DNA from: Escherichia phage MN04
Sequence record: MT129654.1
Length of the DNA stretch: 64,000 bases
Reading direction: 5' to 3' (one strand)
Both the position numbers and the translations under genes were made by a program. Within the stretch, counting starts at the first letter, position 1, and each line of letters opens with the position of its first letter. A model generated the notes under the pieces. The model did not search any database, was not told where the DNA came from, and was given only the letters and a program-made list of their open reading frames with translations. Of this stretch, positions 1 to 64,000 are shown in pieces.

Positions 1-27
1 TAGGTAAACTAAAAAGAGGAAAACATA

Positions 28-519
28 ATGAAAGTCTATGAACTCGAATTCCATGTACGTGATTCATCAGGCCAAACGCATCCTTATGATGCTACGGCGT
101 GTCTTATCTTTGTCGACAATGGTATGAATTCTATAACCCAGTTAGAAACACGATTAAAAGATATTAAGCTGCCAGAAAATATTCTGATGAAGGCTTACCA
201 TAACAAAAATGTTGATGTCGCTGAGGGATGCCCTTTTAGTGTGGCTCAAGCCTTGCATATCAAAGGCTATCGTTACCCGGCGGACCCGTATGCCGAAGGA
301 ACAATGGATATTTTCTATAAAGATAGAGATAGAATGGCTACTGAACGTCTTAAAGGTCGTACTTATCTGATTTCTACCGTCGAAGACCTGACGGAGGTAG
401 AATGTCAGATTTGGAAACACTTTGATATTGGTTTGCGTTTTACCCCGACCGAAGAAGCTATTCGTGATGCTAAGTTACGAGCTCGTATGTATGGTTATGG
501 TCCTATCGGTGGTTACTAA
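28..519 (+). CDS. Hypothetical early protein (occupies the position of the T4 mrh-region genes upstream of modB)
   Basis: 163-aa ORF with AG-rich SD (aaaagaggaaaac) before ATG; assignment by position only. Confidence 0.4.
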   Translation: MKVYELEFHVRDSSGQTHPYDATACLIFVDNGMNSITQLETRLKDIKLPENILMKAYHNKNVDVAEGCPFSVAQALHIKGYRYPADPYAEGTMDIFYKDRDRMATERLKGRTYLISTVEDLTEVECQIWKHFDIGLRFTPTEEAIRDAKLRARMYGYGPIGGY

Positions 520-707
520 TGGACTTATTTGATATGTTTGTCATTCCGGACCCTGAGCCTGAAACAACTCAGGAGCCGCCTGTTGACCTTGTCAACGAAC
601 TTGATATGATTATACAGAAGCACGGTTTTAAGTTGCCTAAAGATGCCCTGGCTGACCTTGCTTCTTACTATCAAGACCCTCCACCATGGGCACCTTGGGT
701 AAAATAA
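519..707 (+). CDS. Hypothetical small acidic protein
   Basis: 62-aa ORF, start overlaps previous stop (TAATG); no recognisable motif. Confidence 0.35.
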   Translation: MDLFDMFVIPDPEPETTQEPPVDLVNELDMIIQKHGFKLPKDALADLASYYQDPPPWAPWVK

Positions 708-940
708 TGAATTGGCTAACTAATATACCTACATCGGCATTAGATATCGACCGTAAACAAGCCCGTAAGGAAATCGAGCAAAAAAATATTCAGGCAAAAG
801 CTCCTAAGATTACGGCCAAGGCGCCGGAAATAAAAAGCTCTTATGAAACAAAAAGCTCTTATACTTCATATACCCAATCCCTAACAGGCCAAGCCGCTGA
901 CATTGCGGTGTTTGGCGTCCCACTCGGTGTGTTTAAGTAG
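686..940 (+). CDS. Hypothetical protein
   Basis: 84-aa ORF in six-frame track; start uncertain. Confidence 0.3.
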   Translation: MGTLGKIMNWLTNIPTSALDIDRKQARKEIEQKNIQAKAPKITAKAPEIKSSYETKSSYTSYTQSLTGQAADIAVFGVPLGVFK

Positions 941-968
941 TTTACACCTCCTCCCTTCATGTTATAAT
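940..968 (+). promoter_or_regulatory. T4-type early promoter (-35 GTTTAC, extended -10 TGTTATAAT)
   Basis: GTTTAC at 940-945, 17-nt spacer, TATAAT at 963-968; 25 nt upstream of the 993 ORF. Confidence 0.6.
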
Positions 969-992
969 GACCTCTAAATCACTGGAGGTCAT

Positions 993-1562
993 ATGAACAT
1001 CGAACAAAAATGTCTTTATCAAGACCGAATCAATTCCAAATTTTCAAAATCTGAACAAGCGTTGTTAGAGAAATGTCTGGATGCCAAAAAAGACCCTAAC
1101 TTCCATTACGACCTAGACAAACTGGTTCGTAAGCATGTCACTTCAGTGGTTCCGGTAGAGCTTTATCGTGGGATTACCACCAGAGAACTTGGGCAATTAG
1201 AGCTCCTTTCAGTAGGATGTCAATGGTCTCCTGGCCGGGTTACTTCTTTTAGTACACAATACTCTCAGGCTTGCCAGTTCGCAGGGTCATGGGAATATGG
1301 AACCAAAACCATTTTAAGTCTCAGGAATGCACCCTTCATTTTTGACTACTACAATCATGCTATCGACCTTGTTCTTGCAGGGAGTGCGGACGAACTTGAA
1401 ATAGATGAAACCCGTATTGACCTCTATGATATGGTCGAAACCGAATGTGAGTTCATGGTCTCTAGCCTATCACGATTTGAGATTGTTGAAATCGAAACTA
1501 TCAAAAGAGACCCATACGACATCGAGTACAAAATAATTCATTTAAAAATGTTGGATTTTTAG
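993..1562 (+). CDS. modB: Mono-ADP-ribosyltransferase, ModA/ModB family (ModB position by synteny)
   Basis: 189 aa; ART triad pattern LYRGI ... TSFST ... ECEFMV (R / S-x-S / E-x-E); tandem with a second ART upstream of srd-dda as in T4. Confidence 0.55.
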   Translation: MNIEQKCLYQDRINSKFSKSEQALLEKCLDAKKDPNFHYDLDKLVRKHVTSVVPVELYRGITTRELGQLELLSVGCQWSPGRVTSFSTQYSQACQFAGSWEYGTKTILSLRNAPFIFDYYNHAIDLVLAGSADELEIDETRIDLYDMVETECEFMVSSLSRFEIVEIETIKRDPYDIEYKIIHLKMLDF

Positions 1563-1616
1563 TTTACAGGCAAGGAAGCTTGTGGTACTATCTTTCTATC
1601 AACTGAGGAGAATAAT

Positions 1617-2231
1617 ATGTTATATCCAAGCCATAAATTAGCAGAATTTATCAACAATGCCAAATGCGACGATTTCCGTGAGAATACCCAGATAGAAATT
1701 GATGAGGTGTATTCTGATTTAGAACAGAGCACGCTCTGGCAGTGTATGGAAAATAAACCTGATTCTATCCAGGAAACTCTGAACAAAATTATTCGTAAGA
1801 ACCTGACTTCTGTAGTGCCTGATAAGCTCTATCGCGGTATATCTAAAAAGACCCTGAAGTATCTAGAGTCCACAATGTGTGTGGGTGCGGTAATTGAATT
1901 CGACCGCGTGATGAGCTTCTCTAAAGACTTCAACGTAGCAAGGAATTTCGCATCTTATAACTTCTACGGCACATTTAATATCTTTTGTATTAATGATGCG
2001 CCATTTGTGTACAATTATCAGGAAGAAATCTTTAAAATGTTATGTGCTGCGCCCCCTGAAGAGTTCCCAGGCGCATTTCCTGAATCTACACGTGTAGCAA
2101 ACTTACAATTAATTAATGATGAAGATGAGATGATGTTCCCTGCGGGAACTACGCTGCGCGTAGACTCTATTGAGAGAAATCCTAAATGGAATAATTACAC
2201 CATTTGGAATCTTTCCGTTCTTTCTTACTGA
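1617..2231 (+). CDS. modA: Mono-ADP-ribosyltransferase, ModA/ModB family (ModA position by synteny)
   Basis: 204 aa; LYRGIS ... MSFSKDF ... EDEMMFPAG triad pattern; tandem paralog of the preceding ORF. Confidence 0.55.
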   Translation: MLYPSHKLAEFINNAKCDDFRENTQIEIDEVYSDLEQSTLWQCMENKPDSIQETLNKIIRKNLTSVVPDKLYRGISKKTLKYLESTMCVGAVIEFDRVMSFSKDFNVARNFASYNFYGTFNIFCINDAPFVYNYQEEIFKMLCAAPPEEFPGAFPESTRVANLQLINDEDEMMFPAGTTLRVDSIERNPKWNNYTIWNLSVLSY

Positions 2232-2300
2232 ACCACCCGGTTTAATTGAAAGGCAAAGTCCTTGATTCATTATACTGTTGAAAATTTAAAGCAAAAAAGT

Positions 2301-2329
2301 GTTTACTTTATTAAGCAACATGATACTAT
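2301..2329 (+). promoter_or_regulatory. T4-type early promoter
   Basis: GTTTAC 2301-2306, 17-nt spacer, TACTAT 2324-2329 within conserved catgatactatagacctatcaa leader. Confidence 0.6.
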
Positions 2330-2368
2330 AGACCTATCAACTAATCGTCCGTAAGATGAGAAAATATC

Positions 2369-3118
2369 ATGCCTACTATTAAAACTAACGATGAATTTGA
2401 GTTAAAGGTTTACAACCGCCGCAAACACACCAAAGCTTCTGCTTATAAACGCGGTAAGGACTTCAATCTGTCCAGTAAGTATGTTCGTAGACTTCTCGAA
2501 CAAAAAGTGTGCGCTTATTCAGGCGAGTACTTTGATGAAAATTCAGTTAATGATAAGATTTCATTTGAACGTTTTAACAACGATATCGGTTATATTGAGG
2601 GTAATGTAATCCCAGTTAAAGTTAAGTATAACAGCTTACGTGCCGATTTGTCCCTTGATGAACTGAAACGTGCTCAGACTCGTTTAGCAGTTCGTATTTC
2701 AGGTAGTTCTAAAATGCCTAATAGTTTTAAAGTTACTCCTGATAACTATTATAAAATCCGTAAAATCGTTAAAAATATAAAAGATACCCAAAGAGGTCTT
2801 AAAAAACGTGAAAAACGTCTTAAAGACCTTATTAAATCGGGAGCTACTGATAAGACTCCTTCTGTTATCGCGGTTAAGGCCCGTATCCATGGTTCTAACG
2901 CTTCAATAGGTACTATGGAAAAAGGTCTTAAATCTTTAATTGGTGGGCCTGATTGGCGTGTTAAGTTTAAATTGTCTGAAGCAGAAACGCGTTACGATAT
3001 GTATGATAAAATTATTCAAGGTCTGGAGCGTTTAGAACACCTTTCTTTTATTGACAAATTGAAGTTGAAAAAAGGTCTTCCGCTGAATGCTTCAATTTTT
3101 TCACTGATTAGAGGTTAA
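2369..3118 (+). CDS. srd: Srd-like early protein (by size and position between modA and dda.1)
   Basis: 249 aa, same length class and position as T4 Srd; own early promoter; identity not checked by alignment. Confidence 0.4.
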   Translation: MPTIKTNDEFELKVYNRRKHTKASAYKRGKDFNLSSKYVRRLLEQKVCAYSGEYFDENSVNDKISFERFNNDIGYIEGNVIPVKVKYNSLRADLSLDELKRAQTRLAVRISGSSKMPNSFKVTPDNYYKIRKIVKNIKDTQRGLKKREKRLKDLIKSGATDKTPSVIAVKARIHGSNASIGTMEKGLKSLIGGPDWRVKFKLSEAETRYDMYDKIIQGLERLEHLSFIDKLKLKKGLPLNASIFSLIRG

Positions 3119-3122
3119 CGTG

Positions 3123-3419
3123 ATGTACTATGCATACGTATTAGTTCACAAGGACAAAGATGGGTATGAAATTCCATTAGAAGATGCCGGTGAAGTGACT
3201 TTGTATTCGACAAAGATTGGAGCCGACACTGCTTTAGAGGCTTATGAAATCTCAACAAAAAGATATCTTCGGCTTGGACGCCTTGAAACAGTGTGCACGC
3301 CAAGAAAGTGGTGGTTTGATAAGTGGGAAACTAAAACGGTTTTTCCTACCAAAGAACGGGCCCGAGAATTAAAATTGATTTTAGACACTTTATATGTTAA
3401 GCGAGTAAAATTGGCATGA
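3123..3419 (+). CDS. Hypothetical protein (dda.1 position)
   Basis: ATG at 3123 (track starts at GTG 3120); stop overlaps dda start. Confidence 0.4.
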   Translation: MYYAYVLVHKDKDGYEIPLEDAGEVTLYSTKIGADTALEAYEISTKRYLRLGRLETVCTPRKWWFDKWETKTVFPTKERARELKLILDTLYVKRVKLA

Positions 3420-4747
3420 TTACATTTGAAGACTTGAATATTGGGCAACGGACGGCCTTTAAAGAAATCATTGAAGCTATTAAACGACGTAAGGGCGAAT
3501 GGATTACATTGAATGGTCCTGCTGGTACAGGTAAAACGACCCTTACTAAATTTATCCTTGACCACTTAGTCAAGAATGGCGAACTCGGAGTTATTTTGAC
3601 CGCACCTACACACGCGGCCAAGAAGGTATTGTCGAAACTCGCAGGCCAAGAAGCATCGACAATCCACCGAATCTTAAAGATTAACCCGACTACATACGAA
3701 GACCAGGATATTTTTGAACAACGTGAAGCTCCTGACTTGAGCAAATGTAATGTTCTTGTGGTCGACGAAGGCTCAATGATTGACGGTAAGTTGTTTAAGA
3801 TTATCGAAGCTTCAGTTCCGCCATGGTGCACTGTACTGGGGATTGGCGACCGAGCTCAGTTACAACCTGTAGAACCAGGAAGTGATGGAAGTCCTCAGTT
3901 GTCTCCATTCTTTACCCATCCTAAAATTAAACAGCTACACCTTACTGAAGTAATGCGTAGTAATGCTCCTATCATTGAGGTTGCTACTGAAATCCGTAAT
4001 GGTGGATGGTTCCGAGATTGTATATTCGAAGGTCACGGTGTCCATGGTTTTAAATCTCAAACGGCTTTAAAAGATTTTATGATGAATTATTTTTCCATCG
4101 TAAAAGATGCTGATGCCTTGTTTGAGAACAGGATGTTTGCTTATACAAATAAATCAGTTGAAAAACTGAATAGCATTATTCGTAAAAAGCTTTATGAAAC
4201 CGATACGCCTTATATCAAGGGCGAAATCCTCGTGATGCAAGAGCCTTTTATTAAGGAACTTGAATACGACGGTAAGAAATTCTCTGAAACCATTTTTAAT
4301 AACGGCCAGATGGTTCGTATTTTAGATGTGAACCACACCTCATTGTTCTTGTCTGCCAAGGATGTAGGCACTCGCCAGATGATTAATTACTGGGACCTCC
4401 AGGTTGAATCTGTTGATGAGGATGACGAGTACTATGTAGAACACTTGAAAGTTATTGATGAGGCTTCAGTTGAGAAGTTCCATTATTTCTTGGCTAAGGT
4501 GGCTACTGAGTACAAGGCTATGCGTGGAACAGGTAAGAAACCTAAGTGGGCTGATTTCTGGAAAGCTAAGAGAATGTTCACTAAGGTTCGAGCTCTTCCG
4601 GTGAGCACTGTCCATAAATCACAGGGTCTTACTGTCCAAAACAGTTTCATCTATACTCCGTGCATGCACATGGCAGATGCCAATTTAGCTTCACAGCTGG
4701 CTTATGTTAGTATTACCCGTGCTCGCACTGATGCCTATTATGTTTGA
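3416..4747 (+). CDS. dda: Dda DNA helicase (SF1B)
   Basis: 443 aa; Walker A GPAGTGKTT; long stretches matching T4 Dda as remembered (LTAPTHAAKK, PWCT..GIGD, TPCMH); dda.1-dda-dexA synteny. Confidence 0.95.
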   Translation: MITFEDLNIGQRTAFKEIIEAIKRRKGEWITLNGPAGTGKTTLTKFILDHLVKNGELGVILTAPTHAAKKVLSKLAGQEASTIHRILKINPTTYEDQDIFEQREAPDLSKCNVLVVDEGSMIDGKLFKIIEASVPPWCTVLGIGDRAQLQPVEPGSDGSPQLSPFFTHPKIKQLHLTEVMRSNAPIIEVATEIRNGGWFRDCIFEGHGVHGFKSQTALKDFMMNYFSIVKDADALFENRMFAYTNKSVEKLNSIIRKKLYETDTPYIKGEILVMQEPFIKELEYDGKKFSETIFNNGQMVRILDVNHTSLFLSAKDVGTRQMINYWDLQVESVDEDDEYYVEHLKVIDEASVEKFHYFLAKVATEYKAMRGTGKKPKWADFWKAKRMFTKVRALPVSTVHKSQGLTVQNSFIYTPCMHMADANLASQLAYVSITRARTDAYYV

Positions 4748-4754
4748 GGAAAAT

Positions 4755-4994
4755 ATGATTAAAGTAACTAAAGACCAATTTTATAAGTTGAAATTCGAGA
4801 CGGAATATATTATTAAGGTCAACCCAGACGATACAAATATCCGTGGCAAGGCTCATAAGGTCTTGCATTCACTTAAAGAGATTGAAAGTGATTTTATTGC
4901 AGTGCAAAAACTGATGGACGACAATATCTCTTCGGTTTATATTGAAGACTATACTGTTGGCCAAATCCGAGACCTTATGAGGTACGTTAAATGA
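4755..4994 (+). CDS. Hypothetical protein (dexA.1/dexA.2 position)
   Basis: 79-aa ORF from ATG 4755 with SD ggagg-like (tgaggaaaat) upstream; stop overlaps dexA start. Confidence 0.4.
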   Translation: MIKVTKDQFYKLKFETEYIIKVNPDDTNIRGKAHKVLHSLKEIESDFIAVQKLMDDNISSVYIEDYTVGQIRDLMRYVK

Positions 4995-5665
4995 AAGATA
5001 TAATTATTGACTTCGAAACCTTTGCCACTACCCAAAATGCAGCAGTTATCGACCTCGCCGTAATTGCTTATGACCCTAATCCAGAGGTAGTAGAATCGTT
5101 TGAAGAGCTTACTCAACGCGGTCTTCGTATTAAATTTGATTTGGCTTCTCAACGCGATAAACGTCTGTTCTCTAAAAGCACATTGCAGTGGTGGAAAGAA
5201 CAAGGACCTGAAGCACGTAAAAACCTGGCTCCGTCCGAAATTGATGTGAGTACTTCTATCGGCATTGGTAATTTCCTGGAATACTGCCGTAAAAACGAAG
5301 TGGACCAATGGAAATCCCAGATGTGGTGCCGCGGAATGTCCTTTGACTTTCCGATCTTAGTCGACCTTATTCGTGATGCTTATCGTTCTGAAGGTGTTCC
5401 TGAGAACGAAATCGATACAACTAAGTTGGAACCGGTTAAATTCTGGAACCAACGTGATATCCGCACGGCCATTGAAGCCTATTCACTGACGCGTGGATTA
5501 AGCATGTGCCCTCTGCCTAACGGAACATTGAATGGCTTTGTAGCCCATGACTCTATCCATGACTGTGCTAAGGATATCTTGATGCTGAAATATGCCCAAC
5601 GATATGCTTTAAACCTGGAAGATGTTCCTGAGAATCCAGACCCATTAAGTGTAAAAAATCGATAA
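4991..5665 (+). CDS. dexA: Exonuclease A (DnaQ-like 3'-5' exonuclease)
   Basis: 224 aa; N-terminal MKDIIIDFETFATT exo motif I (D-x-E); size and position match T4 DexA. Confidence 0.85.
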   Translation: MKDIIIDFETFATTQNAAVIDLAVIAYDPNPEVVESFEELTQRGLRIKFDLASQRDKRLFSKSTLQWWKEQGPEARKNLAPSEIDVSTSIGIGNFLEYCRKNEVDQWKSQMWCRGMSFDFPILVDLIRDAYRSEGVPENEIDTTKLEPVKFWNQRDIRTAIEAYSLTRGLSMCPLPNGTLNGFVAHDSIHDCAKDILMLKYAQRYALNLEDVPENPDPLSVKNR

Positions 5666-5669
5666 AAGT

Positions 5670-5698
5670 GTTTACTTCTCCTCATGACATGATATTAT
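5670..5698 (+). promoter_or_regulatory. T4-type early promoter embedded in an 11-bp inverted repeat
   Basis: GTTTAC 5670-5675, TATTAT 5693-5698; arms ttctcctcatg (5676-5686) and catgaggagaa (5711-5721) bracket the -10 and the SD. Confidence 0.6.
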
Positions 5699-5725
5699 CT
5701 ACCCTATCAACATGAGGAGAACAAA

Positions 5726-6229
5726 ATGAAAATTTATCGAGTTGAGTCATCGTTCAGTATCTTAGATGATGGAAACGCTATCACAATACGACGAGACCTC
5801 TGTACTCAAATGACTCCGTATAGAAGTACAATGGACTCATGGAGTGAAGGCTGGTTATTGGAAGTAGGTTTCGACAGACCCAATTTTAAGCATCGTCATA
5901 CCATCAATAAAAATATTCCACTACCAAGTCAAGATAAGTTGCTGGTAGAAAATTCTAATAAAACCATTAGAACTAAGTGGAAACGGCCTGATTATGAAGA
6001 CTGTGATGATTATATTCCAGGTTGGTTTGTTAACCTCTACCATTTTGCTTTTGCCAGTGAGTATGATATGATGCGCTGGTTCACTCGTGAAGAGCGTAAA
6101 GAATTATCTTCTAAAGGATTCTATCTTGCCGTTTACGAAATACCTGAAGATGAGGTAGTCATTGGTGACCGCCAAGTAATGTTCCGCAAGTCCCATGCTG
6201 AACTCGTAGATTTTATTGAAATGAGATAA
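5726..6229 (+). CDS. Hypothetical early protein (MotB position by synteny)
   Basis: 167 aa, similar size to T4 MotB (162 aa); position dexA -> motB; no motif evidence. Confidence 0.4.
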   Translation: MKIYRVESSFSILDDGNAITIRRDLCTQMTPYRSTMDSWSEGWLLEVGFDRPNFKHRHTINKNIPLPSQDKLLVENSNKTIRTKWKRPDYEDCDDYIPGWFVNLYHFAFASEYDMMRWFTREERKELSSKGFYLAVYEIPEDEVVIGDRQVMFRKSHAELVDFIEMR

Positions 6230-6231
6230 TT

Positions 6232-6783
6232 ATGAAATTTAATTATAATCCCAAATACACACCGAACCCGGCGGCCAAATTGATTGATTTTGATGTTTTA
6301 AGCACTTATGCAGCCCCTATTGAACCATTAGAAATTAAGGAAACCACTATGACTACTCAGACTATCGAAATCGGTAAAACCTACAAACTGGTTGAACCTG
6401 AAATTAAAACTAAGGCCTTGATTTCTGGTTATAAAACTCTGACTGATGTTTTTGGCGAAGGCGAATTTATTGTTGAAGAATTCGCTAAAAGTGAGTGGTT
6501 TGACAAATCTTACGTCATCCACGGTCGCCGGTTAGATAATAACAAAATAGAGAAAAACCTGGTTTATGAAGATGAATTTGGGCTTTTCCGTGAAGTCGGA
6601 GTCGAACAAGACCCTACAGACCTGTTGTGTGCTGCTGTGGCTATCCGTCGTCCTTTTGATAATCCTATCTGTGGTTGGGTAACAGACCAGTGGATTGAAG
6701 ATGGTGTTGAACTCCTGAACGTTGTACATGCTGGTGATTTTAGCGTAGTACCTCGTAGTGCAGTGGTTAATGTATTGAATTAA
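6232..6783 (+). CDS. Hypothetical protein, paralog A of a tandem pair
   Basis: 183 aa; C-terminal block GWVTDQWIEDGVELLNVVHAGDFSVVP shared with the next ORF. Confidence 0.5.
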   Translation: MKFNYNPKYTPNPAAKLIDFDVLSTYAAPIEPLEIKETTMTTQTIEIGKTYKLVEPEIKTKALISGYKTLTDVFGEGEFIVEEFAKSEWFDKSYVIHGRRLDNNKIEKNLVYEDEFGLFREVGVEQDPTDLLCAAVAIRRPFDNPICGWVTDQWIEDGVELLNVVHAGDFSVVPRSAVVNVLN

Positions 6784-6785
6784 TA

Positions 6786-6814
6786 GTTTACTTTATCGAG
6801 AGCCATGTTATAAT
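6786..6814 (+). promoter_or_regulatory. T4-type early promoter with palindrome across the -10
   Basis: GTTTAC 6786-6791, TATAAT 6809-6814 centred in agagccatgttataatggctct. Confidence 0.6.
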
Positions 6815-6856
6815 GGCTCTTATGGATTATAATCCTTTAACCAAGAGAGAAAAATT

Positions 6857-7408
6857 ATGATTACTATCGGTGAAATTGTTCGTGTATCCAAAGAATCTCG
6901 CTCAAAAGCCGCAGGTCGTTTTGTTGAAGTTGCAGGTATTCGTACCAATTTAGTAGGTGGAATTAAAGAAGTTAAAGTGCGTATTATTCCTAAAAATGGC
7001 CAGACCGAAACCGAATTTGCTTATGTTCGCCCTAAATTTTTAAAATCGACTGAATTTACCGGATACATCGCTCCTGTAGTTGAAGAAGTTGAATCCCATG
7101 ATGGGTATGTATGTGAAAGCAATGATATTCGCGGCGTAGTAGCTCAAGACGTTGAAACTATTGACCAATCTCATGTCGGCGTTGATTTCAAATGGAAATT
7201 AGGTCGAGGAGTGTGTTTTAATACTCCTAAACCGTTCAAATATGTTGACGAACCTTTTGGTACTTACGAAACCAGTAGCATGTCTGGTTACATCACAGAC
7301 CAGTGGGTTGAAGGTGGCGTTAAGCTCTATAACATCGTGTTCCTTGGAACCTTTAAGGTTGTTCCTGAAAGCTTTATTGTTGAATATGCTAACATTCACC
7401 GTGCATAA
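6857..7408 (+). CDS. Hypothetical protein, paralog B of a tandem pair
   Basis: 183 aa; C-terminal block GYITDQWVEGGVKLYNIVFLGTFKVVP matches preceding ORF. Confidence 0.5.
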   Translation: MITIGEIVRVSKESRSKAAGRFVEVAGIRTNLVGGIKEVKVRIIPKNGQTETEFAYVRPKFLKSTEFTGYIAPVVEEVESHDGYVCESNDIRGVVAQDVETIDQSHVGVDFKWKLGRGVCFNTPKPFKYVDEPFGTYETSSMSGYITDQWVEGGVKLYNIVFLGTFKVVPESFIVEYANIHRA

Positions 7409-7569
7409 AGTTTAAAAAACAGTATACAATACGGTAGGGTAGTGATAAGATTACCCTATCAAAACAAATGAGTGAAATGGAGAATAAAAATGTTTGCACC
7501 TTATATTATGATTACAGTTATCGTTATCTGTCTGTATCTTTTAATTAAAGCTTGTTAAGGAGATTTAAA

Positions 7570-7791
7570 ATGACTACTAAAATCACTGCAAACTCGACTC
7601 GTGAAGAATTTGAAGATGTTCTGTTCAACCCTGATTTAATCGTGGTTCAAAAGGAACATTCTGATACGTTTTCTCATTTATCGTCGGTTTATGTATACGA
7701 AAATCAAGGTGATAAAAACCCTATGTATGCAGTGTTCCGTGAAATCACTGCTGAAGGCACCGACTTCTGGAAGGAAACTTACAATGCTTAA
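7570..7791 (+). CDS. Hypothetical small protein (cef position)
   Basis: 73-aa ORF from ATG 7570 with SD taaggag upstream; T4 Cef is 71 aa at the equivalent position. Confidence 0.35.
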   Translation: MTTKITANSTREEFEDVLFNPDLIVVQKEHSDTFSHLSSVYVYENQGDKNPMYAVFREITAEGTDFWKETYNA

Positions 7792-8287
7792 TCAAGAACT
7801 TGAATTTGAAAAAGGTAAATGGTACTATTTTAAAGATGACGCGGCAGAAGCTGAATTCCGTAAGCTGAATTCCCATAATATTAGGACTCCTAATAATTCT
7901 TCTATAGCAGATATTATTGTCAATTCTGAAGGTTTTTGCCCTGTTAGATTAGCGGCAGGTTATGTGATGAACGTGGACTTGGCTTATGGTGATAACATTG
8001 ATATGGTTTTATATCCAAGCGAGCGTAAATTCTTTACGGAAATGGTTGTAGTTGACAGTGAAGACGAATGGGCCGAAGATGGTTTTTCTGAAGAAGACCG
8101 GTCTGAACCGAGTGATTTCCCTTTGACTAAAATCACTATGGAAATGGGTTTAGTTGGCGGTGAAGACCAGTCTGAAGACGCAGCCCCATATGAACCGAGT
8201 GATTTCCCTTTGACTAAAATCACTATCTCCAATAATTCTGAAGCCTGGACTGTTTACCGGATGTTGAAAGCCCACTTTAAGGAATAA
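7784..8287 (+). CDS. Hypothetical acidic protein with internal tandem duplication (goF position)
   Basis: 167-aa ORF from ATG 7784; contains duplicated peptide EPSDFPLTKIT encoded by a perfect 35-bp direct repeat. Confidence 0.4.
   Translation: MLNQELEFEKGKWYYFKDDAAEAEFRKLNSHNIRTPNNSSIADIIVNSEGFCPVRLAAGYVMNVDLAYGDNIDMVLYPSERKFFTEMVVVDSEDEWAEDGFSEEDRSEPSDFPLTKITMEMGLVGGEDQSEDAAPYEPSDFPLTKITISNNSEAWTVYRMLKAHFKE
8105..8226 (+). repeat. Intragenic direct repeat (2 x 35 bp perfect, period 87 bp)
   Basis: gaaccgagtgatttccctttgactaaaatcactat at 8105-8139 and 8192-8226. Confidence 0.85.
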
Positions 8288-8288
8288 T

Positions 8289-8465
8289 ATGCCACTTTAT
8301 GATTACAAATGCCAATCCGAAGACTGTGCAAAAGAATACGAAAAAATCAAGAAAATCTCTGAAAGAGATAATGATGTTTGCCCTGATTGCCATCGGTTGG
8401 CTGTTCGGTTAGTTTCAGCTCCTAAACATGTTAACGGCGGGTTCTATGACCTGCTAACTAAGTGA
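8289..8465 (+). CDS. Small zinc-ribbon protein (CxxC ... CPxC)
   Basis: 58-aa ORF below track cutoff; YKCQSEDC ... CPDCHR, FmdB-like zinc-ribbon spacing. Confidence 0.5.
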   Translation: MPLYDYKCQSEDCAKEYEKIKKISERDNDVCPDCHRLAVRLVSAPKHVNGGFYDLLTK

Positions 8466-8471
8466 GAAATT

Positions 8472-8732
8472 ATGAAATATGTTAATCGTTCTATTGCAGC
8501 TCTTGTACTAGCAGTTTCGTTGGTTGGTTGTACTGATGCTGATAATGCCACCCGTGTATTGGATGCAAATGGCTACGAACAAATCCAAATCACAGGATAC
8601 AACTTATTTGGCTGTTCTGAAGATGATTTCCAACGTACAGGCTTTATTGCTGTAGGGCCGACAGGTAAAAGGGTTGAAGGAACAGTTTGTTCTGGGTTAT
8701 TCTTTAAAAAGTCAACCATTCGGTTTGATTAA
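8472..8732 (+). CDS. Putative lipoprotein
   Basis: 86 aa; signal peptide with lipobox LVGC (MKYVNRSIAALVLAVSLVGCTD). Confidence 0.5.
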   Translation: MKYVNRSIAALVLAVSLVGCTDADNATRVLDANGYEQIQITGYNLFGCSEDDFQRTGFIAVGPTGKRVEGTVCSGLFFKKSTIRFD

Positions 8733-8750
8733 GGGCTTCGGCCCTTTTAT
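8733..8750 (+). terminator. Rho-independent terminator
   Basis: gggcttcggccc hairpin followed by ttttat. Confidence 0.6.
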
Positions 8751-8798
8751 GCTTTAAGTGAAATGGGATAATATTCTCCTACTACATGAGGAAATAAC

Positions 8799-10616
8799 AT
8801 GATTAAGAATGAAATTAAAGTACTGTCCGACATTGAACATATCAAAAAACGTAGTGGGATGTATATTGGCTCAAGTGCTAATGAAGCTCACGGTCGATTC
8901 CTGTTTGGTAATTTTACCCAGGTGAACTATGTTCCAGGGCTAGTTAAATTAATTGACGAAATCATTGATAACTCTGTCGATGAAGCTATTCGTACCAATT
9001 TTAAATTTGCAAATAAAATCGATGTTCAAATTAAGAATAATCAGGTTTCAGTTTCTGATAATGGCCGTGGTATTCCTCAAGCAATGGTTACCGACCAAAA
9101 CGGTGAACAAATTCCGGGCCCTGTAGCTGCATGGACTATTCCAAAGGCCGGTGGTAACTTTGGAGATGACGCCGAGCGTAAAACAGGCGGCATGAACGGT
9201 GTTGGTAGTAGTTTAACTAATATCTTCTCTGTTTTGTTCACAGGCATCACCTCTGATGGTGAGAATGAGATTACTGTTAACTGTTCCAACGGAATGGAAA
9301 ACAAAGGTTGGTCTACTAAGAAATCTAAAGGTAAGGGTACTTCGGTTATATTCACCCCAGACTTTAACCATTTCGAAGAAAATAGTCTGTCCCAAATTTA
9401 TCTGGATATTACATTAGACCGTCTTCAAACACTGGCCGTAATTTATCCAGATATCCAATTTACTTTTAATGGTAAAAAAGTAGATGGCAACTTTAAAAAG
9501 TATGCTAAGCAATTTGGTGAAGACTTTGTAATCCAAGAAACCGATAATGTTTCGATGGCATTTACTCCTTCTCCGGACGGGTTCCGTCAACTGACGTATG
9601 TAAACAATATCCATACTAAGAACGGTGGTCACCACGTTGAATGTGTGTTTGATGATATCTGTGAGCACCTTCTGCCTGGTATTAAAAAGAAATATAAAGG
9701 AATCGAAGTAACTAAGGCTCGTGTTAAAGAATGCCTTACTATGGTAATGTTCATTCGTGATATGAGCAATATGCGTTTTGATTCGCAGACTAAAGAGCGA
9801 TTAACCTCTCCGTTTGGCGAGATTCGTAACCATATCCAAATTGATGCTAAGAAAATTGCAACGGCTATTCTTAAGGTCGATGGGTTGATTATGCCTATCG
9901 TCGAAGCCGCTTTAGCACGTAAACTCGCTGCCGAAAAAGCCGCCGAAACAAAAGCTGCTAAGAAAGCTTTGAAAGCCAAGGTCCATAAGCATATTAAAGC
10001 CAATATGTATGGCAAAGATGCTGATACGACTTTATTCCTTACGGAAGGTGATTCTGCAATGGGTCCTTTCATTGAAGTTCGTAATAAAGACCTCCAAGGT
10101 GGTTATCCGTTACGCGGAAAGGTTATGAATACCTGGGGTATGACTGCTGCTGATATCATGAAGAACAAAGAATTGTTTGATATCTGTGCAATCACTGGAC
10201 TGGTTATTGGTGAACCTGCAGATAAAACCAACTATCGTAATATCGCTATCATGACTGACGCCGATGTGGATGGTACTGGTTCGATTTATCCTTCGTTATT
10301 AGCTTTCTTTAGTCAGTGGCCGGAATTGTTTGAACAGGGACGAATTCGTTTCTGTAAGACTCCTGTAATCATTGCTCAGGTTGGTAAAGAACAGGAATGG
10401 TTCTATGATGTACCTAGTTATACCAAAGCTAAGGACTCTCTACCAAAACATTCCATTCGATATATTAAAGGTTTAGGTTCTCTTGAGAAAGCTGAATATC
10501 GTCGAATGATTCAAGACCCTAAATTTGATGTGGTTCAATTACCTGAAGATTGGAAAGAACAGTTCGAAATGCTCCTAGGGAATGACCCACAGCTGCGTAA
10601 GGCTTGGATGTCATAA
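8799..10616 (+). CDS. 39: DNA topoisomerase II large (ATPase) subunit, single fused 39/60-type ORF
   Basis: 605 aa; GHKL ATPase motif DNGRGIP, Toprim EGDSA; uninterrupted, unlike T4 where the C-terminal part is the separate gene 60. Confidence 0.9.
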   Translation: MIKNEIKVLSDIEHIKKRSGMYIGSSANEAHGRFLFGNFTQVNYVPGLVKLIDEIIDNSVDEAIRTNFKFANKIDVQIKNNQVSVSDNGRGIPQAMVTDQNGEQIPGPVAAWTIPKAGGNFGDDAERKTGGMNGVGSSLTNIFSVLFTGITSDGENEITVNCSNGMENKGWSTKKSKGKGTSVIFTPDFNHFEENSLSQIYLDITLDRLQTLAVIYPDIQFTFNGKKVDGNFKKYAKQFGEDFVIQETDNVSMAFTPSPDGFRQLTYVNNIHTKNGGHHVECVFDDICEHLLPGIKKKYKGIEVTKARVKECLTMVMFIRDMSNMRFDSQTKERLTSPFGEIRNHIQIDAKKIATAILKVDGLIMPIVEAALARKLAAEKAAETKAAKKALKAKVHKHIKANMYGKDADTTLFLTEGDSAMGPFIEVRNKDLQGGYPLRGKVMNTWGMTAADIMKNKELFDICAITGLVIGEPADKTNYRNIAIMTDADVDGTGSIYPSLLAFFSQWPELFEQGRIRFCKTPVIIAQVGKEQEWFYDVPSYTKAKDSLPKHSIRYIKGLGSLEKAEYRRMIQDPKFDVVQLPEDWKEQFEMLLGNDPQLRKAWMS

Positions 10617-10658
10617 TAAATACGTACGGTACATGAGTACCGTATAAAAGGAGACTTT

Positions 10659-10820
10659 ATGAGAAAGTACTGGGTTACGCTCGTCACAGGTGAATATGGT
10701 TATCTCTGGACAGATACACGTCCTCTTTTTGCAGAGTACGTTACTATCACAGTTGAAACATGGGACGGCGAAGTTTACCAAACCCGTGGTCAAGTTTATA
10801 GAGTCGATTCAAGCAACTAA
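10659..10820 (+). CDS. Hypothetical small protein
   Basis: 53-aa ORF below track cutoff, SD aaaggag before ATG, followed by terminator. Confidence 0.3.
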   Translation: MRKYWVTLVTGEYGYLWTDTRPLFAEYVTITVETWDGEVYQTRGQVYRVDSSN

Positions 10821-10824
10821 TTAA

Positions 10825-10846
10825 GGGCCGCAAGGCCCTTTTTTGG
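10825..10846 (+). terminator. Rho-independent terminator
   Basis: gggccgcaaggccc hairpin followed by tttttt. Confidence 0.7.
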
Positions 10847-10895
10847 GGTTTACAACAGATTAAAAGTGTGATACGATTCTCTAAGAGGTGAGAAT

Positions 10896-11219
10896 ATGAT
10901 TATGCAAGATAATAGTATAGTGAACACTGGCAACTTGGCTTTGTCTTTTATGGAGACCGCAATTCGCAATTGTAAAGACGAAGGAGTAGTGATTACAAGC
11001 GGCAAGGGACTAGAATATCTCAAGGCTGTAAAATCTATTGCCTTAAAGATTAAAGATAACCAGGCGCTCTCTCCTGTTGTCCAGGAAAAGGTTCTAGAGA
11101 TATTGTATCGCCACAGAGAGCACAAAAGTACAATGGGTTCTATGAGAAGAATTCTGGCTGAACTAGGTTCTACCAGAGAATATGTTCAACATGAGGTAGT
11201 TAAAAATGACAAACTTTAA
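10896..11219 (+). CDS. Hypothetical protein (rIIA.1 position)
   Basis: 107-aa ORF immediately upstream of rIIA. Confidence 0.4.
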   Translation: MIMQDNSIVNTGNLALSFMETAIRNCKDEGVVITSGKGLEYLKAVKSIALKIKDNQALSPVVQEKVLEILYRHREHKSTMGSMRRILAELGSTREYVQHEVVKNDKL

Positions 11220-11409
11220 AGTCAACATTGATTTGTTTGATAAAGCTGTCCACAAAGAATTCCGGCTAATCCAGAGATTTTTTGATATCAATGCAGCTGA
11301 AGATTTTAAAGAACGCTTTAAAGAAATCAGATATAAAATACTCAACGACATCGCTACTAAGGAAGAGCTCCTTGAAGTAGCAGATATTTTTAAACGTAAC
11401 CTGAATTGA
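11206..11409 (+). CDS. Hypothetical protein
   Basis: 67-aa ORF overlapping previous stop. Confidence 0.35.
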   Translation: MTNFKVNIDLFDKAVHKEFRLIQRFFDINAAEDFKERFKEIRYKILNDIATKEELLEVADIFKRNLN

Positions 11410-11416
11410 GAAAAAT

Positions 11417-13627
11417 ATGATTATTGAAACCGAAAAAGAACAAATCATTGGCAACGGCTCTAAGTCCACAGGATTTACTATCCAGGCTTCGCCTAAGGTC
11501 TTTAAAATTCTTTCATCAGACCTTTATAGTAATAAGGTACGTGCCGTAGTTCGTGAACTAATTACCAACATGATTGATGCTCATATTCTGAATGGTAATA
11601 AAGAACGTTGGAAAGTACAGGTTCCTGGTAAGCTCGACCCTCGCTTTGTGTGCCGTGATTTCGGCCCAGGTATGAGCGATTTCCAGATTCGTGGTGATGA
11701 AAACGAAACCGGTTTGTATAACTCTTATTTCGCATCATCTAAAACTGCTTCTAATGATTTCATCGGCGGCTTTGGCCTTGGTTCAAAATCTCCGTTCAGT
11801 TATACCGAAACGTTTAATATTACCTCATGGCACAATGGCGAAGTTCGCGGTTATGTAGCTTATATGGATGGTGATGGGCCGCAGATTAAACCTACTTTCG
11901 TAGAACCTATGCAGCCAGGTGATAAAACAGGTATCGAAATCACGGTTCCTGTCGATGAAGAAGATTTCCGTAAGTTTGAAACTGAAGTTCGATATATCAT
12001 GCGTCCGTTCATTGGACTTGGCGATGTTGACGGTGTTGAAGTTGATTATTTCCCTGAATTTGAAGACTACTATCCTGTAACCACTACAAATTATGGCAGC
12101 TTCGAACGTTCAGGACTTTATGCAGTTTATGGTGGTATTGTTTATCCATTGGATTCTGCTTATAATAAAGGCACATGGATGCGTACTCGCCATGATGTAG
12201 TTTATATTAAGTTCCCTATGGGTTCGCTGGATATTGCTCCGTCTCGTGAAGTGTTGTCTCTTGATAAACGTACGATGGAAAATATTGCAACCCGTATCGA
12301 AGCACTGGATGCAGTGGTCTTTAAAAACGATACACAAGAATGGGTTGAATCTGATAATCCACGCCATGTTTATCGCGACCTTTCTAACCTTGGTTACAGT
12401 GCTCGTGACTATCTTACCAAAAAAGGTGGGACTAGCCTGTTTACTACAGAAAAATTGACATATGAGAAATTATACCAACGTTACACACTTCAAAACGACC
12501 TTATTAATTTAGGTGTGGTTTACGAAATCGTTTCAGACCCACGTTTGAAACGAATTAAGCCGAGTGGTAATACTTCTTCGGTGGCAGGACTTAGTAGCCT
12601 ATTAGGCATTAATAATAAAGAAATCCATATTGTTTATGATGATGAAAAGGGTCGTGTGCCACTAGTTCGAGGACTTTGGGCTCTGGCAATGGACAACAGT
12701 GCTTCGGCTAAGAAAATTGTTAAAGAGAACAATATTCCTAAATACGGAACCGACCTTATTTTTGTCGACCCAAATTCAATGCTGCAAATGCAACAACTTG
12801 AAAAGGTTAAAGAACTTTTTAAAGGTGACACTATTCATTTTTATAAAGTCTCTGAACTGAATAAAATTGTTAAGCCATGGATTCCGGTTACTGTCCGTTC
12901 ATCAGAACCTCGTCCTAAAACACCAAGTGCTTATCGTTGGTTCATTAAAGACGGACGTTGGCAACAAGAGACCTTGTACTTAACTGCTGCAGAAGCAGAA
13001 GAAATTACAGGGTACGTATTGTTTGGTAGTCGTTCTGATATCATGGGAATGGACGAAGCTTATGGTATCTTTGACATCAACACCACTACCATGTGTCGTA
13101 TGGCTAATTTGATTGGTGCTACCGAATTCCATATCATTCGTCCTCAAATTGCCAAAAAGATTAAAAAGTTAGGCCAATGTGAATGCTTGATGGAAACCAC
13201 GTTAGAAGCTTATGCCCAAGCCTTAGACGAAGTAGATGTTGACGATTACCTTGGTAGTAACACCCGTGCAAGATATTATCTTGAAATCATTGCCAAGTTC
13301 CCTGAGCTAGGTTTCATGACCAAGTATTTCAGTGATAAGCCGGTGTCTGAAGCATATACTCGTCTGAGCAATTTCTATGATATATTCCGTTATATGAATT
13401 TCCATGGCTATATCACTGATGACAAGCTTTCAGTTATCAAGAAAATTTGTAACACGACGTTCTATACGTTAACCGAAAATGCTTCAAGTAACAATGATAA
13501 AATGACTATACAGTTTGAATCTGATTACCATTTAGTTTCGGACTACATGTATCGTCGTGGAACATCCATTACCGAGGCTTCTGTAGCTCAAATCGTTAAA
13601 TTCATGAAAGCCGTGGAAGCGGCTTAA
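11417..13627 (+). CDS. rIIA: rIIA rapid-lysis / RexAB-exclusion protein
   Basis: 736 aa; N-terminus MIIETEKEQIIGNGSKSTGFTIQASPKVFKILSSDLYSNKVRAVVRELITNMIDAH matches T4 RIIA as remembered; followed by rIIB. Confidence 0.92.
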   Translation: MIIETEKEQIIGNGSKSTGFTIQASPKVFKILSSDLYSNKVRAVVRELITNMIDAHILNGNKERWKVQVPGKLDPRFVCRDFGPGMSDFQIRGDENETGLYNSYFASSKTASNDFIGGFGLGSKSPFSYTETFNITSWHNGEVRGYVAYMDGDGPQIKPTFVEPMQPGDKTGIEITVPVDEEDFRKFETEVRYIMRPFIGLGDVDGVEVDYFPEFEDYYPVTTTNYGSFERSGLYAVYGGIVYPLDSAYNKGTWMRTRHDVVYIKFPMGSLDIAPSREVLSLDKRTMENIATRIEALDAVVFKNDTQEWVESDNPRHVYRDLSNLGYSARDYLTKKGGTSLFTTEKLTYEKLYQRYTLQNDLINLGVVYEIVSDPRLKRIKPSGNTSSVAGLSSLLGINNKEIHIVYDDEKGRVPLVRGLWALAMDNSASAKKIVKENNIPKYGTDLIFVDPNSMLQMQQLEKVKELFKGDTIHFYKVSELNKIVKPWIPVTVRSSEPRPKTPSAYRWFIKDGRWQQETLYLTAAEAEEITGYVLFGSRSDIMGMDEAYGIFDINTTTMCRMANLIGATEFHIIRPQIAKKIKKLGQCECLMETTLEAYAQALDEVDVDDYLGSNTRARYYLEIIAKFPELGFMTKYFSDKPVSEAYTRLSNFYDIFRYMNFHGYITDDKLSVIKKICNTTFYTLTENASSNNDKMTIQFESDYHLVSDYMYRRGTSITEASVAQIVKFMKAVEAA

Positions 13628-13641
13628 TCTAAGGAAATATT

Positions 13642-14610
13642 ATGTACAATATTAAATGTCTATCCGAATCTGAACAGGTTGAAATCGTTAAGTTATATAT
13701 TTCTGGTAATTATACCCAACAAGAACTAGCCGACTGGTATAGTGTATCAGTTGATACAATCCGCAGAGTTTTGAATAACCATAAAGAAGCAGGACAAGCA
13801 CAAGTGGTTATTACCGGAAATATTACGGTAACGGTTCCTAACGAGCCTCGTGTAGTTCCGGTTGAAGTTACTATTGGTGGCTCTCGTCCGGAAATTATCT
13901 GGAACGCCAGTTCTAAATTCGTATCCATCACTGAAGGTCGTACAGTATGGAATACTACTAATAAGAACAAACACTTTGATGCCATCGTACAGGCCCTTAA
14001 AGAATCCCGTTTTGATGATGCGATTAAACTGATTTCCATTAAAGAAGCTGTTAAGGCTTTCGTTAAAGGTAACGTTCGTATTGAAGGTGGACGTCTGGTT
14101 TATCAAGGTATCGAATTGCGTTCAGGGTTGATTGACCGTATTATCACCTCAATGGAAAATGGCGAAGATTTTGAATTCTACCTGCCGTTCCTTGAGAATC
14201 TGTTAGAAAACCCAAGCGAAAAAGCTGTACAGCGTCTGTTCGACTTCCTGGTCGCGAACGATATCAAAATCACTGAAGACGGCCACTTTATCGCATGGAA
14301 AGTTGTTAATTCCGATTACACCGACTGCCGTACTGGTACGTTTGATAACTCGCCAGGTAAGCCAGTTAAAATGCCTCGTTCGCGTGTAAATGATGACGAC
14401 GAAGTAACTTGTTCAAGTGGTCTGCACGTTTGCTCTCGTAGCTATATTGGTCATTTTGGTAACTCTAACTGTAAAGTAGTTTCATGCAAAGTTAACCCGC
14501 GTGATGTTGTTAGTATCCCAGTTGATTATGGTGATGCTAAAATGCGTGTATGTTATTATGAAGTTCTGGAAGACGTCACTGAACAGTTCGCAAACGAATA
14601 CAAATACTAA
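13642..14610 (+). CDS. rIIB: rIIB protein
   Basis: 322 aa directly downstream of rIIA; size and synteny as in T4 (312 aa). Confidence 0.85.
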   Translation: MYNIKCLSESEQVEIVKLYISGNYTQQELADWYSVSVDTIRRVLNNHKEAGQAQVVITGNITVTVPNEPRVVPVEVTIGGSRPEIIWNASSKFVSITEGRTVWNTTNKNKHFDAIVQALKESRFDDAIKLISIKEAVKAFVKGNVRIEGGRLVYQGIELRSGLIDRIITSMENGEDFEFYLPFLENLLENPSEKAVQRLFDFLVANDIKITEDGHFIAWKVVNSDYTDCRTGTFDNSPGKPVKMPRSRVNDDDEVTCSSGLHVCSRSYIGHFGNSNCKVVSCKVNPRDVVSIPVDYGDAKMRVCYYEVLEDVTEQFANEYKY

Positions 14611-14648
14611 ATCAATAAACGGAGGCTCCGGCCTCCTAAGAGGAAATT

Positions 14649-14846
14649 ATGTTAGATTACCAAGCACGTGTAATTGATGAATATGCCCAACTGGTCTTGA
14701 AAATTAATGCACTTGAAGAGTTTATTAAAGGCGTCGTTTTTGAAACTCTTGATATCCGTCAACAAGGGTTACTGATTGCACAACTGGATGCAATGGGTGC
14801 ATATGCTCATTGTTTAGAGGTTCGTATTTCTTATTTCGGTGAGTAA
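14649..14846 (+). CDS. Hypothetical protein
   Basis: 65-aa ORF; hairpin ggaggctccggcctcc at 14621-14636 overlaps its SD. Confidence 0.35.
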   Translation: MLDYQARVIDEYAQLVLKINALEEFIKGVVFETLDIRQQGLLIAQLDAMGAYAHCLEVRISYFGE

Positions 14847-14847
14847 A

Positions 14848-15165
14848 ATGATTAATTTCATGAACGTCGGCGACGAAGATATCAAAGATAGTTATCTCCA
14901 AGGTAATCATGTGGCCGATAAGGTTTATTGTGTGGATGTAATCAAATCTGATAAAGCTACAGGCCATCTTTTTGCAACAGATGTGATTTTCGATTCAGTT
15001 GAAAACCTTAAAAAATTAGACCACAGTAAATTGAGTGAAAACTCTCGTATCTATTTTGGTAATGTTCACGTCGAAGAATTGTATATTGGTGGTGATTATG
15101 AATCCGTCAAATCCGGGACTAGTTCGACTGTCGAAGATGCCGACATTTACCCTGAAGACATCTGA
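14848..15165 (+). CDS. Hypothetical protein (D-region)
   Basis: 105-aa ORF from ATG 14848; 3' end overlaps next ORF in another frame. Confidence 0.35.
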   Translation: MINFMNVGDEDIKDSYLQGNHVADKVYCVDVIKSDKATGHLFATDVIFDSVENLKKLDHSKLSENSRIYFGNVHVEELYIGGDYESVKSGTSSTVEDADIYPEDI

Positions 15166-15178
15166 TTTAACGGGTGAA

Positions 15179-15655
15179 ATGAAGGTCAAGATTAAGGATA
15201 CCGTATTGTATTCCTTAAGCCAGGACCCATCCCAAGATAAGAAAGAAGTATTGACTCGGTGTGTTATTGCAACGTATGCAGAGTACATGGTGGCTGATTG
15301 GTTGAAAGGATATGTCAACAGTGGTCTGGAAGACCATGACGACCCTTATACCTACGCCTGGGACGTTTTAGCCCATCCTATGTACTGTGGACTACGTGTA
15401 GAGGTCAAGACCCACCAATCTGATTCTAAGTGGATTTCCTGCACTACAGGATACTCAGGTGACTTCCCTTATGGAACAGGGATAAACCTAGGACCGCTCT
15501 TGAATCATAAAGTTGCAGACTGTATAATTATATTCGACACTTCAGTAAATGAGGCAGGCGACGTCCTGTTCACTCCTAAGTTCTCTGGTGACAGAGAATC
15601 CATCAAAAAGCTAGTCCGTAAGAGTAATTACAACGGCTGGTATCTCGCCTTATAA
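15179..15655 (+). CDS. Hypothetical protein (region where T4 has denB; identity unverified)
   Basis: 158-aa ORF from ATG 15179 (track ORF begins at GTG 15035 inside the previous ORF). Confidence 0.3.
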   Translation: MKVKIKDTVLYSLSQDPSQDKKEVLTRCVIATYAEYMVADWLKGYVNSGLEDHDDPYTYAWDVLAHPMYCGLRVEVKTHQSDSKWISCTTGYSGDFPYGTGINLGPLLNHKVADCIIIFDTSVNEAGDVLFTPKFSGDRESIKKLVRKSNYNGWYLAL

Positions 15656-15669
15656 TTTTAAAAATAAGT

Positions 15670-15699
15670 GTTTACATACACCATGGATGGTGTTACTAT
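15670..15699 (+). promoter_or_regulatory. T4-type early promoter
   Basis: GTTTAC 15670-15675, TACTAT 15694-15699; palindrome caccatggatggtg in spacer. Confidence 0.55.
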
Positions 15700-15730
15700 C
15701 TTCCTATCAACTACATGAGAGGAAAACAAA

Positions 15731-15991
15731 ATGGATATCAAATTATATTACGCTAAACACAAAGTTACGGGTAAAGTTGTTGCCGCAATGTACGATGCAT
15801 CAGGTGAAGATGTTATTACGGAATTATCCCTTTCTAATTGTAGATTTCTTCGTCCTTTGATAGCGTCAAAAAAAGATTTACAAAAACTTATCGACGGTAA
15901 ATTAGATAATGTCGATGATATAGATATCCATTATGAACTCCGCCATGCACTGAATGATGGGTTTATGGAAATAAAAGAGCTAGTATTATGA
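15731..15991 (+). CDS. Hypothetical protein
   Basis: 86-aa ORF with SD gagagg upstream. Confidence 0.4.
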   Translation: MDIKLYYAKHKVTGKVVAAMYDASGEDVITELSLSNCRFLRPLIASKKDLQKLIDGKLDNVDDIDIHYELRHALNDGFMEIKELVL

Positions 15992-16081
15992 GTAGCAAAA
16001 TGTGGTGCCTTATTTGGATAGCCTGTATCCCAGTGATTTGCGTATGTTTTAGTTTATTGTTGTGGAAATTGGCATAAATCA

Positions 16082-16110
16082 GTATACATCTCCATTAGAC
16101 ATGATATTAT
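16082..16110 (+). promoter_or_regulatory. Early promoter variant (GTATAC -35) embedded in an 11-bp inverted repeat
   Basis: GTATAC 16082-16087, TATTAT 16105-16110; arms atctccattag (16088-16098) / ctaatggagat (16122-16132). Confidence 0.5.
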
Positions 16111-16130
16111 AGACCTATCAACTAATGGAG

Positions 16131-16247
16131 ATGATTATGAAAAACTTACTTAAAGCAATTTGGAACATGTTTGTGTTATTGGTTGTATTGAGCATTTTCC
16201 CAATAGTTTTTATGATTGACCATGTACGTGTATTCTTTAACTTCTGA
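16131..16247 (+). CDS. Hypothetical small hydrophobic peptide
   Basis: 38-aa ORF (MIMKNLLKAIWNMFVLLVVLSIFPIVFMIDH...), predicted single TM helix. Confidence 0.3.
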   Translation: MIMKNLLKAIWNMFVLLVVLSIFPIVFMIDHVRVFFNF

Positions 16248-16257
16248 GGAAAATATT

Positions 16258-16404
16258 ATGGGTAATCGAATTTATAAAGTAAAGTTGCATGGTAAAGTGA
16301 TTACTACCGTTAGTTTTAATTTTTATATCAGCGCTGACTGCGCCCGCGATATCCTCATCGAGGAAGGATATAGCGAATACATCCAAATTGAAGAAGTTCT
16401 TTAA
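16258..16404 (+). CDS. Hypothetical small protein
   Basis: 48-aa ORF from ATG 16258 preceded by stereotyped leader ctgaggaaaatattatg. Confidence 0.3.
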   Translation: MGNRIYKVKLHGKVITTVSFNFYISADCARDILIEEGYSEYIQIEEVL

Positions 16405-16420
16405 TTCTGAGGAAAATATT

Positions 16421-16645
16421 ATGAAACTTTTTAAAGATATCGCAGTTGGTGAAAAATTTGTCTTAGGTAATGGTCAACAATTGATTCGCATTTCTCCTTT
16501 AATGGATAATAGTGAGCGGCCCATTCGTACTGAAAACTGTTTGGATTATCCTTTTTATCAAAAGCGTTTTGCTATTGAAAATAATACCGAGTGTTTCACG
16601 GTTGATGAACTGATGGAATTATCAGAAGAAGTCGACTCTGAATAA
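16421..16645 (+). CDS. Hypothetical small protein
   Basis: 74-aa ORF from ATG 16421 preceded by ctgaggaaaatattatg. Confidence 0.35.
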   Translation: MKLFKDIAVGEKFVLGNGQQLIRISPLMDNSERPIRTENCLDYPFYQKRFAIENNTECFTVDELMELSEEVDSE

Positions 16646-16659
16646 TTGAGGAAAATATT

Positions 16660-17004
16660 ATGTCTAAAGTATTTTTTGGTAATTCTAAAGTTATGTTCTT
16701 TGAGCAACTCAGTCTTAAAGAGGCATTGGCAGCCTTCAATCAAGAACTGGTTACTGGGTTAGATTCAAAAACTATGGCAAGTGCGGATTTCGTTTTCGTT
16801 CAAGACCCGGATACAGGGTTTTATCGATTCATCAAATTCCGTATGAGCATGGACCCTGACTATCGTAGTGCTTACTATGTGAGTTACGAAAATGTTATCG
16901 AAGAATTACGTGATACCTATGGACGTGCTTTGAACCCACTGAATAAGGTTTATAATGCGTCCTTTTATACGAGCGGATTTATTTTAGAACAGCTACAAAA
17001 ATAG
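16660..17004 (+). CDS. Hypothetical protein
   Basis: 114-aa ORF preceded by ttgaggaaaatattatg. Confidence 0.4.
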   Translation: MSKVFFGNSKVMFFEQLSLKEALAAFNQELVTGLDSKTMASADFVFVQDPDTGFYRFIKFRMSMDPDYRSAYYVSYENVIEELRDTYGRALNPLNKVYNASFYTSGFILEQLQK

Positions 17005-17032
17005 TTTACAACCTCGAGAATCATGTTATAAT
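17004..17032 (+). promoter_or_regulatory. T4-type early promoter
   Basis: GTTTAC 17004-17009, TATAAT 17027-17032 within near-palindrome cgagaatcatgttataatggttctcg. Confidence 0.6.
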
Positions 17033-17081
17033 GGTTCTCGTTGACTGGATAACAAAACATTAATCTACTGAGGAAATTGAT

Positions 17082-17531
17082 ATGAATACTTATATGACTC
17101 GCGGTAACGTTCTGTCTGCTGGTGCTACTACTGTTGCTTATGTTAAGAATGGCGAATACCAAAATGGTAAGCCTTCTAAAGAAATCTCAGCCCAGCCAGG
17201 CTTCTACTTCTTTGTTAAAGGTGAAGCAGATTCTCGTGTCGTAGCCGCTCGCTTTTATGTCGGCAACCAACGTTCAGCTCAAGGTCTTGATGGTATTGTG
17301 GCTAACATTCGTAAGAAACGTTCGCAATCAGCTCGTACTATGGCTGTGAATGGTGTAGTGTATGAAGTTCTTTATGTACCTGCTTCTAAAATGAAACCAC
17401 TGACTACAGGTTTTGGTAAGGGTCAAATTGCAATGGCTTTCACTCGCAACCATAGTTCCGACCTTCAGACCCTGGAAGAAATGAACCGCATGTTGGCTGA
17501 TAACTTTAAATTCGTTCTGCAGGCTTACTAA
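17082..17531 (+). CDS. ndd: Ndd nucleoid disruption protein
   Basis: 149 aa; C-terminal half (FYVGNQRS ... [17 protein letters not shown] ... [20 protein letters not shown]) matches T4 Ndd as remembered. Confidence 0.9.
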
Positions 17532-17608
17532 TGAGCAATTTCCATAACGAACATGTGATGCAGTTCTATCGTAACAATCTTAAAACTAAAGGCGTCTTCG
17601 GACGCTAA
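17531..17608 (+). CDS. stp: Stp peptide (suppressor of three-prime phosphatase; modulator of host PrrC/EcoprrI)
   Basis: 25-codon [28 protein letters not shown], matching the T4 Stp peptide as remembered; start overlaps ndd stop (TAATG). Confidence 0.75.
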
Positions 17609-17618
17609 TGAGGAAAAT

Positions 17619-17780
17619 ATGATTATCCTAGTTTTTATTGAACTTATTATGGCTATGGTTTGTTCAGTTTGCTTCTTTTTAGGTGTATGGACCCCTGGTC
17701 CGGTATTCTTAAGTTTTCTGTTTATTGGCTGGGTTCTTTCTACTTTTGTCGGTTTACTTAAGACGATTAAAAATGATTAA
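17619..17780 (+). CDS. Small membrane protein (Ac-like by position)
   Basis: 53-aa hydrophobic ORF preceded by gaggaaaatatg; position between stp and gene 52 as for T4 ac. Confidence 0.4.
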   Translation: MIILVFIELIMAMVCSVCFFLGVWTPGPVFLSFLFIGWVLSTFVGLLKTIKND

Positions 17781-17917
17781 GAAAATCTTGGGCTACTCGG
17801 TAGCCCTTGCTGCTTTATTGGTAGCACTGTATTATGGAGTAATATTCGGTCTTATCCAAGTTGTGCTTTTTATTTCCGATGTTATTATGGTTATTCATTC
17901 ACTAGTATGGTAAAATT

Positions 17918-19297
17918 ATGGCTGATGTAATTGATACCCTTTTTAAACAATCCTTAGATGTTTACGATGATGCTTTTACTCGTCGTGACTTAAAAAGCAT
18001 TATCGACAATGAAGCGCTGGCTTATGCAATGTATACTGTCGAAAACCGCGCCATTCCAAATATGATTGATGGCTTTAAACCTGTACAACGTTTTGTAGTT
18101 GCTCGTTGTCTTGATATGGCTCGTGGTAATAAAGAAAAATTCCACAAACTAGCTTCTATTGCAGGTGGTGTAGCCGACCTTGGATATCACCACGGTGAAG
18201 GTTCTGCTCAAGAAGCAGGTGCTCTGATGGCTAACACATGGAACAACAACTTCCCACTGTTGGATGGCCAAGGCAACTTTGGTTCTCGATTAGTTCAAAA
18301 GGCTGCAGCCTCTCGTTATATTTTTGCACGAATTGGAACTAATTTCGCAAAGGTTTATAAGGATACAGAATATGCTCCGGTTCATGCGGATGTCGAACAT
18401 AAGCCACCAGCTTTTTATCTGCCTATTATTCCTACTGTTCTTCTTAATGGTATTTCCGGTATTGCGACTGGTTATGCAACTAATATTCTTCCTCATAGTT
18501 TTGATTCTGTTAAGAAAGCTGTATTGCAGGTTCTTCAAGAAAAACGCGTAACCAAGCCTAAGGTGGCTTATCCGGAATTCCGTGGCGATGTGGTTGAGAT
18601 TGAACCAGGTAGTTATGAACTACGAGGCACGTATAAGTTCACATCTCGAACCCAAATGCATATCACAGAAATCCCGTACAAATACGACCGTGAAACGTAC
18701 GTGGCCAAGGTACTGGACCCTTTAGAAGACAAAGGGTATATCACGTATGATGACGACTGTGACGAGAATGGTTTCGGCTTCAAGGTTAAGATTCGTAAAG
18801 AATATGAATTGCCTACTGAAGAAAATAAGAAGCATGAAAAAATCATGAAGGACTTCGGGTTAATCGAACGTCGTTCGCAAAACCTGACCGTCATTAATGA
18901 GAAAGGTAAACTTAAGGTTTACGAAGATGTAGTTGAACTGATTCGTGATTTCGTTGAGGTCCGTAAGACCTTTGTACAAAAACGTATTGATGGTAAAATC
19001 ATCGAAACCGAAGAAGCTTTCAAACTGGCATTGGCTAAAGCTACATTCATTAAAGATGTTATTGATGGTGTGGTGGTTATCCAAGGTAAGACCCGTAAAG
19101 TTTTAACCGAAGAATTGGCCAGCAATAAAGTCTACGGTGAATACGCTGATAAACTCGTAGCAATGAATATTTTCCATATCACGTCCGATGAAGCTAAGAA
19201 ACTGGCTTTGGAAGCCAAGGCTAAGAAAGAAGAGCACCAATACTGGAAAACCACTGATGTTGTAACTGAGTATGTTAAAGATTTGGAGGCTCTATGA
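17918..19297 (+). CDS. 52: DNA topoisomerase II medium subunit (GyrA-like breakage-reunion)
   Basis: 459 aa; N-terminus DLKSIIDNEALAYAMYTVENRAIPNMIDGFKPVQRFV is the gyrase A-type segment remembered from T4 gp52. Confidence 0.9.
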   Translation: MADVIDTLFKQSLDVYDDAFTRRDLKSIIDNEALAYAMYTVENRAIPNMIDGFKPVQRFVVARCLDMARGNKEKFHKLASIAGGVADLGYHHGEGSAQEAGALMANTWNNNFPLLDGQGNFGSRLVQKAAASRYIFARIGTNFAKVYKDTEYAPVHADVEHKPPAFYLPIIPTVLLNGISGIATGYATNILPHSFDSVKKAVLQVLQEKRVTKPKVAYPEFRGDVVEIEPGSYELRGTYKFTSRTQMHITEIPYKYDRETYVAKVLDPLEDKGYITYDDDCDENGFGFKVKIRKEYELPTEENKKHEKIMKDFGLIERRSQNLTVINEKGKLKVYEDVVELIRDFVEVRKTFVQKRIDGKIIETEEAFKLALAKATFIKDVIDGVVVIQGKTRKVLTEELASNKVYGEYADKLVAMNIFHITSDEAKKLALEAKAKKEEHQYWKTTDVVTEYVKDLEAL

Positions 19298-19398
19298 GCC
19301 TTGGAGTCGAGTTCTTGTTACTCTGTATCTTTGCTGTTATCCTAGGCCTGGCGACAGGCTTAGCTATAGGTTTAATAGCAGCCCACTTTAAAAAGTAA

Positions 19399-19420
19399 GG
19401 AACCTTCGGGTTCCTTTTTG
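19399..19420 (+). terminator. Rho-independent terminator
   Basis: ggaaccttcgggttcc hairpin followed by tttttg. Confidence 0.7.
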
Positions 19421-19438
19421 GGTTTAGTGCAAAAAAGT

Positions 19439-19467
19439 GTTTACATCTGCTTTAAACATGATACTAT
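19439..19467 (+). promoter_or_regulatory. T4-type early promoter with overlapping MotA-box-like TGCTTTA (copy 1 of a 56-nt cassette)
   Basis: GTTTAC 19439-19444, tgcttta 19448-19454, TACTAT 19462-19467. Confidence 0.6.
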
Positions 19468-19515
19468 AGACCTATCAAATAAATGAACTGAAACAAACAA
19501 CCCGGAGATACAAAA

Positions 19516-19743
19516 ATGAAATTTAAAATCGAAAACGAAATCGTTAAAGCTAAAAATGCTCTGACTGCTAACAAACTGGTTGTAGATGGTATTGAATATG
19601 ATATCTGTGGAGTTCGTGAAGAAAAACCCGGTGTTCTGACTTTCTTCACAATGATTTTTAAATTTAAAGGTGACACAGAATTCAAACAGTTTGATTTTGC
19701 CCCTGAAGACGAAATCGAAGTTCGTAATCTGAACATTAAGTAA
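19516..19743 (+). CDS. Hypothetical protein flanked by duplicated promoter cassettes
   Basis: 75-aa ORF with SD ggag upstream. Confidence 0.45.
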   Translation: MKFKIENEIVKAKNALTANKLVVDGIEYDICGVREEKPGVLTFFTMIFKFKGDTEFKQFDFAPEDEIEVRNLNIK

Positions 19744-19782
19744 GTACTTTATTAGAGCTCTTGAAAAAGAGCTCAAAATAAA

Positions 19783-19811
19783 GTTTACTTCTGCTTTAAA
19801 CATGATACTAT
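19783..19811 (+). promoter_or_regulatory. T4-type early/middle promoter of motA (copy 2 of the 56-nt cassette)
   Basis: GTTTAC 19783-19788, tgcttta 19792-19798, TACTAT 19806-19811; 55/56 nt identical to 19439-19494. Confidence 0.6.
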
Positions 19812-19848
19812 AGACCTATCAAATAAATGAACTGAAACGGAGATTAAA

Positions 19849-20484
19849 ATGTCTAAAATTACTTATATCATCAAAGCTTCTGAAGACGCCCTGAATGAAA
19901 AAACCGCTTCAATCTTAGTACATATCATCAAGCATAACTTCATCACTTCAGGCGAAGTCCGTGAAGCCCTGAGTGAACAATTTAGTGCAGCGGTAGTTAA
20001 CTCTAACATTGGTGTATTGATTAAGAAAGGATTCATCGAAAAATCTGGTGATGGACTGGTGGCTACGGGTGAAGCAATGGACCTAGTTCAAAAAGCTGCT
20101 GACCTGTTCGCTTCTGAAAATGCTCCAGAGATGTTGGAAAAACGTAAAACTCGCAGTTCACGTGGTGTTACTCCTGAAATGGTAGTATTGGCTGGTGAAG
20201 TTAAATCTTTGTTAGAAGACCGAATCGAGATTCGTGAAATCGCTGAAAACCGTAGCAATCTTGAAGTTCGATTCGCTAAACGTACCAACGGTATTCGTCA
20301 AATCGAAGTCCGTCGTGACGGAATGATGCGTATCTTCGGTTATAATATGACCGATAAAGAAAAACAAGTGTTTACTTCCTTGAATCTTGATGTTAAGATT
20401 AAGACTGGTGGTAAGAATACTTATATCGACTTCCAAAACGTATCATCTGAAGTTATCAAAACCGTAACCAACGCAATTATCTGA
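19849..20484 (+). CDS. motA: MotA middle-transcription activator
   Basis: 211 aa, same length as T4 MotA; N-terminus MSKITYIIKAS ... VNSNIGVLIKKG ... EKSGDGL matches T4 MotA as remembered. Confidence 0.9.
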   Translation: MSKITYIIKASEDALNEKTASILVHIIKHNFITSGEVREALSEQFSAAVVNSNIGVLIKKGFIEKSGDGLVATGEAMDLVQKAADLFASENAPEMLEKRKTRSSRGVTPEMVVLAGEVKSLLEDRIEIREIAENRSNLEVRFAKRTNGIRQIEVRRDGMMRIFGYNMTDKEKQVFTSLNLDVKIKTGGKNTYIDFQNVSSEVIKTVTNAII

Positions 20485-20498
20485 CTGAGGAAATTATT

Positions 20499-20828
20499 AT
20501 GAACAAGCTGAATATTGTTAATGAACTTCGTCGTTGTGCAGAACCTACTCAAGAAGGTTGGGATATTTGGTACCATGGCGCTTATCTCGGCACTATTGTT
20601 AAGATTAAAGCAGGTAAATACTTAATCATCCGTGGTGGTTCTGAAGCTTCTATGGGAATTCGTAAGAACTTTATGGCAGCCATCAGCACCTTTGTTCCAG
20701 CTGCTTATGAAGTCTATAAAGCCGACTACAAAGAATACCAGGAATCACAACCGGTTATTCGTTCAATTGGTGTTAATAAAGCTCAACAGAAAACTTTATG
20801 GCAACGTGTTAAAGGATGGTTCAAATGA
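20499..20828 (+). CDS. Hypothetical protein
   Basis: 109-aa ORF preceded by ctgaggaaattattatg. Confidence 0.4.
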   Translation: MNKLNIVNELRRCAEPTQEGWDIWYHGAYLGTIVKIKAGKYLIIRGGSEASMGIRKNFMAAISTFVPAAYEVYKADYKEYQESQPVIRSIGVNKAQQKTLWQRVKGWFK

Positions 20829-21163
20829 TTCCGATGGAACTTAACTGGGACGGCGAAGGTCATTCCCTTAAATTGATTGAAGAACAGCGTAATGATTGGG
20901 ACGAGCGTGTAGCTTTAGTAAACGGTATTAAGAAAATTTACCAACTCAACCTTCATATTGACAATGTTCATCTTGAATTTGGTATGCAGTTATTGCGGTT
21001 TCTTGAGATTATTTTTATAGAAAAGGTAAACATAACTTCGCATGGTGCTGGCCAATCGGTTGTTATTAAATTATCATCCTATTATAAAGGTGATTTAATT
21101 GAAACAGCCACCAAAATTCAAGAATTTGCTAAAGATAACGGCCATAAGGTGATTTTCAAATGA
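20816..21163 (+). CDS. Hypothetical protein
   Basis: 115-aa ORF overlapping neighbours by a few nt (operon-like packing). Confidence 0.4.
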
Positions 21164-21648
21164 ATCCATTAAAAGGTAAAGAATTATCCTTTAAAGACCG
21201 TATGGCTTTATTAGATAAAGCTCTTTCTCGTGAAACACCTGAAAGCTTAGCAGCTAAATTACGAGCCTATGGTGATTACACTGAATATTCGGAAGAGGAT
21301 GTTTTGGAAGAGGTTCCTGAAATCTGTTGGCAGATTGCTCATTGGAACAACAATGAAAAATATCAGCGACGAATTGTGTGTGCAGCCAATCGCTTTAAGT
21401 TAAAAGACGGCGGGACTTTGGTTATTCCTGGCGCGCGTCATTATTCAAAAGATATGGCGGAAGTGCTTGACCAAGTAAGTGATAAACTTGTGTCAGAGCA
21501 TGTTTGCGGTGATGACCAAGGATTTATCGACCAATACTCAAATTATTGGACTCGCGAAGAAGCAATGATTATTGCAACATATGCTAATCAAGTTCGTATT
21601 GAACGTGGTGGTAGTGAAAAAGAACTTTACTCTGAGGACCTTTACTAA
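21160..21648 (+). CDS. Hypothetical protein
   Basis: 162-aa ORF; no motif recognised with confidence. Confidence 0.4.
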
Positions 21649-21929
21649 TGAATCTTAAACAACTCCAGATTGATGCAATCGAAGCCCATATCAACCATAT
21701 TAAACGTCTGAATGTTATGGTGGAAGATAATTGGGGAACTTATGTCAACCAACCGGCTTGGGATGCATTAGATCATGAATATATAAAGAATATTAGTTCT
21801 AAGACAATTCATGGGAATATGGAAGGGTTGAAGCCGTTCCTACGTGATATGTATATTGCAACTAATAAAGAAATTATCAGTTCTCTTGAATATCAATTAA
21901 GGAAATTACGTGAACAATCTTGTAGCTAA
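21648..21929 (+). CDS. Hypothetical protein (size and position compatible with T4 arn; unverified)
   Basis: 93-aa ORF upstream of asiA. Confidence 0.3.
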   Translation: MNLKQLQIDAIEAHINHIKRLNVMVEDNWGTYVNQPAWDALDHEYIKNISSKTIHGNMEGLKPFLRDMYIATNKEIISSLEYQLRKLREQSCS

Positions 21930-22162
21930 GCACGATTTCAATAAGGCTTCGGTCCATAAGGACAAGAAGAAAAATTTTAAAGAGTCCAAGCGTAAGCAGA
22001 AACATAAGGGTAAAGGGTATGAGTCATAACTTAGAGAATACCGTAACAGGTATGCGTACGCGTGAGCAGGAGTGCTTTGAGGAATTCCTAGGAGCTGATT
22101 TTAAGTTCCAGGAACCTATTGAAGAAATGTATCAGGAATATGTTAAAAAGAACGAAGAACAT

Positions 22163-22191
22163 GTTTACAATCCATAAGGATATGTTATTAT
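22163..22191 (+). promoter_or_regulatory. T4-type early promoter of asiA
   Basis: GTTTAC 22163-22168, TATTAT 22186-22191. Confidence 0.6.
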
Positions 22192-22232
22192 AGCCTTATC
22201 AGATAATGTCGTACTGAATTGAAGAGAATATT

Positions 22233-22508
22233 ATGACTAAAATTGAAATCGTTTCCGAAATTGCTACTATTGTTTCCATTTTGATTAAAACGGATTGTGA
22301 AGACATCATGCAACGCCGTGATGAGTTTATTGCCTTTTTGAATGAGTTGGGTATTCGTAATGAACATGGAAAGGAACTTAACGGTCTATCTTTTAATAAA
22401 CTCTTTAAGTCTTTAACTGAAGATGAACGTGATACTCTTATTGAGCAATTTAATGAAGGGTATGAAGATATACACCGTTATCTAATGATGTATACCTCCA
22501 ATTTTTAA
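22233..22508 (+). CDS. asiA: AsiA anti-sigma-70 factor
   Basis: 91 aa; IAFLNELGI ... LIEQFNEGYEDIHRYLMMYT matches T4 AsiA (90 aa) as remembered. Confidence 0.9.
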   Translation: MTKIEIVSEIATIVSILIKTDCEDIMQRRDEFIAFLNELGIRNEHGKELNGLSFNKLFKSLTEDERDTLIEQFNEGYEDIHRYLMMYTSNF

Positions 22509-23158
22509 CGAGTTCGACCTAATGTCCTCCCGGCCTGACCACACATAGACGAAAGTCTAGGAAATCCTAAATCCGGTTTGATGTCATACCAGTATAATGA
22601 TATCGAACCGGCATAGATGTTATCCAAATTAAAAAACGGACATGAAAACATATACGTGAAATGGGTTTTCTTCTTTGTAGGAAGGAACACAGTTTCTGTA
22701 CTTGATTCAAAATAATTCCCGTTAACTCCCGCCATATACTCCACTGACGTTTTGTCAATCGGAAATCCTCCCGTATTTTTTGCGTCTACCGTTTCCGGTA
22801 ATTTACCCTCATAAGCAACCATGTCCACAAAATAATTCATGTTGGTTGGTCTAAAAGAATATATTGCTGTGAAGTCTGCGCCTGAAGAAGAATGCACTAT
22901 TCGGAGCTGCTCGATAGCCGCAATTTTAAATCTATTGTCCTGGTCTTGTCTAATCATTTCAGTATAAGAGGCATAAGTTGTCTCTTTATAAAAGTTTAGA
23001 ATATATTCGCCTTTATACCAAACCAGTGCCATAAAGAACAATAATATTACGACTAGGACCCGGGAAAAAACTACTTTCCCGGAAGAAGTATCTTTAAAAA
23101 TTCTATCAAGAAGTCCAAAAAGTAGGTCTGATAATGAAAATCCTACTTTTGGTTCCAT
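22505..23158 (-). CDS. t: Holin T
   Basis: 217 aa; LLDRIFKD ... FSRVLVVILLFFMALVWYKG, single N-terminal TM helix and large periplasmic domain as in T4 T (218 aa). Confidence 0.9.
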   Translation of the reverse strand: MEPKVGFSLSDLLFGLLDRIFKDTSSGKVVFSRVLVVILLFFMALVWYKGEYILNFYKETTYASYTEMIRQDQDNRFKIAAIEQLRIVHSSSGADFTAIYSFRPTNMNYFVDMVAYEGKLPETVDAKNTGGFPIDKTSVEYMAGVNGNYFESSTETVFLPTKKKTHFTYMFSCPFFNLDNIYAGSISLYWYDIKPDLGFPRLSSMCGQAGRTLGRTR

Positions 23159-23176
23159 ACTTTTCTCCTTTAAAGA

Positions 23177-23184
23177 TATTTATA
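23177..23184 (-). promoter_or_regulatory. T4 late promoter TATAAATA (minus strand) upstream of t
   Basis: plus-strand tatttata at 23177-23184 = TATAAATA on the coding strand of t. Confidence 0.6.
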
Positions 23185-23200
23185 ATTTAATACTTTCGTA

Positions 23201-23974
23201 TTATAACCAAGAGCCGTAGATAGTGCCTGTAGCGCCCCATGATGGGGCGGAACCGAATACTGCTCTACCAGGAGCACCACCACCCGACCTGGATAAGTTT
23301 TTACCCCATCCATCTCCGCCCCAACCTCCAGCATCACCGCCATTGCCTCCGCCGAATTGGGAAGTGTAACCGGCGCCACCTGGACCATCATAACTAGCAT
23401 TGCCACCTGGCCAATTAACACCACCGCCGCCGAGACCAAATGGTCTGCCGCCACCGCCACCTGCTGTAGAATTTGCAGGCCAACTATTCTGTAATGATAC
23501 GGCACCGCCGCCACCACCACCGGAGGCTATCACACCATAATTCCAAATGCGAAGTCGCCCACCAATATCATTTTGGATTACGTCACCACCATTAGTGCCT
23601 GGGCTTCCATTTACGCTACCATTACCACCTCGGCCCCACATATGAACACCACCATGAATATTCAAAGTAACATATTCGTTAGGGGTATCACCGTACATAA
23701 AGAACAACGGAACATCTTTAGTATATGATACTAAGTTGCCTGTGATATTAAACACTATAGGAGCACCGCCGGCTTCAAAACAACGGTCTCTAAACCATTG
23801 CCCGTTAAAGTTATGGTCGGCCCCAAGCGTGTGAATTACTTCAACAGATCGACCTATCATATTACTCATCCAAAAAGGAACACCCATTCTTAATCTTACG
23901 GCTGCTCCTGCCATCCAAGGGTCTCCAGTTTGTACCCTTGCAGACCATCCTACCCACGGTCCTTCAACTGCCAT
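23201..23974 (-). CDS. 38: Long-tail-fibre tip adhesin gp38, T2-type with glycine-rich motifs
   Basis: 257 aa from ATG 23974 (track starts at upstream TTG); repeated poly-Gly blocks (GGGGGG, GGGGG, GGGG) separated by short variable segments; directly downstream of gp37. Confidence 0.85.
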
Positions 23975-24005
23975 ATAAACCTCCAAGGGGCCTAAGCCCC
24001 TCTTA

Positions 24006-27000
24006 TTATTTTAACAATGATTTAACTAAAGCTTTAAGTTCTTCAATCTCTGATTTCAATTCTGTTATTTCGGCAGTATGCTCATTGATTGCAGCTGTAT
24101 TTAAACCAATTACACCGTTATAGTTCAAACGAAGTAAAGCTTCACTATTAGGGTCACCTTCAACCAATTCAGGTAAAATAGCTTGAACTTCTTGGGCAAT
24201 TAAACCAGCATTAGGTTCCCATTTCTGATTACCTTCCTCATCTAGGCCTCGCTTCTGCATATAAGTGTAACCGTTAATTTTAGAAAGCTTCTGAGAAGCA
24301 TTTTCAAATTTAACAAGGTCTTTTTTAACGCGAATATCAGAACGAACATAAACATCACGGACATATGTAGAATAGGCATCACTTTGTTGGATTAAATGAC
24401 CAAAAGAAATAATAGCCCTTCCTGTTTCGGTCCACAAAGCACCGGTGGTATCCCAAAGACCTTGATGGATATGGTAAGAGCTAGACCAAGATGCAATATG
24501 CATACCATTGGCAACCATATTGATTCGGCCATCACCGCCGTGTGATAATCCTGTGTCATTATCACCAATAGCAATACTAGGAGAGCCTAATCCGTTAACA
24601 GTTCCAACACCAATGGCAGGAGTCTGGACTAAAGTCGGGGCGTAAAATAAACCGCTAGAGTGGAATTCGAAAATACCTACAGGACCGTCGCCACGCTCGG
24701 CATTACCTACTCGAATTATCGCTTGTCCCCATGCTTGTGGAGTACGACGCATGCCTAATTCAACAGAAGTAGTATAACCCTGACCACTAATTACAGATCG
24801 GCCTTTAATAATGGGATAATAACTGTCTTCACCCACACTACCAAACTCAAGGAAATAAGGTGCTTCTAAGCCCCATTGGTCACCCCATGCACCAGATTTA
24901 TGTGCAATCCAGTTGGAACCGTTCATATAAATACGGTCTCGGTTTACATTGAATACTGAAGCACCTTGTGGAGATAAAACAACCTCACCATTATGGGTGA
25001 TATTAATACCACCTTGGGATTGGAAGCTCCAGAAGGCTAAACCGTTATCAGCACCACCATTACCTACATACCAGTTATCAACACCACCTTTTTTACCCTT
25101 AACATAACCAGCTTCATCTGCCGGATAATCAATAACAATAGCGTCTGAATTGGTTTTAAGAGTTAAGCGGCCTGTCATTGTGTCCCCGCCTTTACCAACA
25201 CGAGTATTCACCGCTGCGTCAAGGTTAGTAGCACCGCTATACTTGTTCCAAATAGAACCTGCAATATTACCATCAGTATTCATGAAAGCTGTACCGGCAT
25301 ATAAGCGGTTCTGAGCCATGAAGTTACCTTCTTTGGTAAAGCGCCAATATTTTAATCCTGTAGCATCACCATCACCAAGCAAATCACCTTGAGCAACAAT
25401 TCGATATTCACTTGTAGCTCGGTCCATACCTTGAGTAACAGTTACGTTCGAATCAATATTTTTCTGCTTAGTAATAGGGTAAAATGCTTGAGTTGCAGCA
25501 TCGAGCGTTTGATATACCAGAGCTTTAGTCGTGTTCTGGTTGGCATAAGATGCACCGTTACTATTAGGGAATTCTAATGCACCATTACCCCTAAAATAAA
25601 CCTGGTCTGCTTCTAAGTTAGGGATTTTAACCCGACCGGTGTCTAACATAATACTTAATGGGCGTAATGGACCCAATCCGCCACTTTCACCAGCATTAAC
25701 ATTGGTTGGGATAATATGTAGCTGGTCTTCTGAATTTCGAAAAATAACACCATACTTATCATTCCAAATACGAAGACCACTAGCAGCGCGGACTTTAATT
25801 TCATTGGAAACATATAGATTGCGTTTTAAAGATGTATCTTGACTGACAGACAATCCTTCGACGATGTTCATCGTGCCGTTTAAATAAGATTCGACTTTAC
25901 CTGCCGTATTTCGTTGAATATAGTGCATCCAGCCGGTAGCATCAGATGTTTCCAATACGTTTTTACGAGAACCACCTACCGTATTAAAAGTGTCACCCCA
26001 ACCTTTGAGCTCTATATTATCAACTGAACTATATCCTGAGGTACTTCCTTTAAAAAGCACAGTGGAAGCGTTACCACGACCGTCAATATTAACCGAACCA
26101 CCACGGACTTCAACGTTACCAGGAGTAACCAACAACCCACCATCAGTGTTAACGTTTGTTACACCTTTACCACGGAAATAATGGTGGTATTTACCACTCT
26201 GATGATAACCTAAAAGAGTCTGCCCATCACCAAAGCCGTTTTTATCATTAGTAGTATTAACAATAACTAATGGATAGTTTTGAGCTGTAGGAAGAATTAA
26301 ATCAGAACCGTTGGTTGAATAACCCGCAACTAACTGTTTAAGGCTTGTAACTTCAGTCGGAGTTGTAAGTAAAGTATAAGCTCCATTATTAACTGTATGG
26401 AACTGGCCGTCTTGTTTCCATTTCAAACCTGTGTTATTGTCACCAAGAGCAATTGAAGCCGTCCCTAATTCAGAATATCCTTTAGGGCCACCTGGAAGAC
26501 CTACAGAAATAGAATGACCGGCTTTCAATCCACCTGCCCAGTTAAACGACAAAATATAAGTGTCTAAGCCATCTCCGGAATACCAGGCTATTCCGTCATT
26601 AACATTAACTTCGTGGAAAATACCTGCTCCTACAGCATTTCGCATAACACGGAGGTGGTTAATAGCCGTTTCGCTTTCTGCCAATGGAGTGTTATTTGAT
26701 AATGAAGATATATCGTAATCGCCGGCGGCTTTACCGTCGGTAATAACTTTATTAGTATAAATTATTGGAGATTTTACCGATGTTCCACCAGAAATAGATG
26801 GAGCATAAAATAAACCGTCACCGTTGAATGCAAAAATATTAGATGTTGAATTAGTGTAATCCTGAACACGAACATTTAAGATTTGCTTGGTATCCCCAGC
26901 ACGGTTTTGAGAATAAATTATGCCTCTTTCACGCGCATCAGCCAAATCCTGGAATCGAACGTGGGTAGTTCCTGCACCCCGTACAAGAACTTCACCGTTA

Positions 27001-27320
27001 TCTGTCATTAGGCGAGATTTTGCTGTGATATCACCATTTGCTGTTATACTTCCGGATGTCGTATAACTACCTGTTTGGGTAAAAGCACCCTTCAGGGCAT
27101 AATCGCCGGTCTGGTTGTAGTTACCGTTATGAATAACGTTTCCGTCGATATTACCACCTTTAGCAAAGCCAAGGTCGATAATCGCTCCAGTGTCATCTTT
27201 GGTAAATAACAAACGGTCTTTTAAGTTAATAGCCAGCTCGCCTTCAGCCAACTGCGCTGGCGTAGGACGTACACCAGCTACTTTACTTCTTTTAAATTGT
27301 ATCTGTTTTAAAGTAGCCAT
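24006..27320 (-). CDS. 37: Long tail fibre distal subunit gp37
   Basis: 1104 aa; N-terminus [43 protein letters not shown] matches T-even gp37. Confidence 0.92.
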
Positions 27321-27328
27321 AATGCCTC

Positions 27329-27976
27329 TTAATAATAACCAAAATCTTGAATAGAATCTTTTTGAACAATCTGGTCAAAGCGAGGAACGTGTCCTGCACC
27401 AGAGGCCGGATTCCGTGAAATAAAGTTAGGAGCCGCTAGCACTCCATCCATTATTTGCATGTCAGTATTATTTATTTGGACCTGTTTTGCGTTATCTACT
27501 AATGACAATCCAACTTGAGCTTTAGTAGGGGTGTTGCCTGGGCTGAATACGCGGCCTGATTCATCATATACTTGACGGAATAATGAATCACCCATTACGG
27601 TAAGACGTTTAGCCCCAACTGTTGTATTTGGGTCAAATATCATAAACGGAGTACCATCTTCCGTTTCATATCCAAAAGCACCTTTAATACGGAAAGAAGC
27701 TGTGAACGGAGCCCCGCCGGTTCTTGCTCCTAATTTAATACCATATCCATTAGTATCATTAAAGGTCAAACCTTTTTCAAAATACACGTTGTTCTTATAA
27801 TTACCGCCGTTAGCTTTTGAAACGAAATCGTTATCAACTGCTTGAGGTTTATTATACTCGGTGTAAACTTTATATGTTTTGTAAAGAAGGTCATTTGATA
27901 CAGGCGTTAAGGGGAAATTACCTTGGTGCCATAATACCGAACCTCCTGCTGTAGAACCTAATTTTAAATCTGCCAT
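27329..27976 (-). CDS. 36: Long tail fibre distal connector gp36
   Basis: 215 aa; MADLKLGSTAGGSVLWHQGNFPL ... HVPRFDQIVQKDSIQDFGYY matches T4 gp36 termini as remembered. Confidence 0.9.
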   Translation of the reverse strand: MADLKLGSTAGGSVLWHQGNFPLTPVSNDLLYKTYKVYTEYNKPQAVDNDFVSKANGGNYKNNVYFEKGLTFNDTNGYGIKLGARTGGAPFTASFRIKGAFGYETEDGTPFMIFDPNTTVGAKRLTVMGDSLFRQVYDESGRVFSPGNTPTKAQVGLSLVDNAKQVQINNTDMQIMDGVLAAPNFISRNPASGAGHVPRFDQIVQKDSIQDFGYY

Positions 27977-28033
27977 TTTGAGTTTCCTTTGGGAGTTATA
28001 GCCTTTTATATATATTTATGGCTGTAGAAAACG

Positions 28034-28056
28034 AAAAAAAGGAACCCGAAGGTTCC
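28034..28056 (-). terminator. Rho-independent terminator on minus strand after gene 35
   Basis: ggaacccgaaggttcc hairpin preceded on plus strand by aaaaaaa (T-run on minus strand). Confidence 0.6.
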
Positions 28057-29178
28057 TTAATATTTTTCTCTAAATTCAGCGACCCAAACCTGACCAGGTT
28101 TAGTGCCTGTTTTATCATATAGCTGGGCTATGGTAGTACCCATATTTTTAGTTTCCGTACCAAAGTTCATACGAATACCGTTAACACCAAATTCAGCAGG
28201 TTTTGGCTGAGGTTCTGATTCAGATATCTCACCGAACATAACATTTCGAACTCCGCCTTGGCCAGCCGAAGCTGTTTTTCTGGCATAAAGGGTAAAGTCT
28301 GTAGTACCTTCAGGAACCATTACTACCCGTTCAAACGTCATCCATGCACCAGCAGGAACGTTGGAAGGAACGTCCATATTAACTGTCCCAGTTAAAGCAC
28401 CTGAAGCATTAAAAAATCTAACAGACATCTGAGAAGTCCCGACGTCTTTTAAAGCCTGGTCGCACATCATTTGAAACTTAAGGTAAAAGAATTCACCTGG
28501 TTTCATATTATAATCTGTTAATGGGGTAGTAGGAGATTCGGTGGGAAATCGCTTAATTTCATCTCCCTCATTGCTTAGATAAGTGCTTTCGTCTTCAACA
28601 ATTCTGACAGGATATCCTGTACCACCGACGTCGCTGATATCATCAAATACCACTTCTAATGGAGTAGAAACATCTTCGACAAGCACCCCATCATTATAAA
28701 GCACATGTTCCATTACTATAGCATTCCTTCCCGAAACATAAAATGCTGAATAAGACGGCTCGAAGCGGTCTATTAGCCATTTAGATGGAAATGCGGTACT
28801 TCCTGCTGCATGGAACCAATCGATAAGTTTTTGTGAAGCATTTAATCTACCGGAAGATACTAAACAAACTATTCTATTGGCTGGTATAGAATTTATATAC
28901 GTTATAAAAGCTTCAGAAATAACATCAAAATCTTTTGTAAAACTATAAGTTTTGTTAGCCACTATTTTGGGTTCAGCACTAACATCGATTTCTATAAGGT
29001 TTAATCCATTTTGAAAATTTTGGGAACCGAAGTTCCCATCTTGAAATTTAACATATGCCTTTGTGGTAGACTTAGTACAACTACCCGCTATACTAAGTTT
29101 ATACCTTACGGCATTGTTTTCAGATAATGTAGGAACCTGGACATATCCTTGTCCAAATTCTGCCATAAATCTTTCCAT
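28057..29178 (-). CDS. 35: Long tail fibre hinge protein gp35
   Basis: 373 aa between gp34 and gp36; size and synteny as T4 gp35 (372 aa). Confidence 0.8.
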   Translation of the reverse strand: MERFMAEFGQGYVQVPTLSENNAVRYKLSIAGSCTKSTTKAYVKFQDGNFGSQNFQNGLNLIEIDVSAEPKIVANKTYSFTKDFDVISEAFITYINSIPANRIVCLVSSGRLNASQKLIDWFHAAGSTAFPSKWLIDRFEPSYSAFYVSGRNAIVMEHVLYNDGVLVEDVSTPLEVVFDDISDVGGTGYPVRIVEDESTYLSNEGDEIKRFPTESPTTPLTDYNMKPGEFFYLKFQMMCDQALKDVGTSQMSVRFFNASGALTGTVNMDVPSNVPAGAWMTFERVVMVPEGTTDFTLYARKTASAGQGGVRNVMFGEISESEPQPKPAEFGVNGIRMNFGTETKNMGTTIAQLYDKTGTKPGQVWVAEFREKY

Positions 29179-29186
29179 AATACCTC

Positions 29187-32100
29187 TTATTCAATCCACT
29201 CAAATTTAACGGATTTAGTGACCGGGTCAGGAATAATGCGAACGTTACCAATACGTAACCAATCAAGGATTGTAATGTTACCCATTGTAGCGTTATCAGC
29301 AGGCAATGCACCAACCTCTTCCGCAGAAGGAGGGTTATCTGCGGTATAGACCATAGAGAACGTAGTCCATGCGTTTTTATTTTTCTGCCAGGTGCGAGTA
29401 TAACGAATAGTACCACCATTCAATCCTGTAGGATAGCACACCCAATCCTGATAACATGAATCCAATGTATTACCAAACTGTGTTAACGTACCAGGATATT
29501 TAACTTCCTTATCACGAACAGAATAATCAAACCAAGTACCACGTAATTTCTGACCTGATGTACCGAGAACTTCGTCACCAAAACTACCGTCTTCGTTACG
29601 ATAACGAATAGCCGGGGAACTAAATGCACCCGTTTCTGTCAACCAACCAGAAGCATTCCATATCTCATCAGAAACACCTGCAGGTTTAGTTTGGACCGTA
29701 TCGATATTAACCTGACGTTTAGTTTTCATCGTCCAATAACCTGGGAACAGGTTAAATGTAGCCGAATCATTGATATCGACAGACCAGAAGCCAACTGTTT
29801 CTGCAGTAGGGGCCTGGGATGCTAATGTAGGTTTAACACCAACAGAGCGGACGTATTTTTGAGCAACCAAACCATTGTTTGCCGATACTTGCCCTGTAGA
29901 AACGATAGTACCTGAAGTAGTTACGTTTTGCAATGAAGACAGAGCAGAAGCATTTAGTGTGGTTGTAGAAACACCGTTAGAAGTGGTTATACCTGTGATA
30001 TTAGCATTCTTAGAAATACTAATGGAACCACTATTAACAGCAAAGTCACCAGTCGTATTAAAGGTCCAGTAGGAAGATTCTAAAGAACCCGGCGATGGAA
30101 GATAATGTATTTTAAAATCACGAGTTCCATCGTTTACAGTGCCTAAAGAGAATGTACCTTGCCCTAAACGTTGTTTAACAATAGGATGGAACTTGGCATC
30201 CGGGGTCGAATTTATCTCGGCAAAAATCGGAGCTAAAGTATCGCCTTGAGAGTTCCAAGTACCGGCACCTGACTGTGGTCCTACAAATTTAATAGATTTA
30301 CCTGAGCTAACAGATACATCATTTTTAAAAGTAGAATTCCCGGTTACTTCCAGAGAACCTAAAATAGTGTTGCCGGTAATATTAGCAGTACTAGAAGACA
30401 CCAGAGGAGCCGCCAGGTTCAATTGTTTGGTCAGGATTAAAGAACCATTAACCGTTTGGTCGACGTCTCTACGAATGAACTGAAGTGAATCCAGACCATC
30501 CAATTTCTCGGAGTTCACAGCCGTAGCATTTATAGGTAAAAAGTTCTGTAAAGTTTTATTCATCTCGTAAGATGAAACCGCATAACCTGTTTTAGGATAG
30601 TTGGCTGCATTCAGAACAGTATCGTCGTTCTCATAAAGGCCTGTACCTGAGTTAAATTTAACACCAGAACCGGTAACTTTATTTCCTGAGTAAGTCAAAG
30701 CACCTTCGGTCAATTTAACAAATCCACGACGAAGTGCAGTAGCTTCCCAAGTGGTTTCGGACTGTACTACATATTTTAAACCAGAAGGGCTTACAGCCAG
30801 AACTTTAGAAGTTCCTGCAGTGGTTTCGGTATTCGTTGCAACACGAATAATACCTTCAGAACTTTCAGTAGATTTTTTAGAGTGTAATTTCAAAGGAGTG
30901 ATGATGGTTTTGTCATCAGTGCCAACATTGACTTCGGTCTGGGTAGCCAGACGAGCGGTACCACGTTGGGTCTCATTTGCTTCTCTAATATCTAGTGTAT
31001 AATGGTTCCATAAGGTTCCTGATTCAATCAAACCGCTGGCTGCTGAGACAGAAGTTCTAGCAGTATCATTAAGTCTTGTTTTAATTTTCAACGGAGTTGA
31101 AATAACATTATCTAACGTACCAGCATCAAATTCTGCTTGGGTTGCAATTCTAGCAATACCAGTCAATCCTTCCGTAGCTTTCCTGTCATTTAACGTTTTA
31201 GGCGTTACCGCACGAGTATAATCTGTTCCAGTATCGGTCTCTACTTGCGTAGCAATTTCAATTAACCCTGTACGAGTATCAAGAGCCACACGGGCATGCA
31301 ACGTTTCAGGAGAAACCGCACTGTTAGCAAATCCGCTAGCAGACTGTCCAGTATTAACTTCTGACTGGGTAGAAAGATATACTGTACCTTGTTGGGCTTG
31401 AGTAGCTTTATATTGGTCAAGTGCTTTAGGAGAAATAACCAAATTGCCTACGTTCTTATTATAAACGTTAGTACCTACAGTGTCCCTAGCAGTCGCAGGA
31501 GTGGTGTCCACCGTAGAGGTATATTTTACAATACCTGAAAGACTTTCAGTGCCCTGGCGCGTCTGTAGCTTCTTAGGAGTAATAATGGTGGTATCGTCAA
31601 CACCAGCATCAGTTTCCTGTTGCGTAGCAATTTCAGCTACACCACGACGAGTTTCGGTTGCAGTACGTTCGTTTAATTTCTTAGGAGAAATAATCAAATC
31701 GTCCTGGAATGCGAAGGTTGTGTCCTGGTTCACCTGAGCAGTAGTAGCAATACGAGCAATACCACGACGAGTTTCAGTGGCAACACGATTGGCTAAAGTC
31801 TGCGGAGTAATTGCAAGTTCTTTTTCAGGATTATTTTCATGGTCGACGTTTGCCTGGGTCTGAGACGCAAGGGCAATAACACCTAGACGAGCACGAGTTA
31901 AATCATCCTTAGAATCAACACGTTCTACCGTAGGAACGTTCTGAGCAACAACCCAATATTTACCACCTGTAGTGGTGTCTTCGATATAACTCAGTTCAAT
32001 AACCGGGGTATAACTTATATTACCATTAAAGGTCAATACATCATTCAACACCCATTCAGTATCTGGTGGATATTCAGAACGTTTAGGGAACTGGAGCAAT

Positions 32101-33236
32101 TGAACCGAAGAAGCAATTTTATCACCTACAGCGGCCTTAATATTTACTGTCTGTGCTTTACGAAGATAGTTCAATGCGATTTTAATAGTATCGCCTTGTG
32201 CTACGCTAGTAGGTAAAGTGATGTTAATAGTTTGTGGAGTTGTGTTATTAGGACCAAAAACAATAATACTTTCGTTAGCCAAAAGTTCTACGTCATCACG
32301 AATAACACGCAGACGAGTTTGACGGTCACCGTCCCAAACATACCACATTTTTTCAACAGAGTTATAAACAAAGAATCCATCACCAGAGGTACGGAATTCC
32401 ATGCTATGCTGGCCAGGCTTACCTAATGAAGATGACGCATCAAACGTTTCAACTACTAAATGGAACTTACTTCCAAGACCATCGATATCAACGGTTTTAA
32501 CCATATCACCTTGGTTTGCATACTTAGGAAGAGTAAATTTAATTACTGCACCTGAAGTATAACGACGTAAAACGTTATCACCTGCTTGAGCTTGGAACTG
32601 TGCAGTATTGGGCTCTACGCGAATACCACGTTCTTCGTTACCTGCTTCCCAGAAATGCCAAAGGCGGTTAGCAAAGATAAGCATGTTATAAGAAAAAGGC
32701 TTCGTAATTAAGGTCTCAGTAAACTGATTACCAAAACGAACAATTTTCTGGTTACCGCCACCAGGAGCAGAACTAGATTGGACCTTTATTTCGTTATAAC
32801 CAACACGTCCACCGATATCTTTAATTACAACGGTATCGCCATCAGTAGGGTTCGGAGGCAGGGTAAATGTAGTAAAGCTAGCAGCAGAATCCACAGCAAT
32901 ATATTCACCGGAAGCCAGCTGGCGTGTAGGAGATGCTACGGTAATCCATTTAGGGTCAGTACGGGTAGCAGTCCAATAACCAGGTACAAAGGCTCCTGCT
33001 GGAGCATTGATATCACGTTGAGCAACCCAAATACGTTGGTCATGGATTACTGCAAACCCTTTCTTATATCCGCGCGTCTCGTCGTACGCCTGGATGGTGT
33101 TCTCATCTATAAAGAATTCAACGTTGACGCCATCATCTAATACATTGTAATCGGCTTTGGCAACATTGATAACTTTCTCGCCCGCAGCATCGAGTCCGGA
33201 TGTAGCACGGAATGCAGGTTTTAAAATATCAGCCAT
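29187..33236 (-). CDS. 34: Long tail fibre proximal subunit gp34
   Basis: 1349 aa, head of the 34-35-36-37-38 block, divergent from rnh as in T4. Confidence 0.88.
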   Translation of the reverse strand: MADILKPAFRATSGLDAAGEKVINVAKADYNVLDDGVNVEFFIDENTIQAYDETRGYKKGFAVIHDQRIWVAQRDINAPAGAFVPGYWTATRTDPKWITVASPTRQLASGEYIAVDSAASFTTFTLPPNPTDGDTVVIKDIGGRVGYNEIKVQSSSAPGGGNQKIVRFGNQFTETLITKPFSYNMLIFANRLWHFWEAGNEERGIRVEPNTAQFQAQAGDNVLRRYTSGAVIKFTLPKYANQGDMVKTVDIDGLGSKFHLVVETFDASSSLGKPGQHSMEFRTSGDGFFVYNSVEKMWYVWDGDRQTRLRVIRDDVELLANESIIVFGPNNTTPQTINITLPTSVAQGDTIKIALNYLRKAQTVNIKAAVGDKIASSVQLLQFPKRSEYPPDTEWVLNDVLTFNGNISYTPVIELSYIEDTTTGGKYWVVAQNVPTVERVDSKDDLTRARLGVIALASQTQANVDHENNPEKELAITPQTLANRVATETRRGIARIATTAQVNQDTTFAFQDDLIISPKKLNERTATETRRGVAEIATQQETDAGVDDTTIITPKKLQTRQGTESLSGIVKYTSTVDTTPATARDTVGTNVYNKNVGNLVISPKALDQYKATQAQQGTVYLSTQSEVNTGQSASGFANSAVSPETLHARVALDTRTGLIEIATQVETDTGTDYTRAVTPKTLNDRKATEGLTGIARIATQAEFDAGTLDNVISTPLKIKTRLNDTARTSVSAASGLIESGTLWNHYTLDIREANETQRGTARLATQTEVNVGTDDKTIITPLKLHSKKSTESSEGIIRVATNTETTAGTSKVLAVSPSGLKYVVQSETTWEATALRRGFVKLTEGALTYSGNKVTGSGVKFNSGTGLYENDDTVLNAANYPKTGYAVSSYEMNKTLQNFLPINATAVNSEKLDGLDSLQFIRRDVDQTVNGSLILTKQLNLAAPLVSSSTANITGNTILGSLEVTGNSTFKNDVSVSSGKSIKFVGPQSGAGTWNSQGDTLAPIFAEINSTPDAKFHPIVKQRLGQGTFSLGTVNDGTRDFKIHYLPSPGSLESSYWTFNTTGDFAVNSGSISISKNANITGITTSNGVSTTTLNASALSSLQNVTTSGTIVSTGQVSANNGLVAQKYVRSVGVKPTLASQAPTAETVGFWSVDINDSATFNLFPGYWTMKTKRQVNIDTVQTKPAGVSDEIWNASGWLTETGAFSSPAIRYRNEDGSFGDEVLGTSGQKLRGTWFDYSVRDKEVKYPGTLTQFGNTLDSCYQDWVCYPTGLNGGTIRYTRTWQKNKNAWTTFSMVYTADNPPSAEEVGALPADNATMGNITILDWLRIGNVRIIPDPVTKSVKFEWIE

Positions 33237-33268
33237 TTTATTTCCTTTTCGTTTTCAGGGTATAGAAC

Positions 33269-33276
33269 TATTTATA
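33269..33276 (-). promoter_or_regulatory. T4 late promoter TATAAATA (minus strand) for gene 34
   Basis: plus-strand tatttata at 33269-33276. Confidence 0.65.
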
Positions 33277-33283
33277 GCAAAGT

Positions 33284-33312
33284 GTTTACTTCTTCCAGGG
33301 CCATGATATAAT
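33284..33312 (+). promoter_or_regulatory. T4-type early promoter of rnh, divergent from the gene 34 late promoter
   Basis: GTTTAC 33284-33289, TATAAT 33307-33312. Confidence 0.6.
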
Positions 33313-33343
33313 AACCTTCTACACTAATTGGACAGAGGTTCAT

Positions 33344-34291
33344 ATGAACGATTTAGATTTTTTACTTCCTGAAGAAGACCAACAAAAAGATGGATTTTTA
33401 CTCCTGGATTTCAGCCAAATCATTATGGCGGCAGCCTTCCAAGAATTTGGTGAAAACGCTGGATTTCCTAAAGTAACAACAGCAATGCTTCGACATCTCG
33501 TCTTGAATTCAATCAAGAAAAACATTAAAGACTTTAAAAAACAAGGTTACAACCAACTAATCATTTGTGTTGATAACTCTAAATCAGGTTATTGGCGTCG
33601 TCGTTATTCTTCTTATTATAAGAAAAACCGTGCTAAGGCACGTGACGAATCACCATTTGATTGGGAAGGCTTATTCACTGCAATGCATATTATTGTGGAT
33701 GAGCTTGAACAAAACATGCCTTATATTGTTATGAATATCGACACAATCGAGGCCGATGACCATATTGCTGTATTGACTCGCATCCTTACGGCTTTAGGTC
33801 ATCCTGTTATGATTGGCTCTTCTGATGGTGACTTTACCCAACTTCATAAATTCCCTGGTGTAAAACAATGGTCTCCAATGCAGAAAAAATTCGTCAAAAC
33901 AAAATCTGGTGATGCTCTGCTTGATTGTGTGACCAAGGTTGTTAAAGGTGACCGCAAGGATAACGTTGCAAGTATTAAAGTTCGTGGTGATTATTGGTTG
34001 ACAATGGTTGAAGGTGAACGTACTCCTAGCACTCGTGCTAAGGAACTTGAAGCAATTGCTCTGAATTATTATGACCATGATATAATTAAAACACTTCTTA
34101 CTGAGGAACAATATGAACGTTTCTGTGAAAACCAAATCTTAATTGATATGGACTTTATTCCAGATGATATTGTTGCTTTAATTACTGAAAGATATAATAC
34201 GTATAACAAACCTTCGAAATCTAAAGTTTATCCTTATTTCGTTAAATCAGGTTTGTCTAAACTAACTGCTACAGTAGCTGATTTTTATTAA
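33344..34291 (+). CDS. rnh: RNase H (5'-3' exonuclease, FEN-1 family)
   Basis: 315 aa; CVDNSKSGYWRR ... YKKNR ... SSDGDFTQLHK ... VKQWSPM matches T4 RNase H as remembered. Confidence 0.9.
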   Translation: MNDLDFLLPEEDQQKDGFLLLDFSQIIMAAAFQEFGENAGFPKVTTAMLRHLVLNSIKKNIKDFKKQGYNQLIICVDNSKSGYWRRRYSSYYKKNRAKARDESPFDWEGLFTAMHIIVDELEQNMPYIVMNIDTIEADDHIAVLTRILTALGHPVMIGSSDGDFTQLHKFPGVKQWSPMQKKFVKTKSGDALLDCVTKVVKGDRKDNVASIKVRGDYWLTMVEGERTPSTRAKELEAIALNYYDHDIIKTLLTEEQYERFCENQILIDMDFIPDDIVALITERYNTYNKPSKSKVYPYFVKSGLSKLTATVADFY

Positions 34292-34301
34292 GGTGAATAT
34301 A

Positions 34302-34571
34302 ATGGCTAAAGAAAAAGTGAAAGTTGAATTCAACCAAGAAGAACATGGTAATACCCTGGCCCAGTTGATTAAAACTGCTTCCGATACTAAATTAAAAATG
34401 GAAGCATATGGTGACGAAATTAAAGATATCAAAGACCGTGCTAAGACTGAACTTGGTGTAGACGGTAAAATGTTTAACCAGCTGTTCTCCTTGTATCATA
34501 AAGGCACTCGTGAACGTTTCGAAGACGAAAAAACTGAAGTGGTAGAACTGTATGACACAATCTTTGAATGA
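34302..34571 (+). CDS. dsbA: DsbA, dsDNA-binding late-transcription accessory protein
   Basis: 89 aa from ATG 34302 (track starts at GTG 34293), same length as T4 DsbA; position rnh -> dsbA -> 33. Confidence 0.6.
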   Translation: MAKEKVKVEFNQEEHGNTLAQLIKTASDTKLKMEAYGDEIKDIKDRAKTELGVDGKMFNQLFSLYHKGTRERFEDEKTEVVELYDTIFE

Positions 34572-34854
34572 TTTTGATGGAGCGGTTAATACCGCTTCTG
34601 AACCTGTCCATGTATTGGTAAACAAACAACAGAATGGCCTTGATATTGAGGCCTTTGTTGAGGCTGAAGGGTGTAGTTACCTCGAAGCGGCTACCGCATG
34701 GTTGGAAGAGAACAGCATCCCTGAAGGTAACTTTGCTCGTTATTTGCCTGCAGGAATTATTGATAAAATTATGAACGAGGCCATTGATGATAACTTGCTT
34801 CGTCCTTCAATGGCACGAACGCAAAAAACTAATACTCTGGATTTCTTGTTATGA
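34552..34854 (+). CDS. 33: gp33 late-transcription co-activator
   Basis: 100-aa acidic ORF between dsbA and 59 (synteny). Confidence 0.6.
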   Translation: MTQSLNDFDGAVNTASEPVHVLVNKQQNGLDIEAFVEAEGCSYLEAATAWLEENSIPEGNFARYLPAGIIDKIMNEAIDDNLLRPSMARTQKTNTLDFLL

Positions 34855-35504
34855 TTAAGATTCGCATGCCACCAAACAATAACCGTATGGTGAATGGCAA
34901 GAGCGTATATTCACTATACTTAATGCTCAAACATCACTTCAATGCCAAATACGACGTTATAAAATATAACTGGGTCATGCGAATCTCCGATACGGCTTAC
35001 CAAAAACGTCGTGACAAATATTTCTTCGAGAAATTGAGTGATAAATACACTTTGAAAGAGCTTGCTCTTATCTTCATGAGTAACTTGGTGGCTAACCAAG
35101 ACGCATGGATTGGCGACATCAGTGATGCTGACGCCTTAGTCTTTTACCGAGAATATATCGGTAGACTTAAAAGAATAAAACAAGTTTTTGAGGACGATAT
35201 CAAAAACATCTATTATTTCAGTAAGAAAGTGGAAGTTCAAGCGCTTTCTGAAATTTTTGATTATAATAAAAAAGTTAATTCGAGCTATATTTTTAAGCTC
35301 CTTCAATCGAATGTGATTTCATTCGAAACGTTTATTTTGCTTGATTCATTTATGGACATAATAAATAAACATGATGAACAGACTAACGATTTAGTGTGGT
35401 CTAAGTATTCGACTAAATTAAATGCTTATAAGAAAATCCTTATAATCGATAATTTAGAAGCTCGTAAATTGTTCATTGAAACTATCAAATCTTGCAAGTT
35501 TTAA
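34851..35504 (+). CDS. 59: gp59 helicase loader
   Basis: 217 aa; KYDVIKYNWVMR ... IFMSNLVANQDAWIGDISDADALVFYREYIGRLK matches T4 gp59 (217 aa) as remembered. Confidence 0.92.
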   Translation: MIKIRMPPNNNRMVNGKSVYSLYLMLKHHFNAKYDVIKYNWVMRISDTAYQKRRDKYFFEKLSDKYTLKELALIFMSNLVANQDAWIGDISDADALVFYREYIGRLKRIKQVFEDDIKNIYYFSKKVEVQALSEIFDYNKKVNSSYIFKLLQSNVISFETFILLDSFMDIINKHDEQTNDLVWSKYSTKLNAYKKILIIDNLEARKLFIETIKSCKF

Positions 35505-35529
35505 TGCTTCAAATCAACTGTGTTAATAT
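35505..35529 (+). promoter_or_regulatory. MotA-dependent middle promoter of gene 32
   Basis: MotA box tgcttca 35505-35511, 12-nt spacer, -10 TAATAT 35524-35529. Confidence 0.55.
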
Positions 35530-35593
35530 ACTAACTCAATCTGTTAAAAACTGTCAATAAAATACAACTGCTAAATCTGCTAAGGTAAATAAT

Positions 35594-36499
35594 ATGTTTA
35601 AACGTAAAGACCCTTCCCAACTGGCTGCTCAACTGTCTGCAATGAAAGGTGGTTCTTCTTTCTCTTCCGATGATAAAGCTGAATGGAAATTGAAAGATGA
35701 CAATGGTGTTGGTACTGCGGTAATTCGTTTCCTACCTTCGAAAAACGAAGAAAATCCATCTCCATTCGTTAAGCTCGTTAACCACGGCTTTAAGAAAAAT
35801 GGTCAATGGTACATTGAAAACTGTACGTCTACTCACGGTGATTTCGATTCTTGTCCTGTATGTAAATACATGAACCAGAACGATACATATAATACTAATA
35901 ACGCCGAATACAAACTGATGAAACGTAAAACTTCCTTCTGGGCTAACATCCTTGTTATTAAGGATAGTGCAGTGCCTGCTAACGAAGGTAAAGTGTTTAA
36001 ATTCCGTTTCGGTCAGAAAATTATGGATAAAATCAACCAGATGGTTGAAGTTGATACTGATATTGGTGAAGTGCCGGTTGACGTAACATGTCCGTTTGAT
36101 GGTGCTAACTTCGTACTGAAATCTAAGAAAGTTGGCGACTTCAAAAACTACGACGATTCCAAATTCATGGGTCAGTCTGAAATTCCTAACATCAATGATG
36201 AAGCTTACCAAGCTAAATTGATGGAAGAAATGCACGACCTTTCTAAACTGCTCGAGTTCAAATCCTTTGAAACTAACGAAGCCAAGTTTAAGAAAGTTGT
36301 TGGTACTGCTGCTCTTGGTGGTGCTGCCGCTAAAGCTTCTGCAGCTGCTGATAAGATTGGTGATGACCTGGACGCATTCAGTGCAGACCTTGATGCATAT
36401 GATTCCAAACCGTCTACACCGGCCCGTTCCACTACTCCTGAACCATCAGTAAGTCCTTCTGATGACGATGGTCTGGACGACCTGTTAGCTGGTCTATAA
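35594..36499 (+). CDS. 32: gp32 single-stranded DNA-binding protein
   Basis: 301 aa; [10 protein letters not shown], zinc site [14 protein letters not shown], acidic C-terminus [12 protein letters not shown]; matches T4 gp32 as remembered. Confidence 0.95.
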
Positions 36500-36515
36500 G
36501 TTATTGATTTATAAT

Positions 36516-36542
36516 GGGAAGACTTCGGTCTTCCCTTTTTGG
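36516..36542 (+). terminator. Rho-independent terminator after gene 32
   Basis: gggaagacttcggtcttccc hairpin followed by tttttgg. Confidence 0.75.
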
Positions 36543-36551
36543 CATTTAATG

Positions 36552-36580
36552 GTTTACAATGCCTTTAAACATGATACTAT
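36552..36580 (+). promoter_or_regulatory. T4-type early promoter
   Basis: GTTTAC 36552-36557, TACTAT 36575-36580. Confidence 0.6.
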
Positions 36581-36609
36581 AGTCCTATCAACTACATGAG
36601 GAAATAAAA

Positions 36610-36981
36610 ATGGAAATTGGTAAATTTTACGTATTAGACCCTGCTGCCAAAAAACAATTCATCGCTGGTAGTCCTGATGATAATTATAATTCGTGCATAG
36701 TAAGATTGTTGGAACAACATGGCAATTCCTTCAAAGTCCTGGATATGAGTTATATTGAAGGTGATTATTTTGTTGAAAAAGTTGAAATGAAAGATGGCAC
36801 CATCCTGAATAGTATGGGCGGTGCTGATGAGTACTTTGAACTCGGTGAATGGGAATTCTGTCACTTCCTGGAAGTTGATGGCGATGCTCCTGCCGTTGAT
36901 ACCCAAACTATCCATGTACAGGTAAACCACAAAAATGCGGCAGAAGTTGTTGCCTTGATTAAAGCTACCTTTGGAATTTAA
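36610..36981 (+). CDS. Hypothetical protein, paralog A of a tandem pair
   Basis: 123 aa; MEIGKFYVL ... EYFELGEWEFCHFLEVDGD shared architecture with next ORF. Confidence 0.5.
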   Translation: MEIGKFYVLDPAAKKQFIAGSPDDNYNSCIVRLLEQHGNSFKVLDMSYIEGDYFVEKVEMKDGTILNSMGGADEYFELGEWEFCHFLEVDGDAPAVDTQTIHVQVNHKNAAEVVALIKATFGI

Positions 36982-36983
36982 AA

Positions 36984-37367
36984 ATGAAAATTGGTAAAAA
37001 ATACGAACTTCGCCCTGAGTGTATCAAAGCTTTTATTAATATCACCCCTATCAATAATAATGATATGGTCGATATTATCCAAGAAAACGGCGGGTGGTTT
37101 GAAGTAAAGGATACAATGACCACAGATGGGGATAAATTTGTAACTAAAATCAAATGTGCTAATGGCAAGATTTTTAGTGCAGATGGAACACTAGAGGAAT
37201 ATTTTGAATTGCATGAAGATGAGTTCTATTGCTTCCGTGAATATGATGGACAAGATGAAGTTGACAAACCTGTTACTAAGACCGGCGTGACCCAAATCCA
37301 TTGCATTGTCACTGAACAGAACGTCGACCAAATTATTGAACTTTTGCAAAAAACTTTTAAGGCCTAA
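36984..37367 (+). CDS. Hypothetical protein, paralog B of a tandem pair
   Basis: 127 aa; MKIGKKYEL ... EYFELHEDEFYCFREYDGQ. Confidence 0.5.
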   Translation: MKIGKKYELRPECIKAFINITPINNNDMVDIIQENGGWFEVKDTMTTDGDKFVTKIKCANGKIFSADGTLEEYFELHEDEFYCFREYDGQDEVDKPVTKTGVTQIHCIVTEQNVDQIIELLQKTFKA

Positions 37368-37368
37368 C

Positions 37369-37629
37369 ATGACTAAAGATGATTTCCTGGATGCAGTAGA
37401 AAAAGCCAGTGAGAAATTTGAAGTGATGGGTGTACGAGTTCATAAAGACCGAAATTACGGCCTCGATATCCAAACGTATTCGTTATGGCTTGTAGGCGAA
37501 CATAGTCTTGTAACCACCTTAGTTATGGGTGTTGATGCTCAACCCTTACTGGTTAAATTCAGAAGTATGGAAAAAGCTACCAAAGAAATGATTAAACTTG
37601 GTAAATGGCTTGATAAAATTCAAAAATAA
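37369..37629 (+). CDS. Hypothetical protein
   Basis: 86-aa ORF from ATG 37369 (track begins at upstream TTG). Confidence 0.4.
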   Translation: MTKDDFLDAVEKASEKFEVMGVRVHKDRNYGLDIQTYSLWLVGEHSLVTTLVMGVDAQPLLVKFRSMEKATKEMIKLGKWLDKIQK

Positions 37630-37631
37630 AT

Positions 37632-37660
37632 GTTTACAAGGTCTATAGGCATGATACTAT
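37632..37660 (+). promoter_or_regulatory. T4-type early promoter
   Basis: GTTTAC 37632-37637, TACTAT 37655-37660, flanked by palindrome aggtctatag / ctatagacct. Confidence 0.6.
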
Positions 37661-37692
37661 AGACCTATCAACTAACGAGTGAGGAAAATAAA

Positions 37693-37920
37693 ATGGCTAA
37701 GGTTAATATTGATATCGTTGATTTTGAATACACTTACGAAGTTATCCGTAATCGTTATCCTTCTTTGACTATGACTTATATCAAAGACACACAATTCTGT
37801 AGTATGCAAATTGAAGTCCAAGGTCCTCTTGAAGACCTTACCCGCTTTATGGCTGATGAATATTGCGATGGTATGCATGCTGAAGACGCTGAATTTTATA
37901 TGGGCTTAATTCAAAAATAA
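37693..37920 (+). CDS. Hypothetical protein
   Basis: 75-aa ORF with SD gtgaggaaaat. Confidence 0.45.
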
Positions 37921-37922
37921 GT

Positions 37923-37952
37923 GTTTACCTAAGGCTATGGTAGTGATACTAT
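37923..37952 (+). promoter_or_regulatory. T4-type early promoter
   Basis: GTTTAC 37923-37928, TACTAT 37947-37952, palindrome aaggctat / atagcctt. Confidence 0.55.
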
Positions 37953-37978
37953 AGCCTTATCAATTTGAGGAGAATAAA

Positions 37979-38218
37979 ATGAAATTACAACGTGAATCAA
38001 TTAAAGATTCTGAAGTTAAAGGCAAATGGTACTTCACAATCCAAGGTAACAATCCGGAAGCTCTGGAAAAAGCCGAACAAGCTTTGTGTGAAATGGGCTG
38101 GAAAGATGAGTGTGATGGATGTCCTCTTTATGAAGATGGTAGCTCATCTGGTTTCTGGATTCACCATTCCGATGTTGATCAATTTAAAGCTGACTGGAAA
38201 GTCGCTAAGAAAGCATGA
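37979..38218 (+). CDS. Hypothetical protein
   Basis: 79-aa ORF, SD gaggag. Confidence 0.45.
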   Translation: MKLQRESIKDSEVKGKWYFTIQGNNPEALEKAEQALCEMGWKDECDGCPLYEDGSSSGFWIHHSDVDQFKADWKVAKKA

Positions 38219-38228
38219 GGAAAATATA

Positions 38229-38473
38229 ATGCAAATTACTATAAATTTAAAAGAGTTTACTGGTACTGAAGCAGAATTAGATAGACTTTATAATAATACA
38301 GCATATGACGAATCCTTTTGGGTCAGGGACCGTTATGAAAACCTCCATAAGGTGTCTTTGGCCTGGGAGCAAGGCCGTGGTAATAATTATCGTTTTGTTA
38401 AGGGTGATATTTCCTATTATAACCATCATGACATCATTTGGCCAAACGATATCACACATGTTGAGGTGCTATA

Positions 38474-38474
<1 letters not shown>
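38229..38474 (+). CDS. Hypothetical protein
   Basis: 81-aa ORF from ATG 38229 preceded by catgaggaaaatataatg. Confidence 0.4.
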
Positions 38475-39595
<1,121 letters not shown>

Positions 39596-39596
<1 letters not shown>

Positions 39597-40459
39597 TGAA
39601 ACAATACCAATTTTTAATTAAAGATATCCTGGAAAATGGCTACGAAACCGACGACCGTACCGGCACCGGTACAATTGCACTGTTCGGTACTAAATTACGT
39701 TTTGATTTAACTAAAGGCTTTCCTGCAGTAACAACTAAAAAATTAGCATGGAAAGCCTGTATTGCTGAGCTCCTTTGGTTCCTTTCAGGTTCAACTAACG
39801 TTAACGACCTTCGTTTCCGTACTCACGGTTCATTAATTGACGGTAAAACTATTTGGGACGAGAATTATGAAAATCAGGCCAAAGATTTAGGTTATCATAG
39901 CGGTGAACTCGGTCCTGTATATGGGAAACAATGGCGAGATTTTGGTGGTGTCGACCAGGTTGTAGAAATCATCGACCGTATTAAAAAGATGCCTAATGAC
40001 CGACGTCAAATCGTATCTGCATGGAACCCGGCTGAAATCAACCAGATGGCTCTTCCACCATGTCATTGTTTTTATCAGTTCAACGTTCGTAACGGCCATC
40101 TTGACCTCCAGTGGTACCAACGTTCGGTTGACGTGTTCTTAGGATTGCCATTTAATATCGCCTCTTACGCCGCTCTTGTGCATATTGTAGCTAAGATGTG
40201 TAATCTTATTCCGGGTGATTTAGTGTTCTCAGGCGGCAATACGCACATCTATTCTAACCACGTTGAACAATGCCAAGAAGTATTGCGGCGTGAACCTAAA
40301 GAGCTTTGTGAACTGGAAATACGGTATTGGCATAAAGATTTCCATGAGTGGACAACAGAACAACAGTTGGCTTGGGTTACCGGAATGATGTATCCTGAAG
40401 ACTTCGTTCTTAAAGGTTACGAATCACACCCTACTATTAAGGCTAAAATGGCTGTATGA
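39596..40459 (+). CDS. td: Thymidylate synthase, uninterrupted (no group I intron)
   Basis: 287 aa from ATG 39596 (MKQYQ...); active-site region ALPPCHCFYQF; continuous ORF, whereas T4 td carries an intron. Confidence 0.95.
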
Positions 40460-40520
40460 AAATTCAAATAATCTGTACTCTATTTTTGGTTATTATGGTC
40501 GGACTGAATTTGGTGCTATA

Positions 40521-40814
40521 ATGAGAGTCTGTAGAGTTGTTAACAAGTATAAAGAAGATTTTGATGTCAATATCCAGCGTGGAACTATGTGGGGTAATCC
40601 ATTTAAAGACGGTACCCGCGAGGAAAACATCAAGAACTTTAAAGAATACTTTATTGCTAAAATAAAATCGGGTGAAATTAAAAGAGAACATCTTGAAACC
40701 CTTAGAGGTATGCGAATAGCGTGTACCTGTAAACCTAAGGACTGTCATGGGGATGTGATAGCCCTGGTTGTTAACAAACTTTTCAAAGATACGTTCTCAT
40801 TAGAAGACCTATAA
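40521..40814 (+). CDS. Hypothetical Cys/His-containing small protein
   Basis: 97 aa; GNPF motif and CTCKPKDCHGD; unassigned. Confidence 0.4.
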   Translation: MRVCRVVNKYKEDFDVNIQRGTMWGNPFKDGTREENIKNFKEYFIAKIKSGEIKREHLETLRGMRIACTCKPKDCHGDVIALVVNKLFKDTFSLEDL

Positions 40815-40880
40815 ATATCAGTCCATGCTTAACAGGTTCTATGATAGAATAATTGTAGAACCTAACATATTGAGGAAATT

Positions 40881-43136
40881 ATGCAAGTACAAAAGAGTAG
40901 TGGTGTATCCCAAGATTTTGACGCACAAAAAATTATTAAAGTTCTGACTTGGGGCTGTGAAGGAACCCAAATCGACCCCTATGAATTATACGAAGAAATC
41001 AAAACCCACCTTCGTGATGGTATGACTACCAAAGATATCCAAAATCTGACTGTTAAGGTAGCGGCCAACCTTATCTCGGTTGAAGAGCCTGACTATCAGT
41101 ATGTTGCTGCAAAGCAATTGATGTTTGCACTGCGTAAAGAAGTTTATGGCCAGTTCGAACCACGTAGTTTTATCGACCATATTTCCTATTGTGTTAACGA
41201 AGGTAAATATGACCCTGAATTGTTGTCTCGTTATTCTGCAGAAGAAATTACTTTCTTAGAATCTCATATCAAGCATGAACGCGATTTCGAATTGACTTAT
41301 GCTGGCGCAATGCAGCTGAAAGAGAAATATCTGGTTAAAGATAAAACAACCGGTAAAATCTACGAAACTCCTCAGTTCGCTATCATGTGTATTGGTATGG
41401 CCTTACACCAAGACGAGCCGGGTAACCGTTTAGCACATATTATTCGTTTTTATGACGCTGTAAGTACTCGTCAGGTTTCGTTGCCTACTCCTATTATGGC
41501 TGGTGCACGTACTCCAACCCGTCAATTTAGTTCTTGTGTTGTTATTGAAGCAGGTGACTCACTGAAATCTATTAACAAAACTGCAAACTCAATAATTGAA
41601 TACATTTCTAAACGTGCAGGTATTGGTATCAACGTTGGTATGATTCGTGCTGAAGGTTCTCGTATTGGCATGGGTGAAGTCAAACATACTGGTGTTATTC
41701 CGTTCTGGAAACATTTCCAGACTGCTGTTAAATCATGTTCACAAGGTGGAATCCGTGGCGGCGCTGCTACTGCTTATTATCCTATTTGGCATTTGGAAGT
41801 TGAAAATCTGCTCGTTCTGAAAAACAACAAAGGTGTCGATGAAAACCGTATTCGTCATATGGACTACGGAATCCAGTTGAATGACCTTATGATGGGACGT
41901 TTCGGTAAAAATGATTACATTACCCTGTTTAGTCCTCATGAAATGGGTGGTGAGCTTTATTATTCTTATTTTGAAGACCAAGAACGTTTCCGTGAATTGT
42001 ATGAAGCGGCTGAAAAAGACTCTAGTATTCGTAAGAAACGTATTAAAGCACGCGACCTCTTCGAATTGTTTATGACCGAACGTTCAGGCACTGCACGAAT
42101 TTATCCTCAGTTTGTTGATAACACTAACAACTTCACACCATTTATTCGTGAAAAGGCTCCTATTCGCCAGAGTAACCTGTGTTGTGAAATTGCTATCCCG
42201 ACTACCGATGTTAACAGTCCTGATGCTGAAATCGGGTTGTGTACTCTGTCTGCATTCGTATTGGATAACTTTGATTGGCAAGACCAAGACAAAATCAACG
42301 AACTTGCTGAAGTACAGGTACGTGCACTTGATAACTTGTTAGACTACCAAGATTATCCTGTTCCTGAAGCTTTGAAGGCTAAGAAACGTCGTAACCTTGG
42401 CGTGGGTGTTACTAACTACGCAGCATGGCTGGCAAGCAACTTTGCTTCTTATGAAGACGCAAACGATTTAACTCACGAACTGTTTGAGAGATTACAGTAT
42501 GGACTTATCCGAGCATCAATCAAGTTGGCCGAAGAAAAAGGACCTTGCGAGTATTATTCAGACACTAAATGGTCTCGAGGCGAGCTTCCTATCGACTGGT
42601 ACAATAAAAAGATTGACCAAATCGCAGCCCCAAACTATGTTTGTGACTGGTCGTCGTTGCGGGAAGACTTGGCTAAACATGGCATCCGTAATAGCACATT
42701 ATCAGCACTTATGCCATGCGAGTCAAGCAGCCAGGTTTCCAACTCTACCAACGGTATCGAACCTCCGCGTGGTCCAGTAAGTATTAAAGAATCTAAAGAA
42801 GGTAACTTCCGACAGGTAGTTCCTAATGTAGAACATAACCAAGGCCTTTATGATTATGCTTGGAGCCTCGCTAAGAAAGGTAATAAACCTTATCTTACCC
42901 AAGTAGCAATTATGTTGAAATGGGTTTGCCAATCAGCATCAGCGAATACGTATTACGACCCTCAGAATTATGAGAAAGGAAAAGTTCCTATGTCAGTAAT
43001 GCTTGATGACCTGTTATATTTCTGGTACTTTGGTGGTAAGAACCTTTACTATCATAACACCCGTGATGGCTCTGGTACTGACGATTATGAAATCGAAACT
43101 CCTAAAGCCGATGATTGCGCAGCTTGTAAGCTTTAA
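40881..43136 (+). CDS. nrdA: Ribonucleotide reductase large subunit
   Basis: 751 aa; class Ia RNR size and T4 synteny td -> nrdA -> nrdB. Confidence 0.92.
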   Translation: MQVQKSSGVSQDFDAQKIIKVLTWGCEGTQIDPYELYEEIKTHLRDGMTTKDIQNLTVKVAANLISVEEPDYQYVAAKQLMFALRKEVYGQFEPRSFIDHISYCVNEGKYDPELLSRYSAEEITFLESHIKHERDFELTYAGAMQLKEKYLVKDKTTGKIYETPQFAIMCIGMALHQDEPGNRLAHIIRFYDAVSTRQVSLPTPIMAGARTPTRQFSSCVVIEAGDSLKSINKTANSIIEYISKRAGIGINVGMIRAEGSRIGMGEVKHTGVIPFWKHFQTAVKSCSQGGIRGGAATAYYPIWHLEVENLLVLKNNKGVDENRIRHMDYGIQLNDLMMGRFGKNDYITLFSPHEMGGELYYSYFEDQERFRELYEAAEKDSSIRKKRIKARDLFELFMTERSGTARIYPQFVDNTNNFTPFIREKAPIRQSNLCCEIAIPTTDVNSPDAEIGLCTLSAFVLDNFDWQDQDKINELAEVQVRALDNLLDYQDYPVPEALKAKKRRNLGVGVTNYAAWLASNFASYEDANDLTHELFERLQYGLIRASIKLAEEKGPCEYYSDTKWSRGELPIDWYNKKIDQIAAPNYVCDWSSLREDLAKHGIRNSTLSALMPCESSSQVSNSTNGIEPPRGPVSIKESKEGNFRQVVPNVEHNQGLYDYAWSLAKKGNKPYLTQVAIMLKWVCQSASANTYYDPQNYEKGKVPMSVMLDDLLYFWYFGGKNLYYHNTRDGSGTDDYEIETPKADDCAACKL

Positions 43137-43189
43137 TAAAATCTGATTATAATTGACTCATGGATGAGTCACTAACAAATGAGAATAAC

Positions 43190-44329
43190 ATGTCTACAGT
43201 TTTTAATACTACCCCAGTTGATGTTTTAGTCGAACCGATGTTCTTTGGTTCAGGATTGGGTATTGCTCGTTACGATATCCAACGTCATAAAGTATTCGAA
43301 GAGCTTTGTGAAAAGCAGTTGAGTTTCTTCTGGCGTCCAGAGGAAGTTAACTTGATGATGGATGCTGCCCAGTTTAATAAGCTTCCACAATTCCAACAAA
43401 ATATTTTTACCAATAACCTGAAGTATCAATCACTTCTGGATAGTATCCAGGGACGTGCGCCGTCTGCTGCACTCCAAGCCTTGATTTCAGACCCTAGCCT
43501 TGATACTTGGGTGGCTACATGGACCTTTAGTGAAACCATTCACTCTCGTTCGTATACCCATATCATGCGTAACCTTTATACAGACCCATCTAAGGTATTT
43601 GATGAAATTCTGTTAGATGAAGCTATCATGAAACGTGCTGAATCTATTGGTCGTTATTATGATGATGTTATTGAGAAAACCAGACTTTACCAGAATGCCT
43701 TAGAAGAATATCATGAGTTTAGCGAAGGCGTAAAACAGGCCAAATACGAACTAATGCGCTCTCTTTACCTCTGCCTGCATGTAATCAATGCATTGGAAGC
43801 TATTCGTTTTTACGTATCTTTCGCATGCACCTTTAACTTCCATAAGAATATGGAAATCATGGAAGGTAATGCTAAGATTATGAAGTTCATTGCACGTGAT
43901 GAACAGCTTCACCTTAAAGGCACCCAATATATTATTCGTCAACTCCAGCTTGGTACTGATGGTGATGAATGGGTTAAAATTGCTCAAGAGTGCGAACAAG
44001 AAGCAGTTGATATTTTCATGGAAGTTAACCGACAAGAAAAAGAGTGGGCTGCGCACCTGTTCAAAGACGGTACTTGCCCTGGATTAAATACTCAGAACAT
44101 GGGTGCTTTTGTCGATTACCTGACAGTTTCTCGTATGAAGCAATGTGGCTTACCATGTCCTATTACTGATGCTCCTACTCGCCATCCATATCCTTGGATT
44201 CGCGAATACCTGAACTCTGATGCTGTACAGGCTGCTCCTCAGGAAGTGGAAATCAGTTCTTACCTTGTAGCACAAATTGATAATGATGTCGATGAAAAAG
44301 TAATGGCGTCATACAAGAAATATTTTTAA
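43190..44329 (+). CDS. nrdB: Ribonucleotide reductase small subunit, uninterrupted (no group I intron)
   Basis: ATG 43190 (MSTVFNT..., track starts at upstream ATG 43160); di-iron/tyrosyl radical protein class; continuous ORF. Confidence 0.92.
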   Translation: MSTVFNTTPVDVLVEPMFFGSGLGIARYDIQRHKVFEELCEKQLSFFWRPEEVNLMMDAAQFNKLPQFQQNIFTNNLKYQSLLDSIQGRAPSAALQALISDPSLDTWVATWTFSETIHSRSYTHIMRNLYTDPSKVFDEILLDEAIMKRAESIGRYYDDVIEKTRLYQNALEEYHEFSEGVKQAKYELMRSLYLCLHVINALEAIRFYVSFACTFNFHKNMEIMEGNAKIMKFIARDEQLHLKGTQYIIRQLQLGTDGDEWVKIAQECEQEAVDIFMEVNRQEKEWAAHLFKDGTCPGLNTQNMGAFVDYLTVSRMKQCGLPCPITDAPTRHPYPWIREYLNSDAVQAAPQEVEISSYLVAQIDNDVDEKVMASYKKYF

Positions 44330-44356
44330 GGAATGGGGCTTCGGCCCCTTATTGCT

Positions 44357-44770
44357 ATGAAAGAAATCGCAGATGAATTTAGCTTTATCAAGTACGTTAC
44401 ACTGGAGCTCCAAACAGATGCTACTATAGCCCCTATCACGGTTCCAAACAAACAAAATGTCATATATGCTATAGCGGTTGATGATATACTAGTCTACATC
44501 GGGAAGACTAAAAATCTTCGTAAGCGCATCAACTACTACCGAACAGCTATTAATCGTAAGGACCAAACGTCGGATTCGACCAAGTCCATTCTGATTCATG
44601 AAGCATTAATGGCTGGTAAAAAGGTAGAGTTCTATGCTAGACAGTGCTTTAATCTGTCGATGACTAACGAACTTGGAACTATGTCAGTTGAGACCATGTC
44701 TCTTGAAGAGCCAATGTTCATAAAGAAATTTAATCCACCTTGGAATACCCAACATAGGATAAAGCAATGA
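44357..44770 (+). CDS. denA: Endonuclease II (GIY-YIG family)
   Basis: ATG 44357 (MKEIADEF...); VIYAIAVDDILVYIGKTKNLRKRINYYRTAINRKD GIY-YIG core matching T4 EndoII as remembered. Confidence 0.85.
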   Translation: MKEIADEFSFIKYVTLELQTDATIAPITVPNKQNVIYAIAVDDILVYIGKTKNLRKRINYYRTAINRKDQTSDSTKSILIHEALMAGKKVEFYARQCFNLSMTNELGTMSVETMSLEEPMFIKKFNPPWNTQHRIKQ

Positions 44771-45915
44771 TTGAATTATATGATAACTTGATGACTTTGG
44801 TTAAAAACTCGACTAAATCTAAGTTCTTCTTTAAAGACTTCCAGAGTGCTCTAGGAGTCAACTATCGCATCTTTAGTTATAACTATGCATCGTACAGCGA
44901 TTGGTTGGAAGACGGCGCGCTAGAGTGCCGAGGCATTATGTTTGAAATGGACGAGAACGGTCCTGTACGTATCGCTGCTCGTCCTATGCAAAAGTTCTTT
45001 AATCTCGATGAAAATCCATTGACTATTGGTTTGGATTTATCACAAGAAAATATCGACCTCGTAATGGCTAAGGAAGATGGTTCCTTGATTTCTACTTTCA
45101 TGGACAGACAATATCTTTCTGTTAAATCTAAAGGCTCTATCCATTCGTCGATGGTACATGATTCTTTACGTTTCCTTCGACTCCCTGAAAACGAGGCCTT
45201 CGCTGCTCGTTTAGAAGAAATTACTAAAGCAGGCTATACATGTAACCTCGAGTATGTTTCGCCTACTAACCGTATTGTGCTGGCTTACCAAGAAACAAAC
45301 CTTATCTTACTGAACGTTCGTAATAACGAAACGGGTGAGTATATCCCTTACGCTGAACTGTTTAAAGATGGCGCTCTGCGTAAGCATTTGGTTAAAAGCT
45401 ATGAACTCGCCGAAGGTGATTTTGTTGACAATATCCGTAAACAAGAGGGTATTGAAGGCTTTATCTTTGTACTTAAAGATGGCACGTTCTTTAAACTCAA
45501 AACCGCTTGGTATAGCGCACTGCATCATACCAAAGATTCCATTAACAATAACGAACGTTTATTTGAAGTTGTAGTGGCTGGTGGAACCGATGACCTCCGA
45601 GGTTTGTTCAGCACTGATTCATTTGCTATCGAGAAAATCAATGCATTTGAACGTACCCATTTAGACTACTTAGAACAGTCCTTGGCTTTGTTAGAAGCAG
45701 CATATTCCCAGCTCAAAGGCCGCGACCGTAAAGACTACGCTGTTACTGGTCAGTTAATCCTCAAAGACTTCCCAGGGCTGTTCTCTATTCTTATGCAGGC
45801 GTACGTAGACGGTATTAATTATGATACGGTCGTGGACCAGATTAACTCTGTGTTCTTGAAAAATCATAAGGCCCAAATCCCTGAAAAATATTTGAAAGAA
45901 ATTGTAATAGAGTAG
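44767..45915 (+). CDS. rnlA: RNA ligase 1
   Basis: 382 aa; YRIFSYNYASYSDW, adenylation site KEDGSL; matches T4 gp63 as remembered. Confidence 0.9.
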   Translation: MIELYDNLMTLVKNSTKSKFFFKDFQSALGVNYRIFSYNYASYSDWLEDGALECRGIMFEMDENGPVRIAARPMQKFFNLDENPLTIGLDLSQENIDLVMAKEDGSLISTFMDRQYLSVKSKGSIHSSMVHDSLRFLRLPENEAFAARLEEITKAGYTCNLEYVSPTNRIVLAYQETNLILLNVRNNETGEYIPYAELFKDGALRKHLVKSYELAEGDFVDNIRKQEGIEGFIFVLKDGTFFKLKTAWYSALHHTKDSINNNERLFEVVVAGGTDDLRGLFSTDSFAIEKINAFERTHLDYLEQSLALLEAAYSQLKGRDRKDYAVTGQLILKDFPGLFSILMQAYVDGINYDTVVDQINSVFLKNHKAQIPEKYLKEIVIE

Positions 45916-45943
45916 TTTACATCTCCTCATGATGTGTTAGTAT
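45915..45943 (+). promoter_or_regulatory. T4-type early promoter embedded in a 9-bp inverted repeat
   Basis: GTTTAC 45915-45920, TAGTAT 45938-45943; arms tctcctcat (45922-45930) / atgaggaga (45958-45966). Confidence 0.55.
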
Positions 45944-45973
45944 AGACTTACCAACTAATGAGGAGAAAACAAA

Positions 45974-46474
45974 ATGAATATGCAAATGATTACCAACGAA
46001 ATGGTTGTTAAAGCTTTTGGTGACTCTACTGACGGTATCCAAGTTTTTAAAGGTTCTCGTGCAGTAGGTTATCTAACCGATCTTCGTGTTACTTTAGCTA
46101 AAAATGCTAAAAAGAAAATTAAGCAAAAAGAATACTCTACCCGTTATGCAGAAGAAAAGCGTGAAGCCATGCCCGAAGCTGTTAACTCTATGGTTGAGTT
46201 TCTCCAAAACAACCTTTCTAAGTATGATGCTGAGGTATTCATTAATATTAGCCAACCTAATGTCAAAATCGCAGGAATCACTTTCTATTTGATTTGCGAC
46301 CCATTAAGCGATAAGTTTAATCGCCTTGGCATTTCGAGCCCTTACCATACCGCTGAAGAATTGTGCGTGATGTTCGAAACGTATAAAATCCAGTGTGAAA
46401 ACCCTAAAACGGTTCTTATCAACTCCCTGTCACGTGATGACATCATCGAGATTATTACTAAATGTCTAAATTAA
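45974..46474 (+). CDS. Hypothetical protein (Alc position by synteny; T4 Alc is 167 aa)
   Basis: 166-aa ORF immediately downstream of rnlA. Confidence 0.45.
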   Translation: MNMQMITNEMVVKAFGDSTDGIQVFKGSRAVGYLTDLRVTLAKNAKKKIKQKEYSTRYAEEKREAMPEAVNSMVEFLQNNLSKYDAEVFINISQPNVKIAGITFYLICDPLSDKFNRLGISSPYHTAEELCVMFETYKIQCENPKTVLINSLSRDDIIEIITKCLN

Positions 46475-46815
46475 GTATTTACCTTTTAGCTGGAGCCATT
46501 GCAGTAGGTGCTTACGGTTTTATTTCGTATCAATCGAGCCGTATTGATACATTAACCGAAGAACTGAAAACAACCCAGCAAACGGCTAAACAGAACGCTG
46601 AAGCTGTAGAGGACCTTCGTGGTCAATACTCTGATATTGAATTCCGTACTACTGAAATGAATGCCCGAATGGATAAAATTAAGGCAGAAAATGAAAAGCT
46701 CCGTAAAGATTCGAAGAAGGCGCACGTGGTGGCAAGTAAGCCAGGATTGGTCGAAAAACAAATCAACAAGTCCTTCGATTCCTTTACCCAAGACTTCAGG
46801 AGCATCACAGAATGA
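46462..46815 (+). CDS. Hypothetical membrane-anchored coiled-coil protein
   Basis: 117 aa; N-terminal TM segment then charged helical region. Confidence 0.4.
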   Translation: MSKLSIYLLAGAIAVGAYGFISYQSSRIDTLTEELKTTQQTAKQNAEAVEDLRGQYSDIEFRTTEMNARMDKIKAENEKLRKDSKKAHVVASKPGLVEKQINKSFDSFTQDFRSITE

Positions 46816-47102
46816 TTAAATTGACTGCTGTAATGTTATCTATTGGCTTGTTAGTTGGGTGTGCCCAGGATGTTCCTGTAGCGCCTAAACAACAACTCCA
46901 CCCTTCATGGCCGCAACCTATTGCCGAACATAATGTTAAATGGCAGGTTAAGGTAATCGACGGTAAGGCCTGGGTTGGTATGCCATTTGAAGACTCGCAA
47001 GAACACCGAATTTGGTTGAACGACGTAAAAAGATATGTACAAGACCAGAAATCTATGTTATGTTATTATCGTTCTGGACTAAAAGAGGAGAAGTGCAAAT
47101 GA
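46812..47102 (+). CDS. Putative lipoprotein
   Basis: 96 aa; signal peptide with lipobox LVGC (MIKLTAVMLSIGLLVGCAQD). Confidence 0.45.
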   Translation: MIKLTAVMLSIGLLVGCAQDVPVAPKQQLHPSWPQPIAEHNVKWQVKVIDGKAWVGMPFEDSQEHRIWLNDVKRYVQDQKSMLCYYRSGLKEEKCK

Positions 47103-47205
47103 TTGAAGCCTGTATCGATGGGTGGGATGTTTTTAAATTCGGTGCTGCATGTTTTTGCTTTGGCATCGTGTTCAGCCTGTGTATGAATGGTATTTTTGGG
47201 AAGTA

Positions 47206-47235
47206 GTTTACAAACTCTTGGGAGCAGAGTATAAT
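47206..47235 (+). promoter_or_regulatory. T4-type early promoter
   Basis: GTTTAC 47206-47211, 18-nt spacer, TATAAT 47230-47235. Confidence 0.55.
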
Positions 47236-47269
47236 GCTCCTACGGATTATAAAAATTGAGGAAATTATT

Positions 47270-47748
47270 ATGACTTTACGTGATAACAGTTTTGTAGCTA
47301 AGCCTGAATACATTTCAGGTGTTAAATCGCCCGCATTACAAAAGCTCCTAAAACTAGGGTCCTGTGCAAGTACACCACTTGAAAAGAAGGCAACTTTCGA
47401 TTTTGCTTGGGCTATTGTGGACGGTATTGATGTAGTAAGACAGGTAACTTTTTATGCTCCAGGGTCTATTGAGCCTTCGCAGATTATTAATTTGAATGGA
47501 AGTAATTATATTACCATCCAACAGTGGTATCGTATGATGCGCCCAGTTTGGGAATACCCTGAATTCATTGAAGAGTACAATGAAAAAGAACGTATTCGTG
47601 AATTGGTGAAAAGTTTTGAATACGCGGCTAAACGCCATGGCCAAATGCAATCCGCAGTAACTCTCGGCGATGTTCCTGAAAGTGTTGCTTATGAATCCGG
47701 TAAAACCCTTAAAACCTGCCGTGAAGAACTTTATAAGGAGCTTGGTGT

Positions 47749-47752
<4 letters not shown>
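47270..47752 (+). CDS. Hypothetical protein
   Basis: 160-aa ORF from ATG 47270 preceded by ttgaggaaattattatg. Confidence 0.45.
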
Positions 47753-48952
<1,200 letters not shown>

Positions 48953-48953
<1 letters not shown>

Positions 48954-49150
48954 TGAATAATATCGAAAAGATTTTTCGTACAATCGAAGAAATTGAAAAA
49001 CGTAAATGCTTTTTCTTCGGCGTGTGGCCTTTAACTGATGGACGTATTGGCCTGGATGTTATGGACTATAGAGATGAAGACAGGGTCGATGGTGGTATTT
49101 TTAAATCAGCGCCAGAACTCCTTGCCTTCTTGGAAAAACATTATGTATAA
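48953..49150 (+). CDS. Hypothetical small protein
   Basis: 65-aa ORF from ATG 48953. Confidence 0.35.
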
Positions 49151-49358
49151 CAAACACCATGAAGTTGAAGAAGAAGCTTATAAAGAGCTTCAGAAACTGG
49201 TAGGGCTTAATATGTCTCCTACCCTCATTAACTCTCTAGCAGCTCTCCGTAACGATTTGAATGAACGTTACAAAGGTGAGTACTATGTTGAGTTCGTTCC
49301 TCTGACTGAAGTCGTTGACCGGTTTATTGTTAACGTGAAGGTCCATACAGTACACTGA
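49143..49358 (+). CDS. Hypothetical small protein
   Basis: 71-aa ORF from ATG 49143 (ATGTATAA overlap with previous stop). Confidence 0.35.
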   Translation: MYNKHHEVEEEAYKELQKLVGLNMSPTLINSLAALRNDLNERYKGEYYVEFVPLTEVVDRFIVNVKVHTVH

Positions 49359-49365
49359 GGTAATT

Positions 49366-49644
49366 ATGTTCCCTACTTATTCTGAAATTGTTAAAGTAGT
49401 TTTTAGTCAGATTGTATCTGATTACCTATACGAACCTGTCGACACGTCGATTGAATTAAAAGTGCACGGACGTTTGTCTGCTATTCTGGAAATCATGTTC
49501 CCAGATGCAGTTGATGCAATCACTGTCCAACTCACGACTGGTGCAGCATTTGCAATTGTTCCATTTAAAATTGATGACCACATTTTGGCTATTTCATGCA
49601 AAATGGACTTCCAGAAACAAACGGTAGTTGTCGAAGCAATTTAA
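49366..49644 (+). CDS. Hypothetical protein
   Basis: 92-aa ORF. Confidence 0.4.
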   Translation: MFPTYSEIVKVVFSQIVSDYLYEPVDTSIELKVHGRLSAILEIMFPDAVDAITVQLTTGAAFAIVPFKIDDHILAISCKMDFQKQTVVVEAI

Positions 49645-49646
49645 GT

Positions 49647-49676
49647 GTTTACATCATGGTAGGACTGTGGTATAGT
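49647..49676 (+). promoter_or_regulatory. T4-type early promoter
   Basis: GTTTAC 49647-49652, TATAGT 49671-49676, palindrome ggtaggact / agtcctacc. Confidence 0.55.
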
Positions 49677-49706
49677 AGTCCTACCGAAACAAATGAGGAA
49701 ATCGAA

Positions 49707-50261
49707 ATGAGCAAGTTCTTTGAAGAGCGTAAGTTTTATAAGTTCGGTAGTGAATACACTAAAAACAAATTCACTAATAACGGCGCTTATGGCCTCAATA
49801 CAGCTTTTGCCAAGTATGTAGGTATGAATCCGTTTGAAGTTGAAATTGATTACCATAATGGGCGTGAACGTGTAAGCCGAATTCGTGTATATGACGAGAT
49901 GATGTTTGTCGACCCTAGCAAAATCACAGGTAATCCTGATGATGCAAATGCTGTTCTTTTTAATTCCTCAGGCTTTTTTGGCCATGAATTCGATTACTTT
50001 ATTGAAGTGGTACGTCCACTGGCCTCGGTGAGTATTCCTGAAAATGGTGGACCTAAACAGGTAAAAGCCACTGCGGATTGGAAAGTGCTTATCGTTAAAA
50101 ATGGTAAGATTGAAGTTCATTCTCGCCATAACACAAAGGAACAAGCCGATCGTCAGGCTGAAGAGCTTTTGACCAGTTCGTTCCAACAAGTGTGTTATAT
50201 TGTTAAAGGCGACGTTATTCAAGCTACCACTACCAAACAACTTAAGTTGGAGACCATCTAA
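49707..50261 (+). CDS. Hypothetical protein
   Basis: 184-aa ORF from ATG 49707 with SD gaggaaat. Confidence 0.45.
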   Translation: MSKFFEERKFYKFGSEYTKNKFTNNGAYGLNTAFAKYVGMNPFEVEIDYHNGRERVSRIRVYDEMMFVDPSKITGNPDDANAVLFNSSGFFGHEFDYFIEVVRPLASVSIPENGGPKQVKATADWKVLIVKNGKIEVHSRHNTKEQADRQAEELLTSSFQQVCYIVKGDVIQATTTKQLKLETI

Positions 50262-50494
50262 TGCTGAGCGAACAACCTATTACTGTAGAGCAGTTTCAAG
50301 TTAAAGTTAAAGAATTTGCTCAGGCCCTGATTAATAAGGTTTCTGTACGTTTTCCTGATGCGACTCTGCGAGTAATCCAGGAATCACCACGTGCGGTATT
50401 GGTTATCGTTAATCCTAAAAATGGCGGCCAGATTACCCAGTTAAAACTTGGTTCTGATGGTCTGGTCGAAGCGCAGCGAGTGTTCGTAGAATGA
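50261..50494 (+). CDS. Hypothetical protein
   Basis: 77-aa ORF. Confidence 0.4.
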   Translation: MLSEQPITVEQFQVKVKEFAQALINKVSVRFPDATLRVIQESPRAVLVIVNPKNGGQITQLKLGSDGLVEAQRVFVE

Positions 50495-51036
50495 AAGCAA
50501 GCACATACCTTCAGATTGCCTATCTGATTTCTCAGGAATCAAAATGTTGTTCATGGAAAGTGGGCGCGGTTATTGAAAAGAATGGCCGCATTATTTCTAC
50601 AGGGTATAATGGTTCTCCGTCTGGCGGTGTTAACTGTTGTGACCATGCAGTGGAACAGGACTGGACTCGTGTTGTGTATGACCCAGCACGAATGACCCAT
50701 AAATCGATTCTTCTTAAAGAACATCGTATGGCTCATGCCGCATGGTCATCCAAAAATGAAATCCATGCCGAACTGAATGCTATCCTGTTCGCAGCTCGTA
50801 CAGGAAGTTCTATTGACGGCGCTACGATGTATGTGACACTGTCCCCGTGTGCAGATTGTGCTAAGTCTATTGCGCAGTCCGGAATTAAAACTCTGGTTTA
50901 TGCTGAACTCTATGACCGAAATCCTGAAGGATGGGATGATATCCTCCGTGAATCAGGCATCGAAGTTATCCAGTATAACCGTACTGGTCTCCGTTCTCTG
51001 AACTGGGAATCAATTCAAAACTATTGTGGTGAATAA
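50491..51036 (+). CDS. cd: dCMP deaminase
   Basis: 181 aa; cytidine/dCMP deaminase zinc motifs HAELNA and PCADC. Confidence 0.9.
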   Translation: MKASTYLQIAYLISQESKCCSWKVGAVIEKNGRIISTGYNGSPSGGVNCCDHAVEQDWTRVVYDPARMTHKSILLKEHRMAHAAWSSKNEIHAELNAILFAARTGSSIDGATMYVTLSPCADCAKSIAQSGIKTLVYAELYDRNPEGWDDILRESGIEVIQYNRTGLRSLNWESIQNYCGE

Positions 51037-51269
51037 TGAAATTTCGATTAGTGAAGTTTTCAGGTCTGAATTCAAAAGGTGAAAGCTTAGTAGCCTATTC
51101 GGTAGAATACAAAAAGTACTTTTTCTCTCGATGGAAATCGTACTATAAATCTGAGTGGGTCTATGCCAACATGAAATACAAAACGGTGCCTATTCTTGAT
51201 AATTGCCATAGCCTACTAAGAGCTCTAAAAGAGCGTAATGCAACCACTATTAAAACTATTCTGGAATAA
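51036..51269 (+). CDS. Hypothetical protein
   Basis: 77-aa ORF. Confidence 0.4.
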   Translation: MKFRLVKFSGLNSKGESLVAYSVEYKKYFFSRWKSYYKSEWVYANMKYKTVPILDNCHSLLRALKERNATTIKTILE

Positions 51270-51271
51270 TT

Positions 51272-51571
51272 ATGATTTTAACTGAACAAGAAACTATTCG
51301 ACTCCGTGAAAAAGCCAAGACTATTCTGTCTGTAGGTACTCACGAAGTTCTGTTTGAAAAGGCGGATGGTAGCGTTCGTCGTATGACTTGTACTCGCGAC
51401 CTGGACCTTCTCCCGTATAAAGAAATTCAAGCACCGGGCCCAGAAGCTAATAAAGAACCGGTTAATTATATTCGTGTATTTGATACCAAGGTTAATGACT
51501 GGCGTTCATTCCGTTTCGATAAACTGATTTCTATTAATGGGCTTCAGACTGAAACTCTGCTTGTCCTGTAA
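51272..51571 (+). CDS. Hypothetical protein
   Basis: 99-aa ORF upstream of gene 31. Confidence 0.4.
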   Translation: MILTEQETIRLREKAKTILSVGTHEVLFEKADGSVRRMTCTRDLDLLPYKEIQAPGPEANKEPVNYIRVFDTKVNDWRSFRFDKLISINGLQTETLLVL

Positions 51572-51629
51572 TATGCTTTAAGAATAGCGTGTTATTATTA
51601 ATCTATCAACAAAACAACATGGATTAAAT

Positions 51630-51953
51630 ATGGAACTTCCTATTAAAGCGGTCGGAGAATATGTTATTCTCGTTTCCGAACCAAAACAAGCTGGTGATGA
51701 AGAAACTACTGCATCTGGTATCGTTATTGGCAAACTTCATCAAGGTGAAATCCCTGAACTTTGTGAAATTTATTCTGTAGGACCTGATGTCCCTGAAGGT
51801 TTTTGTGAAGTAGGTGATTTGACTCCACTTCCTGTTGGTAAGATTGCTAACGTGCCACATCCTTTAGTTGCATTGGGTATTAAACAGCCTAAAGAAATTA
51901 AACAGAAATTCGTTACCTGTCACTATAAAGCTATTCCGTGTCTTTATAAGTGA
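51630..51953 (+). CDS. 31: gp31 co-chaperonin (GroES analogue)
   Basis: 107 aa; [12 protein letters not shown] ... [10 protein letters not shown] ... [15 protein letters not shown] matches T4 gp31 as remembered. Confidence 0.88.
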
Positions 51954-51961
51954 TATAAATA
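51954..51961 (+). promoter_or_regulatory. T4 late promoter TATAAATA upstream of rIII
   Basis: tataaata at 51954-51961, immediately after gene 31 stop. Confidence 0.6.
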
Positions 51962-52099
51962 ATAATATGGATTGGCTGCCGGACTAGTTAGTTAACCGGA
52001 GAATCCTAAGCGGTGGACTACAACTGAGAGACTTGCCGAAAGGAAGTGAAATTCAGAAGAACATGTCCACCAATCTTTATCTCGAATCGAGAATTTAAA

Positions 52100-52348
52100 A
52101 TGAACAAACATCTGAATCACGCTCTTGAACTGCAACGCAACGCTTGGAACAACGGTCACGAAAACTACGGCGCATCTATTGATGTTGAAGCCGAAGCACT
52201 GGAAATCCTGCGTTATTTCAAACATCTTAATCCGGCTCAGGCTACTCTGGCTGCTGAATTGGAAGCAAAAGATGAACTGAAATATGCTAAGCCTTTGGCT
52301 TCAGCAGCTCGTAAAGCAGTACGTCATTTTATTATTACCCTGAAGTAA
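52100..52348 (+). CDS. rIII: rIII lysis-inhibition accessory protein
   Basis: 82 aa from ATG 52100; MNKHLNHALELQRNAWNNGHENYGASIDVEAEALEILRYFKHLNPAQ matches T4 RIII as remembered. Confidence 0.9.
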   Translation: MNKHLNHALELQRNAWNNGHENYGASIDVEAEALEILRYFKHLNPAQATLAAELEAKDELKYAKPLASAARKAVRHFIITLK

Positions 52349-52702
52349 AATCGAGGAGCCGTCGAACTGTCTGATTAATGATTTGCGAATCATTATAGTT
52401 TTAAGACCCCCGGCAGTTTTACGGTGTACCTCTTGAATGGTATTTTATAGCGGCAAGTGCATGCTACCCCGAGGTGATGGCCAATCGGGAGTACGCCTCA
52501 AGGCCTATATATCCATCAGTATATATCTTATCCTCGAGAAATCGAACCCGGAACCTTTAAGCTAACGGTGTGCAACAGATAAGAGCTATGATGACGAGGT
52601 TTACGGTTATCCTGTCGTTAAATATCTAAAACCTATGTTCCCCTTGAGGGCTTGCGCAGGCAATGCCAATAAGTCCTGCATCCTAATTTAAGAGATTTAA
52701 AA
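52349..52702. other. ORF-free, comparatively GC-rich intergenic island of unknown function
   Basis: about 350 bp with no ORF of 60 codons or more on either strand; several inverted repeats (taatgatt/aatcatta, cctcaagg/ccttgagg, gcagg/cctgc). Confidence 0.5.
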
Positions 52703-52864
52703 ATGGCTAAGAAAGAAGTTAAAGTAGTTGACGGAACCTCTAAACGCGCTGGTTACAAGCGTGCGTCTAACAAGCGTATCAATCAGGTAGTTGATAAGCT
52801 TCAAGCTCGTGCTCGTGCAGTATTGCGTGCAGATGCTGCTTGCTTCGGTAAAGTTATTGCATAA
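52703..52864 (+). CDS. Hypothetical small basic protein
   Basis: 53-aa ORF below track cutoff (MAKKEVKVVDGTSKRAGYKR...), followed by strong terminator. Confidence 0.4.
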   Translation: MAKKEVKVVDGTSKRAGYKRASNKRINQVVDKLQARARAVLRADAACFGKVIA

Positions 52865-52869
52865 GTTAT

Positions 52870-52897
52870 GGGACTCTTCGGAGTCCCATTTTTGTTT
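52870..52897 (+). terminator. Rho-independent terminator
   Basis: gggactcttcggagtccc hairpin followed by atttttgtttc. Confidence 0.75.
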
Positions 52898-52915
52898 CTA
52901 AATCTTTAAAAAAGG

Positions 52916-52944
52916 GTATACATCTCCAGTAGGCATGATACTAT
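52916..52944 (+). promoter_or_regulatory. Early promoter variant (GTATAC -35) with inverted repeat spanning the leader
   Basis: GTATAC 52916-52921, TACTAT 52939-52944; arms tctccagt / actggaga. Confidence 0.5.
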
Positions 52945-52985
52945 AGACATGTACCAAATAATACGAAAACAAACTGGAGAATAAA

Positions 52986-53318
52986 ATGAAAACTGTAAAC
53001 CTGAATGCATCTGTTAAAGCTAAATGTTTCAACGGTGAATATCAAGAAACCATGTGGGTCCTGACTGCAGTTGAAGGTGATATCATCGAAGTTGAAACAA
53101 CTGAAGGTATGGGTACTGATTTCACATTTACCATCGAGCTTCACAACTTCTTTACAGGTTGGATTTATGAACTGAAAACTGTAATTACTGGTCGTATTGA
53201 AGAAAACAAAATTGGTGAATTCTATTACGTTAATGCCCGTACACGTGCTGAACGTCTGATTGCTCAGATGAAAAAAGTTGGTAAACTTGATATGAAAAAT
53301 TGGAATGTTGTGAAATAA
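52986..53318 (+). CDS. Hypothetical protein
   Basis: 110-aa ORF. Confidence 0.45.
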   Translation: MKTVNLNASVKAKCFNGEYQETMWVLTAVEGDIIEVETTEGMGTDFTFTIELHNFFTGWIYELKTVITGRIEENKIGEFYYVNARTRAERLIAQMKKVGKLDMKNWNVVK

Positions 53319-53321
53319 ATG

Positions 53322-53350
53322 TTTTACTTTGGTACAGGTTGTGTTATTAT
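53322..53350 (+). promoter_or_regulatory. T4-type early promoter with palindrome across the -10
   Basis: TTTTAC 53322-53327, TATTAT 53345-53350 inside ggtacaggt ... acctgtacc. Confidence 0.5.
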
Positions 53351-53391
53351 AGACCTGTACCAAATAATACGAAAACAAACTGGAGAATAAA

Positions 53392-53757
53392 ATGAACTAC
53401 ATCAACTTCGAACGTAAATATGTTTCTAACGGTATCGCTGGTTCTTCTGAAGTTATTTGTCTGTGGAAACACAACAACGGCACAGTGTGCGAAATCGAAC
53501 AGTGCATGACTCCTAACTACGTTTATATGCGCTTTGAAAATGGTATCACGGTTTCAATCACTATGGAAGGTTCTACTTTTAAAATCGCTTTGGATGATGA
53601 TTTCCGTCAACGTGATTTAGGTACCCATCCTTGCTGGAACGGTGATAATCGTAAGCTTCTGGTTAAAACCTGGATTCGTCACATCCTGAGCAACCGTGCT
53701 AAACCTGAACACCTGGAAGCAATCTTTGATGTAGTTCTGAATGAATTTGATATCTAA
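53392..53757 (+). CDS. Hypothetical protein
   Basis: 121-aa ORF with leader identical to that of the 52986 ORF. Confidence 0.45.
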   Translation: MNYINFERKYVSNGIAGSSEVICLWKHNNGTVCEIEQCMTPNYVYMRFENGITVSITMEGSTFKIALDDDFRQRDLGTHPCWNGDNRKLLVKTWIRHILSNRAKPEHLEAIFDVVLNEFDI

Positions 53758-53798
53758 TCTTAAAAATGGAGGCTTCTGCCTCCTTTGAGGAAAATATT

Positions 53799-54086
53799 AT
53801 GTTTATGACCACTTATTTCGATACTCGTAAAAATTTCTGTGAAGTTGTCTTCTCTAAGGCAGGTAAAGATGTTCCTGCTGACAAACAGCCTACTCGTGAA
53901 TCCATTAAGGCCTATGCTGATGTGGTTTGTCCAGTAGAATTCCGTACAGTCAATGGTCGTGACACCCTAGCAATCACTAAGCTCAACCGCGATATTAACA
54001 TCGACCCAAGTGTCGCCCGCGAAGTCAATACTTCTGACATCTACGGCGGTAATGTTAAATCACATGGATTCCAGATGAGGTTCTAA
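53799..54086 (+). CDS. Hypothetical protein
   Basis: 95-aa ORF from ATG 53799 preceded by ttgaggaaaatattatg. Confidence 0.4.
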   Translation: MFMTTYFDTRKNFCEVVFSKAGKDVPADKQPTRESIKAYADVVCPVEFRTVNGRDTLAITKLNRDINIDPSVAREVNTSDIYGGNVKSHGFQMRF

Positions 54087-54280
54087 TGCAACTATTCTTA
54101 TCACAAACCGTTCAGTTAAAAGGTGTAGGTATTCCTGGTATGATTTCAAAGGTTTTACCTGCTTTTAAATTGGGTAATGCTACTATTAAAGAAGCCTACA
54201 CGGTCCTATGGGTCGATGGCACTGAAGACGTTCGCATGGGTTCTGAATTGTCTGTAATCAAATGTTTGAAGCGAGGATAA
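54086..54280 (+). CDS. Hypothetical small protein
   Basis: 64-aa ORF. Confidence 0.35.
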   Translation: MQLFLSQTVQLKGVGIPGMISKVLPAFKLGNATIKEAYTVLWVDGTEDVRMGSELSVIKCLKRG

Positions 54281-54281
54281 T

Positions 54282-54497
54282 ATGGTCAAGAAACTGATTC
54301 AGAAATTGTTAGGTACGGAAATGGTTGAAGTGACTTATCGTGTGACTGATGTTTCTCCTCATACGGCGGACCATTTAGAACCTTATATCATGACAATTAA
54401 AATGCCTAAACATGACGGTGGTTTATCCATTGAAGACCGACTGCCGGGTTATGGTTATTGGGCTGATGTTGAAATTATAAGTGTCAAAGATGTCTGA
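54282..54497 (+). CDS. Hypothetical small protein
   Basis: 71-aa ORF. Confidence 0.35.
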   Translation: MVKKLIQKLLGTEMVEVTYRVTDVSPHTADHLEPYIMTIKMPKHDGGLSIEDRLPGYGYWADVEIISVKDV

Positions 54498-54948
54498 GTT
54501 AGAAATTAGAAGTAACTTTCCGTGGCCATCATGTGCATTAAGTAACTTTGCTAAATGGCCTTTCGTTATGGATGGTATCCAATTTGGTGGACTTGAAGGA
54601 TTCCTCCAAGGATGTAAGGTGAAAAATGTTGAACAACAAAGACGTATATTTAGGATGTCCGGGTTGGACGCGCAAAAAGCTGGACGAGCTTATGCTAGGG
54701 CTCAGGACCGTGGCACGTTGTTCTGGCTTGGAACCCCGTTTTCAAGATATTCCGAAGCGTGGAAAGAGCTTTACGAAAGTGCGTATTTTGAAGCAGCGCT
54801 CCAGAACAAAGGATTCCGAGAAGCTTTACAAGCCACTAAAGGTAAGGTTTTAAAGCATTCAATGGCAAGCCACCTCAAAGAATGTGATACAATACTAACT
54901 GAAAAAGAGTTTATCGACATCCTAAACAAATTGAGAGATTTATTATGA
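54481..54948 (+). CDS. NADAR / YbiA-like domain protein (candidate ADP-ribose-processing enzyme)
   Basis: 155 aa; SNFAKWPFVMDGIQF resembles the YbiA/NADAR signature SNFAAWP..VDG; identified by motif recall only. Confidence 0.45.
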   Translation: MSKMSELEIRSNFPWPSCALSNFAKWPFVMDGIQFGGLEGFLQGCKVKNVEQQRRIFRMSGLDAQKAGRAYARAQDRGTLFWLGTPFSRYSEAWKELYESAYFEAALQNKGFREALQATKGKVLKHSMASHLKECDTILTEKEFIDILNKLRDLL

Positions 54949-55583
54949 AACCAGTTATCTTAACAGATATCGATGGAGTATGTTTAAGTTGGCAGTCCGG
55001 CTTGCCTTATTTCGCACAGAAATATAATTTGCCTTTAGAACATATTTTGAATATGATTCAGGACGAACGTTTCTTATCTCCAGGTGAACTGTTTAATTGT
55101 GACGACGAATTAGGCGCACGTTTAATTGAGAAATATAATCAGTCGGATTTTATTCGTTATCTGTCCCCTTACATGGACGCATTAAAACACATCAACAAGC
55201 TCAAAAAAGACTTCGATTTTGTAGCCGTGACTGCGCTAGGCGACTCAATTGATGCCCTGCTGAATAGACAATTCAATTTGAATGCTTTGTTCCCTGGCGC
55301 ATTCAAGGAGATTCTGATGTGTGGTCATTCAGAATCAAAAGAAGACCTGTTCATAAGAGCTAAAAATACGTACGGCAAACGCATTAAGTTTTATGTTGAC
55401 GATTTGGCTCACCACTGTGATGCTGCATCTAATATTCTCATGGATATCCAAGTTTATTGGTTAGCCCGTGGTGAACGCGACTTTAAACCTAATTTAGCCG
55501 TAAAGGTTAATTCATGGGACGATATCGCAGCAATCGAATCCCTTCGTAATAATGCAGCCGTTGAATGGATTGCACGAGGTTAA
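54945..55583 (+). CDS. HAD-superfamily hydrolase (nucleotidase-like)
   Basis: 212 aa; N-terminal HAD motif I ILTDIDGV and C-terminal YVDD acidic motif. Confidence 0.5.
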   Translation: MKPVILTDIDGVCLSWQSGLPYFAQKYNLPLEHILNMIQDERFLSPGELFNCDDELGARLIEKYNQSDFIRYLSPYMDALKHINKLKKDFDFVAVTALGDSIDALLNRQFNLNALFPGAFKEILMCGHSESKEDLFIRAKNTYGKRIKFYVDDLAHHCDAASNILMDIQVYWLARGERDFKPNLAVKVNSWDDIAAIESLRNNAAVEWIARG

Positions 55584-55584
55584 T

Positions 55585-55848
55585 ATGTTTGTTGTTCATA
55601 CTATTACTGATGGAATCCCTAAATCCCATGATTATGGAAACTTTAGACAATTCCTTCGATTGAATCCTGTATATTTCCAAGCCAAAGATGAAGATATCTT
55701 TATCCAATGTGTTCGGCGTGGATTTATGTATGTTACTGAATATGATATTAAAGATAAGCGTATTATATCGTATCACAAAACTTTAAATGAGCTTTTAGAT
55801 GAAGTAGCTTATAATAGAAGTACACAAACTGTAAGGACGGTAAAATGA
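55585..55848 (+). CDS. Hypothetical protein
   Basis: 87-aa ORF from ATG 55585. Confidence 0.4.
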   Translation: MFVVHTITDGIPKSHDYGNFRQFLRLNPVYFQAKDEDIFIQCVRRGFMYVTEYDIKDKRIISYHKTLNELLDEVAYNRSTQTVRTVK

Positions 55849-57368
55849 TTTTAGATATTTTAAACGAAATTGCTTCTATTGATTCTACTAAAGCTAAAGA
55901 AGCTATTATTGCTCGTGAAAAGGATAACGAGCTTCTGAAACGTGTATATCGTATGGCTTATACCCGTCGTTTGAACTATGGTATTAAAAAGTGGCCAGAA
56001 CCTGGATTTACGTCTCAATCCTTTGGTATGATTACACTTGAAGACCTTCTTGATTTCGCTGAGTTCACATTAGCCACCCGTAAGATTACGGGTAATGCTG
56101 CTATTGAAGAGCTTGCTCAAATTATTGCTGATGCTAAGGGTCCTGACGCTGAGGTATTACGTCGCGTAATGATGCGTGACCTTGAATGTGGTGCATCGAT
56201 TTCTATTGCTAACAAGGTTTGGAAAGGTTTAATCCCTGAACAACCTCAAATGTTGGCTAGTTCTTATGATGAAGATTTGATTAAGAAAAATATTAAATGG
56301 CCTGCGTTCGCCCAATTAAAAGCTGACGGCGCCCGTTGTTTTGCTGAAGTTCGTAACGATGGCGTAACATTCCTTACTCGTGGTGGTAATGAATACCAAG
56401 GGCTTAATCTTTTGGCGGCTGAATTAATGGCCATGACCGAAGAAGCTCGACAGCGCCATCCTAATGGTGTTATGATTGATGGCGAATTAGTTTACCACAC
56501 TCCTAAAGTAGAACCTAAAGCATCTAATGATTTGTTTAGTATGTTTGATGAGGAACTTCCTGAATTAAGTAAAGCCAAGGAATTCCAAACCGTAGCCGAT
56601 CGTTCTACTTCAAACGGGTTGGCTAACAAGGCTCTTCAAGGAACTATTACTCCAACCGAAGCAGCAGGTATGGTGTTACAGGCGTGGGATTATGTCCCAT
56701 TGGATGTCGTATATTCCGAAGGTAAAATTAAAGGCGATAAGTATGATGTACGCTTTGCAGCCTTAGAACTTATGGTTGCTCATAATGTCGTATTGCATGG
56801 TACAACGCGTGTTGAAGCTATCGAAAACCAATGGGTTAATAATCTTGACGAAGCTAAAGTCGTTTATAAGAAATATGTCGACCAAGGCCTGGAAGGTATT
56901 ATCCTTAAGAACATGGACTCCTACTGGGAAAACCGCCGTTCTAAGAATCTTATCAAGTTCAAAGAAGTAATCGATATCGCTTTAGAAGTGGTAGGTTATT
57001 ATGAACACTCGAAGGACCCAAACAAACTTGGTGGTGTCGAGCTAGTATCACGGTGTCGTCGAATTACATCTGACTGTGGTTCAGGCTTTAAAGATACTAC
57101 CCATAAGAAAGATAAATCAGGTAAAAAGGTATTGATTCCATTAGAAGACCGTCCTGATTTAGACCGTGAACTTCTTATGAAACAAGCCCGTGAAGGTAAA
57201 TTGATTGGACGTATTGCTGACTGTGAATGTAATGGTTGGGTTCATTCTAAAGGACGTACTGATACTGTAGGTATTTTCCTTCCAATTATTAAAGGTTGGC
57301 GTTTCGATAAAACAGAAGCTGATACATTTGAAGATGTATTTGGTGATTGGTCTCAAACTGGACTATAA
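55845..57368 (+). CDS. 30: ATP-dependent DNA ligase
   Basis: 507 aa; adenylation motif KADGAR; N-terminus MILDILNEIASIDSTKAK and motif-VI region matching T4 ligase as remembered. Confidence 0.93.
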   Translation: MILDILNEIASIDSTKAKEAIIAREKDNELLKRVYRMAYTRRLNYGIKKWPEPGFTSQSFGMITLEDLLDFAEFTLATRKITGNAAIEELAQIIADAKGPDAEVLRRVMMRDLECGASISIANKVWKGLIPEQPQMLASSYDEDLIKKNIKWPAFAQLKADGARCFAEVRNDGVTFLTRGGNEYQGLNLLAAELMAMTEEARQRHPNGVMIDGELVYHTPKVEPKASNDLFSMFDEELPELSKAKEFQTVADRSTSNGLANKALQGTITPTEAAGMVLQAWDYVPLDVVYSEGKIKGDKYDVRFAALELMVAHNVVLHGTTRVEAIENQWVNNLDEAKVVYKKYVDQGLEGIILKNMDSYWENRRSKNLIKFKEVIDIALEVVGYYEHSKDPNKLGGVELVSRCRRITSDCGSGFKDTTHKKDKSGKKVLIPLEDRPDLDRELLMKQAREGKLIGRIADCECNGWVHSKGRTDTVGIFLPIIKGWRFDKTEADTFEDVFGDWSQTGL

Positions 57369-57369
57369 T

Positions 57370-57540
57370 ATGAAAGCTTATTTAGAAACAATTGTTGTAA
57401 CAAACGCAAATAACACTGCGGCCTCTCAAATCATCCTAGAGTTTGAGGATGAAATAGCTTTTGCCGATTTTAAAGACGTGTTTGACGGCTATGAAAAAGG
57501 CCCGACATTCGAAGTATATCGTACGTTGCTACCACTTTAA
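57370..57540 (+). CDS. Hypothetical small protein
   Basis: 56-aa ORF from ATG 57370. Confidence 0.3.
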   Translation: MKAYLETIVVTNANNTAASQIILEFEDEIAFADFKDVFDGYEKGPTFEVYRTLLPL

Positions 57541-57558
57541 GGCCTTCGGGCCTTTTAT
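57539..57558 (+). terminator. Rho-independent terminator
   Basis: aaggccttcgggcctt hairpin followed by ttat. Confidence 0.6.
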
Positions 57559-57590
57559 GGCATAAATACGGTTATTAAAGAGGAATTATT

Positions 57591-59678
57591 ATGACCGAAC
57601 AATTAAATGAAGTGTTTGAGTCCGAAGGCACCCTGCCTACTGTAAACTTAAACCCAAAACTTAAAGTACCCCAGATTTGGAAGATTGGCGACGCCGAATC
57701 CCAATTAGTTGCTCGTATGGTATCTTATGCCTCTGAAGGCGATGCTATTAAACAGGTTAAATTAGGTGATAAATATGCCCACGTTATTTTGATGAGTTTA
57801 TCAGCTAAAGGTACTCCAGCCGAACTTAAAGGTGGATTAGGCCCTACTCCTATTGATGCTATTAATACCATTTTCGACGTAGTATTCGAACAAGTTAAAA
57901 AGCTTCGTATGGATGCTGTGATGTTCCGTTTTCCAACCAAGAAAATGAAAGGACAAGGACCTATTGTCCAACGGATTATCCAACGTTTGGTAGCACAGAA
58001 AACCGGTGGACGTTTTAAAGTAGTTCCAGCCATGTACCAATTTACCGGTAAACATACTTATATCCTAGTAGTTCGTAAACAAGCTGATATCGAAGATATC
58101 AAAGGTATGCCTGGAATTAATGCCGAATTATATACTAAGGTAGATTCTGATGTTGGTGAAGTTTATATTTCTAAAAAAGAAGGCGCTCAGGTTACTAAAG
58201 AAACCGCTATTGCCGGCAGTATTGCTAAAGTTGAAGAACGTCGCACTGATAAAATGGTTATAACCAAGACTAAGATTTCTCGTCGTGCGATTGCGGCAAG
58301 CCAGTCATTAGAAGCAGACCGTAATGAAGGTGAATTATTTCAGAAATATGAACAAACTGCCAATGAGTTCAGTGCGCCTGCTACGGCGGAATTAATTCCA
58401 CAAGCAGCCGAAGTTGAATTATCATTATCATCCGAAACAGCTAAGGATAAGCTGGCTACGGCTATTGATTTTAAAATTTATAATACTATGGATGATTCAT
58501 TTAAATTTGCGGATGAAGTTTCTTACGGTGATAAAATTAACTCTTCTTTAGAAAAATTTGTCAAAAAAATTAAAAATGAAAAAACCACGTCAGTTAAAGC
58601 TTTAGCCGCCTTTGTTGAAGCTGCTAATGAAATCGCAGAATCTATTAAAAGTGATTGGTTTGAAGATTATAGAAAAGACAATTTCCATTTGGAAAAAGAG
58701 ATATTGAATGAAAACAGTGAAAGAGTATGGAAACAACGTAAGTCTTCATTCTTGTCTAAGATAATGTATACATACGCTATAGAATCAACTAGAGAAATTC
58801 TTAATATAACAACATCTCGAGACCCTAAACAATATACACTTGCAGAAAAACGAGCTATCAGAGAATACGCCTCTTCAGCTTATATTGATATTAACAATGT
58901 CCTTCTTGGCCGTTATAAACCGGGCTTTTATGAAGTTTTGGACGAAAGCGAAGTTAAACGTGCTATTGATGGAATGGATTCTGCCTTTAAAAATGGTGAC
59001 CGTTTACCTGAAGGAATAATGGTTTATAGAGCACAATCTTTGCGCGCGCCTATCTACGAAGCATTAGTTAAAAATAAGGTATTCTATTTTAGAAACTATG
59101 TTTCAACCTCATTGGCTCCAATCATTTTTGGTGGCTTTAAAGAGAATGCGGCTATTGGTCTTGCTTCCGATGATGTTCGAAAAGAATTAAACATTGATAA
59201 TAATGACGAAGGCGTTACCATCTCTGCTAGTCAAGTGCGTACACATATGTATGCGCCGGATCAAATCCGTGTTGATGTTGGCTGGGCTATTAGTGGCGCT
59301 CATAAGGTTAACGTGATTTATCCTGGCCAATTAAGCATGCATGCCAACGAAAAGGAAATAATTTTACCACGCGGGCTACTTGTAAAAATAGATAAAATCG
59401 TGGATGCATCAGCCAATACTGGTTCTGGGGCGGTTTCTAACAATAAATTTATTCAAGCTGAAGTTATGACATCAGATGAGCTTCAAGAATCTGTAGTGTA
59501 TGATGGTGACGTACTAATGGAAACCGGTGAGTTGGTCGTATACCAAGATGACTTCGATACTTCCGAAAGCCCTGTATCTTTTGATTCATTTGTTAAATCT
59601 ACACGGTTTGACGTACTGCCTCTTTTGGCTTCATGCATAGACCTCTATGGCATACCAGAAAAATTCATCCAAGGGTAA
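57591..59678 (+). CDS. alt: Alt-type ADP-ribosyltransferase (virion-injected), copy 1
   Basis: 695 aa (T4 Alt 682 aa); C-terminal ART pattern MVYRAQ ... YVSTSL ... EKEIILPRG; position downstream of ligase as in T4. Confidence 0.8.
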   Translation: MTEQLNEVFESEGTLPTVNLNPKLKVPQIWKIGDAESQLVARMVSYASEGDAIKQVKLGDKYAHVILMSLSAKGTPAELKGGLGPTPIDAINTIFDVVFEQVKKLRMDAVMFRFPTKKMKGQGPIVQRIIQRLVAQKTGGRFKVVPAMYQFTGKHTYILVVRKQADIEDIKGMPGINAELYTKVDSDVGEVYISKKEGAQVTKETAIAGSIAKVEERRTDKMVITKTKISRRAIAASQSLEADRNEGELFQKYEQTANEFSAPATAELIPQAAEVELSLSSETAKDKLATAIDFKIYNTMDDSFKFADEVSYGDKINSSLEKFVKKIKNEKTTSVKALAAFVEAANEIAESIKSDWFEDYRKDNFHLEKEILNENSERVWKQRKSSFLSKIMYTYAIESTREILNITTSRDPKQYTLAEKRAIREYASSAYIDINNVLLGRYKPGFYEVLDESEVKRAIDGMDSAFKNGDRLPEGIMVYRAQSLRAPIYEALVKNKVFYFRNYVSTSLAPIIFGGFKENAAIGLASDDVRKELNIDNNDEGVTISASQVRTHMYAPDQIRVDVGWAISGAHKVNVIYPGQLSMHANEKEIILPRGLLVKIDKIVDASANTGSGAVSNNKFIQAEVMTSDELQESVVYDGDVLMETGELVVYQDDFDTSESPVSFDSFVKSTRFDVLPLLASCIDLYGIPEKFIQG

Positions 59679-59681
59679 ATA

Positions 59682-61805
59682 ATGGAAAATTTAAACGAAG
59701 TTTTTGATAGTGATTCCGCTAAAAACTATCCAGTAACAAATCTTAAGCCGGGCTCCGGTATCCCACAGATTTTCTCTATCCAAGCACCAGGTAACGATAA
59801 CCTGGTTGCTCGTATGGTATCTTATGCGTCTCAAGGAGACGCTATTAAAATGGTTAAGCCAGGCGACAAATATGTCCATGTTATTTTAATGAGTTTGTCG
59901 AGCAAGGGTGCTCCAGCCGAACTCAAAGGTGGTCTTGGTTCCGACCCACTTGGTGCATTGAATACTATTTTTGATACGATATACGAACAAGTAAATAAAC
60001 TTAAAATGGATGCGGTTTTGTTCCGTTTCCCTACCAAGAAAATGAAAGGTAAGGGCCCTACTGTTCAGCGTGTATTAGCTCGTTTGGCGATGGCACGTAC
60101 CGGTGGTAAGTTTAAAGTTGTCGATGATATGTTCCAGTTTAGTGGTAAACATACATACGTTCTTTTAGCACGTCGTGGCACTAATATCGAAGATATCAAG
60201 GGTATGCCTGAAATTGATGCGGACCTTTATACCAAGGTTGAGTCTAAAGTCGGTGAAGTTTATGTTTCTAAGAAAACCGGCCAGGCCGTAAGTAAGGTCG
60301 AAGCCGTAGCGGCATCTATTGCACAGGTTGAAGAGAAACGTACCGATAAGGCTGTTATCTCTCGTACTAAAATTTCCCGTCGTATGGCTGCAGCAGCGCA
60401 GTATTCTACTGCCGAACCTGAAACTTTATCACCTAAAGAATTGCAGGTTTATAACGAGTTTGAAGCTTCTGTCCCTGTTCACTCGGCCGAAGGCCCTGAG
60501 AACGAAGGTATTGAGCAGATTAGTCAGAACTTTAAAAAAGGTGCTATTACTAAAATGCGTCAGGCCTCTCAGTTTAAATCTAAGAGTGAGGACCTTGCCA
60601 ACTTTAGATACACCATTGCTCTCACGCACGCTTTAATGACTGATAGTAAATTTAAACTAAATTATGCTAATAGAGATAAACAAGGGTTTGAAATTTACTC
60701 TAATAATATGGCATTTTTTAATACGGAAGTCGATAGACTTTTAAGTGGCCTTTCTCAAATCAATACTACCAATAGTCTGGATATTATTAAGAGAATTGTT
60801 AATAACCTGAGTGCCCGTTTTCAGGGGTCTCCTTCAGAGAAAGCATCCCGAATTGCTTTCGCTATGGAAGCCGTTTATAAACTGATTAACGATTCTATTA
60901 GCGATGCATATGCTTATTCAGGCGAGCTCATTAAACCTAAGGGCTTGACCAAAGACGAAAGTAATGCCATTATTGAATATTGTGCGGCTGAATATGCTCC
61001 TATGAACTTATTCCTTTTAGGTAAACCTGAATCCGAAAACAATACAACAGCTATTAAATTGATTAAGGATTTAGACTCAGCATTTACCAAGGGTATTAAA
61101 CTTCCTAAGGGTACTATTTTGTATCGTGGTCAGGATTTACCATACAAAATTCTGCGCCATAATATTGATAACAAAACATTTTACTTTAAGAACTTTGTGT
61201 CCGCTTCATTAAAGCCTAATATCTTTGGCGAATTTGGTAAAAATTATATGGCCCTCGACAACCAAGCAGTTTTTGTTGGCGATGAAGGTTCTTTATCCTC
61301 CGCTGATGAGTTGTTTAAATTAGCCAGTGGTAGTTCATCTGATGTAGGCGAAGTTGATGATGAAGAGGTAGAATGGGAAGAAGACGAGTTCGGTAATCCA
61401 ATTGCACCTGAAGGCCCTGCAGACAGGATTGCTGAAATCGGTATGGTTATTCGAGGTGCTGAAGCAGTTAAAGTTATCGCTCCTGGTGACCTTACAGAAT
61501 ATTCCGAAGAAGCAGAAATTATCCTTCCGCGAGGATTATTGTTGAAGGTTGATAAAGTAGCGGCTTTTGCTATGAATGATAGAGTATCTCACAAATACCT
61601 TATGGAAGCTACAGTGACATCTCCTTCAGAACTCAGTGGGTCCGTTTACGATGGTGACCATCTGATGGAAACCGGTGAAGTTAAATTGATGAATGGGTTT
61701 AAAGAATTCCTAGTTTCAGAATCTGTTTCAGAAAGTAATGAGGCTATGGAAATCCTTGCTGCATCTTTGGACATCTCTTCTTTACCAAATAAATTCAAAA
61801 TGTAG
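59682..61805 (+). CDS. Alt-type ADP-ribosyltransferase, copy 2 (tandem paralog)
   Basis: 707 aa; N-terminal ~230 aa near-collinear with copy 1; C-terminal ILYRGQ ... FVSASL ... EAEIILPRG. Confidence 0.75.
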   Translation: MENLNEVFDSDSAKNYPVTNLKPGSGIPQIFSIQAPGNDNLVARMVSYASQGDAIKMVKPGDKYVHVILMSLSSKGAPAELKGGLGSDPLGALNTIFDTIYEQVNKLKMDAVLFRFPTKKMKGKGPTVQRVLARLAMARTGGKFKVVDDMFQFSGKHTYVLLARRGTNIEDIKGMPEIDADLYTKVESKVGEVYVSKKTGQAVSKVEAVAASIAQVEEKRTDKAVISRTKISRRMAAAAQYSTAEPETLSPKELQVYNEFEASVPVHSAEGPENEGIEQISQNFKKGAITKMRQASQFKSKSEDLANFRYTIALTHALMTDSKFKLNYANRDKQGFEIYSNNMAFFNTEVDRLLSGLSQINTTNSLDIIKRIVNNLSARFQGSPSEKASRIAFAMEAVYKLINDSISDAYAYSGELIKPKGLTKDESNAIIEYCAAEYAPMNLFLLGKPESENNTTAIKLIKDLDSAFTKGIKLPKGTILYRGQDLPYKILRHNIDNKTFYFKNFVSASLKPNIFGEFGKNYMALDNQAVFVGDEGSLSSADELFKLASGSSSDVGEVDDEEVEWEEDEFGNPIAPEGPADRIAEIGMVIRGAEAVKVIAPGDLTEYSEEAEIILPRGLLLKVDKVAAFAMNDRVSHKYLMEATVTSPSELSGSVYDGDHLMETGEVKLMNGFKEFLVSESVSESNEAMEILAASLDISSLPNKFKM

Positions 61806-61834
61806 TTTACAACACCACAAGGATGTGGTACTAT
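61805..61834 (+). promoter_or_regulatory. T4-type early promoter
   Basis: GTTTAC 61805-61810, TACTAT 61829-61834, hairpin ccacaaggatgtgg in spacer. Confidence 0.55.
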
Positions 61835-61862
61835 TACCTTACACAAACATGAGGAGAACATT

Positions 61863-62153
61863 ATGAAATCTACATTCCGCTTTAACGGTCAAGAACTGGT
61901 AGTTGAAAACGTTATCCCTGCTTCTGAAGAGTTCGACAGTGCAGTCGGTAATGAATTACGTCGAGTTTTCGGCGAAGACAAACAGTTCGACTTACGCCCG
62001 GTTGAAAATTTTTCACAACCTGAACAAACTGAAAATATCTTTAATGGTGTAGTAACCGGTCAGCTTGAATCTGAAGCTCCTATTTCTATTACGGTCTTTG
62101 TTAAAAAGCAGCCATTAATGACCGCAGCAGGTTTTATCTCGTTCCGTAAATAA
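61863..62153 (+). CDS. Hypothetical protein
   Basis: 96-aa ORF with SD gaggag, followed by terminator. Confidence 0.45.
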   Translation: MKSTFRFNGQELVVENVIPASEEFDSAVGNELRRVFGEDKQFDLRPVENFSQPEQTENIFNGVVTGQLESEAPISITVFVKKQPLMTAAGFISFRK

Positions 62154-62162
62154 ACCCCTAAA

Positions 62163-62187
62163 GGAGAGCGTAAGCTCTCCTTTTTTG
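62163..62187 (+). terminator. Rho-independent terminator
   Basis: ggagagcgtaagctctcc hairpin followed by tttttt. Confidence 0.75.
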
Positions 62188-63141
62188 TTATAACAACCTG
62201 GATATTCCATTATTAATAGCACGCCCACCAAATGTATTAACCAATCCGGTCAATCCACTAGAAGCTCCTGAAAGTCGGCTTAATTTAGCTACAGAAGCAC
62301 TTAATGAGTTACTCTCACTTATACCTGCTACGCCTTTAAGGACTTTATCTTCCAGCCATTCATAAGCAGCTTGTTTACCAACTGCACCTGTCTGCACACT
62401 TCTATAAGCAAATGTAACATCAAACGAAGCAATTTGGTTATCACCATCATAGGATAATTCCGGCGATGAAACACTAACAGGAACACATCCATTAAGCATT
62501 ACCACCGTATGTGGCAATCCATTACGAGAATGAAGGTTGACTTGGATGTCAGCTTCAACATCTTCAGGCAATGCTCTTAATTGTGTAATAGGGTCTTGGA
62601 CACTATTGACCCAATCATTAAAAGCACGGTAGTTGGCAGCTTCAGAATCCATACGGAAGCTTAATACCAATGGGGAATATTCTCTTCCGGTAATTTTGAT
62701 ATTAGGCGAGTTGTGGTTCAAATCCATTTCATAGTTCAAAGTATTATCCGGAATTTTAACGGCATGGACTAAAAGACCTGCCGTAGGATAAGCCATATTG
62801 AAAAAATCCATAAGATAAGTCCCGACTTCAAACTCACCTAGTAAGCTCTGCACAACCCTGGATGACATAGCTCCAATCAGATATTTACTTATGCCGGACT
62901 TACGAATCAACTTCTGAGTGCCCGCTGTCACTAATGTCGTAACACCTTGGGTTAAATCTCCTTGGGTAATTCCAAACAAATCGGTATTCAACGGGATATT
63001 GTTAAATAAAGCTCCACCGAACTGGTCGAGGAGCGCTTGGGATTTAGAAGAAGGAACTGTAGCAAATACTACACTAAACAGGTTATTCCTTTGTAGGTCA
63101 ATATTAATTGCCTGGTTTTGAAATTCTTGTAAAGTATACAT
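62188..63141 (-). CDS. 54: Baseplate tail-tube initiator gp54
   Basis: 317 aa (T4 gp54 320 aa), minus strand, immediately downstream of gp48 with ATGA overlap. Confidence 0.75.
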   Translation of the reverse strand: MYTLQEFQNQAINIDLQRNNLFSVVFATVPSSKSQALLDQFGGALFNNIPLNTDLFGITQGDLTQGVTTLVTAGTQKLIRKSGISKYLIGAMSSRVVQSLLGEFEVGTYLMDFFNMAYPTAGLLVHAVKIPDNTLNYEMDLNHNSPNIKITGREYSPLVLSFRMDSEAANYRAFNDWVNSVQDPITQLRALPEDVEADIQVNLHSRNGLPHTVVMLNGCVPVSVSSPELSYDGDNQIASFDVTFAYRSVQTGAVGKQAAYEWLEDKVLKGVAGISESNSLSASVAKLSRLSGASSGLTGLVNTFGGRAINNGISRLL

Positions 63142-64000
63142 TAGAATCCTTCCGTATAAAGTGAGCCGCGGTTCAAAGTAATGATTTCACGGAAAGTAAC
63201 TTCTAAACTAAACGTGGATGGTAAGTTAGGAGCAATAGCCAAACCATTAAAATGTCCGTCGGGAGTTTTATCAAATCGTATACTTTGGATTTGGCACGGT
63301 CCGAAAATATCTTCACGTCCGTCATATGAACTTGTATTACCAAAGTTTCGAATATACCAAATAGTTGGGTTACTTACCACAATAACATTAGAAAGGAAAC
63401 TTGTGATACCTTCTCCTAATAGCTTGCCGTCAAAGTTATCAATAGCTTCTTTTTTAAACGTAGAACGGTACCATGTATCAATCTTCTCTTTTAATTCGCC
63501 GGCAAAGGCAGAGTTGCCTGTTTCACCATAAGAATAGTAATTAAAGATTTCGTATATTTTAATAATCTGAATAAGGTCTTGGGCGTTTCTAGGGGTCATT
63601 TCCCAAGTGAATACCTTAGTACGGTTATCCGGTCCTGCATACATACTACGTGCGGTAGTGTATATTTGCTCACCGGAATCGGCCATTACACCGTTAGTTA
63701 CAGATTCCAATGCGCCAAATACAGCAGTACTGGCAACGTTACTCAAAATACCTGTAGCAGTACCACCACCTTTAGTAATTAATGATTCGCCTACATCATT
63801 AAATTTATGCGTAACCGAATCAACATCAGATTTGGAACGAGGGAGCAAAATATTGGCTAAAGCCTGGCTATCAAATTTAACTCCTTTAGAGTTGTTACTA
63901 AACAAGTTTTTAACAGCACTGAACCCTCCAGTATTACCGGTAAGTTTACCTGCAGCTTTTGAAAACTTTTTGGTCATTTGGCTCGAGCGGTCGTTACGTA
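63141..64000 (-). CDS. 48: Baseplate tail-tube junction protein gp48 (5' end probably beyond the window)
   Basis: at least 278 aa; reading frame stays open upstream of the first ATG to the window edge; T4 gp48 is 364 aa. Confidence 0.65.
   Translation of the reverse strand, partial: RNDRSSQMTKKFSKAAGKLTGNTGGFSAVKNLFSNNSKGVKFDSQALANILLPRSKSDVDSVTHKFNDVGESLITKGGGTATGILSNVASTAVFGALESVTNGVMADSGEQIYTTARSMYAGPDNRTKVFTWEMTPRNAQDLIQIIKIYEIFNYYSYGETGNSAFAGELKEKIDTWYRSTFKKEAIDNFDGKLLGEGITSFLSNVIVVSNPTIWYIRNFGNTSSYDGREDIFGPCQIQSIRFDKTPDGHFNGLAIAPNLPSTFSLEVTFREIITLNRGSLYTEGF

Follow-up and report, generated by a model that had tools for sequence, protein, structure and literature searches.

We find that the open reading frame (ORF) at 8799–10616 of Escherichia phage MN04 is very probably an intact gene 39 of a JS98-like Dhakavirus, encoding in one piece the type IIA, GyrB/ParE-like topoisomerase large subunit that T4 divides between gene 39 and gene 60. 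All positions refer to the window, the whole 64,000-nucleotide stretch of record MT129654.1 that was analysed. The initial annotation had described a 605-aa ORF running uninterrupted across the region split in T4, and this holds exactly as stated. The main features of the gene are as follows.

8799–10616, plus strand: gene 39, topoisomerase II large subunit; uninterrupted ORF with an ATG start, 605 aa, comprising ATPase, transducer and Toprim regions
8955–9206, plus strand: GHKL ATPase motifs DEIIDN (aa 53–58), DNGRG (aa 87–91) and GGMNGVG (aa 130–136), located by motif search on the translation
10044–10058, plus strand: Toprim catalytic glutamate motif EGDSA (aa 416–420), upstream of the T4 split point

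By our own arithmetic, the chance of 605 stop-free codons at about 40% GC is near 1e-17, and phrog_543 ('DNA topoisomerase II large subunit') covers aa 1–605 end to end with an E value of 3.5e-281; the ORF is therefore not a product of chance. The solved chain 8ylu_C matched across aa 1–605 (phmmer, E = 0), and the T4 gp39–gp60 construct 8yo3_C was matched as well. The GHKL ATPase domain is present with its N-box, G1 and G2 motifs (Pfam HATPase_c, aa 47–189, 41.3 bits against a cut-off of 26.4), followed by the transducer domain (Pfam DNA_gyraseB, 50.4 bits against 27), in which a motif search placed the QTK loop at aa 330–332. A single chain also carries the complete Toprim domain, with EGDSA at aa 416–420 and DADVD at aa 487–491. 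The Pfam models Toprim (17.6 bits against 23.1) and TOPRIM_C (21.7 bits against 29) scored below their curated cut-offs, which is offset by the presence of the motifs and by the full-length match to the structural homologue 8ylu_C; the Toprim region aligns without gaps both to this chain and to T2/T6 gp39. All catalytic motifs of gp39 are present and contiguous.

Alignment to T4 located the positions at which the T4 gene is interrupted.

10215–10229, plus strand: equivalent of the T4 insertion of about 1 kb; 15 nt encoding P-A-D-K-T (aa 473–477), delimited by blastn blocks, codon listing and protein alignment
10230–10274, plus strand: equivalent of T4 'homR', the MobA homing site; contains the Toprim DxDxD motif DADVDG (aa 487–492, 10257–10274)
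10274–10277, plus strand: equivalent of the T4 50-nt coding gap; 4 unaligned nt, compared with 54 nt in T4 (2853–2800; annotated gap 2803–2852)

The window gp39 is collinear with T4 gp39 and then gp60, with zero extra residues: aa 1–474 correspond to T4 gp39 1–473 (366/474 identical, 77%) and aa 474–605 to T4 gp60 28–159 (100/132 identical, 76%; E 2e-73). The ORF is therefore the fused equivalent of both T4 products, as proposed initially, with a gp60 part of about 132 aa rather than the C-terminal ~90 aa first given; the 100 identities also dispose of the possibility, raised at the same time, that the C-terminal part is unrelated to gp60. Where the window has 15 nt, T4 has 1018 nt (coordinates 3915–2898) made up of the gp39 C-terminal extension (CTE), mobA/60.1 and the gp60 N-terminal extension (NTE), all of which are absent from the window. 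In T4, this insertion follows aa 472 and amounts to a foreign tail of about 44 aa on gp39, the HNH endonuclease gene mobA and a foreign head of about 30 aa on gp60, whereas the window has a single ORF with five residues at the site. In T4, 50 untranslated nt also follow Gly46 of gp60. At this position the window reads GAT GGT ACT GGT TCG in frame, codon 492 (GGT) being the counterpart of the T4 GGA take-off codon, and there is no untranslated gap of about 50 nt flanked by matching GGA codons for take-off and landing, and no stop behind the take-off site. Folding of 10240–10330 gave no sign of a take-off stem-loop (z = +1.13; 179/200 shuffles fold at least as well).

Searches for the cassette agreed with the alignment breakpoints, and the initial claim that the endonuclease gene mobA and the 50-nt bypass are both missing is borne out. 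We queried the whole 64-kb window by tblastn with four protein sequences (intact MobA of T4T, the C-terminal extension of gp39, the N-terminal 30 aa of gp60, and gp60.1 of T4) and by blastn-short with cassette element DNA and the 50-nt gap. All matches to cassette parts (MobA, CTE, NTE, gap) had E values of at least 0.027 and none lay near gene 39; the best MobA match (E 0.10) falls inside rIIA and was judged to be chance. Rfam and tRNA scans across the full 64 kb were empty, and no group I intron was recognizable. Together, these results indicate that gene 39 of the window bears no sign of any past invasion. The initial annotation had pointed to 10617–10895 for remnants of the bypass element. 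Nothing was found there, and the T4 insertion and gap both map inside the ORF; since the insertion is internal to gene 39, this interval is the wrong place to look, and an insertion of the T4 type should be sought within gene 39, at about aa 472–492, not downstream.

The placement comparison covered 29 kb of the window. DNA identity is 98.2% to Escherichia phage JS98 over 4 kb and 93.7–95.5% to JS98/JS10 over 25 kb, and the gene order is the same as in JS98. The JS98 gene (gp39, YP_001595132.1; NC_010105) has the same 1818 nt, is 97.9% identical in DNA and differs by two amino acids (603/605 identical), and it has the same neighbours, 39.2 and 39.1 before gene 39, then rIIA.1 and rIIA. In the sequence records JS98, WG01 and IME08 are classified in the genus Dhakavirus, and T2, T4 and T6 in Tequatrovirus. 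We assign the window phage, by these comparisons, to the JS98-like phages of the genus Dhakavirus, for which JS98 serves as type phage.

The unsplit gene had at first been taken to mark the phage as belonging to a T2/T6-like lineage, as opposed to that of T4, a placement that we now regard as extremely unlikely. T2 and T6 do share an unsplit gene 39 of 1818 nt and 605 aa, collinear with that of the window over its full length, with its domains in the same order and the motifs shared. However, JS98, JS10 and their relatives give the best matches at both 4 kb and 25 kb, gp39 itself is nearest to JS98, and the T2/T6 gene is only 78% identical in protein and 73% in DNA. Because gp39 is 77% identical to T4 and 78% to T2/T6, the phage is equally distant from both; T2/T6 gp39 is itself 93% identical to T4 gp39 with the T4 foreign tail counted. 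(The 73% is codon-aligned, as a one-codon indel near codon 301 separates the window and T2 genes; a position-by-position value of 50.8% to T2 is an artefact of this indel.) The window shares neither the genus-level DNA likeness nor the local gene order of T2/T6: in these phages rIIA.1 lies 54 nt after gene 39, whereas in the window the distance is 589 nt and holds two extra genes that T2, T4 and T6 lack at this position. Furthermore, the junction is covered without interruption in 1046 of the 1133 phage records with this gene (92%; 87 otherwise), in many genera including phages of Klebsiella, Acinetobacter, Yersinia and Serratia, and the T4 mobA insert is present in only 43 records. A state shared by 92% of records carries no lineage signal; the unsplit gene 39 is best read as the shared ancestral, majority state and the T4 split as the known exception, so that the unsplit gene is not usable as a lineage marker. 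Uninterrupted 'parental' genes have been described in every clade with insertions (Manning & Atkins, bioRxiv 10.1101/2022.08.31.505936).

Two other origins of the continuous ORF were weighed. An ancestor could have carried the MobA cassette and had the gene later restored to one ORF, a 'hit and run' of the kind described for re-fused genes in Aeromonas phages, but this is very unlikely here. The known hit-and-run genes retain CTE- and NTE-derived residues inside the ORF (both points from Manning & Atkins, bioRxiv 10.1101/2022.08.31.505936), whereas the window gp39 has exactly the T2/T6 length of 605 aa, no more than five variable residues where the insertion would lie, and no detectable CTE or NTE similarity; nor, among the best 30 relatives listed, does any record span indicate a 1-kb insertion. 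If recombination had cleanly swapped in an uninvaded allele, however, no trace would be expected, which leaves re-fusion a very small chance. To the remaining explanation we give next to no chance: that continuity is an artefact of assembly or mis-called bases, or that the gene is a decaying pseudogene. Nothing found speaks for it. In JS98, WG01, IME08 and VR7, the annotated topoisomerase II large-subunit gene ends just ahead of the same set of following genes; JS98 has the same gene length; the catalytic motifs are all intact; and the 39 nucleotide differences from JS98 comprise 36 synonymous and 3 non-synonymous changes (dN/dS 0.02). An intact gene 39 without sign of past invasion remains the preferred reading.

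The stretch between gene 39 and rIIA contains the following.

10625–10644, plus strand: stem-loop 9 nt past the gene 39 stop; 8-bp stem by scan, 9 bp by fold (one more pair on each side)
10659–10820, plus strand: ORF53, a conserved small gene with an AAGGAG ribosome-binding site at 10648–10653; phrog_4369, E 1.1e-29
10823–10844, plus strand: GC hairpin resembling a terminator (AAGGGCC-GCAA-GGCCCTT), with a T run after it
10896–11219, plus strand: ORF107, a DUF7367 protein; Pfam DUF7367, E 3.2e-43; phrog_5382
11206–11409, plus strand: rIIA.1, 67 aa; Pfam T4_RIIA1, E 6.8e-30; annotated as rIIA.1 in JS98
11417–13627, plus strand: rIIA; phrog_612, E 7.7e-233; annotated in JS98

The initial annotation had a 53-aa ORF and rIIA.1-like ORFs following gene 39. 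The 53-aa ORF and the 67-aa rIIA.1 stand, but the 107-aa ORF is a DUF7367 protein: it gave no alignment to rIIA.1 at E ≤ 100, and the two belong to separate Pfam families (DUF7367 and T4_RIIA1). ORF107 is preceded by a promoter-like site (10849–10877) and a GAGGTGA ribosome-binding site; its single-sequence AlphaFold2 model, predicted to be all-helical, is poor (mean pLDDT 57.6). As RNA, the stem-loop folds at −13.8 kcal/mol (z = −3.9) and the terminator-like hairpin at −17.8 kcal/mol (z = −3.4). NCBIfam gave no match for ORF53, ORF107 or rIIA.1, and PADLOC paired ORF53 with DruF (E 0.004, 28 residues), a match dismissed as chance. ORF53 and ORF107 are conserved in Dhakavirus and both are under purifying selection (dN/dS 0.05–0.09 for ORF53 against WG01/IME08, and about 0.04–0.06 for ORF107). 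ORF53 is annotated in WG01, has a syntenic gene in VR7 and has no annotation in JS98 or IME08. In the JS98 record, both small genes between 39 and rIIA.1 are unannotated though the ORFs are present in the DNA; neither of these two conserved genes is annotated in JS98 or IME08. As a separate observation, a direct-repeat search found a 22-aa duplication in a goF-like gene upstream in the window, which is absent in JS98 and was missed by Tandem Repeats Finder.

The Dhakavirus gene 39 could also be a cleavable, so far uninvaded homing site, with JS98-like phages as a naive population, a tentative reading that we consider rather unlikely. The homR equivalent at 10230–10274 is no more diverged from the T2 target (35/45 identical) than is the T4T copy (33/45), and the T4 homR copy is reported to remain a target for nicking once the 50-nt gap is removed, which together speak for cleavage; the position of the MobA nick site is taken second-hand from Manning & Atkins (bioRxiv 10.1101/2022.08.31.505936). 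Two points weaken the case: of the 30 nt downstream of the gap position, only 16 are identical to T2, and identity in the flanking DNA is 73%, which would hinder homologous repair. If the site is cleavable, the MobA/bypass cassette could spread into JS98-like phages on co-infection. The locus could in addition serve as an uninvaded comparison allele for studies of MobA homing. That gene 39 is unsplit in T4 relatives was already known for T2/T6 and many other clades, and the same gene is annotated in JS98; a literature search combining JS98, gene 60 and topoisomerase retrieved no papers. The discovery value is accordingly small, and our check is mainly corrective.

The window also encodes a partner for gp39.

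17918–19297, plus strand: gp52-type topoisomerase II medium subunit (DNA-cleavage, GyrA/ParC-like), 459 aa; phrog_551 'DNA topoisomerase II', E 2.8e-208

This ORF matches NCBIfam models of the GyrA/ParC type with E values of 1e-36 to 6e-46, all under the equivalog cut-offs. On the model that we propose, the one 605-aa chain, with its GHKL ATPase, transducer and complete Toprim domain, would by homology to the T6 enzyme join the gp52-type subunit in an A2B2 enzyme that would use ATP to pass one DNA duplex through another. A MobA homing-endonuclease cassette has invaded this gene in T4 and its close relatives; it divides Toprim between the two metal-binding motifs, puts a foreign tail on each half and introduces the 50-nt translational bypass. 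With the cassette absent, the window gene would be translated conventionally and the enzyme would have two subunits, not three.

Bacterial GyrB/ParE share the GHKL ATPase, transducer and Toprim architecture of the window gp39. The bacterial gyrB/parE NCBIfam models align to it over nearly its full length (E 1e-50 to 4e-68) and bacterial gyrase and topoisomerase IV chains in the PDB match it, but its scores are far under the equivalog cut-offs (in one case 230 bits, with 740 required), which place it as a phage-specific branch relative to the bacterial proteins. C-terminal domains like those of the bacterial partner subunits are missing from the T-even enzymes; T4 is the sole three-subunit case, and T6 topoisomerase II, which has been solved structurally, is a heterotetramer of gp39 and gp52 (PMC11461880). 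PDB 8ylu and related entries are probably this T6 enzyme, the 611-aa chain fitting a T6 gp39-His6 construct. By analogy with the two-subunit topoisomerase II of T2/T6, the window gp39 would be expected to work in the same way with gp52.

Gene 39 of this phage, which encodes the topoisomerase large subunit, is a real and rightly delimited ORF (8799..10616, + strand, ATG start, 605 aa in the ORF listing). Its product matched PHROG 543 'DNA topoisomerase II large subunit' end to end (E 3.5e-281), exceeded the curated cut-offs of both Pfam HATPase_c and DNA_gyraseB, and shares the MIKNEIK N-terminus with T4 gp39; the ATG is preceded, ~7 nt away, by a GAGGAA ribosome-binding site. Base composition across the ORF is unremarkable (36–43% GC), and by our own arithmetic the chance of 605 stop-free codons at ~40% GC is near 1e-17.

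To compare this ORF with the split genes of T4, gp39 and gp60 were taken from NC_000866, the annotated 50-nt gap was removed and both were aligned to the window protein. Residues 1–474 correspond to T4 gp39 1–473 (366/474 identical, 77%) and residues 474–605 to gp60 28–159 (100/132, 76%, E 2e-73), confirming the initial annotation's reading of one unsplit ORF spanning both T4 genes. The C-terminal residues are thus clearly related to gp60, over ~132 aa rather than the ~90 aa then claimed. At the DNA level, homology to T4 fell into three blocks in all:

10134–10214, block 1, equivalent to T4 3996–3916
10230–10273, block 2, equivalent to T4 2897–2854
10278–10610, block 3, equivalent to T4 2799–2467

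Blocks 1 and 2 lie 15 nt apart in the window (Pro-Ala-Asp-Lys-Thr, aa 473–477) and 1018 nt apart in T4, where the C-terminal extension of gp39, mobA/60.1 and the N-terminal extension of gp60 are found. Blocks 2 and 3 are separated by 4 nt versus 54 nt, and the 50-nt excess of T4 coincides with its annotated bypass region (2803–2852). The window frame there reads GAT GGT ACT GGT TCG, with GGT at 10272–10274 (Gly492) as the counterpart of the T4 GGA take-off codon.

Next, the whole 64-kb window was searched for the element itself. Because the reference T4 record has a pseudogenised mobA, the intact 272-aa MobA of T4T (HM137666) served as query; the other queries were T4 gp60.1, the C-terminal extension of gp39, residues 1–30 of gp60, the DNA of the element and that of the 50-nt gap. 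Only chance-level matches were obtained (best E 0.027, inside rIIA), none of them near gene 39, and tblastn detected no MobA-like protein in 1–64000. The predicted RNA fold around the take-off equivalent (10240–10330) is no more stable than those of shuffled controls (z = +1.13). Across 1–64000 no Rfam family reached its gathering score, therefore no group I intron was recognised, and no tRNA genes were found. On the Rfam, tRNA and tblastn tests the stretch shows none of T4's introns or MobA-type HNH elements, and the absence of bypass and mobile endonuclease proposed earlier holds. A gene re-fused after a 'hit-and-run' insertion would also be unsplit, and in Aeromonas phages such genes retain extension-derived residues (Manning & Atkins, bioRxiv 10.1101/2022.08.31.505936); the window gp39 equals T2/T6 gp39 in length to the residue and has zero extra residues at the insertion site, which counts against this origin.

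In T4 NC_000866 (2971–3767), mobA is annotated in two pieces, '60.1' plus a short fragment labelled as pseudogene 'mobA', while T4T (578–1396) and most other records carry a single intact 272-aa ORF; the two DNAs are 98% identical and differ by 11 nt in length. The divided gene is consistent with the pseudogenisation reported for mobA in the laboratory T4 strain (Manning & Atkins).

Manning & Atkins, drawing on Bonocora et al. 2011, place the MobA nick ~20 nt upstream of the gap position and state that T4's diverged copy of the site can still be nicked as long as the 50-nt gap is missing. The 45-nt site equivalent (10230–10274) is identical to T2 at 35/45 positions, versus 33/45 for the T4T copy; over the 30 nt beyond, the values are 16/30 and 25/30. 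On sequence grounds the window allele is no more than a possible MobA site.

The junction was then followed in other phages with a 301-nt query (10100–10400) that covers both T4 interruption points and is too short for the search's joining rule to bridge a 1-kb insertion. It matched 1133 phage records, and in 1046 of them (92%) a single place accounts for at least 80% of the query; the hosts of these phages include Escherichia, Klebsiella, Acinetobacter, Yersinia, Serratia and Pectobacterium. T4-type records matched partially (41%), at two places; a 41% partial match also came from Acinetobacter phage KARL-1, which Manning & Atkins name among genomes whose MobA endonuclease is pseudogenised or partly deleted. 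By megablast the T4 mobA insert occurred in only 43 records, the best 40 of which were all T4 or Tequatrovirus-type phages. The T4 gene was split by mobA insertion relative to related phages (PMC2988022), and every clade with insertions also has uninterrupted 'parental' genes (Manning & Atkins). The unsplit gene 39 is the ancestral, majority state, an ordinary and already known feature that carries no lineage information.

Consequently, the affinity with T2/T6-like lineages once drawn from the unsplit gene could not be upheld. Region 8000–12000 is 98.2% identical in DNA to Escherichia phage JS98 (Straboviridae, Tevenvirinae, Dhakavirus by its record), which has the same 1818-nt gene 39 annotated, and 20000–44999 best matched JS10, EcWhh-1, IME281 and JS98 at 94–96%. 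The window gp39 is identical to that of JS98 at 603/605 residues, compared with 78% for T2 or T6 and 77% for T4; T2/T6 and T4 gp39 share 93%, with T4's foreign tail counted. Codon-aligned gene 39 DNA gave 97.9% with JS98 and 73% with T2/T6. T2, T4 and T6 are all Tequatrovirus, and this phage is thus as distant from T4 as it is from T2/T6.

T2, T4 and T6 have only 54 nt between the topoisomerase gene and rIIA.1, with nothing at the position of the two small ORFs (ORF53 and ORF107) found here, whereas the window has 589 nt:

10614–10616, gene 39 stop codon
about 10624–10645, 9-bp hairpin (−13.8 kcal/mol, z = −3.9)
10659–10820, ORF53, preceded by an AAGGAG ribosome-binding site (phrog_4369, E 1e-29)
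10823–10844, GC hairpin with GCAA loop, then a T run (−17.8 kcal/mol, z = −3.4)
10849–10877, promoter-like site
10896–11219, ORF107, preceded by a GAGGTGA ribosome-binding site (Pfam DUF7367, E 3e-43)
11206–11409, rIIA.1 (Pfam T4_RIIA1), overlapping the ORF107 end
11417–13627, rIIA

The initial annotation had these ORFs standing 'instead of' the T4 insertion, which actually sits elsewhere, within the gene; it also called the 107-aa ORF rIIA.1-like, but this is DUF7367 with no detectable similarity to rIIA.1. About 50 records contain both ORFs conserved over their full length; of these, WG01 and IME08, the ones with taxonomy checked, are Dhakavirus. Syntenic counterparts also occur in Gaprivervirus VR7, and no record of T2, T4 or T6 type was among the 40 listed matches to their interval. 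The two ORFs are real genes under purifying selection, because dN/dS against WG01 and IME08 is 0.04–0.09, and they lack annotation in the JS98 (NC_010105) and IME08 records. NCBIfam and PADLOC gave nothing usable for their function, and the structure predicted for ORF107 from its sequence alone was of too low quality for use (pLDDT 57.6).

Gene 39, ORF53 and gene 39.1 each have a stable hairpin directly after the stop codon (for gene 39.1 at 8731–8746), those after ORF53 (GCAA) and gene 39.1 (TTCG) having tetraloops and terminator-like T runs. Upstream, a goF-like gene (7784–8287; 'putative RNA metabolism modulator' in JS98) has an in-frame insertion of 22 aa not seen in JS98, created by a partial direct duplication (8090–8139 and 8177–8226; 50 nt, 88% identical, 87 nt apart) that Tandem Repeats Finder missed; the peptide EPSDFPLTKIT is now present twice. 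Downstream, rIIB and a DenB-like endonuclease IV (13642–14610, 15035–15655) are T4-type early genes, and their order with the gp52-type gene agrees with the T4-type early region.

Finally, motif search located the catalytic elements, all in the single 605-aa chain, and the partner gene was identified:

aa 53–58, 87–91 and 130–136, GHKL ATPase motifs DEIIDN, DNGRG and GGMNGVG
aa 330–332, transducer QTK loop
aa 416–420, Toprim glutamate motif EGDSA
aa 487–491, DxDxD motif DADVD
17918–19297, gp52-type topoisomerase II medium subunit, GyrA/ParC-like (phrog_551, E 2.8e-208)

The protein aligned end to end (E = 0) with the solved 611-aa chain 8ylu_C, probably the T6 gp39-His6 construct of PMC11461880, whose length fits; it aligned also with 8yo3_C, the T4 gp39-gp60 construct. 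By homology, gene 39 mRNA would be translated conventionally and the enzyme would be a gp39(2)gp52(2) type IIA topoisomerase, in both activity and subunit composition. Among type IIA topoisomerases, that of T4 is described as unique in having three subunits, those of T2 and T6 having two (PMC11461880), and the T4 split, after ~aa 472, separates the two Toprim metal-binding motifs (Manning & Atkins); the Toprim domain divided in T4 is whole in the window gp39.

Follow-up and report, generated by a model that had tools for sequence, protein, structure and literature searches.

Endonuclease IV of phage T4, the product of denB, is a Mg2+-dependent enzyme that cleaves single-stranded DNA (ssDNA) on the 5′ side of dC; it restricts the replication of DNA containing cytosine, and its expression is lethal to Escherichia coli (PMC1635256, PMC2175332). 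The purified, active T4 enzyme is a protein of 185 aa and 21.1 kDa, expressed from the ATG homologous to the one favored below (ATGCAGAAAACGAATCCTGG, MQKTNPG) (PMC1635256, PMC2175332). DenB is also the phage trigger of retron Eco2, whose msDNA it cleaves (PMC12916289). Mg2+/dC ssDNA cleavage biochemistry is known for the T4 and T2 enzymes only (PMC1635256, PMC12916289). An overlap between denB and the gene directly upstream, a member of the DUF7418 family, is not new, since the records of phages RB14 and Melville already annotate one of 68 nt. Our literature search found no paper discussing DUF7418 or the DUF7418–denB overlap.

The window analyzed here is a 64,000-nt stretch of Escherichia phage MN04. 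Its positions 13600-16400 are 96 to 97% identical to Escherichia phages JS10, JS98, IME281, and other Dhakavirus members, and the source phage is a JS98-like Dhakavirus of the T4 type (Straboviridae, Tevenvirinae). The position of the denB locus matches the T4 early region rIIA-rIIB-denB.1-denB-ndd: rIIA, rIIB, and denB.1 lie upstream in the window, and downstream of denB the 96% identical JS98 carries homologues of ndd.4 and ndd.1, in the same order as in T4. The features of the locus are as follows.

11417-13627, plus strand: rIIA
13642-14610, plus strand: rIIB
14649-14846, plus strand: denB.1 homologue, 65 aa (Pfam PF21825, Sequestin family, 72.5 bits; named denB.1 in JS98)
14848-15165, plus strand: DUF7418 (RB32ORF268c-like) gene, 105 aa plus stop (PF24193, phrog_2237)
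14886-15136, plus strand: allelic cassette of the DUF7418 gene body and the initial ~13 codons of denB (nucleotide identity to QL01)
15088-15096, plus strand: predicted denB Shine–Dalgarno (SD) sequence GGTGGTGAT, within the DUF7418 coding sequence (duplex with the 16S 3′ end)
15098-15655, plus strand: denB, predicted endonuclease IV, 185 aa plus stop (phrog_1360, alignment with T4 DenB)
15098-15165, plus strand: 68-nt out-of-frame overlap, denB in frame +1
15140-15153, plus strand: candidate dual-coding core CCGACATTTACCCT, 14 nt (P-T-F-T-L in DenB, D-I-Y-P in DUF7418)
15179-15181, plus strand: internal ATG, Met28 of DenB (denB start in RefSeq JS98 and IME281)
15731-15991, plus strand: phrog_2390 (RB69ORF270c-like) gene

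Three further ORFs were considered as genes, at 15016-15318 and 14725-14967 on the minus strand and at 15687-15860 on the plus strand; none belongs to a PHROG family, and they were therefore taken as mechanical. An Rfam scan of 13500-16500 gave one chance-level match, outside the interval, and a promoter and terminator scan gave nothing exceeding shuffled expectation. Between the rIIB stop codon and the SD sequence of denB.1 there is a perfect GC-rich hairpin (GGAGGC-TCCG-GCCTCC, 14621-14636), with no T-run on the plus strand; the comparable hairpin of T4 and RB14 (GGGCTTCGGCCC plus T-run) is placed one gene later, after denB.1 and ahead of the DUF7418 gene. NCBIfam and PADLOC hold no model of DUF7418, DenB, or denB.1.

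denB is full length

The original prediction described two out-of-frame overlapping ORFs, one at 14848-15165 (105 aa, from ATG 14848) and one in a frame open from GTG 15035 and ending at 15655, and both were recovered in our analysis. It held that neither was of the ~185-aa size of DenB. The starts that it listed for the second frame (GTG 15035, ATG 15137, and ATG 15179) are all present as codons, but ATG 15098, the homologue of the T4 start, had been missed, and from this codon 15098-15652 translates as a single open frame to exactly 185 aa. The alignment with T4 DenB (NP_049887, 185 aa) has 185 columns, no gaps, and 71% identity; that with RB14 DenB (185 aa) is likewise gap-free, at 70% identity. 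The phrog_1360 profile (DenB-like endonuclease IV) matched with E = 6.3e-89, its positions 1 to 188 corresponding to residues 22 to 205 of the maximal ORF, and its position 1 falls on residue 22, the Met of ATG 15098. When the 185-aa DenB was used as a tblastn query, residues 1 to 185 were covered in 1083 of 1090 phage records. PF26887 (Phage_T4_End_IV) is precomputed on close homologues of the window protein.

Residues G71, W88, D89, E102, K104, S176, G180, and W181 are invariant in DenB alignments. W88 and S176 are hit in T4 denB mutants (PMC2175332), and G71, G180, and W181 are the sites of T2 mutants that escape retron Eco2 (PMC12916289); all are kept in the window protein. Among close relatives, JS98 shares both its DenB and its DUF7418 protein with the window at 100% identity, and the interval aligns with IME281 without gaps, so there is no indel relative to independent isolates. 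The original prediction had also offered a frameshifted or rearranged denB, or its replacement by unrelated genes, as explanations. Their one attraction is an apparent lack of a 185-aa ORF, which arises once ATG 15098 is overlooked. The uninterrupted frame from 15098 to 15655, the gapless colinearity with T4 DenB, the retained mutant-defined residues, the identity to proteins of independent isolates, and the phrog_1360 match refute a denB that is frameshifted, rearranged, or replaced. denB in this phage is full length and normal, neither broken nor replaced.

By homology to the T4 enzyme, the window DenB is a predicted Mg2+-dependent, dC-specific ssDNA endonuclease IV. It shares with T4 DenB its length of 185 aa, colinearity, the start context, and the place downstream of rIIB and denB.1; the loci differ upstream, where the DUF7418 gene, intact in the window, is cut in T4 to a 37-codon in-frame remnant. 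An AlphaFold2 (AF2) model of DenB built with 20 homologues was of moderate overall quality (mean pLDDT 69.5). DenB was considered for the PD-(D/E)xK nuclease superfamily, which is marked by a D...(D/E)xK catalytic motif on an α/β core; the invariant D89, E102, and K104 would be candidate residues of such a motif. With Foldseek against the PDB, the top matches of the model were the PD-(D/E)xK enzymes PvuRts1I, HincII, NlaIV, MGME1, and Sau3AI, all nonsignificant at E > 0.5 and TM < 0.3, and a PDB sequence search with DenB gave no match.

The denB start and the overlap

We compared four start candidates, GTG 15035, ATG 15098, ATG 15137, and ATG 15179, by the free energy of the duplex between the preceding sequence and the 16S 3′ end. 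The strongest SD sequence precedes ATG 15098 (-12.4 kcal/mol), where GGTGGTGAT fits the extended Shine–Dalgarno sequence at 8 of 9 positions, followed by those of ATG 15179 (-8.4 kcal/mol), ATG 15137 (-1.4 kcal/mol), and GTG 15035 (-0.4 kcal/mol). An SD-like element precedes the homologous ATG in every relative examined. The predicted N-terminus from ATG 15098 is MNPSNPGLVRLSK..., and that from Met28 is M28-KVKIK....

A denB that starts at ATG 15179 (Met28) would encode 158 aa and avoid any gene overlap, leaving the in-frame codons upstream untranslated. RefSeq JS98, IME281, and mogra annotate this start; it is preceded by GGGTGA, a moderate SD sequence by the energy given above, and Tequatrovirus, Dhakavirus, and Mosigvirus all retain Met28. 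Several lines of evidence oppose it. DenB residues 1 to 27 are conserved as protein (M..NPGL.RL..PTFTL..SDLT.E), and the NPG..RL..P motif is also kept in Erwinia phage IT22 and Acinetobacter phage PhT2; since neither phage has a DUF7418 gene, the other reading frame cannot account for this N-terminal conservation. Of 13 relatives, 8 have a codon other than ATG at position 28, Melville and VIPECLOM01 among them, and the DenB profile begins at Met1. In the AF2 model, residues 1 to 30 reach pLDDT values of 81 to 88 and form a helix (6 to 12), a strand (17 to 19), and the beginning of a second helix (26 to 42); Met28 lies inside this second helix, which a start at that codon would cut. The active T4 enzyme is, moreover, the 185-aa form. 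We consider the Met28 start quite improbable, although minor initiation at this codon may occur besides that at ATG 15098.

On conservation, SD strength, the variability of codon 28, and the AF2 model, we therefore favor ATG 15098, the homologue of the T4 denB start, as the predicted start of denB. The 158-aa DenB of RefSeq JS98 and IME281, which is 27 residues short, is probably an annotation error. The denB starts in the records of JS98, IME281, mogra, VIPECLOM01, and X20 differ (giving 158 aa, 177 aa, or, in X20, a start ~19 codons late) and appear to have been chosen to dodge the overlap. Near-identical denB genes are held in protein databases in versions of 158, 172, 177, and 185 aa.

With denB starting at ATG 15098, the overlap between the two genes is 68 nt (15098-15165) and holds DenB codons 1 to 23 together with the last 22 codons and the stop of DUF7418. 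The ~130 nt given in the original prediction is a mechanical maximum, counted from GTG 15035 (15035-15165, 131 nt). Wherever an intact DUF7418 gene was present among the loci examined, denB followed immediately, and the DUF7418 gene extended over the denB start by 8 to 80 nt. These lengths are distributed as follows; the 68-nt overlap was found in six genera.

68 nt: Dhakavirus (both alleles, including that of QL01), Tequatrovirus RB14, Gelderlandvirus Melville, Karamvirus VIPECLOM01, and Jiaodavirus KEN22; also VR5
65 nt: Mosigvirus
80 nt: Winklervirus X20 (a Serratia phage), with the start reset to the homologous ATG, which has an AGAGG SD sequence (the start in the record gives 23 nt)
35, 26, and 17 nt: metagenomic T4-like contigs
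17 nt: Kanagawavirus 305
26 and 8 nt: the two most distant DUF7418 family members

All of these lengths (8, 17, 26, 35, 65, 68, and 80 nt) are of the form 3k+2, and the phase of denB is thus constant (+1). Where the DUF7418 allele is short, the codons for its conserved C-terminal strand, ...HIRGIYG (AGA GGN ATN TAT GGN), themselves supply the SD sequence and ATG of denB. The overlap between DUF7418 and denB is more than chance, and it is conserved.

Of the 84 same-strand junctions in the final 50 kb of RB14, 37 are overlaps; that of denB, at 68 nt, is the longest, and the other 36 are all ≤26 nt. Like the ordinary T4-type same-strand overlaps (ATGA, TAATG, and others, 1 to 11 nt), the denB overlap places a downstream start inside an upstream coding sequence and is compatible with translational coupling. 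It differs from them in length, being 2.6 times the longest other overlap in this stretch of RB14, and in content, in that ordinary overlaps hold start and stop signals only, whereas that of denB carries 22 to 23 codons of each protein. A long overlap of this kind is unusual for this genome type but already known.

The constant +1 phase at all loci would also be expected of a programmed +1 ribosomal frameshift in the overlap, yielding a DUF7418–DenB fusion of about 31 kDa. The codon alignment of the overlap, however, contains no conserved slippery or stall motif, and there was neither an RNA structure signal nor an Rfam match. The context of the DUF7418 stop varies by lineage (ATC TGA T, CAG TGA T, GAA TGA G), as does the length of the overlap (8 to 80 nt). 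denB has its own conserved SD sequence and ATG, and T4 DenB is active as a 185-aa protein. We give a programmed frameshift next to no credence.

We conclude, with a probability of roughly 90%, that the locus comprises two intact, separately translated genes, with the denB SD sequence and ATG lying inside the 3′ end of DUF7418 and a 68-nt overlap in the +1 frame. A genuine overlapping gene pair was among the options of the original prediction, and it is the one borne out by the intactness of both ORFs and by the conservation of the arrangement among relatives. In such an arrangement, ribosomes would start on denB de novo, at the strong SD sequence of that gene, while others that are translating DUF7418 cross the site; the latter would terminate 68 nt downstream of the denB start. 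Expression of a toxic nuclease would thereby be tied to translation of the upstream gene, with an effect that could be activating or damping. Folding of 15050-15190 gave no signal (z = +1.2) of a hairpin that hides the denB start.

The two parts of the overlap differ in their pattern of constraint. Over DenB codons 2 to 13, mean pairwise amino-acid identity is 53% in the DenB frame compared with 29% in the DUF7418 frame, and synonymous-codon identity is low (0.33). Over codons 14 to 23, synonymous-codon identity is 0.74 compared with a background of 0.46, ranking fourth of 175 ten-codon windows. The core CCGACATTTACCCT within this segment is nearly invariant in nucleotides among genera with a 65- to 68-nt overlap, and PTFTL is not kept in phages with an earlier DUF7418 stop or with no DUF7418 gene. 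These patterns suggest that the region encoding the distal DUF7418 tail may be under some dual constraint; they are suggestive only, as the sample is small and phylogenetically nonindependent. The overlapped stretch encodes the N-terminus of DenB, predicted to be ordered, and an acidic tail of DUF7418, predicted to be disordered, a combination that would allow the two frames to coexist.

The upstream DUF7418 gene

The ORF at 14848-15165 matches Pfam DUF7418 (PF24193) over profile positions 1 to 100 of 101, with 121.6 bits against a cut-off of 27, and phrog_2237 with E = 1.4e-37. The same gene is annotated RB32ORF268c in RB14. Like RB32ORF268c and RB69ORF272c, the window protein is a full-length family member encoded directly upstream of denB, with the 68-nt overlap of RB14 and Melville; its identity to the RB14 protein is only 42%. 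The gene has an SD sequence of its own, GGTGAG before ATG 14848 (-7.6 kcal/mol). AF2 predicts a β-rich domain over residues 1 to 82 (pLDDT about 90), followed by a tail (residues 84 to 105, pLDDT 45 to 56) that is strongly acidic and predicted to be disordered; this tail is exactly the part overlapped by denB. Homologues in more than 10 genera are 26 to 53% identical and conserve L17, G19, H21, R67, Y69, and G71.

The original prediction had named, as an outcome that would count against it, the full-length alignment of either ORF to a known intact protein family with the other frame spurious. Both ORFs align full length to known families, and neither frame is spurious. That denB alone is real, and the upstream ORF spurious, could be argued from the dispensability of DUF7418, which is mostly deleted in T4 and disrupted in Sf24. 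Set against this are the PF24193 match, amino-acid conservation across genera, the confident model over 82 residues, the gene's own SD sequence, and its fixed place upstream of denB at every locus examined, and we judge a spurious upstream ORF highly improbable.

A single-sequence search with DUF7418 returned one cluster only, and a profile search was used thereafter. Run exhaustively against 1.84 billion cluster representatives, the profile found 14 clusters only, and there are thus no remote relatives from which to borrow a function. The predicted fold had no match in the PDB by Foldseek (best E = 0.83), and in BFVD it matched its own family only. By these searches, DUF7418 is a family of narrow range, confined to T4-like phages.

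Residue 43 of the window protein is Ala, where more than 90% of the family have Cys (C43 of the alignment), and DUF7418 alleles of Salmonella phages lack the other conserved Cys (C28). With C43 missing in the window and C28 in the Salmonella phages, a strict cysteine metal-binding site in DUF7418 is unlikely.

Two observations concern other database entries. In Kosakonia phage 305 (NC_070776), a DUF7418 homologue at 1201-1491 is labeled ‘rIIA lysis inhibitor’ in RefSeq and looks mislabeled; the DenB homologue downstream appears truncated, at 157 aa, and is followed by a separate short ORF. A 1394-nt ENA contig encodes a predicted 184-aa protein whose N-terminal part is RloB-like (PF13707) and whose remainder corresponds to the C-terminal two-thirds of a DUF7418 of the Mosigvirus type; the junction may reflect a genuine insertion or fusion, or else a chimeric assembly.

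Gene loss, allelic exchange, and the meaning of the linkage

In T4 (NC_000866), the 82 nt that separate denB.1 from denB are part of an unannotated, in-frame deletion remnant of DUF7418 (MIYMNIGDSDIKE|SLNAENESWVTETISDSDIYPIEQ*, 37 codons), recognized by alignment with RB14. Its end still reaches into denB by 68 nt. The same comparison places the junction of the deletion at a short repeat resembling AAAGGAAA; this junction is also present upstream of denB in three IMG/VR contigs. Since T4 has lost most of the gene and its denB is genetically and biochemically active, DUF7418 is dispensable for DenB activity.

Within Dhakavirus, an alternative allele is represented by QL01. Compared with QL01, the window shows nucleotide identities of 30 to 67% over ~14886-15136, flanked on both sides by sequence of 90 to 100% identity. 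By this profile, the DUF7418 gene body together with the initial ~13 codons of denB is an allelic cassette exchanged within the genus.

The strict, family-wide adjacency of DUF7418 to denB and the fixed phase of the overlap could indicate that DUF7418 is a dedicated functional partner of DenB, its translation physically tied to denB initiation. If so, its acidic tail could modulate a toxic ssDNA nuclease or mask DenB from host sensors such as retron Eco2. The tail carries an aromatic motif at its end (..D-x-D-I-Y-P..) and resembles the acidic C-terminal tips of the SSB type. Arguing against a partnership, T4 has a functional DenB without most of the gene, and the DUF7418 body is swapped in Dhakavirus, where the window and QL01 proteins are only 40% identical, whereas their DenB proteins remain 96% identical. 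We regard a dedicated partnership as a tentative and rather unlikely proposal.

The finding of two intact, separately translated genes brings little new biology, both genes being known; its mild curiosity is the long, phase-locked, family-wide overlap. Its value lies mainly in annotation, as the overlap makes gene callers and curators choose inconsistent denB starts, and the correct start matters now that DenB is under study as the trigger of retron Eco2. The T4 homologue of denB.1, Y16O, was tested directly and is an anti-Thoeris sponge for 3′cADPR, and its family, PF21825, has been named Sequestin (bioRxiv 10.1101/2025.07.12.664507). Given this activity of the Sequestin family, the denB.1 homologue of the window is a likely antidefense gene. 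The DUF7418 family thus adjoins a proven antidefense gene on one side, and its strict linkage to denB on the other offers a concrete, cheaply testable hypothesis about the family.

Follow-up and report, generated by a model that had tools for sequence, protein, structure and literature searches.

In the 64-kb stretch of DNA analysed here (the window), the -10 box of the predicted early promoter of the small gene ndd.4 lies between the arms of a perfect inverted repeat, the 5' arm of which lies in the promoter spacer and is complementary to the Shine-Dalgarno (SD) region of the gene. From this layout and from the predicted folds of the two RNAs that would carry it, we consider it probable that the cassette gates translation of ndd.4 according to where the transcript began. 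RNA polymerase that had started at early or middle promoters farther upstream would copy both arms, and the read-through RNA would form a hairpin of 12 bp, with the -10 box in its loop and the SD GGAG buried in its stem, so that ndd.4 would be poorly translated. RNA from the embedded promoter would begin between the arms (at about 16117) and lack the 5' arm, leaving the ribosome-binding site open. Only the gene's own immediate-early transcripts would then yield the product, in a short pulse that lasts until early promoters are shut off, and the output of ndd.4 would be insulated from upstream transcription. In T4-type phages the early promoters are active immediately and are switched off again within a few minutes (PMC3014915), which is why such a pulse would be short and independent of transcription from upstream.

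The same layout recurs at a few other early genes. We see even chances that these promoters form a conserved class in T4-type phages, 'self-gated' early promoters, in which the spacer acts as an anti-SD sequence for the first gene in some 10-20% of cases and regB, denV, motB.2, ndd.4 and usually alc would be translated only from their own immediate-early RNA and stay silent on read-through.

Results

Locus and predicted upstream transcription

The 1.1 kb around the ndd.4 site share 98.8% identity with Escherichia phage JS10 and 97% with JS98, and by sequence the window is that of a Dhakavirus, a JS10/JS98-like T4-type coliphage of the Tevenvirinae. The gene order in this variable early region is rIIB - denB.1 - denB - small ORFs - ndd.4 - ndd.1 - ndd - stp - 52.1 - 52, all on the + strand, and the genes flanking ndd.4 on either side change from genus to genus. 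A single indel was resolved among close relatives (163 bp, in the 16258-16404 region); its borders are 19-bp SD repeats, not promoter cassettes.

The closest early-type promoter upstream (Table 1) is the presumed origin of read-through RNA into the ndd.4 leader. Two co-directional ORFs that overlap at ATGA follow it, with matches to PHROG 2390 and to PHROG 8851 ('outer membrane protein'). A terminator scan found no terminator-like site on the + strand from this promoter to the ndd.4 start, and read-through RNA is therefore expected. The stop codon of the 29-aa ORF (16075-16077) lies 10 nt 5' of the 5' arm. We rejected translational coupling by a ribosome terminating there: such a ribosome would extend 3' no further than roughly the first base pair of the hairpin, and in T4 the upstream stop is about 18 nt from the arm.

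Table 1. Positions of the features at the ndd.4 site and of the sister cassettes in the window
Feature	Position	Strand	Sequence and remarks
Closest early-type promoter 5' of ndd.4	15670..15699	+	GTTTAC, 18 nt, TACTAT
86-aa ORF	15731..15991	+	
29-aa ORF	15988..16077	+	
-35 hexamer	16082..16087	+	GTATAC (T4 early consensus GTTTAC)
5' arm, anti-Shine-Dalgarno sequence	16087..16098	+	CATCTCCATTAG; last -35 base and first 11 spacer nt
Extended -10 TG and -10 hexamer	16102..16110	+	TG 16102-16103, TATTAT 16105-16110; in the hairpin loop
Predicted transcription start	16117	+	A; 7 nt 3' of the -10 hexamer, 5 nt 5' of the 3' arm
3' arm	16122..16133	+	CTAATGGAGATG; holds SD GGAG 16127-16130
ndd.4	16137..16247	+	MKNLLKAIWNMFVLLVVLSIFPIVFMIDHVRVFFNF and stop codon; 36-aa single-pass hydrophobic peptide (tblastn, PHROG 3098, dN/dS)
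motB.2 sister cassette	5670..5728	+	arms TTCTCCTCATG (5676-5686) and CATGAGGAGAA (5711-5721); ATG 5726
alc sister cassette	45915..45976	+	arms TCTCCTCAT (45922-45930) and ATGAGGAGA (45958-45966); ATG 45974
Gene 30.8 sister cassette	52916..52988	+	-35 GTATAC; arms TCTCCAGT (52923-52930) and ACTGGAGA (52973-52980); ATG 52986

Promoter and inverted repeat

With its 17-nt spacer and TGn-extended -10 hexamer, the ndd.4 promoter is predicted to be of the early, sigma-70-like type. The -35 GTATAC had been described as a variant; the hexamer is indeed present, and its third base is merely the polymorphic one of the usual GTTTAC (A, G or T at this site, relatives carrying GTGTAC or GTTTAC). Neither a late-promoter TATAAATA nor a MotA box is present at this promoter, the -35 being of the early GTTTAC type at 17 nt. 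The 20 nt 5' of the -35 hexamer (16062-16081) are 65% A+T against about 60% for the whole window, and T4-type orthologues carry a clear A/T run there (tatttttaaaaaagtt). We infer the transcription start from the geometry of T4-type early promoters (Nolan 2006, PMC1524935).

A sequence-only reading of this DNA had pointed out the arms atctccattag (16088-16098) and ctaatggagat (16122-16132) around TATTAT. Inspection of the sequence confirms them, and the helix is one pair longer, with 12 perfect pairs (16087-16098 with 16122-16133) around a loop of 23 nt. Because the 5' arm lies 5' of the predicted start, it would be missing from the transcripts of the embedded promoter itself. The window has two perfect inverted repeats of 12 nt or more with a loop of 3-40 nt, against a mean of 0.17 in first-order Markov simulations, and both lie within early-promoter cassettes. 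No Rfam family matched at the hairpin in a scan of 15400-16900, which gave two sub-threshold chance matches elsewhere. An intrinsic (Rho-independent) terminator was considered and rejected: the loop has 23 nt, the stem is AT-rich, there is no U-tract 3' of the 3' arm (...GATGATTATGAAAAAC), and the terminator scan reports nothing here.

Predicted folds of the two RNA forms

The 65-nt RNA from 16078 to 16142 has a predicted free energy of -22.5 kcal/mol, compared with -8.5 +/- 2.3 kcal/mol for dinucleotide shuffles (z = -6.2; none of 200 shuffles was as good). Differential folding of the transcript forms, which the sequence-only reading had raised, is what the predictions give: the probability that the SD is unpaired is 0.0 in the read-through RNA and 0.62 in RNA from the gene's own promoter starting at about 16117 (ViennaRNA), and the arms co-vary in orthologues and paralogues. 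A like contrast is predicted for the cassettes at 5670, 45915 and 52916, and at 940 through a different repeat.

The ndd.4 gene

The hydrophobic membrane-peptide ORF noticed downstream of the repeat is a conserved gene, ndd.4; its start is the ATG at 16137 (36 aa) and not the ATG at 16131 (38 aa) that had been proposed. A tblastn search with the 36-aa product gave full-length matches in about 595 phage records, every one of them from residue 1, with 61% identity for the T4 copy. The product matches positions 1-36 of the 37 of the PHROG 3098 profile; Pfam holds no family for it. Between Dhakavirus, Gaprivervirus and Tequatrovirus copies dN/dS is 0.06-0.22, and this purifying selection identifies ndd.4 as a real protein-coding gene. 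Both JS10 ('ndd.4, predicted inner membrane') and T4 annotate it. In a T4 time-course (PMC9697503 supplement) the ndd.4 RNA is classed as early, and the Ndd.4 peptide is undetected in the proteome (class NA).

The 16137 ATG stands 6 nt 3' of GGAG, and the sister cassettes show a similar spacing of 6-8 nt. The two longer starts were rejected. The ATG at 16131 abuts the SD with zero spacing and is unconserved, being ACG in T4-like, ime09-type leaders; the ATG at 16125, which would give 40 aa and is the start annotated in JS10, is likewise ACG in ime09-type leaders and has poor SD spacing. The start codons annotated for ndd.4 in JS10 and T4 are corrected accordingly. It had also been said that the 3' arm covers both SD and ATG: GGAG does lie within the arm, and the conserved start lies beyond it.

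Sister cassettes among the early promoters of the window

Early-type promoters were defined as GTTTAC with at most one mismatch and TAC fixed, a spacer of 16-18 nt and TAnnnT, followed by an SD, a start codon and an ORF of at least 25 aa. The 22 such cassettes in the window have ...catgatactatagacctatcaa... in common. We paired the untranscribed part of each promoter with its own leader and with every other leader. Cognate pairing exceeded all 21 non-cognate combinations at four of the 22 promoters (5670, 16082, 45915 and 52916); the remaining 18 stood at background, -3 to -11. Besides ndd.4, the genes concerned are motB.2 (70% identical to T4 MotB.2), alc (PF17527) and 30.8 (PF06019). The 30.8 cassette is the weakest among the four; it is the fourth instance (tctccagt / actggaga) of the sequence-only reading, which is real, with its arms at the positions in Table 1.

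The four cassettes share an anti-SD core, TCTCC, and the rest of each arm differs together with its partner (TCATG/CATGA, ATTAG/CTAAT, TCAT/ATGA, AGT/ACT). A generic spacer motif TCTCC was rejected as an explanation, as the motif is absent from 18 of the 22 promoters and the non-SD parts of the arms co-vary. In a more common class of hairpin, the arms lie close around the -10 box and stop short of the SD (6786, 7422, 17004, 22163, 37632, 37923, 47206, 49647 and 53322). Since the stem-loop mostly hugs the -10 box, off the SD, at the early promoters of the window, masking of the SD cannot be the only role of promoter-embedded hairpins as a class.

Conservation of the pairing in orthologous leaders

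Leaders were collected from loci around ndd.4 and ndd in phage records and IMG/VR, giving 22 leaders, 15 of them distinct, to which T4 was added. All of them, from Dhakavirus, Gaprivervirus, Kanagawavirus and Tequatrovirus, keep the promoter and the helix between spacer and SD. The -35 box, the 16-18 nt spacing and the -10 box are kept in 22/22 leaders, as is TAnnAT, and the sequence of the spacer varies. The arms are ATCTCCATTAG / CTAATGGAGAT in Dhakavirus, ATCTCCGGTGG / CTACTGGAGAT in Gaprivervirus (the 5' arm being ATCTCC(G/A)GTGG), ACATCCATT / AATGGAGGT with one mismatch in Kanagawavirus, and CTGTTCTTCCGTGG / CTATGGAGGAACAG in Tequatrovirus (CTGTTC(C/T)TC(T/C)GTGG / CTA(C/T)GGAGGAACAG).

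Cognate duplexes of spacer and SD region are weakest in Kanagawavirus, at -12 kcal/mol, and score -17 to -26 kcal/mol in the remaining groups. Cross-group duplexes range from -5 to -20 kcal/mol and mostly fall below the cognate ones, the exceptions involving the weak Kanagawavirus helix. In two alignments, 95% (A1) and 97.6% (A2) of the cells are paired; shifting the 3' partner by 1-3 columns lowers this to 31-57%. The changes in the arms include one compensatory change, T-A to G-C, and many to U.G or G.U. A shuffle control on the pairing gave 1-3/500 in one alignment, a weak statistic because the changes within each lineage are mostly one-sided wobble changes; in the T4-group alignment every arm change is one-sided.

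The wobble pairs carry information on the strand. A G.U pair in RNA is an A.C mismatch on the opposite strand, so that the sense strand folds better, as it does in 9/11 leaders (T4, -20.9 against -11.4); this argues for a structure selected in mRNA and not in duplex DNA. The window's own helix is perfectly Watson-Crick and therefore folds equally on both strands, and the strand specificity depends on the relatives.

The same genes in T4, RB69 and JS10

Among 38 candidate promoters in T4, the census flagged ndd.4, alc, motB.2, regB and denV (permutation p < 0.0002), together with alt.-3 (-23.4), nrdC.8 (-22.2) and ipII (-13.6). Among 44 candidates in the early regions of RB69 it flagged motB.2, regB and denV, and also ORF040c (-19.8) and modB (-13.9) (p = 0.007). 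The pairing is thus found at motB.2, regB and denV in all three lineages, at alc in two of the three and at ndd.4 wherever the gene exists, with different arms each time (Table 2). Conservation is not universal, as RB69 alc lacks the pairing. Of all the evidence, this gene-specific conservation, despite turnover of the arm sequences, speaks most strongly for a function of the pairing. In T4, motB.2, regB, denV and alc are genes with early RNA and early protein (PMC9697503 supplement).

Table 2. Pairing between promoter spacer and SD region at the same genes in three lineages
Gene	Window or JS10	T4	RB69
motB.2	-21.6 (window)	-17.4	-24.7
ndd.4	-20.9 (window)	-23.7	gene not found
alc	-16.6 (window)	-24.9	-5.2, not flagged
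30.8	-13.3 (window)	-11.3 (weak)	no candidate promoter listed
regB	present in JS10, arms ATCTCCTGTAG/CTACAGGAGAT	-22.4	-23.4
denV	present in JS10, arms TTCTCCTGTAG/CTACAGGAGA	-19.0	-20.2

Discussion

Cassettes of an early promoter, a stem-loop and an SD/ATG, known as PeSLs, are repeated in the hyperplastic regions of RB49/phi1, T4/PST and KVP40/nt-1 (PMC2839356; Arbiol et al. 2010), and PeSL-like sequences have been noted in JS98 (PMC2839356). The ndd.4 cassette resembles them in combining a sigma-70-like early promoter, a stem-loop and the SD and ATG of a small gene within about 60-100 bp, and in having many related copies in plastic regions rich in small ORFs, ndd.4 itself lying in the variable denB-ndd region. 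Five positions of the PeSL stem-loop have been described: upstream of the -35, over the -35, between the boxes, over the -10 and just before +1; those of T4/PST were placed upstream of the promoter (PMC2839356, PMC4122927). The -10-hugging hairpins of the window correspond to the described subclass 'overlapping the -10'. The stem-loops described are thus at or upstream of the transcription start, whereas the 3' arm at ndd.4 lies in the predicted transcribed leader and is itself the SD. The role proposed for PeSL stem-loops is termination or attenuation, whereas the ndd.4 hairpin, which has no U-tract, is predicted to act on the translation of read-through RNA. The ndd.4 cassette is best read as a sub-type of these known promoter/stem-loop cassettes.

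The predicted logic is that of a second group of known systems. In T4 e (a 100-fold effect), soc, 49, I-TevI and several homing-endonuclease genes, it is experimentally established that the SD or AUG is hidden on the long RNA and freed by a promoter inside the hairpin (PMC3014915); I-TevII/III, segB and Aeh1 mobE also have an RBS-masking hairpin with an internal promoter (PMC3014915, PMC2988022). As predicted here for ndd.4, both arms are present on the long RNA and mask the SD/AUG, and RNA from the internal promoter lacks the 5' arm. The internal promoters of these known cases are all late (gp55-type) or middle and switch the gene on late, whereas that of ndd.4 is of the early sigma-70 type. 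The outcome would therefore be the mirror image, with ndd.4 translated in the immediate-early burst only and silent on later read-through. The position of the arm differs as well: late promoters have no -35 box, whereas the anti-SD arm of ndd.4 lies between -35 and -10.

The gating of translation has to be weighed against other roles for the same repeat. It could be an ordinary PeSL, whose stem-loop terminates or attenuates upstream transcription and whose cassette, as a substrate for recombination, allows small genes to be shuffled; the overlap with the SD would then be incidental. The published cassettes lend themselves to this reading, since one RB49 stem-loop cut expression of a downstream lacZ like a strong terminator (PMC2839356) and T4 ndd.4/ndd.5 is itself a published example of a PeSL-flanked exchange (PMC4122927, Fig. 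6A; Comeau et al. 2014); the turnover of the genes beside ndd.4 and the duplication of cassette leaders within the window (52916 and 53322, with identical 5' UTRs) fit it too. We nevertheless judge it unlikely. RB49 PeSL stems consist of a G-run and a C-run, whereas the ndd.4 hairpin is AT-rich, with a long loop, no U-tract and no signal in the terminator scan. Termination needs no SD in the 3' arm, yet across all lineages, and at the same genes, the arm follows the SD region. The ordinary PeSL reading and translational gating are in any case compatible, and the one does not exclude the other.

The hairpin might alternatively serve the processing or stability of read-through RNA, by shielding GGAG from RegB, by offering an RNase III or RNase E site that separates the cistrons or by making the 3' end of the preceding message more stable. 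The GGAG of early SD sequences is cleaved by RegB, and RNA secondary structure is protective (PMC3014915, PMC1702504); its strong consensus GGAGRAYARAA (PMC3014915) is matched by motB.2 (GGAGAACAAAA) and 30.8 (GGAGAATAAAA), and the regB gene has a hairpin of this kind in T4, RB69 and JS10. As is predicted for the ndd.4 element, RegB acts on the GGAG of early genes and limits early protein synthesis to a short pulse. RegB works in trans and needs the A-rich 3' context of its consensus, whereas the ndd.4 element would be a cis-acting RNA fold, and its SD context (GGAGATGATTA) departs from the consensus at four of the seven downstream positions (mismatches at 6, 7, 9 and 10). A 12-bp helix is also short for RNase III. 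Since a paired SD blocks ribosomes regardless of nucleases, a role in RNA processing would be an added effect and not an alternative; as such, shielding from RegB is plausible at motB.2 and 30.8, and as the whole explanation we think processing improbable. Least credible, to the point of being very improbable, is an element of the DNA (a palindromic protein-binding site or operator over the promoter, a cruciform or a recombination hotspot) or a chance palindrome. The repeat in the window is a perfect DNA palindrome across the -10 region, as such an element would have it. Relatives, however, pair through G.U wobbles that are A.C mismatches on the other strand and asymmetric in duplex DNA, with the sense strand folding better; the arms are unrelated between genera and between genes, and therefore no common protein site exists; and the simulated expectation for the window leaves little room for chance.

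No description of early-promoter spacers as anti-SD arms appeared in the 2010 review of T4 post-transcriptional control, the two PeSL papers or the other literature searched, older print literature lying outside the search. All cases that the review lists have a late or middle promoter, and none of the stem-loop positions in the PeSL papers involves the SD. The 1986 T4 sequence paper of Valerie et al. (NAR 14:8637) is said to mention possible stem-loops before ipIII, ipII, denV and orf61.9; if so, the hairpins were noticed long ago. The search also returned nothing on ndd.4 in particular and no data set of T4 transcription start sites. The layout is present in T4 itself (ndd.4, regB, denV, motB.2 and alc), which makes it directly testable in the best-developed phage genetic system.

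If the translational gating proposed here is true, it would be a third layer in the shut-off of early genes in T4-type phages, beside the shut-off of early promoters and cleavage by RegB, and it would explain how single genes in early operons that are long and subject to dense read-through can be limited to a brief pulse. Such a limit fits products whose dose may matter, such as the RegB nuclease, the Alc transcription inhibitor and small membrane peptides. The PeSL concept would be refined, in that some cassettes would insulate translation, instead of or besides transcription. Insulation of this kind is what a mobile promoter-gene module needs, so that it behaves the same wherever it lands. 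Self-gated promoters would generate a pulse by their very design and would act as translational insulators for mobile promoter-gene cassettes.

Discussion

An identical 35-nt promoter sequence (gtttacaagtccctcgtgttgtgttatagtagtct) precedes both alc and alt.-3 in T4, and each copy shows extensive pairing to the SD region of the gene it serves (-24.9 kcal/mol for alc, -23.4 for alt.-3). We interpret the two as one self-gated cassette (an early promoter whose spacer is anti-SD for its own gene), duplicated, at two distant loci. Within the window, the cassettes before 30.8 and 30.7 have a 5' leader in common, and their promoter spacers differ despite this; one spacer is anti-SD, whereas the pairing partner of the second is the +1 region. 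Because the leader is identical and the spacers are not, comparison of the pair suggests cassette duplication and later spacer exchange.

Upstream of the Mod-like ADP-ribosylase gene, an imperfect repeat of 16 nt lets the -10 box and the bases immediately 5' of the start site pair with the SD and ATG. This repeat is a predicted alternative route to RBS masking, on read-through RNA only. For modB, spacer/SD pairing elsewhere is moderate (T4, -12.8; RB69, -13.9). The majority of the window's early-type promoters carry a second kind of inverted repeat, with arms that immediately flank the -10 hexamer and stop short of the SD. These repeats are the counterpart of the 'stem-loop overlapping the -10' subclass of PeSLs, the promoter-early stem-loop cassettes of T4-type phages, and RBS masking does not account for their function.

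Features and their coordinates (in the window unless an accession is given)
Feature	Coordinates	Location or remark
Leader, ...gtaccaaataatacgaaaacaaactggagaataaaATG	52945-52988; 53351-53394	before 30.8; before 30.7
T4 promoters (starts)	AF158101 136336; 123093	before alc; before alt.-3; - strand
16-nt imperfect repeat, ATGTTATAATGACCTC / GAGGTCATATGAACAT	959-1000	upstream of Mod-like gene, ATG 993
-10-flanking inverted-repeat promoters (starts)	6786, 7422, 17004, 22163, 37632, 37923, 47206, 49647, 53322	
Perfect 12-bp -10-flanking repeat (example), TTTGGTACAGGT / ACCTGTACCAAA	53328-53339 / 53353-53364	
ndd.4 start-codon region	16125-16137; T4 AF158101 166749-166764	
48-aa ORF	16258-16404	inside 163-bp unit
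19-bp direct repeats, TTCTGAGGAAAATATTATG, two identical copies	16242-16260; 16405-16423	borders of 163-bp unit
ATGA overlap	15988-15991	86-aa ORF stop, 29-aa ORF start
SD context, GGAGAACAAAA	5716-5726	motB.2
SD context, GGAGAATAAAA	52976-52986	30.8

The denB-ndd interval is dense with very small membrane-peptide genes. Deposited annotations of one of these, ndd.4, begin at an in-frame upstream ATG within the hairpin arm (40 aa in JS10, 42 aa in T4); both conservation and the distance from the SD favour the ATG further downstream, with a product of 36-37 aa. IME281-like relatives lack exactly the 163-bp unit holding the 48-aa ORF, which looks to have been gained or lost via recombination, with the repeated SD/start regions as partners. 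A 29-aa hydrophobic ORF belongs to PHROG 8851 ('outer membrane protein'), and its start overlaps the stop of the 86-aa ORF ahead of it, an arrangement that suggests translational coupling.

The ndd.4 SD context does not match GGAGRAYARAA, the published strong-site consensus (PMC3014915) of RegB, the T4 endoribonuclease that cuts GGAG SD sequences. The motB.2 and 30.8 contexts match it exactly, and these two genes may be under dual control, by RegB inactivation and hairpin masking.

Follow-up and report, generated by a model that had tools for sequence, protein, structure and literature searches.

The early operon of Escherichia phage MN04 carries a T4-type Stp peptide and, in the ac position, a predicted membrane peptide of PHROG 9347

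Analysis of a 64,000-nucleotide stretch of Escherichia phage MN04 (MT129654.1; the whole stretch is referred to as the window) indicated a standard T-even early operon in its Dhakavirus form, with the gene order ndd-stp-X-52.1-52, in which Stp is of the T4 type and slot X is occupied by a member of PHROG 9347 and not by Ac (probability about 0.88). The operon is compact and of early type, and its tightly packed genes are located on the + strand between 17005 and 19416, as listed below.

17005 to 17032, + strand: sigma-70 promoter-like site of early type (TTTACA, 16-nt spacer, TG-extended TATAAT), upstream of ndd
17082 to 17531, + strand: ndd, nucleoid disruption protein, 149 aa (PF06591, E = 1.2e-68; 62% identity to T4 Ndd)
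17531 to 17608, + strand: stp, 25 aa (PF08133, PHROG 6763, 25/25 identity to T4 Stp residues 1-25)
17591 to 17606, + strand: C(UUCG)G hairpin GGCGUC-UUCG-GACGCU, a putative element spanning the last five codons of stp (21-25) plus one base of its stop codon, the first
17610 to 17613, + strand: Shine-Dalgarno GAGG, separated by 5 nt from the start codon of the 53-aa ORF
17619 to 17780, + strand: predicted two-helix membrane peptide of 53 aa, PHROG 9347, in the ac position (MIILVFIELIMAMVCSVCFFLGVWTPGPVFLSFLFIGWVLSTFVGLLKTIKND)
17773 to 17913, + strand: gene 52.1, 46-aa membrane peptide (91% identity to T4 gp52.1; PF24129 DUF7396, E = 6e-22)
17918 to 19297, + strand: gene 52, topoisomerase II medium subunit, 459 aa (81% aa identity to T4 gp52)
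19397 to 19416, + strand: terminator-like hairpin by consensus match, 8 pairs, UUCG loop followed by a T-run (tail TTTGGGTTTA), after gene 52

The site at 17005-17032 matched the consensus at 11 of 12 positions and was the top site in 16500-19500, a consensus match that makes it a putative promoter. Gene 52.1 starts within the 53-aa ORF, overlapping its 3' end by ATGATTAA, and the counterpart of 17918-19297 is named gene 52 in the JS10 record. Megablast with positions 17000-18000 matched 564 phage records; the best matches were Dhakavirus members, namely NC-G (97.4%), dhabil (97.2%), and JS10 (96.4%), and the window is therefore from a T-even phage of the JS98/JS10 type and not from T4 itself. 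No ORF of note was found in the ORF listing on the minus strand beneath the stp locus. Between the ndd.1 region and ndd, a 114-aa ORF of PHROG 10053 (unknown function; 16660-17004, + strand) was present; T4 has no gene at this position, and the ORF also occurs in VR7 (VR7ORF283c), DK-13, and NC-G. The hairpin at 19397-19416 (AAGGAACC-TTCG-GGTTCCTT) has a T-rich tail on either strand and was terminator-like in both directions.

The stp product was identical to residues 1-25 of the 26-aa T4 Stp (NP_049878). The preliminary description of this DNA had recognized the 25-codon gene as T4 Stp and had called for an alignment, which yielded identity over all 25 residues rather than none. The peptide also scored 72.1 bits (E = 2e-20) for Pfam PF08133 "Anticodon nuclease activator", the curated cut-off of which is 25 bits, and matched PHROG 6763 (E = 1.6e-20); such agreement greatly exceeds what chance would produce. 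The overlap of stp with the ndd stop, described earlier as well, was found to be a single base, the ndd stop TAA occupying 17529-17531 and the stp ATG 17531-17533 (TAATG); in T4, ndd and stp overlap by one base too (ndd 4086-4541 and stp 4006-4086 in the T4 locus L002). Residues 4-14 and the N-proximal 18 residues were intact, and stp directly follows ndd in the T4 gene order. Besides residues 1-25, the place after ndd, and TAATG, the window shares with T4 the hairpin, the downstream linker, and the presence of pseT and rnlA in the genome, whereas its Stp is one residue shorter: in the DNA alignment, the T4 Gln26 codon CAG followed by TGA is here TAA followed by TGA. The 25-aa form was present in the examined Dhakavirus loci (the window, JS10, L007, L008, and L012). 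Searches of the 64-kb window for a second copy of stp or of Ac returned none, with tblastn noise only (best E = 0.37).

The novelty that the preliminary description had implied for stp did not survive comparison with the databases. The gene is already annotated in the GenBank record of Dhakavirus JS10 (ACL78482) and in the RefSeq record of JS98; given the JS10 annotation, there is nothing new in the Stp finding, and its discovery value is small. Stp, the PrrC/EcoprrI logic, and the Pnk/Rnl1 countermeasure are textbook T4 biology and already known.

The restriction systems inhibited by T4 Stp are those of type Ic (EcoprrI, EcoR124I) and not those of type Ia; by this inhibition, Stp unmasks PrrC in prr+ cells, and the damage done by PrrC, a tRNA-Lys anticodon nuclease, is mended by Pnk and Rnl1 (PMC3014915; PMC12707154). 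Both repair genes were located in the window:

44767 to 45915, + strand: rnlA, RNA ligase 1 (sealing enzyme, tRNA repair), 382 aa, match to T4 RNA ligase 1 2c5u
48045 to 48953, + strand: pseT, polynucleotide kinase/3'-phosphatase (healing enzyme), 302 aa, match to T4 polynucleotide kinase 1ltq

The pseT product matched 1ltq over residues 2-302 (E = 1.4e-187), with GCPGSGKS as its P-loop and DVDGT as its phosphatase motif, while the rnlA product matched 2c5u over residues 1-375 (E = 1e-111) and carried the lysine motif KEDGS. The pseT match is of full length, and the matches and motifs support the earlier statement that both genes are intact. The Stp/PrrC/Pnk/Rnl1 logic set out in the preliminary description was supported as well.

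Loss-of-function (suppressor) mutations in T4 Stp cluster in residues 4-14, and removal of the 8 C-terminal codons lowered both activities only moderately (PMC3014915); the loss of Gln26 should therefore be harmless. Because the window Stp is T4 Stp minus its last residue, it should act as T4 Stp does. Its translation is probably coupled to that of ndd through the TAATG overlap. Judged from sequence identity, Stp would be expressed and active in MN04, where it would bind type Ic restriction complexes, EcoprrI and EcoR124I among them, and inhibit them; when the host is prr+, the PrrC tRNA-Lys anticodon nuclease would be unmasked by this action, and the cuts would then be repaired by the phage Pnk and Rnl1. 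The prediction for prr+ hosts is that MN04 triggers PrrC and needs pseT and rnlA. A phage-encoded tRNA-Lys was considered as another counter to PrrC and discarded, the 64-kb window containing zero tRNA genes.

The ORF that follows stp was assigned to PHROG 9347 by a match over its full length (E = 8.1e-26, residues 1-53 of 53). T4 Ac (NP_049877, 51 aa; MNIAKLLGVISFICWIVACVLTICIDASSVFSQALAQGMCAYLTFVLLSND) belongs to PHROG 2501 (E = 2e-25). In the comparison with T4 Ac for which the preliminary description had asked, BLASTP gave no alignment at E <= 100. A global alignment of the two peptides scored z = 1.2 against shuffles, and the 49-aa Ac homologue of related phages scored a marginal z = 2.2 against the 53-aa ORF; as yardsticks from real relatives, T4 Ac against the 49-aa homologue gave z = 5.6, and the 53-aa ORF paired with its 54-aa homologue from a Gaprivervirus gave z = 7.3. 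Comparison of small family alignments of Ac and the 53-aa ORF by hhalign returned a probability of 0.6%, with shallow profiles (Neff about 1.9). Pfam and NCBIfam searches gave no support for remote homology to Ac, and tblastn with the 49-aa Ac homologue found no sequences bridging the two.

The two families also occur together, and this was the strongest evidence for keeping them apart. JS98 (L006), IME281 (L005), and NC-G (L022) carry both a 49-aa Ac homologue (PHROG 2501, E = 4e-20) and the 53-aa ORF, and in EcS1 the Ac family and the PHROG 9347 family stand side by side. This co-occurrence demonstrates that they are two distinct genes, and since relatives hold an Ac homologue beside the 53-aa ORF, the shared position does not imply orthology. 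The 53-aa ORF as an Ac homologue was accordingly rejected on the different PHROGs, the co-occurrence, and the negative BLASTP, hhalign, and shuffle comparisons; small room is left for remote homology between two very short hydrophobic peptides.

The 53-aa ORF is nonetheless like T4 Ac in several respects: the slot from stp to 52.1, the length (53 vs. 51 aa), a predicted two-helix membrane hairpin, and a C-terminal ND* that overlaps the 52.1 start. It differs in having no sequence similarity to Ac in the BLASTP, hhalign, and shuffle comparisons, in its PHROG, and in coexisting with true Ac homologues in related phages. AlphaFold2 (single sequence) placed helices at residues 2-22 and 26-52 (pLDDT 84.9), and the model and the hydropathy profile agree in describing a small two-helix membrane peptide, which would insert in the inner membrane as a hairpin. 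The term "Ac-like" used in the preliminary description therefore holds for position, size, and hydrophobic two-helix architecture, and fails as a statement of homology. The right label is "PHROG 9347 membrane peptide in the ac slot", and the name Ac should not be given to this ORF in Dhakaviruses of this type.

Could the 53-aa peptide still be a highly diverged orthologue or a functional equivalent of Ac, raising intracellular acridine, for example by interfering with AcrAB-TolC? The shared slot and similar lengths would suit this idea, as would the predicted fold: the ESMfold model reported for Ac is also a two-helix hairpin, and Ac has been proposed to block AcrAB-TolC (preprint 10.1101/2025.06.30.662393). 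The common ND* C-terminus, forced by the ATGATTAA overlap with 52.1, fits as well. The absence of detectable similarity and the different PHROGs count against it, the presence of both genes in JS98, IME281, NC-G, and EcS1 rules out orthology, and the sharp break in DNA homology between flanks of 88-98% identity fits replacement and not gradual divergence. We regard the proposal as rather improbable. A broader proposal is that the stp-to-52.1 interval is a dedicated slot in which T-even genera swap non-homologous two-helix peptides (PHROG 2501 and 9347, with PHROG 5941 upstream of stp) at short conserved linkers, the PHROG 9347 peptide being an inhibitor of a host membrane machine in parallel to Ac. 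The swap linker at one end would be the stp hairpin together with TGAGGAAAATATG, that at the other end would be ATGATTAAGAAA, and an efflux pump or a membrane-bound defence would be candidate targets. Taken as a whole, this proposal is speculative and unlikely. Under the preferred assignment, a PHROG 9347 gene distinct from Ac, and with no Ac homologue seen in the 64-kb window, natural acriflavine resistance is predicted, unless the PHROG 9347 peptide is a functional analogue or an Ac homologue is encoded elsewhere in the genome.

Within PHROG 9347, the 53-aa ORF is an ordinary member, comparable to dhabil_51 ("putative membrane protein") and VR7ORF281c. Full-length relatives were found in 88 phage records; PHROG 9347 relatives of 53-55 aa have F6, I7, L9, G22, V23, P26, and F33 in common with it, and in all examined loci having one, the PHROG 9347 peptide was directly upstream of 52.1. 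An inverted repeat within the gene (TGGACC-CCT-GGTCCG, 17688-17702, + strand) encodes the WTPGP turn of the peptide and scored as terminator-like; the WTPGP motif is not kept in the 54-55-aa homologues, and the repeat is therefore probably due to chance.

DNA identity to T4 changed abruptly along the interval. It was 88-98% across the 3' end of ndd and stp (about 17470-17625), 47-68% over the body of the 53-aa ORF, and again 92% in the bin 17781-17840, just past the 52.1 start, while ndd and gene 52 overall had just 64-75% nucleotide identity to T4 (L002). The near-identical islands at about 17470-17625 and 17770-17900 flank a non-homologous cassette, which is a signature of modular exchange between T-even genera. 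In slot X, the PHROG 9347 gene would have taken the place of Ac through an exchange of this kind at linkers that are conserved.

In a set of 20 related loci, the interval from ndd to 52.1 was a mosaic, and its part from stp to 52.1 is a hotspot for the swapping of cassettes. Two Stp alleles were present (stpA and stpB), one of them the T4 type; a 57-59-aa membrane ORF (PHROG 5941) was optional before stp in some loci; and stp was followed by Ac, by a PHROG 9347 peptide, or by both. The window represents the simple form, with a single stp and then a single PHROG 9347 gene. In L009 (IMGVR_UViG_2706795356_000001), a T-even relative with an 82% identical ndd, no ATG-started stp ORF of at least 20 codons was found in 1918-2440, and the order was ndd, a 59-aa membrane ORF, a 54-aa membrane ORF, and 52.1.

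The stp gene was nearly identical to that of T4 at the nucleotide level. Codons identical to T4 made up 21 of the 23 informative codons in stp, compared with 44% in ndd, 53% in gene 52, and 74% in 52.1, and the binomial P for the excess was 1e-4 at a background of 0.53 and 0.04 at the 52.1 level of 0.74. Recent exchange of a small island between genera is the simplest reading of this near-identity. With 21/23 codons the same, the pair of window and T4 cannot show selection on the peptide.

The hairpin at 17591-17606, four bases before the GAGG of the next gene, had a local fold of about -9 kcal/mol. The 121-nt fold around stp was not unusual (z = -0.86), so that only the local hairpin stood out and a stable extended RNA structure around stp was not supported. 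The Dhakavirus stop arises by a C-to-T change, through which the closing G-C pair becomes G.U, and the hairpin was kept in T-even stpA and stpB alleles with wobble-only changes (GGUGUC; a G.U closing pair; a UUUG loop). In the compared loci, hairpin-bearing stp copies were followed by the linker TGAGGAAAA(T/C)ATG; in SfPhi01 (L021), where the C-terminus of Stp is replaced, TGAGGAGAATATTATG stands in place of the linker. These observations are suggestive of a function for the hairpin, but conservation of the GVFGR peptide is a confounding factor. Read on the minus strand, the stp hairpin is followed by CTTTAGTTTT and scored as terminator-like.

Such data might be read to mean that what keeps the stp nucleotides conserved is an RNA or DNA element, either the C(UUCG)G hairpin by the downstream ribosome-binding site or a recombination linker, for which the ORF is only a carrier in MN04. 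The codon excess over ndd and gene 52, the synonymous changes that leave the hairpin paired, solely as wobble pairs, in both allele types, and the linker that accompanies hairpin-bearing copies are the points in its favor. The excess, however, is only P = 0.04 against the level of 52.1, so that it can be accounted for just as well by the entire island having been exchanged horizontally in recent times; none of the alleles compared had a compensatory change in the stem; an Rfam search over 16500-18500 found no known RNA family at E <= 1; and the z-score of the 121-nt fold argues in the same direction. Moreover, in T1-like homologues, which lack the hairpin, the peptide core persists despite many synonymous changes, and the Drexlerviridae homologue in L003 keeps GVFGK without any hairpin. 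We consider it highly improbable that the ORF is a mere carrier, and the reading of stp as a gene for a T4-type Stp peptide, which no observation contradicted, is retained.

The T1-like homologues are Stp-like peptides of about 26-30 aa with the core [FW]HNEH[VI]MQ[FW][YH]R, found in T1-like (Drexlerviridae) and Skatevirus siphoviruses (TLS, Stevie; loci L003, L004, and L023-L025) and mostly unannotated, at the following positions:

L003, 2483-2575: Stp-like peptide
L004, 2501-2581: Stp-like peptide
L023, about 3001-3081: Stp-like peptide
L024, about 3001-3084: Stp-like peptide
L025, about 3001-3081: Stp-like peptide

Compared with the window over the 10-residue core, two of the T1-like homologues differed by 7 synonymous and 0 nonsynonymous codon changes, which shows purifying selection on the Stp peptide itself. 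A polynucleotide kinase gene lies 0.5-2.2 kb downstream of the Stp-like peptide in three Drexlerviridae loci (L004, L023, and L025). The core motif, the length, and the nearby kinase gene are thus shared with MN04, whereas the C-terminal half differs in most of these peptides, the hairpin is absent from all of them, and they stand in another genomic context. Novelty was considered for Stp-like peptides beside Pnk genes in T1-like phages and dismissed, since the announcement of the Stevie genome had previously noted such a peptide (PMC4319613).

As the preliminary description had pointed out, stp (25 aa) and the next ORF (53 aa) both fall below 60 aa and are of a kind that short-ORF filters miss. 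Database records agreed: of 29 sampled T-even records, 18 lacked a separate feature for stp, the record of the close relative dhabil lacked one too, and the 53-aa ORF was not annotated in JS10. The Stp-like peptides likewise had no feature in the four annotated siphovirus records (4/4), the L003 record carrying no annotation. Since annotations often omit stp and the small genes next to it, surveys that ask which phages have this anti-restriction trigger should rely on translated searches.

A tandem arrangement was observed in IME281 (L005, 2170-2340), JS98 (L006, 2338-2508), and NC-G (L022, 1420-1560), with the order stpB, 49-aa Ac homologue, 52.1-stpA fusion, 53-aa ORF, and 52.1. In these three phages, a piece of 52.1 runs into a second stpA copy that has no start, with GAGTAAT, a microhomology common to 52.1 and stp, at the junction. 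In NC-G, an extra deletion has produced an open 52.1-stp fusion of 35 aa.

Follow-up and report, generated by a model that had tools for sequence, protein, structure and literature searches.

A probable PeSL-type gene cassette within a duplicated promoter and leader block ahead of motA in Escherichia phage MN04

The interval between gene 52 and motA of Escherichia phage MN04 very probably holds a small-gene cassette of the PeSL type, one that would be exchanged by recombination within a duplicated block of promoter, leader and Shine-Dalgarno (SD) sequence in a variable genomic slot. The stretch analysed (64,000 nt of record MT129654.1, hereafter the window) represents a JS10-like Dhakavirus and is 99.4% identical to JS10 over 19250-19900. 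PeSL cassettes of T4-like phages have been described before (Arbiol et al. 2010, PMC2839356; Comeau et al. 2014, PMC4122927), and the locus is a new and unusually well-documented instance of them, with no new kind of mechanism.

Anatomy of the locus

A preliminary description reported a 56-nt repeat with one mismatch flanking a 75-aa ORF, the cargo gene (Table 1), and all of its coordinates hold: the seventh base (A/T) is the sole difference between 19439-19494 and 19783-19838. Extended without gaps, the repeat reaches 65 nt at 94% identity (19430-19494 and 19774-19838), and no match like the 56-nt one arose in 100 dinucleotide shuffles. Its content is more than a promoter, namely the early promoter of motA together with its leader. 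The promoters flanking the ORF are 91% identical over 67 nt, against a median of 46% among the 16 early-type promoters of the window and 72% for the next-best pair. Thus, this pair is a true duplication that goes beyond promoter-family resemblance.

Table 1. Features of the gene 52-motA interval (window coordinates)
Feature	Position	Strand	Remarks
Gene 52, topoisomerase II medium subunit, conserved left anchor	17918..19297	+	annotated gp52 in JS10 and JS98
34-aa hydrophobic ORF	19294..19398	+	phrog_16377, E = 2e-21
Hairpin 1, predicted intrinsic terminator of the gene 52 unit, left PeSL stem-loop	19397..19421	+	stem plus T-run
Left repeat copy	19430..19494	+	early promoter plus about 27 nt of leader
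Left promoter elements	-35 TTTACA 19440-19445; TG 19459-19460; -10 TACTAT 19462-19467	+	
Horizontally exchanged segment	19477..19858 (about)	+	98-100% identity to ACG-C40-type Tequatrovirus
Cargo-specific leader with GGAG Shine-Dalgarno 19504-19507	19495..19515	+	read from sequence
Cargo gene, 75 aa, phrog_10955	19516..19743	+	ATG start; predicted small beta-barrel
Hairpin 2, right PeSL stem-loop	19755..19774	+	GAGCTCTT-GAAA-AAGAGCTC
Right repeat copy	19774..19838	+	early promoter plus leader, motA-proximal
Right promoter elements	-35 TTTACT 19784-19789; TG 19803-19804; -10 TACTAT 19806-19811	+	
motA Shine-Dalgarno GGAG 19839-19842 and motA 19849-20484, conserved right anchor	19839..20484	+	

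Both copies belong to the T4 early promoter class, with a -35, a TGn and a -10 element plus A-rich DNA upstream (CAAAAAAGTG and CAAAATAAAG, respectively, 5' of the -35 element), and in each a 16-nt spacer ending in TGa separates the -35 hexamer from TACTAT. T4 early promoters combine UP, -35, TGn and -10 elements (Hinton 2010, PMC2988021), and the promoter consensus of T-even PeSLs is TTTACW-N17-TAYWAT, with a stem-loop upstream and an SD and ATG downstream (PMC4122927). The two copies fit this consensus if N16-18 is allowed, a form that matches the 64-kb window 16 times, always on the + strand, against 0.85 +/- 0.94 matches expected from dinucleotide shuffles. Many of the 16 matches carry either a hairpin over the spacer and -10 element or a terminator upstream; thus, the genome is rich in predicted elements of the PeSL type. 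The left copy is a predicted promoter and as such would drive the 75-aa ORF.

A MotA-box-like TGCTTTA lies in the spacer of both promoters (19448-19454 and 19792-19798) and is missing from the other 14 early promoters of the window; T4's own motA promoter carries it in reverse orientation. In middle promoters, the MotA box is found about 12 nt from the -10 element. TGCTTTA stands just 7 nt from it here, and the possibility of a MotA-activated middle promoter was therefore rejected. The MotA box of middle promoters is centred at -30 (PMC2988021).

A stem-loop had also been reported before each repeat copy, and both are present, although only the first is terminator-like. Hairpin 1 (8-bp stem at 19397-19416 with a CUUCGG loop, followed by the T-run; -11.4 kcal/mol) was recognised as terminator-like in a terminator scan and is kept in all Dhakavirus alleles. 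Hairpin 2 has an 8-bp stem that outer A:U pairs lengthen to 19749-19781 (-13.0 kcal/mol with these pairs, z = -4.25; 0 of 200 shuffles equally stable); it has no T-run and is thus not a canonical intrinsic terminator, so that any terminator role for it is putative. Its stem is 98% paired over seven alleles; in Mosigvirus one A:U pair has become G:C, a compensatory change whose covariation is not significant at this sample size (125 of 500 shuffles). An Rfam search of 19200-19950 returned no family at E <= 1.

The PeSL-like architecture proposed in the preliminary description is borne out by these elements, which match the published T-even PeSL consensus, stem-loop, SD and ATG. Every PeSL hallmark that can be tested in sequence is present at this locus. 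The published motif favours plastic regions of the genome, where it stands ahead of small ORFs without known function. As in the published cassettes, a stem-loop, an AT-rich region, a sigma-70 early promoter, an SD and an ATG (GGAG followed by ATG at 19516 for the cargo and at 19849 for motA) stand upstream of a small ORFan; copies are many per genome, tandem PeSLs surround a single ORF, and the elements lie exactly at insertion, deletion or replacement junctions between close relatives.

The annotated neighbours of the cassette are gp52, MotA and Arn.4. Gene 52 is 96-100% identical to its counterpart in JS98 and 60-80% identical to that of the Tequatrovirus ACG-C40, and the motA product matches Pfam MotA_activ (E = 2e-38) and MotCF (E = 2e-13). 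Between gene 52 and hairpin 1 lies a 34-aa membrane ORF that was missing from the preliminary description. It overlaps the gene 52 stop codon (ATGA), sits at the position of T4 motA.1, and is annotated in CLB_P2 and MX01, whereas the JS10 annotation lacks it.

The leaders of both genes are possible candidates for cleavage by RegB, whose sites in early leaders are unstructured intergenic GGAG motifs with the strong consensus GGAGRAYARAA (Uzan and Miller 2010, PMC3014915). The motA leader GGAGATTAAAA agrees with this consensus at 10 of 11 positions and the cargo leader GGAGATACAAA at 8 of 11, and both leaders are predicted to be unstructured.

Allelic states of the slot and their junctions

Surveyed by searches anchored on the 3' end of gene 52 and on the empty junction of MX01, the gene 52-motA interval takes at least five states over about 37 distinct Dhakavirus genomes, the state being read from sequence in 13 of them and deduced from BLAST span lengths in about 24 others. 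About 19 genomes (MX01, QL01, WG01, NC-G, vB_EcoM_005 and others) have an empty site with one promoter. A 71-aa ORF (phrog_6200) occupies it in about 7 (JS98, CLB_P2, dhabil, VR5, Bp7 and others), an unrelated 73-aa ORF in 3 (AnYang, IME341 and 04086) and the 75-aa ORF in 7 (JS10, CUA3, UP19, IME281, EcWhh-1, Ec2-ASingh and Esco_phi_B-01), while a single genome, IME08, carries both the 71-aa and the 73-aa ORF, arranged in tandem with three copies of the promoter. In comparison with JS98, the flanks of the window are 96-100% identical and the cargo about 40-50%.

The ORF had been described as an inserted module ahead of motA, and relatives with another cargo, two cargos or none at this site agree with that description. 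Far from being universal with non-repeated flanks, the 75-aa ORF was found in about 7 of the roughly 37 Dhakavirus genomes and, among 486 Tequatrovirus-type records spanning the site, in about 130, frequencies that are rough since the phage database holds duplicate and closely related records.

Parts of the cassettes are shared. The 71-aa and 75-aa cassettes have the GAGCTC hairpin and the right promoter copy in common; the hairpin of the 73-aa cassette is a different one (AGGTCTAT...ATAGACCT) and spans the -10 element of the motA-proximal promoter. With the exception of the 73-aa-ORF type, every Dhakavirus allele examined has the right-copy promoter element ahead of motA. Mosigvirus JS09 has the Dhakavirus layout (promoter, 71-aa homologue, hairpin, promoter, motA), and it is the stem of this phage that shows the compensatory A:U to G:C change.

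The junctions of all three cargos and of the deletions lie inside the repeated promoter/leader/SD block. Empty sites are of two kinds, distinguished by their leaders: QL01, WG01 and NC-G retain a motA-type leader (ATAAATGGTTATC-GGAG), whereas MX01 and Mosigvirus G2285 have a cargo-type leader joined to the motA ATG, a junction that would be the expected product of a crossover in the repeated GGAG...ATG block. When the two copies of the window are collapsed in silico, the result is identical at 323 of 330 positions to the natural single-copy allele of vB_EcoM_005. Occupied and one-copy forms therefore both occur in nature, the outcome of the comparison among relatives that the preliminary description had suggested. 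An IMG/VR pattern scan that required a terminator and, after it, just one promoter with a JS10-type leader found exactly one contig, which corresponds to this vB_EcoM_005 allele (single copy, JS10-type leader). The mini-circle predicted from the repeat spacing would measure 344 bp; it is the reciprocal product, the collapsed genome, that is seen in nature.

These junctions weigh against a moron-type origin, in which the gene would have arrived by illegitimate insertion and the likeness of its flanks would reflect the shared T4 early promoter consensus only. It is true that the cargo comes with a promoter of its own and a hairpin downstream, and that the early promoters of the window share an extended consensus; however, the two copies, at 91% identity, stand far above the promoter median of 46%, and their identity also runs about 27 nt into the leader, past any promoter consensus. 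With the junctions of three cargos and of the deletions all inside the repeat block, and with a precise single-copy allele in existence, illegitimate insertion is highly improbable.

Exchange at the repeats would proceed from a cassette unit made up of a stem-loop, a strong early promoter of the sigma-70 kind followed by about 27 nt of leader, an SD and a small ORF. A cargo would bring a copy of the motA promoter-leader with it, or insert behind one, and so become bracketed by direct repeats of 41-65 nt. Phage homologous recombination, for which short homology would suffice, would then cross over at the repeats and the GGAG...ATG block, within one genome or between co-infecting genomes, with or without a circular intermediate. 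The possible outcomes would be insertion of a cargo, its precise deletion, its replacement by another cargo and tandem stacking. In every state motA would retain a proximal promoter, so that the essential regulator would never be uncoupled, and the left copy would make the cargo immediate-early.

The cargo gene and its passage between genera

The 75-aa ORF on the + strand is, to judge from its codon-position pattern, a real gene, because substitutions relative to its homologues pile up at the third position of codons (in one example, 18 at position 1, 13 at position 2 and 37 at position 3). An antisense ORF of 120 aa (19441-19803) was rejected as a gene, as this pattern fits the + frame. The protein belongs to a PHROGs family of unknown function (phrog_10955, E = 1e-48). 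Pfam, PADLOC and PDB sequence searches gave no match to it, and a large protein search gave only six clusters, all unnamed or hypothetical. In a confident AF2 model (pLDDT 88.5), the protein forms a small beta-barrel plus a single short helix. A fold search with the model matched uncharacterised small phage proteins (best BFVD TM 0.82, E = 4e-4) and, weakly, beta domains of the eIF5A/EF-P/HEX-1 type (E >= 0.016), a resemblance from which no function was assigned.

Homologues of the cargo with 58-71% identity are present in four other genera (Moonvirus, Jiaodavirus, Gelderlandvirus and Karamvirus), where they occupy at least three loci, each between two early promoters. The Moonvirus homologue is also in the 52-motA interval, together with three further small ORFs; that of Jiaodavirus adjoins a tRNA cluster, and those of Gelderlandvirus and Karamvirus adjoin a nucleotidyltransferase gene. 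In all four genera an early promoter and a GGAG leader precede the homologue, and another early promoter, with a hairpin over its -10 element in three of the four, begins 5-9 nt past the stop codon. Moonvirus and Karamvirus have a near-identical promoter and leader upstream of the cargo despite the different loci; promoter, leader and ORF therefore move as a unit.

The same 75-aa gene has passed between Dhakavirus and Tequatrovirus. Aligned with the window, ACG-C40 is 60-75% identical in the flanks and 98-100% identical over about 19477-19858, and the 228-nt ORF differs from that of ACG-C40 at two nucleotides only. A cassette with 98-100% identity to this segment is present in roughly 130 of the 486 Tequatrovirus records. 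The cargo-specific leader moves into Tequatrovirus together with the ORF. T4 and PST lack the 75-aa ORF at the 52-motA site, PST having an empty site of the T4 type. The left promoter of ACG-C40 is the T4 allele (GGTTTACAACCAAAGCATACTGTGGTACTATACAACTATCAA), switching to the cassette leader right after CTATCAA, and next to motA both promoter and leader are the Dhakavirus allele as far as the motA ATG.

The simplest reading of this mosaic is transfer from a Dhakavirus-like donor to Tequatrovirus by double crossover. We infer the direction from the Dhakavirus promoter allele, because it is resident at the site in all Dhakavirus and Mosigvirus genomes examined, empty ones included. The promoter core would have been the site of one crossover, the SD and the start of motA that of the second. 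Integration of a mini-circle in one step was rejected for the Tequatrovirus allele: the right copy retains the donor leader through the SD, and a double crossover or a later gene conversion is therefore needed.

The exchanged tract is short and sharply bounded, as it might be if a homing endonuclease similar to the seg/mob enzymes of T4, or another dedicated element, had provoked double-strand-break repair with co-conversion of the flanks. Free-standing homing endonucleases, which bring about localised marker exclusion, are abundant in T-even genomes. However, Pfam searches found no GIY-YIG or HNH endonuclease in the cargo, no Pfam or PADLOC domain, endonuclease or otherwise, turned up in any of the three cargo ORFs, and the 75-aa protein is a predicted small beta-barrel that matches uncharacterised phage proteins. 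As there is also no adjoining endonuclease gene, the neighbours being gene 52, the 34-aa ORF, motA and arn.4, an endonuclease-driven origin is extremely improbable.

The movement of the cargo bears likewise on whether the repeats could have arisen by in-situ duplication of the motA promoter, raising or re-timing motA expression, with the ORF incidental or long-resident and the repeats taking no part in mobility. Transcripts from the left promoter may read through hairpin 2, which has no T-run, into motA and so give it two promoters, and IME08 has three promoter copies. Such a duplication is nevertheless very unlikely: most relatives lack the ORF, in whose place unrelated cargos occur at identical junctions, the cargo is 99% identical between genera with flanks at 60-75%, its homologues are found at other loci, and a single promoter suffices in roughly half of the Dhakavirus genomes. 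Recombinational exchange of a PeSL-type cassette would account for these observations.

Relation to described systems and significance

A literature search retrieved no paper describing the 52-motA locus and a single paper on motA.1, confined to a terminator listing; motA, JS98 and JS10 are not named for this locus in Arbiol et al. 2010 or in the main text of Comeau et al. 2014. The present case differs from the published ones in several respects. Neither the gene 52-motA locus nor Dhakavirus (with Mosigvirus) is among them, and PST, a T-even phage analysed in 2014, lacks the cassette. The repeat has an unusual length and is almost perfect, and the leader of an essential regulator forms part of it. 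The AT-rich right hairpin, whose loop is GAAA and which has no T-run, contrasts with the GGGG/CCCC stems of RB49 and phi1. In addition, published PeSLs are characterised by demonstrated promoter and terminator or attenuator activity and by extrachromosomal mini-circles formed through recombination between tandem PeSLs, whereas here such activity and circles are predicted.

The internal-protein (IP) locus of T-even phages (Repoila et al. 1994, cited in PMC2839356) similarly presents alternative small early genes in a fixed slot, bounded by repeated elements based on T4 early promoters with weaker, AT-rich stem-loops. It is, however, another locus with another class of cargo, the cargo here apparently not being an encapsidated internal protein. 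Lambdoid morons (Hendrix et al. 2000, discussed in PMC2839356) are also lone accessory genes with their own promoter and a downstream hairpin, set between conserved genes. They have no flanking linker repeats and are thought to arise illegitimately, whereas here the regulatory repeats would be the crossover sites.

Integron cassettes, with which Arbiol et al. drew the same analogy, likewise accumulate at one site and, as in IME08, stack in tandem. Unlike integrons, the locus has no integrase and no attC or attI; in the cargo ORFs, Pfam and PADLOC searches detected neither an integrase nor a recombinase domain. The repeats are promoters, unlike the imperfect palindromes of attC, and each cassette has its own promoter rather than a common Pc. 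Exchange here is presumably by general homologous recombination. By analogy, the 52-motA interval might form a subfamily-wide, integron-like cassette platform, with the motA promoter-leader serving as recurrent attachment sequence, cargos stacking in tandem and captured genes placed under motA-type control, but this is unlikely. Such control could include autoregulation through the MotA-box-like TGCTTTA. If it held, the master activator of middle genes would have its promoter rewired repeatedly, and across genera, by cassette traffic.

At a single locus, these phages provide an unusually complete natural PeSL series comprising an empty site, three cargos, a tandem pair, two types of deletion junction and a transfer across genera. 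Isolated phages exist for both the before and the after allele, which makes the recombination experimentally tractable. The 75-, 71- and 73-aa genes, predicted to be immediate-early, are accessory. Because they are gained and lost between closely related phages, they are reasonable candidates for host-takeover or counter-defence functions. A PeSL cassette at this site will not surprise a T4 specialist; the notable side effect is replacement of the motA promoter across genera. Cassette traffic can swap the promoter and leader of an essential regulator, and in roughly a quarter of Tequatrovirus records motA would be transcribed from a Dhakavirus-type promoter.

Occupants of the gene 52-motA interval

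The variable interval between gene 52 and motA, which in the window holds a 75-aa ORF and in other phages a 71-aa ORF, also accommodates a third cargo, a 73-aa ORF (MKTLNINSFFYN...) present in IME08 and AnYang. In its cassette, the promoter nearest motA differs in the -35 region and carries a hairpin (AGGTCTAT-12 nt-ATAGACCT) that spans the -10 element. IME08 contains the 71-aa and 73-aa cassettes stacked, with three promoter copies. In the Citrobacter phage NM4.3 (Moonvirus), four small ORFs, one of them a homolog of the 75-aa ORF, precede motA. Thus, the slot is expanded in another genus.

Downstream of gene 52, the window encodes a hydrophobic 34-aa ORF that shares an overlapping ATGA with the stop codon of gene 52 and matches phrog_16377. 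This ORF, annotated in CLB_P2 and MX01 and unannotated in the JS10 record, lies where T4 has motA.1 (49 aa).

Coordinates of features in the window and in related phages
Feature	Sequence	Coordinates	Strand
34-aa ORF	window	19294-19398	+
Slot region with stacked 71-aa and 73-aa cassettes	IME08 (L015)	130-960	
Slot region with 73-aa cassette	AnYang (L016)	330-640	
52-motA interval, four small ORFs	NM4.3 (L012)	1472-2754	+
71-aa ORF, 3' end	JS98 (L005)	about 2300-2324	
motA, two CDS	Bp7 (L010)	2426-2635; 2635-3060	
T-run with indel	window	19747-19753	
ACG-C40-like patches	window	18400-18499; 20500-20599; 20750-20799	
Spacer TGCTTTA	window	19448-19454; 19792-19798	
PeSL consensus matches	window	941-61834	+

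Sequence differences and candidate mosaic tracts

In the Dhakavirus 71-aa ORF, as seen in JS98, the 3' end (...ATTAAAGACCTATCAATCTAA) includes the 11-mer AGACCTATCAA, which is also found after the promoter -10 element; the Mosigvirus homolog of this ORF has a different 3' end. The 11-mer at this position may have been left behind by an earlier junction. A 1-nt indel separates the window from JS10 in a T-run of the cargo 3' UTR (GTACTTTATT versus GTACTTTTATT), immediately 5' of the hairpin behind the 75-aa ORF.

Three short patches of the window are 90-96% identical to ACG-C40, a Tequatrovirus with a near-identical 75-aa cassette, while the surrounding genes (gene 52 and an arn.4-like ORF) are otherwise 60-75% identical. 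These patches might represent additional small mosaic tracts, or else coding segments that are strongly conserved. In Bp7, motA is annotated as two CDS, implying a frameshift or sequencing error in this regulator gene.

PeSL-type promoters and a MotA-box-like spacer motif

All 16 matches to the T-even promoter-early stem-loop (PeSL) promoter consensus in the window lie on the + strand. Hairpins extend across the spacer and -10 element at several of these promoters (for example, near 6787, 17005, 37633, 47207 and 53323), and the promoter at 36553 is preceded by a strong CUUCGG terminator. The window as a whole looks PeSL-rich.

Both copies of the duplicated motA early promoter contain the MotA-box consensus TGCTTTA in their spacer, only 7 nt from the -10 element; TGCTT is absent from the spacers of the 14 remaining early-type promoters of the window. 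The Mosigvirus counterpart reads TGCTTCA, and the spacer of T4's own motA promoter contains AAAGCA, the motif's reverse complement. The spacer TGCTTTA might be an operator through which MotA regulates its own gene.
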